From a virus (Duplodnaviria; Heunggongvirae; Uroviricota; Caudoviricetes): a stretch of 4,033 nucleotides of DNA. This document shows, in pieces, positions 1 through 4,033 of the stretch; positions within the stretch are counted from its first letter, which is position 1, and each line of letters starts with the position of its first letter. The notes under the pieces were generated by a model, which saw nothing but the letters and a program-made list of their open reading frames with translations, made no database searches and had not been told where the DNA came from. The translations under genes were made by a program, and so were the position numbers. Location of the stretch: IMG/VR virus record IMGVR_UViG_3300014614_000008, positions 1 to 4,033 of that record; one strand, given 5' to 3'.

Positions 1-407
1 GCCAGGTACGCAGCATCAGACGTTCCAGCATCGGACGGGTAAACTGCCCGGTGACTTCCGGACTGACAGACCATTCACTCCATCGGGTGCGTATCTCCGC
101 TGCCAGATCACGGGCAATGGCCCCATTGCGTAATACCGGATGTGGCTCGACAATAATCCCGTTTTTTCCCACCACCCGTTCTTCCAGCTTGTCAAATACA
201 CCAATAACCAGATCGTGGTTGTTATCAAGGTAACGGGCCTGCTCACGTAACGACACGGCCCCGTACTGGCTTAACTGGTCGGCAGTTCGGTTTTCCCGCC
301 GGGCTTTGTTTTACGGCCTCATAAGCCTGGATCACCGCACGGGAACGCAGCCTTGCCGCTTTCCATCCTGGTGAAAAAACGCCAATCACATCATCAAGAA
401 TTGCCAT
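1..407 (-). CDS. Phage portal protein, N-terminal part (lambdoid prophage portal family); 3' end lies beyond the window; reading frame breaks near 304..316 so it may be a pseudogene or carry a sequencing error
   Basis: ATG at 407..405 overlaps the W stop (minus strand TGATG at 409..405). That frame reads MAILDDVIGVFSPGWKAARLRSRAVIQAYEAVK then hits a stop at 245..243. A second frame, offset by one base, is open from about 310 to position 1 and reads NKARRENRTADQLSQYGAVSLREQARYLDNNHDLVIGVFDKLEERVVGKNGIIVEPHPVLRNGAIARDLAAEIRTRWSEWSVSPEVTGQFTRPMLERLMLRTW (my own translation; this frame is not in the supplied ORF track because it has no stop inside the window). Both pieces resemble lambdoid prophage portal N-termini as I recall them, and the position after terL-W matches lambda Nu1-A-W-B order. 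Confidence 0.7.
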
Positions 408-619
408 CAGAACCTCGCCAGCCGGTACCCGGGATGCCCCCGTCGTCGTGTAATCAGAGCCGCAAGGCGGCGCTCCCACTCCTGCCGTCCCTGCCGGATC
501 TCAGATAAGTTTTCCATGGTCATCTGCTGACCATTAAAGGTGACGGATTTTCCGTCCAGCACCGCCATTTCAGCTTCCGTATAACGCTGAATCATGGCTT
601 CGATATCATTCTGGTTCAT
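407..619 (-). CDS. Head-tail joining / head completion protein, lambda gpW family
   Basis: 70-aa product MNQNDIEAMIQRYTEAEMAVLDGKSVTFNGQQMTMENLSEIRQGRQEWERRLAALITRRRGHPGYRLARF. The C-terminal TRRRGHPGY motif parallels lambda gpW TQRRRGPAGF, and the size (lambda gpW is 68 aa) and position between terL and portal fit. The start at 619 forms ATGA with the terL stop (618..616) and has a GGAGGA Shine-Dalgarno 5 nt upstream; the ORF-track start at 625 (MVM...) sits too close to that SD. Confidence 0.75.
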   Translation of the reverse strand: MNQNDIEAMIQRYTEAEMAVLDGKSVTFNGQQMTMENLSEIRQGRQEWERRLAALITRRRGHPGYRLARF

Positions 620-2717
620 AACCATCCTCCGGAAGTCAGCCAGGGGTTAACATCGTCAGTTACTGTTTTCTTCCGTTTTTGTTTTTTAACAGGCGTGGAT
701 ACCGGTTCCGGTGAGGGTGACGGTTCGGTACTGTCCGGGACACACTCCAGCCAGGTTTCCCGGCTCGCCCACTCCGGTGCATCCGGCCAGCGGATCTTTT
801 CGTATCCATGCAGAATGACCAGAGCCTCGGCATACACCATTAGGTCAAAAGCTTCGTTGGCACCGCGACCCGGCTTACTCCATTTCCCGTCACTACTCCG
901 CTCTTCATACGTCAGTTCGTCGTAAAACCAGCTCCCCAGCCAGTCAGGGAAATGCACATAGCCGGGACCTGGCGAGTCACGCCATAACGCGTTATTCACC
1001 CGGTCTTTCAGGGCATCCGTCTGAAGAAGCCAGAGCGGCACATCACCTGCGGCCTGCGCCCGTCGGCCCGTTCGTCCGGTGTTATCAGGGAATGTACGGG
1101 TGATCAGTTTTGCGCGCCGGATGCTGTCGCCCTTAAACAGGTAAATACGTTTACCAAGGCCATCACGACGGCAACGACGCCAGAATTTATAGGCATTATC
1201 AGTGACCCCGTCTTCACCGCCGGAGTCCACCGCCATTGCCATCAGTCGCATTTGTTGAGAAGGATCGGAGGCCAGCGGCCAGCTTTTATGAAAAACATCC
1301 GTCAGCAGGACATCCCAGTCTTCCGGATAGCTGGCCGGATCAATTCGCTGGCTCTCCCCGTCGCTGTCACCGCGCAATGACTGCGTGATGTTGTAACGAT
1401 CAATAATCCAGCGTTCGCCACGGCTGCCATAGCCCGTTACCTGAACCACAAAACGGCGATGACGTCCCGCCTGCACATCCACTGTCGCCACAAGGAAATT
1501 AACGCCATCCGGCACACTGCGGGAAGGAACTGGCTCTGCCCGCTGCTCAAGCAGTTCACTTTTTCGTTGCTCCATGCTGGCACGGGGAAGATAAGGTAAT
1601 CCCCAGTCGGTATTGATAACCGTCTTGAGTGTTTCTTCACTTCCGGTTGTCTCGTATTCCTGTTCTGCAGTAAGCAGTTTGTAAACGAGTTGCGAGAGTG
1701 TCTGGTAAGCAGCTGCCGGACCCTCCATCCAGAATGACGCAATACGTGAGCGTCGGGGATCACCATAACGACTGCCATCCGCATTGATGGATTCACCATC
1801 CCGCAACCAGACCCCACGTCCGTTCAGCTCACGTTTTTGTTCAGGCATAATCCGTCCTGAACAGGAAGGACACTGAATATAAGCCGCCTCACTTGCCAGC
1901 ACGGGATCGGCAATATCACGGAAACCAGCAACCACATCGCCGCAGGGCTGAAAATACTCACCACAGTGTGGACAGGGCCAGTACCAGCGACGGCGATCGC
2001 CACGGTTATAGAGCGACAGTATCCCCGTGGTTGGTGGAGCCTCATGCGGTGAAGTCCGTCGCCATTTCACATCCTTCACATCCCTGCCGGGGGAACTCTC
2101 CACCAGCGTCATACCACTGGACATAAATGTGGTGGTACGTTTTGAGGCAAGAGAGAAGGCATCCCCCTCGCCATCAATATCTTCCGGAAAACGGTCATAA
2201 TCCGTCAGCGCCACGCATTTATAATCTGATGAGGACATGATATTGACTGACGGCCAGCCGATTTTCAGGTAGTTGCCAGCAAGGAATGTTCTGTCATAAA
2301 CGTTGTTGTCATTTTTGTTCGGACTCAGGCGACTGACCACTTCCGGGCTGACGCGAAACGTTCTGGCAAGTCGTTTTTTGGAGTGTNNNNNNNNNNTTCC
2401 TCCGTCATCTGAATGATCAGCATATCCGCAGGATCGCAAATCACGTTGTAAATCACCCAGCCGTCAATCAGGCCGATAGTCTTGCCGGTTCGTGCCGGAC
2501 CAACAAATATCACTGCGTCGTATTCACGCGAGGCCAGGCAGTTCATCGGCTCAATAACATACGGTGCCACCAGCGGATCCCACGGGACTGAGTTCCCTGC
2601 CCCCATGGGCACCCGCATATACTGAGCAACGGCATCAGCAACCCGCATTCGTCTCGGTGCGCGAAGGATATAACCTGAATCGGTTCGTGCTGCCTTTGCG
2701 GTTTCCTGATTCAGCAT
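616..2717 (-). CDS. terL: Terminase large subunit, lambda gpA family; interrupted by a 10-N assembly gap at 2387..2396 with the frames on either side out of register
   Basis: N-terminal segment (2717 down to 2397) reads MLNQETAKAARTDSGY...YDAVIFVGPARTGKT...DMLIIQMTEE with a P-loop-like GPARTGKT. C-terminal segment (2386 down to 616) contains CPHCGEYF...CPSCSG (compare lambda gpA CPHCGEE), VATVDVQAGRHRRFVVQVTGYGSRGERWIIDRYNI (compare lambda TAGIDSQLDRYEMRVWGWGPGEESWLIDRQII), GKRIYLFKGDS and DLMVYAEAL, ending in a basic tail KKQKRKK. The ORF track splits it into 2325..2717 and 616..2439 because of the N-run. Stop at 618..616. Confidence 0.9.
2387..2396. other. Assembly gap (run of 10 N) inside terL
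   Basis: Ten consecutive N at 2387..2396. The terL frame upstream of the gap (codon starts congruent to 2 mod 3) and downstream (congruent to 0 mod 3) differ, so the N-run is a placeholder of unknown true length. Confidence 0.95.
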
Positions 2718-3211
2718 TACTCCTCCTGCTGTAATTCCTCCTCATCATCCGCACCTGCTTCAGTCACCCGCAGGGCTATCTGATCGCGCAGATCATCAAT
2801 AATGGACTGAACACGGCTCACAGCGGCAGGCTGCAGACCGCAGTCACGTTCAAGAATATCCGGTAATGTCTCCAGCACCTGCACGACCGCTTTTGCCCAG
2901 ATGGCAAACTCCCGTCTGACATCACTGGCCGGAATGAGTTGTGCCGTTTCCTGTTCGAACTTAAGACGCTCACGTTCAGACTGATACCAGGCTTTGCGCT
3001 CATGCGCGTCCATTTCGCCTTCTGCAACCGGCGGTGGTAATGCCAGAAATGCCGACACAATATCAACCACCCGATAAAGCTTGAGGTTGCTTTCATGCCC
3101 CCCTGCAACGGGTAGATTTTGCAGCCTTGCCGCAGCAGTCTGGCGATGTACACCTGACAGTGCCGCCAGTTGACTGATATTCAGCGTCAGATTTTTTAAC
3201 TCTCGATCCAT
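2717..3211 (-). CDS. terS: Terminase small subunit, lambda Nu1-like (DNA packaging protein Nu1 homolog)
   Basis: 164-aa product MDRELKNLTLNISQLAALSGVHRQTAAARLQNLP... with an N-terminal helix-turn-helix-like segment as in lambda Nu1 and an acidic C-terminus. GGAG Shine-Dalgarno at 3220..3217 lies 5 nt upstream of the ATG at 3211. Its TAA stop (2719..2717) overlaps the terL ATG (2717..2715) as TAATG. Sits immediately downstream of a cos-like site, as in lambda. Confidence 0.85.
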   Translation of the reverse strand: MDRELKNLTLNISQLAALSGVHRQTAAARLQNLPVAGGHESNLKLYRVVDIVSAFLALPPPVAEGEMDAHERKAWYQSERERLKFEQETAQLIPASDVRREFAIWAKAVVQVLETLPDILERDCGLQPAAVSRVQSIIDDLRDQIALRVTEAGADDEEELQQEE

Positions 3212-3263
3212 ACCCGCTCCAGAATGTTTTAAACATGCATCTTGCGAACAACTTTAGGCAAAA

Positions 3264-3350
3264 GGTGTTAGTGGTGAACAAAAAACAATCAAAATAGACA
3301 CCATAAAAATAAAATCACCGTAATATCAATACATTACAGTAGTGGTGATG
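3264..3350. promoter_or_regulatory. Candidate cosB-like terminase-binding region: repeats flanking an IHF consensus
   Basis: TAGTGGTGA occurs as a direct repeat at 3269..3277 and 3340..3348, with an inverted partial copy (ATCACCG) at 3314..3320. TATCAATACATTA at 3324..3336 matches the IHF consensus WATCAANNNNTTR exactly and lies between the cosN-proximal repeat and the inverted copy, mirroring the lambda R3-I1-R2-R1 layout. The region is AT-rich and has no plausible ORF. Confidence 0.45.
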
Positions 3351-3380
3351 ACGAATGAAATTTCAAAAACTAGCCTTTTT

Positions 3381-3403
3381 CCGCGACGCTCCCGCCCCGT
3401 GGC
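3381..3403 (-). other. Candidate cosN (cohesive-end nicking site) of a lambda-like phage
   Basis: Minus strand reads GCCACG GGGCGGGAGCGT CGCGG, against lambda ...TTACG GGGCGGCGACCT CGCGGG: 8 of 12 identities in the 12-nt cohesive-end segment (3386..3397) plus matching ACG and CGCGG flanks. It lies about 175 bp upstream of the terS start; lambda Nu1 starts at nt 191 from the left cohesive end. Confidence 0.5.
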
Positions 3404-3568
3404 AGGCCACCCCACCGGGAGGACCCGTCAGCCTGACAGCTCTGACGAACGACTGATACAACGCCTTGCATGAGTGGCATCGGGATAATCCAGAAAGGCA
3501 TAGCATCGTGCCCACAAGAATCTGTGTAAGTGTCCTGTTTCTTCCACCCCCGCACAGGACTGGCGAGC

Positions 3569-3745
3569 ATGAGGGACAAACCCGCGAACCATAAACGCGG
3601 TAAAAACCCGGTGTGCATCGTTTTTGATTATTCCCGCACACTCGCGCAGAAGGAGTTCCCCGTCGGGCTACGGTCTCTGTTAATACGGGAATACGGCGAC
3701 GATACAGCGCATGATGTGTCAGGCTTGAATACCTTTATCCTTTAA
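3569..3745 (+). CDS. Hypothetical small protein (58 aa from the ATG; the ORF track extends it to a GTG at 3530), unknown function; may be non-coding
   Basis: Open frame MRDKPANHKRGKNPVCIVFDYSRTLAQKEFPVGLRSLLIREYGDDTAHDVSGLNTFIL on the strand opposite the packaging genes, between cos and IS1. Only a weak possible SD (AGGA about 9 nt upstream of the ATG at 3569), no convincing promoter, and no family I recognise. Confidence 0.2.
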   Translation: MRDKPANHKRGKNPVCIVFDYSRTLAQKEFPVGLRSLLIREYGDDTAHDVSGLNTFIL

Positions 3746-3827
3746 AAGGGATATCAGTTAAGTTATCCCGTGTAGGGTATAAGCCATTATCAAAGCCACT
3801 CTGTAGGGAATGGCTTTTGTGATGGCA

Positions 3828-3899
3828 TCACTTACTCTTTACGCTGCTATCCCACTCATCCCGGAATTTTGATGGGTTATTGAAACCTTCTGCTGACAT
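3828..3899 (-). CDS. Hypothetical 23-aa micro-ORF with a canonical Shine-Dalgarno; unknown function
   Basis: Minus strand AAGGAG (3910..3905), 5-nt spacer, ATG at 3899..3897, then MSAEGFNNPSKFRDEWDSSVKSK and a TGA at 3830..3828. A 7-bp inverted repeat (AAAGCCA/TGGCTTT, 3792..3798 and 3811..3817) follows. No homolog recognised. Confidence 0.2.
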   Translation of the reverse strand: MSAEGFNNPSKFRDEWDSSVKSK

Positions 3900-3957
3900 A
3901 ACAACTCCTTCAATGTTTGGCTGAAATTAGGATGTCTTTCCATCAGTCCGCCACCAC

Positions 3958-4033
3958 GGTGATGCTGCCAACTTACTGATTTAGTGTATGATGGTGTTTT
4001 TGAGGTGCTCCAGTGGCTTCTGTTTCTATCAGC
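3958..4033 (+). mobile_element. IS1 insertion sequence, left end (first 76 bp); the element continues beyond the window
   Basis: 3958..4033 reads GGTGATGCTGCCAACTTACTGATTTAGTGTATGATGGTGTTTTTGAGGTGCTCCAGTGGCTTCTGTTTCTATCAGC, which matches the canonical IS1 left terminus as I remember it, including the 23-bp terminal inverted repeat at 3958..3980. Confidence 0.9.
4013..4033 (+). CDS. insA: IS1 InsA (transposition repressor / N-terminal part of the InsAB' transposase), first 7 codons only
   Basis: GTG GCT TCT GTT TCT ATC AGC translates to (M)ASVSIS, the known InsA N-terminus, at the expected distance from the IS1 end. Confidence 0.8.

What the first reader, a model, noticed from the sequence alone, without database searches (positions are those of the whole stretch)
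304..316. Frame break early in the portal gene, in a short A/T run
The frame that begins at the translationally coupled ATG (407) stops at 245..243 after about 54 codons, while the portal-like sequence continues in the frame offset by one base from about 310 to the window edge. The switch falls at or next to the TTTT run at 309..312. This is either a real inactivating indel (a decaying prophage) or a homopolymer sequencing error in a draft assembly that already contains an N-gap.
Basis: seen in the sequence. Interest (0 to 1): 0.4.

Follow-up and report, generated by a model that had tools for sequence, protein, structure and literature searches.

The report
14-bp deletion breaks prophage portal gene
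The frame break is real in this sequence, but it is a unique 14-base deletion near the start of an otherwise pristine E. coli lambdoid-prophage portal gene, not a slip in the T/A run; this is an ordinary gene-killing lesion, or possibly an assembly error on a short draft scaffold.

Summary
On the minus strand the portal ATG at 407 overlaps the upstream stop (TGATG). Its frame ends at TGA 245..243 after 54 codons, and portal sequence continues in the +1 frame from 307 to the window edge.

The cause is not a homopolymer miscount. Compared with intact homologs (phage cdtI and about 1,900 complete E. coli genomes), the window lacks exactly 14 bp (AACGACGCGGACAC) at 308-310. The flanks are 100% identical. 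The deletion removes T34-H38, exactly where the lambda-family portal domain (PF05136) begins, so the whole domain is out of frame.

The lesion is private. No complete E. coli genome, phage record, GTDB representative, IMG/VR contig or JGI metagenome contig has this junction. The 54-aa product exists once, on a 4,033-base JGI/IMG contig, so the window is the whole scaffold.

The rest of the packaging module is intact: one synonymous change in 3.8 kb. There is no sign of long decay.

Whether the deletion is biological (about 0.6) or an assembly artefact (about 0.35) cannot be settled without reads. Either way it is ordinary, and interest is low.

The parts
308..310 (-). Junction of the 14-bp deletion. 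The missing bases are AACGACGCGGACAC, or equivalently ACGACGCGGACACA. There is 1 nt of microhomology, so the junction lies at 308/309 or 309/310.
   Evidence: Alignments A1 and A2; whole-window comparison.
243..407 (-). Truncated portal reading frame: 33 authentic residues (M1-K33), then 21 out-of-frame residues, then TGA at 245..243.
   Evidence: The 54-aa product is on record once, from JGI/IMG, on a contig of 4,033 bases.
2..307 (-). Continuation of the portal gene in the +1 frame (K39-W140 of the intact 502-aa protein). It runs off the contig end.
   Evidence: Pfam PF05136 at 62 bits, profile positions 8-110.
254..256 (-). Internal GTG (V56 of the intact protein). It is the first possible restart codon in the portal frame. 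Gene callers use it for a 447-aa truncated portal in other broken copies.
407..625 (-). gpW-like head-tail adaptor gene (72 aa). It is intact, and its stop overlaps the portal ATG.
   Evidence: annotations of phage cdtI and strain AR436; weak DUF6148 match.
616..2717 (-). Large terminase subunit (gpA ATPase and nuclease domains). It is intact except for the N-run.
2387..2396 (.). Run of 10 N standing for 11 real bases, which makes the terminase appear frame-shifted.
2717..3211 (-). DUF1441 protein in the small-terminase position (164 aa), intact.
   Evidence: annotations.
3957..4033 (.). Terminal part of an IS1A copy at the contig end.
   Evidence: Thousands of matches; IS1A transposase is annotated at the matching place in L005-L007.

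Best explanation
The window is a complete 4,033-base JGI/IMG scaffold. It carries the DNA-packaging end of a cdtI/mEp460-type lambdoid prophage of E. coli: a DUF1441 protein, the large terminase, a gpW-like adaptor and the start of the portal gene, all on the minus strand. The portal gene has lost 14 bp (AACGACGCGGACAC) after codon 33. Because 14 is not a multiple of three, translation from the coupled ATG runs into 21 wrong codons and stops. The whole conserved portal domain, which starts at residue 35, is no longer translated from its own start. The portal is the dodecameric ring that nucleates the prohead and through which DNA is packaged. This prophage copy therefore cannot make infectious particles on its own. 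It could still be rescued by recombination with a related phage or by a portal from a co-resident related prophage. The existence, size, position and coding effect of the deletion are shown. That it is a true and very recent mutation in the sampled bacterium, rather than an assembly error, is inferred.
For: The 14-bp gap has 100% identical flanks against phage cdtI, an O157:H7 prophage and strain AR436. A 700-bp query matches 714 bp in about 1,870 E. coli genomes and 16 phages. The coding consequences were mapped on the intact 502-aa portal. PF05136 starts at residue 35 of the intact protein. A 14-bp loss of mixed sequence is not a platform-typical read error. No flanking repeat of 6 nt or more and no significant hairpin exists to drive a spurious overlap join. 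The rest of the contig shows no scatter of small indels; there is one synonymous substitution in 3.8 kb. Independent inactivating lesions in the same 55 codons occur in other assemblies. A portal split into two CDSs is annotated in O157:H7 strain TR01. Portal pseudogenes are therefore common in this prophage family. Defective prophages are a well documented feature of enterobacterial genomes (PMC3945230, found).
Against: The junction is found nowhere else. It is absent from about 2,000 copies in 5,426 complete E. coli genomes, from 16 phage records, and from GTDB representatives, IMG/VR and JGI metagenome contigs. The positive control for the intact allele found at least 120 IMG/VR contigs. 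The scaffold is short and of draft quality: it has an N-run of the wrong length, ends in an IS1 repeat, and has a possibly chimeric join at 3607..3807. The deletion has only 1 nt of microhomology, which is not the usual signature of slippage between direct repeats. No read data are available.
Confidence: 0.6

Rival explanations
1. Assembly or consensus artefact. The organism's portal gene is intact, and the 14 bp were lost when a low-coverage short-read assembly or scaffolder closed a gap or collapsed a bubble between near-identical prophage copies.
For: The lesion is unique to this contig. Everything around it is 100% identical to intact genes. The scaffold is only 4 kb, contains 10 N standing for 11 bases, and ends in IS1. 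Its two ends match different prophage types that share a 201-bp identical stretch, and no complete genome has the window contiguous. E. coli genomes carry up to 5 copies of this region, which complicates assembly.
Against: No repeat or overlap at the junction would make an assembler join there; there is 1 nt of microhomology. No other small indels appear anywhere in the 3.8 kb compared. Fourteen-base deletions are not a typical read-level error of any platform; this last point rests on general knowledge and was not tested here.
Confidence: 0.35
2. Homopolymer-length sequencing error in the T/A run at 309..312.
For: The junction does touch an A-run, which is 5 A in references and 4 A in the window.
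Against: The length difference is 14 bp of mixed sequence. Restoring one A would not restore the frame or the missing residues T34-H38.
Confidence: 0.01
3. The break is tolerated or functional. Either the ribosome shifts +1 near AAA-CAA-AGC to make a near-full-length portal lacking five residues, or reinitiation at GTG 256 yields a working portal lacking residues 1-55.
For: An in-frame GTG at 256 exists, and gene callers predict a 447-aa product from it in other broken copies.
Against: Homologs encode a single continuous frame: all 1,877 full-length matches carry the 14 bp, so there is no conserved recoding site. There is no recognisable slippery motif. Only a weak GGGG lies 3 nt upstream of the GTG. 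A restart would remove about the first 20 positions of the conserved domain.
Confidence: 0.03

Closest known systems
Portal gene of Enterobacteria phage cdtI (NC_009514, gp04) and mEp460-type lambdoid phages and prophages of E. coli
   Same: The DNA is 100% identical on both sides of the junction. Gene order is the same (DUF1441, large terminase, adaptor, portal) and the stop/start overlap is the same.
   Different: The window lacks 14 bp after codon 33, so the gene is frame-shifted. The reference genes encode 502 aa in one frame.
Portal pseudogenes in defective lambdoid prophages of E. coli, such as the split portal in O157:H7 TR01 and the 447-aa truncated portals in DEC1C and Logan assemblies
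   Same: Same gene family, same outcome (loss of the authentic N-terminus) and the same 5' region is affected.
   Different: Those copies carry nonsense substitutions, single-base deletions or rearrangements. None has this 14-bp deletion.
Lambda gpB portal protein (Pfam PF05136, Phage_portal_2)
   Same: The out-of-frame segment matches the family profile from position 8 onward, and the synteny with gpA- and gpW-like genes matches.
   Different: It is only a distant sequence relative of lambda gpB itself, and here it is not an intact gene.

Membership tests
Lambda-family phage portal protein (PF05136) | Sequence match to the family profile above the curated cut-off | tested here: met
   The window's +1-frame fragment scores 62 bits against a cut-off of 32.9. 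The intact homolog scores 276 bits.
Lambda-family phage portal protein (PF05136) | Position directly after the large terminase and gpW-like adaptor in a head-morphogenesis module | tested here: met
   ORF map, Pfam hits for the gpA ATPase and nuclease domains, and annotated homologous loci.
Lambda-family phage portal protein (PF05136) | One continuous reading frame from the start codon through the domain, i.e. a functional gene | tested here: not met
   The frame from ATG 407 stops at 245..243, and the domain lies in the +1 frame. This is a pseudogene, or an error, of a family member.
Homopolymer sequencing error | A length change of one or two bases confined to a mononucleotide run | tested here: not met
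   14 bp of mixed sequence are missing.
Programmed ribosomal frameshift | The two-frame arrangement and a slippery site conserved among homologs | tested here: not met
   All 1,877 full-length E. coli matches, 16 phages and at least 120 IMG/VR contigs have the uninterrupted allele.
Decaying (long-defective) prophage | Several independent lesions or elevated divergence across the module | tested here: inconclusive
   Within the packaging genes there are no other lesions and only one synonymous change in 3.8 kb. An IS1 copy does abut the module at 3957, but the rest of the prophage is not on the contig.

The most novel reading that the evidence does not exclude
The 14-bp deletion is real, and the prophage expresses an N-terminally truncated portal from GTG 256. 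That product would lack residues 1-55. It might still assemble, or it might poison the portal rings of related co-resident or superinfecting phages, acting as a domesticated interference factor.
Probability: 0.03. Interest if true: 0.3.

Novelty: already known. Interest (0 to 1): 0.07.

Why it matters
It matters very little beyond annotation. If real, it marks one prophage copy as unable to build capsids on its own and shows a very recent inactivation event. If an artefact, it is a caution about small deletions in short draft scaffolds. The practical point for the scan is that a frame break next to a short homopolymer should not be assumed to be a single-base slip. Alignment to intact homologs showed a 14-bp deletion here.

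Tried and rejected
1. I looked for the same junction elsewhere. I used a 91-nt BLAST query against complete E. coli genomes, and exact 38-mer and 22-mer scans of GTDB representatives, IMG/VR and JGI metagenome contigs. None found it. The intact allele served as positive control and was found in at least 120 IMG/VR contigs.

2. Exact look-ups of the 54-aa and 78-aa products in the contig index found nothing. The cluster table does hold the 54-aa product once, from JGI/IMG, on a 4,033-base contig. The DNA collections therefore apparently do not contain the source contig itself, and the negative scans are not exhaustive.

3. I followed the 447-aa truncated portal found in DEC1C, Logan and ENA as possible independent carriers. 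Those contigs have different lesions.

4. I used the shared IS1 junction to find close relatives with the same prophage. The three matching genomes share only window 3607..4033 and then diverge at a DLP12-type remnant, so they say nothing about the portal.

5. I searched for hairpins and direct repeats that could explain the deletion. The fold z-score was -0.67, and no repeat of 6 nt or more was found at the junction.

6. The Rfam scan of the window gave only a chance sub-threshold snoRNA match.

7. Programmed frameshifting and homopolymer error were considered and rejected, as set out under the rival explanations.

Full report
**What is in the window**

The minus strand carries a lambda-like DNA-packaging module:
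- a DUF1441 protein in the small-terminase position (3211..2717);
- a gpA-type large terminase (2717..616), interrupted by 10 N at 2387..2396;
- a 72-aa gpW-like adaptor (625..407);
- the start of a portal gene, from ATG 407.

Pfam confirms DUF1441, both terminase domains (GpA_ATPase and GpA_nuclease) and Phage_portal_2. The same gene order is annotated in phage cdtI and in E. coli prophages.

**Checking the observation**

The portal ATG overlaps the adaptor's stop codon (TGATG). Translation from 407 gives 33 authentic residues, then 21 unrelated ones, then TGA at 245..243. The +1 frame has a TAA at 313..311. From 307 to the window edge it reads residues 39-140 of the intact portal without a single change.

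**What the break is**

A 700-bp query across the region matches 714 bp in about 1,870 complete E. coli genomes and in 16 phage genomes. Alignment to phage cdtI and an O157:H7 prophage shows one clean 14-bp gap. The references read GTAAA[AACGACGCGGACAC]ACAAAGCC and the window reads GTAAAACAAAGCC, with every other column identical. The junction can be written at 308/309 or 309/310, because one A is shared.

This is not a change in homopolymer length. The deletion removes the codons for T34-H38 and shifts the frame. Pfam places the start of the portal domain at residue 35 of the intact 502-aa protein. The entire conserved domain is therefore uncoupled from its start codon.

**How unusual the lesion is**

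- A 91-nt query centred on the junction hits 1,877 E. coli records over its full length, all at 86.7%. That is 91 of 105 columns, so all of them contain the 14 bp.
- Exact 38-mer and 22-mer junction scans found nothing in GTDB species representatives, IMG/VR or JGI metagenome contigs.
- The intact allele was found in at least 120 IMG/VR contigs, which serves as a positive control.
- The 54-aa frameshift product is in the 15-billion-protein collection exactly once, from JGI/IMG, on a contig of 4,033 bases. The window is therefore the whole scaffold, and the deletion is in the deposited sequence.
- One caveat applies. The DNA scans did not return the source contig itself, so they are not exhaustive.

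**State of the rest of the contig**

I compared the window with the intact prophage of E. coli AR436. Over window 1..3807 it differs only by the 14-bp deletion, one synonymous G-to-A change at 167, and the N-run, where 10 N stand for 11 bases. There is no accumulation of lesions and no scatter of small indels. If the deletion is real, it is very recent.

The other end of the contig is different:
- Homology to AR436 stops at about 3827.
- Window 3607..4033, including an IS1A end at 3957..4033, is 100% identical to a DLP12-type remnant next to argU in three complete genomes. Those genomes then diverge from the window.
- The 201-bp stretch 3607..3807 is identical to both sources, and no complete genome has the whole window contiguous.
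- This is either ordinary lambdoid mosaicism or a chimeric join.

**Related broken copies**

A 447-aa portal starting at the internal GTG (window 256) is on record from E. coli DEC1C and from several Logan and ENA assemblies. Their DNA shows other lesions in the same first 55 codons, namely CAG-to-TAG nonsense changes, single-base deletions in short runs and one rearrangement. None has the 14-bp deletion. O157:H7 strain TR01 has the portal annotated as two CDSs. Inactivated portals are thus common in this prophage family, consistent with the known abundance of defective prophages in enterobacteria (PMC3945230).

**Real or artefact**

In favour of a real mutation:
- The size and composition of the loss are not typical of read errors.
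- No repeat or hairpin at the junction could cause a spurious join.
- The neighbouring sequence is clean.

In favour of an artefact:
- The lesion is unique.
- The scaffold is short and draft-quality, with an N-run of the wrong length.
- The join at the other end is suspicious.
- Genomes often carry several near-identical copies of this region, up to five.

I put a real deletion at about 0.6, an assembly artefact at about 0.35, and the remaining alternatives together (homopolymer error, recoding or a functional restart) at about 0.04. Only the reads can decide.

**Mechanistic consequence**

This part is inferred from established knowledge of lambda-type portals. Without a portal ring, the prohead cannot be nucleated and DNA cannot be packaged. 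This copy would therefore be unable to form infectious particles unless it recombines with a relative or a relative supplies the portal in trans. Recoding is not supported, because homologs have one continuous frame and there is no conserved slippery site.

**Verdict**

The feature is an ordinary pseudogenising deletion or an assembly error in a well known gene family. Novelty is none and interest is low.

Noticed in passing
window 2387..2396: The run of 10 N replaces 11 real bases relative to intact homologs. The large terminase therefore appears split into two frames (ORFs 2717..2325 and 2439..616), but it is otherwise identical to intact genes. This is a scaffolding gap, not a lesion.
   Followed up: yes
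window 3957..4033: The contig ends inside an IS1A copy, with the terminal inverted repeat starting at 3957. The identical IS1/flank junction occurs in three complete E. coli genomes (13P484A, EC190486, CH4784) at a DLP12-type prophage remnant next to tRNA-Arg (argU).
   Followed up: yes
window 3607..3827: Window 1..3827 follows an AR436-type prophage, and 3607..4033 follows the DLP12-type/IS1 locus. 3607..3807 is identical to both. No complete E. coli genome has the whole window contiguous. This is either a novel mosaic or a chimeric assembly join across a 201-bp shared stretch.
   Followed up: partly
L008-L015, first 55 codons of the portal (alignment A2): Other public assemblies carry independent inactivating lesions in the same 5' segment of this portal gene. 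These are CAG-to-TAG nonsense changes (L008, L010, L012, L013), 1-nt deletions in short runs (L009, L011, L014) and an upstream rearrangement (L015). The sample is biased because I selected for the truncated product.
   Followed up: partly
L002 3722..5303 (E. coli O157:H7 TR01): The homologous portal in this O157:H7 prophage is annotated as two separate CDSs (3722-4846 and 4968-5303). This indicates a different, downstream lesion in a complete genome.
   Followed up: no
window 167: This is the only substitution relative to AR436 within the packaging genes: GGGGAAAAAC becomes GGGAAAAAAC at the boundary of two homopolymers. It is synonymous (Gly) and keeps the length unchanged.
   Followed up: partly
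whole window: The protein collection attributes the 54-aa product to a JGI/IMG contig of exactly 4,033 bases. The exact-match scans of metagenome contigs and viral contigs did not return that contig, and the look-up of encoding contigs had no record of it. The searchable DNA collections evidently do not include the source.
   Followed up: no
window 634..696 (-): The only Rfam match is a sub-threshold SNORD49 hit (18.3 bits against a gathering score of 37, E = 0.5), inside the end of the terminase gene. It is a chance match.
   Followed up: yes

What the first reader, a model, noticed from the sequence alone, without database searches (positions are those of the whole stretch)
3264..3403. Lambda-like cos site with a recognisable cosN and an R-site / IHF / R-site cosB layout
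About 175 bp upstream of terS the minus strand reads ACG-GGGCGGGAGCGT-CGCGG, close to the lambda cohesive-end junction (ACG-GGGCGGCGACCT-CGCGG). Between it and terS are two direct TAGTGGTGA repeats (3269..3277, 3340..3348), one inverted partial copy (3314..3320) and a perfect IHF consensus (3324..3336), in the same relative order as lambda R3-I1-R2-R1. The four central differences in the 12-nt overhang suggest a cohesive-end variant distinct from lambda.
Basis: partly seen in the sequence, partly recalled or inferred. Interest (0 to 1): 0.45.

Follow-up and report, generated by a model that had tools for sequence, protein, structure and literature searches.

The report
Lambda-type cos packaging site of prophage
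This is the DNA-packaging start/cut site (cos) of a common lambda-like E. coli prophage, a natural variant of the well-known lambda cos site whose sticky-end sequence is already implicit in public phage records, so it is real but ordinary.

Summary
The minus strand reads ACG|GGGCGGGAGCGT|CGCGG 175 bp upstream of terS. TAGTGGTGA occurs twice, and a perfect IHF consensus lies between the copies.

The lambda-like cos interpretation is well supported:
- The segment aligns with lambda through cosQ (GGGTCCT), cosN and the spacer beyond it.
- The downstream large terminase is gpA-type.
- The public records of phages cdtI and Tritos start exactly at GGGCGGGAGCGT and end at ...CCACG.
- More than 119 viral contigs carry the identical 20-mer, joined to three different cosB/terS modules.

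The sticky end differs from lambda at bp 7, 8, 9 and 11, and from Gifsy-1 only at bp 7. That is the pattern Feiss and colleagues describe as common.

One correction is needed. The real inverted site is GGTGTC(G/T)A at 3295-3302. Across 22 relatives a C/T base changes together in all three R sites, along with the residue before HRQT in the TerS helix-turn-helix.

TerS belongs to Pfam DUF1441, not Phage_Nu1, although its N-terminal fold matches the Nu1-type DNA-binding domain.

I could find no direct mapping of virion DNA ends. Verdict: a new member of a known kind, of low interest.

The parts
3420..3426 (-). cosQ-like heptamer GGGTCCT (packaging-termination signal in lambda)
   Evidence: Read directly. 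It aligns with lambda GGGTCCT at the right end, one base closer to the nick. It is invariant in 51/33/16 distinct relatives of the three cosB types and in Gifsy-1.
3386..3397 (-). cosN cohesive-end sequence GGGCGGGAGCGT. Predicted nicks lie between 3398|3397 on the minus strand and between 3386|3385 on the plus strand, giving a 12-nt 5' overhang. CG flanks both nicks (3399-3398 and 3385-3384).
   Evidence: cdtI and Tritos records start with this 12-mer and end at ...CCACG. The 20-mer is in more than 119 IMG/VR contigs. Assembly anomalies in the Ayreon and mEp460_4F5 records fall within 3 nt of the predicted nicks.
3364..3385 (-). Conserved spacer CGCGGAAAAAGGCTAGTTTTTG between cosN and cosB (position of lambda I2)
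   Evidence: It is identical in all three cosB/terS modules that share this cosN. It is alignable with lambda CGCGGGTTTTCGCTATTTATG.
3340..3351 (-). R3-equivalent TerS site, TCATCACCACTA (+47..+58 from the left end).
   Evidence: The position equals lambda R3 (bp 50-65) and N15 R3 (bp 48-60) (PMC9026076). The core CGTCATCACCAC is kept in 53 of 56 close relatives. CAC versus CAT covaries with the TerS helix-turn-helix across 22 loci.
3324..3336 (+). I1-equivalent IHF consensus TATCAATACATTA (+62..+74)
   Evidence: It is the only match in the window. 53 of 56 close relatives keep the consensus, and their differences fall in the NNNN positions. 0-1 mismatch sites are found at the same place in 15 of 22 divergent relatives, and the cdtI type has one at +64.
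3314..3320 (+).
   Evidence: It is variable within close relatives (GTGGT, GTATT, GTGAT, GTAGT, GTTGT). It is not conserved in CP-1639, Scandinavium and others that share the same TerS helix.
3295..3302 (+). R2-equivalent inverted TerS site. The + strand reads TAGACACC (family consensus TCGACACC); the minus strand reads GGTGTCTA. It lies at +96..+103.
   Evidence: The core GTGTCGATT is near-invariant in 56 close relatives. The block is conserved across genera, and its CAC/CAT base switches together with R3 and R1. The window allele (G to T) is shared with the E. coli AR436 chromosome.
3276..3288 (-). Conserved T-rich block TTGTTTTTTGTTC between R2 and R1. Its function is unknown; it may be bendable DNA.
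   Evidence: It is conserved in types A and C, CP-1639, VT1-Sakai and several other genera.
3269..3277 (-). R1-equivalent TerS site TCACCACTA (+121..+129).
   Evidence: The family consensus is TCATCACTA. TTCA(T/C)CA(C/T) is kept across genera and covaries with TerS.
2717..3211 (-). terS, small terminase subunit, 164 aa. Pfam DUF1441. [quoted passage not shown]
616..2717 (-). terL, gpA-type large terminase (ATPase plus cos endonuclease). The reading frame is interrupted by an N-run at 2387-2396.
   Evidence: Pfam GpA_ATPase and GpA_nuclease, E=7.6e-86. An intact 700-aa orthologue exists in vB_EcoS-569R4 and E. coli AR436.

Best explanation
Window 3269-3426, read on the minus strand, is the cos site of a lambda-like temperate phage. 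It has the lambda order cosQ - cosN - spacer - cosB (R3, IHF site I1, inverted R2, R1) - terS - terL.

**Inferred mechanism, by analogy with lambda**
1. [quoted passage not shown]
2. IHF bends the DNA at I1.
3. The anchored gpA-type TerL nicks cosN 12 bp apart. This leaves 5'-GGGCGGGAGCGT cohesive ends.
4. DNA is then translocated into the prohead. Packaging ends at the next cos, which needs cosQ plus cosN.

**Shown here**
- Sequence homology to lambda cos.
- The terminase families.
- Conservation of the site and its modular linkage to three terS/cosB types.
- Covariation of the R sites with the TerS helix.

**Inferred, not shown**
- The nick positions.
- Binding by IHF and TerS.
- That this particular prophage copy is still active.
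For: 1. **Homology with lambda** over cosQ, cosN, the flanking CG pairs and the spacer: 58 of 101 aligned positions, 16 of 20 in cosN. Chance gives 16/20 in 1 of 300 shuffles.
2. **TerL** has the GpA ATPase and GpA endonuclease domains.
3. **Public records.** cdtI and Tritos are linearised exactly at the predicted left nick. Tritos makes plaques and virions (PMC9928086).
4. **Spread.** The identical 20-mer is in more than 119 viral contigs. It is followed by three distinct cosB regions, each tied to its own terS. This mirrors the lambda/21 arrangement of shared cosN with specific cosB and Nu1.
5. **Geometry.** R3 lies at +50 and the terS ATG at +187, against 50-65 and 191 in lambda.
6. **IHF site.** The consensus is kept in 53 of 56 relatives, with variation confined to the N positions. 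It recurs at the same place in other cosB types.
7. **Covariation across 22 loci.** TerS with (G/D)(V/A)HRQT goes with CAC in R3, R2 and R1. TerS with L, M or S before HRQT goes with CAT in all three sites. This includes the close type A / type C pair.
9. **Published pattern.** The overhang differs from lambda only in bp 7-12 and from Gifsy-1 (GGGCGGCAGCGT) only at bp 7. This matches the published pattern of variation (PMC4669245).
10. **Assembly anomalies.** In the mEp460_4F5 record, 3 nt are deleted at the right nick. In the Ayreon record, a 153-nt chimeric insert replaces +4..+15.
Against: - No experiment mapping virion ends for this cos was accessible. The cdtI paper (PNAS 2007) could not be read, and the Ayreon paper says cos was only 'expected' upstream of terS.
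- The cdtI and Tritos records may have been opened at this position by analogy with lambda rather than from end mapping.
- TerS is Pfam DUF1441, not Phage_Nu1. Its similarity to Nu1 is remote (hhalign probability 10%).
- Covariation of adjacent DNA and gene can partly reflect linkage.
- R2 and R1 spacing differs from lambda: R1 is at +121 here against about +150 in lambda.
- The window's own R2 core carries a G to T change relative to the near-invariant consensus.
- An IS1 sits 560 bp upstream and terL contains an N-run, so the activity of this copy is unknown.
Confidence: 0.85

Rival explanations
1. It is a cos-derived sequence that no longer functions: a relic in a defective prophage. It is recognisable by homology but is not cut or packaged in this strain.
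For: An IS1 end begins at window 3958, where related phages carry their lysis genes. The R2 core has G to T (GTGTCTA) where sampled IMG/VR relatives are nearly all GTGTCGA. The terL frame cannot be verified because of the N-run.
Against: cosQ, cosN, the spacer, R3 and I1 are identical to those of plaque-forming phages (Ayreon, mEp460). The same allele, including GTGTCTA, occurs in complete E. coli genomes next to intact terS, terL, portal and lysis genes. The window's own terS is intact.
Confidence: 0.1
2. The AT-rich repeat and IHF segment (3269-3348) is mainly a transcriptional or translational control region for terS, not a terminase-binding cosB. The repeats would bind a regulator, and only the GC-rich part would be cos.
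For: One weak sigma-70-like match lies on the minus strand at 3329..3300 (9 of 12). IHF sites are common in promoters.
Against: The count of promoter-like matches is close to that in shuffles (3 against 1.2 +/- 1.0). In lambdoid phages the late genes are transcribed from the upstream late promoter through cos (established knowledge). The repeats covary with the TerS helix-turn-helix itself. R3 sits at the lambda R3 distance from the nick.
Confidence: 0.03
3. The phage packages by a headful (pac) mechanism, and the lambda-like 20-mer is coincidental.
For: None beyond the absence of direct end mapping.
Against: TerL is gpA-type with the gpA endonuclease domain. Homology to lambda extends over about 100 bp including cosQ. 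The Ayreon authors' terminase phylogeny also indicated cos packaging.
Confidence: 0.02

Closest known systems
Phage lambda cos (cosQ-cosN-cosB with R3-I1-R2-R1; Nu1/gpA terminase)
   Same: The order of subsites is the same. The GGGTCCT heptamer is present. The left half of the overhang, GGGCGG, is kept, with CG flanking both nicks. The overhang is 12 nt. R3 lies at about +50 and is followed by an IHF consensus. R2 is inverted. The terS ATG is about 190 bp from the end. TerL is gpA-type.
   Different: The overhang differs at bp 7, 8, 9 and 11. cosQ is 1 nt closer to the nick. The R-site sequence is unrelated (TCA(C/T)CAC against lambda CGTTTCC). R1 is at +121 rather than about +150. TerS is Pfam DUF1441 rather than Phage_Nu1.
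Salmonella phage Gifsy-1 cos (listed by Feiss et al. among lambda-like cohesive ends)
   Same: The overhang GGGCGGCAGCGT differs from the window's at one position, bp 7. cosQ GGGTCCT is present. The literature describes its cosB as R3-I1-R2-R1.
   Different: Gifsy-1 TerS is a Phage_Nu1 family member. Its cosB repeats are different (AGATCCGTTCT type, read).
Phage cdtI (AB285204) and phage Tritos (OV696610)
   Same: cosQ, cosN and the first 33 nt after the nick are identical. Both records start at GGGCGGGAGCGT. TerL is gpA-type and TerS is DUF1441. An IHF consensus lies at +64.
   Different: The cosB is different (TTCACCTG-type direct repeats) and the TerS N-terminus is different (MSNVSGIGDAYYW...). 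This is a different presumed packaging specificity.
Phages mEp460 and Ayreon (same cosB/terS module)
   Same: They carry the same terS and the same cosB, including R3, I1, R2 and R1.
   Different: Their records were opened arbitrarily at terS, and cos was never annotated. mEp460 has G at overhang position 12. The Ayreon record has a chimeric insert in place of cosN.
cos sites of phage-inducible chromosomal islands (Fillol-Salom 2019; Feiss 2022)
   Same: A shared helper-type cosQ and cosN is joined to a different downstream module. Islands carrying this same 20-mer were seen in L018 and L132.
   Different: The window's cos is followed by a phage terS/terL operon, not by an island gene.

Membership tests
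[quoted passage not shown] | cosN sequence related to lambda, with a conserved left half and CG flanking each nick | tested here: met
   GGGCGG is identical. The differences lie only at bp 7, 8, 9 and 11. CG is present on both flanks. The pattern matches PMC4669245.
Lambda-like cos site | Conserved 7-bp cosQ upstream of cosN | tested here: met
   GGGTCCT lies at 3426..3420. It is 29 nt from the nick, against 30 nt in lambda.
Lambda-like cos site | Virion DNA carries 12-nt 5'-protruding complementary ends generated at this site | not testable with these tools
   The support is indirect only. The cdtI and Tritos records start and end at the predicted nick. Assembly anomalies occur at the nicks in the 4F5 and Ayreon records.
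Lambda-like complex cosB (R3-I1-R2-R1) | Three related TerS-binding repeats, with the middle one inverted | tested here: met
TCA(C/T)CAC(T) occurs at +50 and +121 in direct orientation. TC(G/T)ACACC occurs at +96..+103 in inverted orientation. All three switch CAC to CAT together with the TerS helix across 22 loci. Binding itself was not tested.
Lambda-like complex cosB (R3-I1-R2-R1) | [quoted passage not shown] | tested here: met
   A perfect consensus lies at 3324-3336. It is conserved in 53 of 56 relatives, with variation only in the N positions. It recurs in other genera and in other cosB types. IHF binding itself is not testable here.
Lambda-like complex cosB (R3-I1-R2-R1) | R3 at a fixed distance (about bp 48-65) from the left end | tested here: met
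   The site lies at +47..+58, against lambda at 50-65 and N15 at 48-60.
Lambda-type terminase | Large subunit of the gpA family with ATPase and cos endonuclease domains | tested here: met
   PF05876 and PF20454, E=7.6e-86.
Lambda-type terminase | Small subunit of the Phage_Nu1 family (PF07471) | tested here: not met

The most novel reading that the evidence does not exclude
Lambdoid phages with DUF1441-type small terminases form a set of at least three to five uncharacterised packaging specificities that share one cosQ/cosN. Recognition would be set largely by one base in each R site (CAC against CAT), read by the residue preceding the HRQT motif of the TerS helix-turn-helix. Satellites that copy one of these cosB modules exploit the system (seen in L018 and L132).
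Probability: 0.45. Interest if true: 0.4.

Novelty: new member of a known kind. Interest (0 to 1): 0.2.

Why it matters
**Practical value.** The site gives the correct genome ends for a prophage family found in about 13% of complete E. coli genomes. It also applies to phages such as mEp460 and Ayreon, whose records are opened arbitrarily or misassembled at cos. It identifies PGAP's 'DUF1441 family protein' as the small terminase.

**Conceptual value.** The finding adds little. Variation in bp 7-12 of lambda-like cohesive ends and the R3-I1-R2-R1 layout are both published.

**The modest new element.** Comparative evidence points to a TerS/R-site recognition code in the DUF1441 branch. That could guide experiments on packaging specificity and on satellite hijacking.

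Tried and rejected
1. **mEp460 record start as the physical end.** Rejected. The record begins at an annotated ATG 25 bp upstream of the real terS start.
2. **Literature search for the literal overhang GGGCGGGAGCGT.** It returned only two unrelated eukaryotic papers.
3. **Unavailable papers.** The cdtI paper (PMC1964815) and Casjens & Gilcrease 2009 (PMC3082370) are not held. The Tritos paper has no statement on cos.
5. **Rfam scan of the window.** Nothing relevant was found.
6. **Promoter and terminator scan.** No terminator, and promoter-like matches were near the chance level.
7. **mEp460's T12 to G as a terminal sequencing artefact.** Weakened, because a metagenome-assembled genome (L143) also has G at position 12.
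Rejected as a conserved site.

Full report
**What is in the window**

The minus strand carries the start of a lambdoid late operon:
- terS at 2717-3211.
- terL at 616-2717, with its frame broken by an N-run at 2387-2396.
- A small head-tail joining gene at 407-625.
- The start of the portal gene.

TerL has the gpA ATPase and gpA endonuclease domains. TerS is Pfam DUF1441 and PHROG 141 'terminase small subunit'.

**Check of the observation**

- Minus strand 3400..3381 reads ACG GGGCGGGAGCGT CGCGG.
- TAGTGGTGA occurs exactly twice, at 3269-3277 and 3340-3348.
- The only WATCAANNNNTTR match in the window is at 3324-3336.
- A 16/20 match to the lambda junction arises in 1 of 300 shuffles.
- The 'inverted partial copy' at 3314-3320 is only a 5-nt match.

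**Homology to lambda cos**

I aligned the lambda end junction with the window. The alignment shows the following:
- The cosQ heptamer GGGTCCT, at window 3426..3420, one base closer to the nick than in lambda.
- ACG|GGGCGG at the left nick.
- CG on both flanks.
- CGCGG, and then a related spacer (GCTA.TTT.TGAAA.TTT).

The region is 74% GC at cosN. It drops to 24-32% GC in cosB.

**Public records**

| Record | Relation to the predicted cos |
|---|---|
| cdtI (AB285204, 2007) | Begins GGGCGGGAGCGTCGCGGAAAAAGGCTAGTTTTT and ends ...CCTGCCACG |
| Tritos (OV696610), a plaque-forming phage of E. coli LF82 | Same start and end as cdtI |
| mEp460 | Opened at an annotated ATG, so uninformative |
| Ayreon | Its authors state that cos was only expected upstream of terS |
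| mEp460_4F5 | Lacks TCG at the predicted right nick |

In the Ayreon record, a 153-nt chimeric insert replaces positions +4..+15 of cosN. The insert includes a 72-nt copy of terS. I read this as misassembly at physical ends. That reading is an inference.

**Distribution and modularity**

- The exact 20-mer is in more than 119 IMG/VR contigs.
- Window 2720-3827 is present at 80% coverage or more in 728 of 5426 complete E. coli genomes.
- Downstream of an identical 33-nt stretch, the contigs split into three cosB types. Each is linked to its own TerS N-terminus. Type A is the window's type, type B is that of cdtI and Tritos, and type C is a close relative of A.
- This is the lambda/21 situation: a shared cosN with a specific cosB and small subunit.

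**cosB anatomy**

Counting from the left end (+1 = 3397):

| Element | Position | Note |
|---|---|---|
| First repeat (R3-equivalent) | +50..+58 | Same place as lambda R3 (50-65) and N15 R3 (48-60) |
| IHF consensus | +62..+74 | |
| Second repeat (R1-equivalent) | +121..+129 | |
| terS ATG | +187 | Lambda Nu1 at 191 |

Among 56 close relatives:
- The IHF consensus is kept in 53, and all variation falls in the N positions.
- The R3 core CGTCATCACCAC is kept in 53.
- A block GTGTCGATT at about +97 is near-invariant.

I then retrieved DUF1441 terS loci from other genera. These include Scandinavium, Buttiauxella, Tatumella, Citrobacter, Enterobacter, Pantoea, Serratia and others. The same architecture recurs. 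Three blocks change together:

| TerS motif | R3 | Inverted R2 | R1 |
|---|---|---|---|
| ..G(V/A)HRQT | CATCACCAC | TCGACAC | TTCA(T/C)CAC |
| L, M or S before HRQT | CATCATCATC | TCGACAT | TTCA(T/C)CATC or TTCGACATC |

The second pattern includes type C, which is otherwise close to type A.

So the layout R3-I1-R2(inverted)-R1 holds. R2 lies at 3295-3302, not at 3314-3320. The window's R2 has a G to T change, which is shared with the E. coli AR436 chromosome.

**TerS**

- By Pfam it is not a Phage_Nu1 member, whereas lambda and Gifsy-1 TerS are.
- It cross-hits the Nu1 PHROG.
- hhalign aligns residues 9-55 with Nu1 residues 2-50.
- The covarying residue sits at the start of the predicted recognition helix. 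This placement is an inference from the alignment.

**Comparison with what is known**

Feiss and colleagues define lambda-like phages by 12-nt 5' ends related to lambda's (PMC4669245). They note three points:
- bp 7-12 vary commonly (N15 at 9 and 12; Gifsy-1 at 8, 9 and 11).
- cosQ and the CG flanks are conserved.
- Changes in the right half do not measurably affect cleavage.

I read the Gifsy-1 cos directly. Its overhang is GGGCGGCAGCGT, one base different from the window's. Other variants seen here are mEp213 GGGCGGCGCGCT and shorter GC-run forms in VT1-Sakai and CP-1639.

The window is therefore one more natural variant of a well-described site, and its end sequence has been in GenBank since 2007.

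**Verdict**

The nick positions and the protein binding remain inferred. This is a new member of a known kind, of low interest. The DUF1441 TerS/R-site covariation is a modest lead.

Noticed in passing
L018 93-112 and 8228-8247; L132 8428 and 9833 (also L074, L106): A second copy of the same cosQ/cosN 20-mer lies in an inserted island. The island has integrase, BRO-like, primase-like and SSB-like ORFs and sits next to a type-A terS. Its cosB copies the cdtI/Tritos type, and it is followed by a ClpP-like prohead protease gene instead of terS. It looks like a cos-carrying phage satellite.
   Followed up: partly
window 3604-3711 (and the wider stretch 3533-3840): This non-coding stretch is 82% identical to lambda 46868-46974, which lies between bor and lambdap78. 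It is about 87% identical in many Stx-converting phage records, mostly without a named gene (none or hypothetical). There is no Rfam match. Its function is unknown.
   Followed up: partly
window 3958-4033: The left end of an IS1 element begins at 3958 (GGTGATGCTGCCAACTTACTGAT...). The same junction occurs in three complete E. coli genomes, in a degraded prophage next to a DUF1398 gene. In related intact prophages this position holds the lysis genes.
   Followed up: partly
window 2387-2396: A run of 10 N lies inside terL. The reading frames on its two sides differ by one base, so the run stands for a gap or mask of a different length, not a real frameshift.
   Followed up: no
L001 147-299 (Ayreon MF807953 about 44410-44562): The Ayreon record has a 153-nt insert in place of cosN +4..+15. 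The insert is made of a 72-nt copy of terS (window 2807-2878) plus a zinc-finger-like coding piece. It is annotated there as part of a 'putative late gene regulator' and is probably a misassembly at the genome ends.
   Followed up: partly
window 3363-3641 (minus strand): A 92-aa ORF spans cosQ and cosN. It is annotated as a hypothetical protein in mEp460 and as a regulator in Ayreon. It runs through cos and is most likely not a gene.
   Followed up: no
L166-L179 (Marinobacter, Halomonadaceae, Marinospirillum loci): Distant DUF1441 terS genes in marine gammaproteobacteria are also preceded by GGGTCCT or GGGACCC, a GC-rich cosN-like block, CGCGG plus a T-run, and their own repeated motifs (for example GGTGCCGAA three times in Salinicola). 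The cos architecture therefore seems to extend well beyond enterobacteria.
   Followed up: no

What the first reader, a model, noticed from the sequence alone, without database searches (positions are those of the whole stretch)
3941..4033. IS1 inserted about 560 bp from cos in the prophage right arm, possibly cutting a gene
The IS1 left end begins at 3958, with insA pointing away from the phage genes. On the minus strand a frame is open from inside the IS1 boundary through MERHPNFSQTLKELLCQQKVSITHQNSGMSGIAA (stop at 3841..3839), which may be the C-terminal remnant of a gene split by the insertion. Together with the portal frame break, this points to a defective prophage.
Basis: partly seen in the sequence, partly recalled or inferred. 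Interest (0 to 1): 0.4.

Follow-up and report, generated by a model that had tools for sequence, protein, structure and literature searches.

The report
IS1 end at prophage contig edge
The window ends 76 bases into a copy of the very common mobile element IS1, which abuts the right end of a lambda-like prophage; this is an ordinary, already known kind of scar, and in every finished genome with the same junction the IS1 marks a 7-kb deletion, not an insertion into a gene.

Summary
Bases 3958-4033 are the left end of an IS1A-type IS1, with insA starting at 4013 and pointing away from the phage genes. It lies 560 bp from a lambda-like cosN motif.

- **Not a gene.** The minus-strand frame is 45 codons in IS1-free relatives. 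NCBI's annotation pipeline (PGAP) never annotates it. Across more than 100 related prophages it keeps 15 codons and then runs into unrelated tails.
- **Not a simple insertion where it can be checked.** The junction CGCCACCAC|GGTGATG occurs in exactly 3 of 5,426 complete E. coli genomes and in five draft contigs. It always sits in a decayed prophage at the argU (DLP12) site. There, the IS1 replaces 7,353 bp (lysis genes, Q, porin, repressor, N) and has no target-site duplication.
- **Part of a nested deletion series.** Six more genomes share the other IS1 end but have different left flanks.
- **No simple-insertion junction found.** The right junction a simple insertion would leave was found nowhere.

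The window differs in carrying an mEp460-type packaging module left of a 201-bp shared segment. An IS1-free metagenome contig shows that this mosaic occurs naturally. What lies beyond the IS1 in the source genome cannot be known from this window. Ordinary; low interest.

The parts
3958..4033 (+). First 76 bp of an IS1 (IS1A type). The 23-bp left inverted repeat is 3958-3980; the insA start codon GTG is at 4013, followed by 6 more codons. The window, and probably the contig, ends here.
   Evidence: 100% identical to annotated IS1A copies in L003, L005 and L006. The insA offset is taken from the L003 annotation.
3949..3957 (.). CGCCACCAC, the 9 bp next to the IS1 end. A simple insertion would repeat these 9 bp beyond the far end of the IS1.
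   Evidence: Read directly from the sequence. In L003, L005 and L006 the far side reads AGGCTCCTG instead.
3839..3943 (-). 34-codon leftover of a 45-codon open frame (MAKKILCGGGL-MERHPNF...). Most likely not a gene.
   Evidence: No family and almost no predictions. The frame is not conserved across 120 relatives.
3920..3957 (.). Left edge of a conserved DNA block of about 150 bp shared by many lambdoid prophages. The IS1 junction cuts this block; the rest of it is missing from the window.
   Evidence: The exact 40-mer across the intact site is found in at least 120 IMG/VR contigs. Similarity to L001 runs from about -40 to about +100/+120 around the site. No Rfam match.
3607..3807 (.). 201-bp segment that is 100% identical in both prophage types: the mEp460/L004 type and the DLP12-locus type. 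It is the crossover or switch region of the mosaic.
   Evidence: Window 3212-3807 is 100% identical to L004, and 3607-3957 is 100% identical to L001, L002 and L003. The first L004 mismatch is at 3808.
3792..3817 (.). Hairpin AAAGCCA-(12 nt)-TGGCTTT, annotated as a terminator in phage Ayreon.
   Evidence: Ayreon carries a regulatory 'terminator' feature that maps to window 3781-3826. The tool's own terminator scan did not call it, because the loop is longer than 8 nt.
3386..3397 (-). cosN-like 12-mer (GGGCGGGAGCGT on the minus strand), upstream of the small terminase gene.
   Evidence: Aligned by eye with the lambda-type cos in L001. The mEp460_4F5 record is linearised at 3402|3403. This is an inference, not a tested cos site.
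2717..3211 (-). Small terminase subunit (DUF1441 family) of the mEp460/Ayreon-type packaging module.
   Evidence: The exact protein is found in 43,474 blocks of the assembly collection and matches Pfam PF07278.

Best explanation
Shown: the last 76 bases are the left end of an ordinary IS1. The window stops there because short-read assemblers break contigs at multi-copy IS1.

Shown: the junction with phage DNA is, base for base and in the same orientation, one already present in other E. coli. There an IS1 sits in a decayed prophage at the argU (DLP12) site. Its right end is anchored in a gene just downstream of N. Its left end has been brought next to this site by loss of 7,353 bp, covering the GIY-YIG gene, Rz, R, S, porin, Q, rusA, repressor and N.

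Shown: that deletion is one of a nested series. All members share the right-end junction, as expected from IS1-promoted adjacent deletion or from recombination between two IS1 copies.

Inferred: the window's junction is most likely that same scar, inherited. The DNA to its left was then exchanged by homologous recombination, through the 201-bp shared segment, for an mEp460-like cos/terminase/portal module. On this reading the IS1 marks a deletion boundary in a dead prophage, not a simple insertion into a gene.

Shown: the open frame it clips is not a conserved gene.
For: - IS1 identity and orientation.
- Spread of the junction: exactly 3 of 5,426 complete genomes carry it. All three have the same context, with no TSD (CGCCACCAC on one side, AGGCTCCTG on the other).
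- Draft contigs: L017 (20 or more samples), L018, L028 and L029 hold the junction in the same DLP12-remnant context; L019 (303 bp) is too short to show any left-hand context.
- Size of the deletion: the IS1-free prophage at the same locus (L030, strain HKUOPY1) holds both sites 7,353 bp apart.
- Nested series: nine genomes share the right-end junction. Their left flanks lie in ninX (L025), at this site (L003, L005, L006), next to an IS3 (L022), or at three points beyond cusS (L020/L023, L021, L024).
- No simple insertion: the predicted simple-insertion right junction is absent.
- The mosaic is natural: the IS1-free metagenome contig L032 joins the same cos/terminase type to the same right-end type.
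- General mechanism for missing TSDs: PMC11708052.
Against: - The window ends inside IS1, so its far side was never seen.
- No other assembly combines this junction with the mEp460-type left flank. Inheritance plus a flank swap is therefore inferred only from the identical position and orientation.
- The 351 bp next to the junction carries no SNP that separates IS1-bearing relatives from IS1-free ones.
- A nested series can also arise from fresh insertions followed by IS1 x IS1 recombination. In that case this junction began as a true insertion.
Confidence: 0.55

Rival explanations
1. Simple IS1 transposition into this site in an L032-like prophage (mEp460-type packaging module with a GIY-YIG-type right end). 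A 9-bp CGCCACCAC duplication and an otherwise intact right arm would lie beyond the IS1. This could be an independent hit at the same nucleotide, or the ancestral insertion from which the deleted form later arose by IS1 x IS1 recombination.
For: An IS1-free prophage with exactly this mosaic exists (L032), so a suitable target is available. The intact site is very common (at least 120 IMG/VR contigs; 126 complete genomes hold 3700-3957). IS1 is known from the literature to reuse insertion hot spots (my own knowledge, not tested here).
Against: No genome or viral contig shows the expected right junction: 0 of 5,426 complete genomes and 0 in IMG/VR. Every resolved copy of the junction is a deletion. 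An independent event at the same base and in the same orientation is unlikely a priori.
Confidence: 0.22
2. Assembly chimera. The source genome holds two prophages: an mEp460/L004-type one with its own Rz-side right end, and the DLP12-locus remnant that carries the IS1 scar. The assembler crossed from one to the other inside the 201-bp stretch where they are identical.
For: - The switch region is 100% identical between the two types.
- The window is a scaffold with a 10-N gap.
- No other assembly links this junction to this left flank.
- A 303-bp draft contig (L019) runs only from about 77 bp before the 3808 divergence point to the IS1. This shows that some strains with the scar also hold a second copy of the shared stretch that assemblers cannot resolve.
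Against: The same left/right mosaic exists without IS1 in an independent metagenome contig, so no artefact is needed to explain it. A 201-bp repeat is within reach of 250-nt reads and read pairs. The sequence across 3607-3807 is continuous, with no N.
Confidence: 0.18
3. The 45-codon frame is a real small late gene, and its loss of 11 N-terminal codons and of its promoter side is the functional consequence of the IS1.
For: The frame ends about 20 nt before a hairpin annotated as a terminator in phage Ayreon. A few gene callers have predicted it, for example in Salmonella phage vB_SemP_Emek.
Against: There is no Shine-Dalgarno motif before its ATG. PGAP does not annotate it in L001, L002 or L030. 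It has no PHROG hit. The predicted proteins have inconsistent starts and ends. In 120 relatives the frame diverges after codon 15 into unrelated tails of varying length (peptides of 18 to more than 45 aa).
Confidence: 0.04

Closest known systems
IS1 (IS1A/IS1B copies of E. coli and Shigella; IS1 family)
   Same: The 23-bp left inverted repeat, the spacing to the insA start and all 76 bases present are identical to annotated IS1A copies.
   Different: Nothing differs in the part present. Only 76 of 768 bp lie in the window, so the insAB' frameshift, the right end and the target duplication cannot be seen here.
IS1-promoted adjacent deletions and IS x IS recombination scars (classical gal-region deletions from the literature, my own knowledge; general account in PMC11708052)
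   Same: One IS end is fixed and the other end abuts variable, progressively more distant DNA. No target-site duplication is present. This holds in nine genomes at the argU prophage.
   Different: For the window itself the far side is unseen, so membership in this series is inferred from the identical junction only.
DLP12-type cryptic prophage at argU (essD, rrrD, quuD, nohD, intD)
   Same: Window 3607-3957 is 100% identical to the right-arm end of prophages at this locus (L001, L002, L030). All other copies of the IS1 junction lie there.
   Different: The window lacks the ylcI and DUF1398 (ybcV-like) genes and the lambda-type cos/Nu1. It carries an mEp460-type cos, a DUF1441 small terminase, a GpA-type large terminase and a portal gene instead.
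Lambdoid phages mEp460 and Ayreon (right end, cos, terminase)
   Same: 98% identity over window 3237-3827. The packaging genes are of the same type.
   Different: In those phages the DNA beyond 3827 runs into a 50-aa ORF and Rz. The window instead switches to the DLP12-type right end and then to IS1.

Membership tests
IS1 insertion sequence | Terminal inverted repeat of about 23 bp (GGTGATGCTGCCAACTTACTGAT at the left end) | tested here: met
   Window 3958-3980 matches exactly. It is identical to annotated IS1A copies.
IS1 insertion sequence | insA reading frame starting about 55 nt inside the left end and reading inward | tested here: met
   GTG at 4013 followed by ASVSIS, as in the annotated insA of L003. 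Only 7 codons lie in the window.
IS1 insertion sequence | Full element of 768 bp with insA, insB' and a programmed -1 frameshift, plus the right inverted repeat | not testable with these tools
   The window ends 76 bp into the element. The copy at the same junction in L003 is 768 bp and is annotated with a programmed frameshift.
IS1 insertion sequence (simple transposition event) | Direct target-site duplication of 8-9 bp flanking the element | tested here: not met
   This cannot be tested in the window itself. In all three complete genomes with this junction the flanks are CGCCACCAC and AGGCTCCTG. The predicted duplicated junction is absent from 5,426 genomes and from IMG/VR.
IS-anchored nested deletion series | One IS end with a constant flank and the other end with variable flanks lying progressively further away on the same side | tested here: met
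   This was tested in relatives only. Nine genomes share the right-end flank. Their left flanks lie in ninX, at this site, at an IS3, or at three points beyond cusS. 7,353 bp are missing relative to L030.
Protein-coding gene (the 34/45-codon minus-strand frame) | Reading frame and product conserved among relatives that keep the DNA | tested here: not met
   In 120 IMG/VR contigs the frame keeps MAKKILCGGGLMERH and then diverges into unrelated tails; total peptide lengths run from 18 to more than 45 aa. No PHROG hit. Only 8 inconsistent predictions.
Lambda-like cos packaging module | Small terminase, GpA-type large terminase and a lambda-type portal, with a cos site upstream | tested here: met
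   The small terminase matches Pfam PF07278. The adjacent genes in loci encoding the identical small terminase match PF05876/PF20454 and PF05136; separately, the window's own packaging region is about 99% identical to L004. The cosN motif is only inferred by similarity to lambda.

The most novel reading that the evidence does not exclude
The conserved block of about 150 bp at the right-arm end of many lambdoid prophages is a genuine IS1 hot spot. On this reading, the same nucleotide was hit independently in an mEp460-type prophage (this window) and in the DLP12-locus prophage.
Probability: 0.1. Interest if true: 0.2.

Novelty: already known. Interest (0 to 1): 0.08.

Why it matters
It matters little beyond annotation hygiene. 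IS1 ends at contig edges are routine in E. coli and Shigella drafts, and IS-driven decay of cryptic prophages is textbook.

Three practical lessons follow:
- An IS end next to phage DNA should not be read as a simple insertion without seeing the other end.
- The short open frame here should not be annotated as a disrupted gene.
- The split large-terminase frame in this window comes from a scaffold gap, not from biology.

The nested IS1 deletion series at the argU prophage is a tidy natural example of stepwise prophage erosion, but it is not new in kind.

Tried and rejected
- **Looking for the source contig or any other copy of the junction.** The 48-nt junction was not found in genome contigs, metagenome contigs or viral contigs. 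Exact-protein look-ups of the 34-aa ORF and of the 71-aa plus-strand ORF found nothing. The 64-aa partial frame and two homologous partial proteins found only DLP12-remnant contigs.
- **Looking for a simple insertion.** I built a synthetic right junction (IS1 end + CGCCACCAC + downstream DNA). No record covered it. A gapped pattern in IMG/VR also found nothing.
- **Looking for a complete genome with the window's mosaic.** None of 5,426 has 3400-3957 contiguous. The GTDB representative genomes have none either. One metagenome contig does.
- **Testing for a known RNA or defined element at the site.** Rfam gave only sub-threshold chance hits. The consensus scan gave no terminator and only background-level promoter matches.
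- **Testing the ORF as a gene.** Rejected; see the membership test.
- **Checking whether the three junction-bearing complete genomes also hold an mEp460-type prophage.** This would bear on the chimera rival. The search tool cannot be restricted to one record, so it was not resolved.

Full report
**What is in the window.** All recognisable genes lie on the minus strand.
- Window 1-406: the first roughly 135 codons of a lambda-type portal gene.
- 407-625: a small gpW-like gene.
- 616-2717: a GpA-type large terminase, interrupted by ten Ns at 2387-2396.
- 2717-3211: a DUF1441 small terminase.

Upstream of the small terminase, at 3386-3397, the minus strand reads cacg|GGGCGGGAGCGT|cgcgg. This aligns with lambda's ttacg|GGGCGGCGACCT|cgcgg, as seen in the lambda-type relative L001. 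The phage record mEp460_4F5 is linearised 5 nt away. So 3398-3957 is the extreme right-arm end of a lambdoid prophage, read backwards.

**Checking the observation.**
- From 3958 the sequence is GGTGATGCTGCCAACTTACTGAT..., the IS1 left inverted repeat.
- All 76 bases to the window end are identical to copies annotated as IS1A.
- insA starts at GTG 4013 and reads away from the phage genes.
- The minus-strand frame is open from 4033 to the stop at 3841-3839, and contains the quoted peptide.
- The IS1 end is 560 bp from the cosN-like motif.
- The window stops exactly 76 bp into IS1, as do three unrelated draft contigs with the same junction. This is what a k=77 assembly does at a repeat, so it is a contig end (inference).

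**Is a gene cut?** IS1-free relatives show the intact site...CATCAGTCCGCCACCAC|AAAGAATCTTTTTTGCCAT... (L001, L002, L030, L032). There the frame is only 45 codons (MAKKILCGGGLMERHPNF...).
- It has no Shine-Dalgarno motif.
- PGAP does not annotate it in any genome examined.
- It has no PHROG hit.
- A search of 5.8 billion proteins returned eight 'hypothetical' predictions with inconsistent starts and ends. Three of these are partial calls at contig ends; two of them (P0005, P0006) run into IS1.
- The decisive test used 120 IMG/VR contigs that keep the exact 40-mer across the site. In them the frame keeps its first 15 codons and then continues into unrelated tails, giving peptides of 18 to more than 45 residues.

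The conserved unit is therefore a DNA block, running from about 40 bp left to 100-120 bp right of the site. It is not a protein. The block has no Rfam match and I do not know what it does.

**Is it a simple insertion?** The junction occurs in exactly three of 5,426 complete E. coli genomes (13P484A, EC190486, CH4784) and on no plasmid.
- In all three it lies in a heavily decayed prophage at the argU/fimZ (DLP12) site.
- Beyond the 768-bp IS1 comes AGGCTCCTGATAC..., followed by a truncated hypothetical gene, DUF2528, cIII, kil, gam, bet, exo, a partial integrase and tRNA-Arg.
- The flanks are CGCCACCAC and AGGCTCCTG, so there is no target-site duplication.
- Strain HKUOPY1 (L030) has an IS1-free prophage at the same locus that holds both sites in the same orientation, 7,353 bp apart. 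The missing interval carries the GIY-YIG gene, Rz, rrrD, essD, a porin, quuD, ylcG, rusA, an HTH protein, a LexA-like repressor, a hypothetical gene, N, and the 5' part of the gene after N.

**The nested series.** Nine genomes share the right-end junction, but their left flanks differ:
- in ninX (L025, a smaller deletion);
- at our site (three genomes);
- next to an IS3 at the far prophage end (L022);
- at three different points beyond cusS (L020/L023, L021, L024).

One IS end is fixed and the other end reaches progressively further. This is the classical picture of IS-promoted adjacent deletion, or of repeated insertion followed by IS x IS recombination. Both leave no duplication (PMC11708052; the IS1 gal-region deletions are from my own knowledge of the literature). 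A synthetic query for the right junction that a simple insertion would leave was covered by no complete genome. A gapped pattern found none in IMG/VR.

**How the window differs.**
- Left of 3607 the three complete genomes, and four of the five draft contigs that hold the junction (L017, L018, L028, L029), run into DUF1398, ylcI, a lambda-type cos and a truncated Nu1. The fifth, L019, is only 303 bp and ends inside the shared segment.
- The window instead is 100% identical to the mEp460/Ayreon-type prophage of strain AR436 (L004) from 3212 to 3807.
- It is also 100% identical to the DLP12-type right end from 3607 to 3957.
- The two types therefore share 201 identical bases (3607-3807), ending in a hairpin that Ayreon annotates as a terminator.
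- No complete E. coli genome has 3400-3957 contiguous.
- One metagenome contig (OOAK01012995.1, L032) carries the same mosaic without IS1. It is 97.8% identical to window 3006-3957 and runs on through the intact site into the GIY-YIG gene. The mosaic is therefore natural.

**Best reading and rivals.**
- *Inherited deletion scar (about 0.55).* An identical nucleotide position and orientation is most simply explained by inheritance of the known scar. The DNA to its left would then have been exchanged through the 201-bp homology. On this reading the IS1 is a deletion boundary.
- *Simple insertion (about 0.22).* A true insertion with a 9-bp duplication into an L032-like prophage. It would be either an independent hit or the ancestor of the deleted form.
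- *Assembly chimera (about 0.18).* A crossover inside the 201-bp repeat in a genome that holds both prophages. The 10-N scaffold gap supports this. So does the 303-bp draft contig L019, which spans only from the divergence point to IS1 and shows that such two-copy genomes exist.

The window cannot decide between these, because it ends inside the IS1.

**Defective prophage?** Relative to all the closest complete genomes the window lacks 14 bp at 309/310 (GTGTCCGCGTCGTT). This shifts the portal frame after about 30 codons. If real, the prophage cannot make heads. By contrast, the split of the large terminase frame is an artefact: the ten Ns replace eleven real bases.

**Verdict.** This is a real but ordinary feature: an IS1 end at a contig edge next to a prophage right end. 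It is already known in kind, and the exact junction is already in public genomes. The 'gene split by insertion' reading is not supported.

Noticed in passing
window 309/310: A 14-bp deletion (GTGTCCGCGTCGTT) in the portal gene relative to L004. None of the 60 closest complete genomes shares it: all span 3,822 nt against the query's 3,807. It shifts the portal frame after about 30 codons. It could be real decay or an assembly error.
   Followed up: partly
window 2387-2396: The ten Ns replace eleven bases of an otherwise 100%-matching large terminase gene. The apparent split of that gene into two ORFs (616..2439 and 2325..2717) is therefore a scaffold-gap artefact, not a frameshift.
   Followed up: yes
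window 3569-3745 (+), hairpin 3792-3817: A plus-strand frame of 58-71 codons (MRDKPANHKRGKNPVCIVFDYSRTLAQKEF...). Its C-terminal 45 residues lie in the 201-bp segment shared by both prophage types, and the hairpin plus TTTTGTG follows it. Some assemblies call it as a gene. It has no PHROG hit. It may be a real small gene.
   Followed up: no
L001 4220-4380 (window 3920-3957 is its left edge): A DNA block of about 150 bp kept nearly identical in at least 120 IMG/VR prophage contigs, although the flanks on both sides are mosaic and variable. No Rfam family matches and no conserved ORF is present. Its function is unknown.
   Followed up: partly
L020-L025, L003, L005, L006 (argU/fimZ locus of nine E. 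coli genomes): A natural nested series of IS1-anchored deletions. The common right-end junction lies in the gene after N. The deletions remove from a few kb of the prophage up to the whole prophage and beyond, past cusS.
   Followed up: yes
L032 386/387 (window 2930-3005): The IS1-free metagenome relative lacks 76 bp inside the small terminase gene, so that prophage copy is probably defective too.
   Followed up: no
window 3363-3641 (-): A 92-codon frame runs straight across the cosN-like motif. The homologous frame in phage Ayreon is annotated as 'putative late gene regulator'. A gene spanning cos would be intact only in circular or integrated DNA, so the annotation looks doubtful.
   Followed up: no
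L019 (GCA_021343755.1, 303-bp contig = window 3731-4033): This draft contig begins 77 bp before the first base that distinguishes the two prophage types (3808) and ends 76 bp into IS1. That strain therefore holds the IS1 scar and also a second copy of the shared segment.
   Followed up: partly
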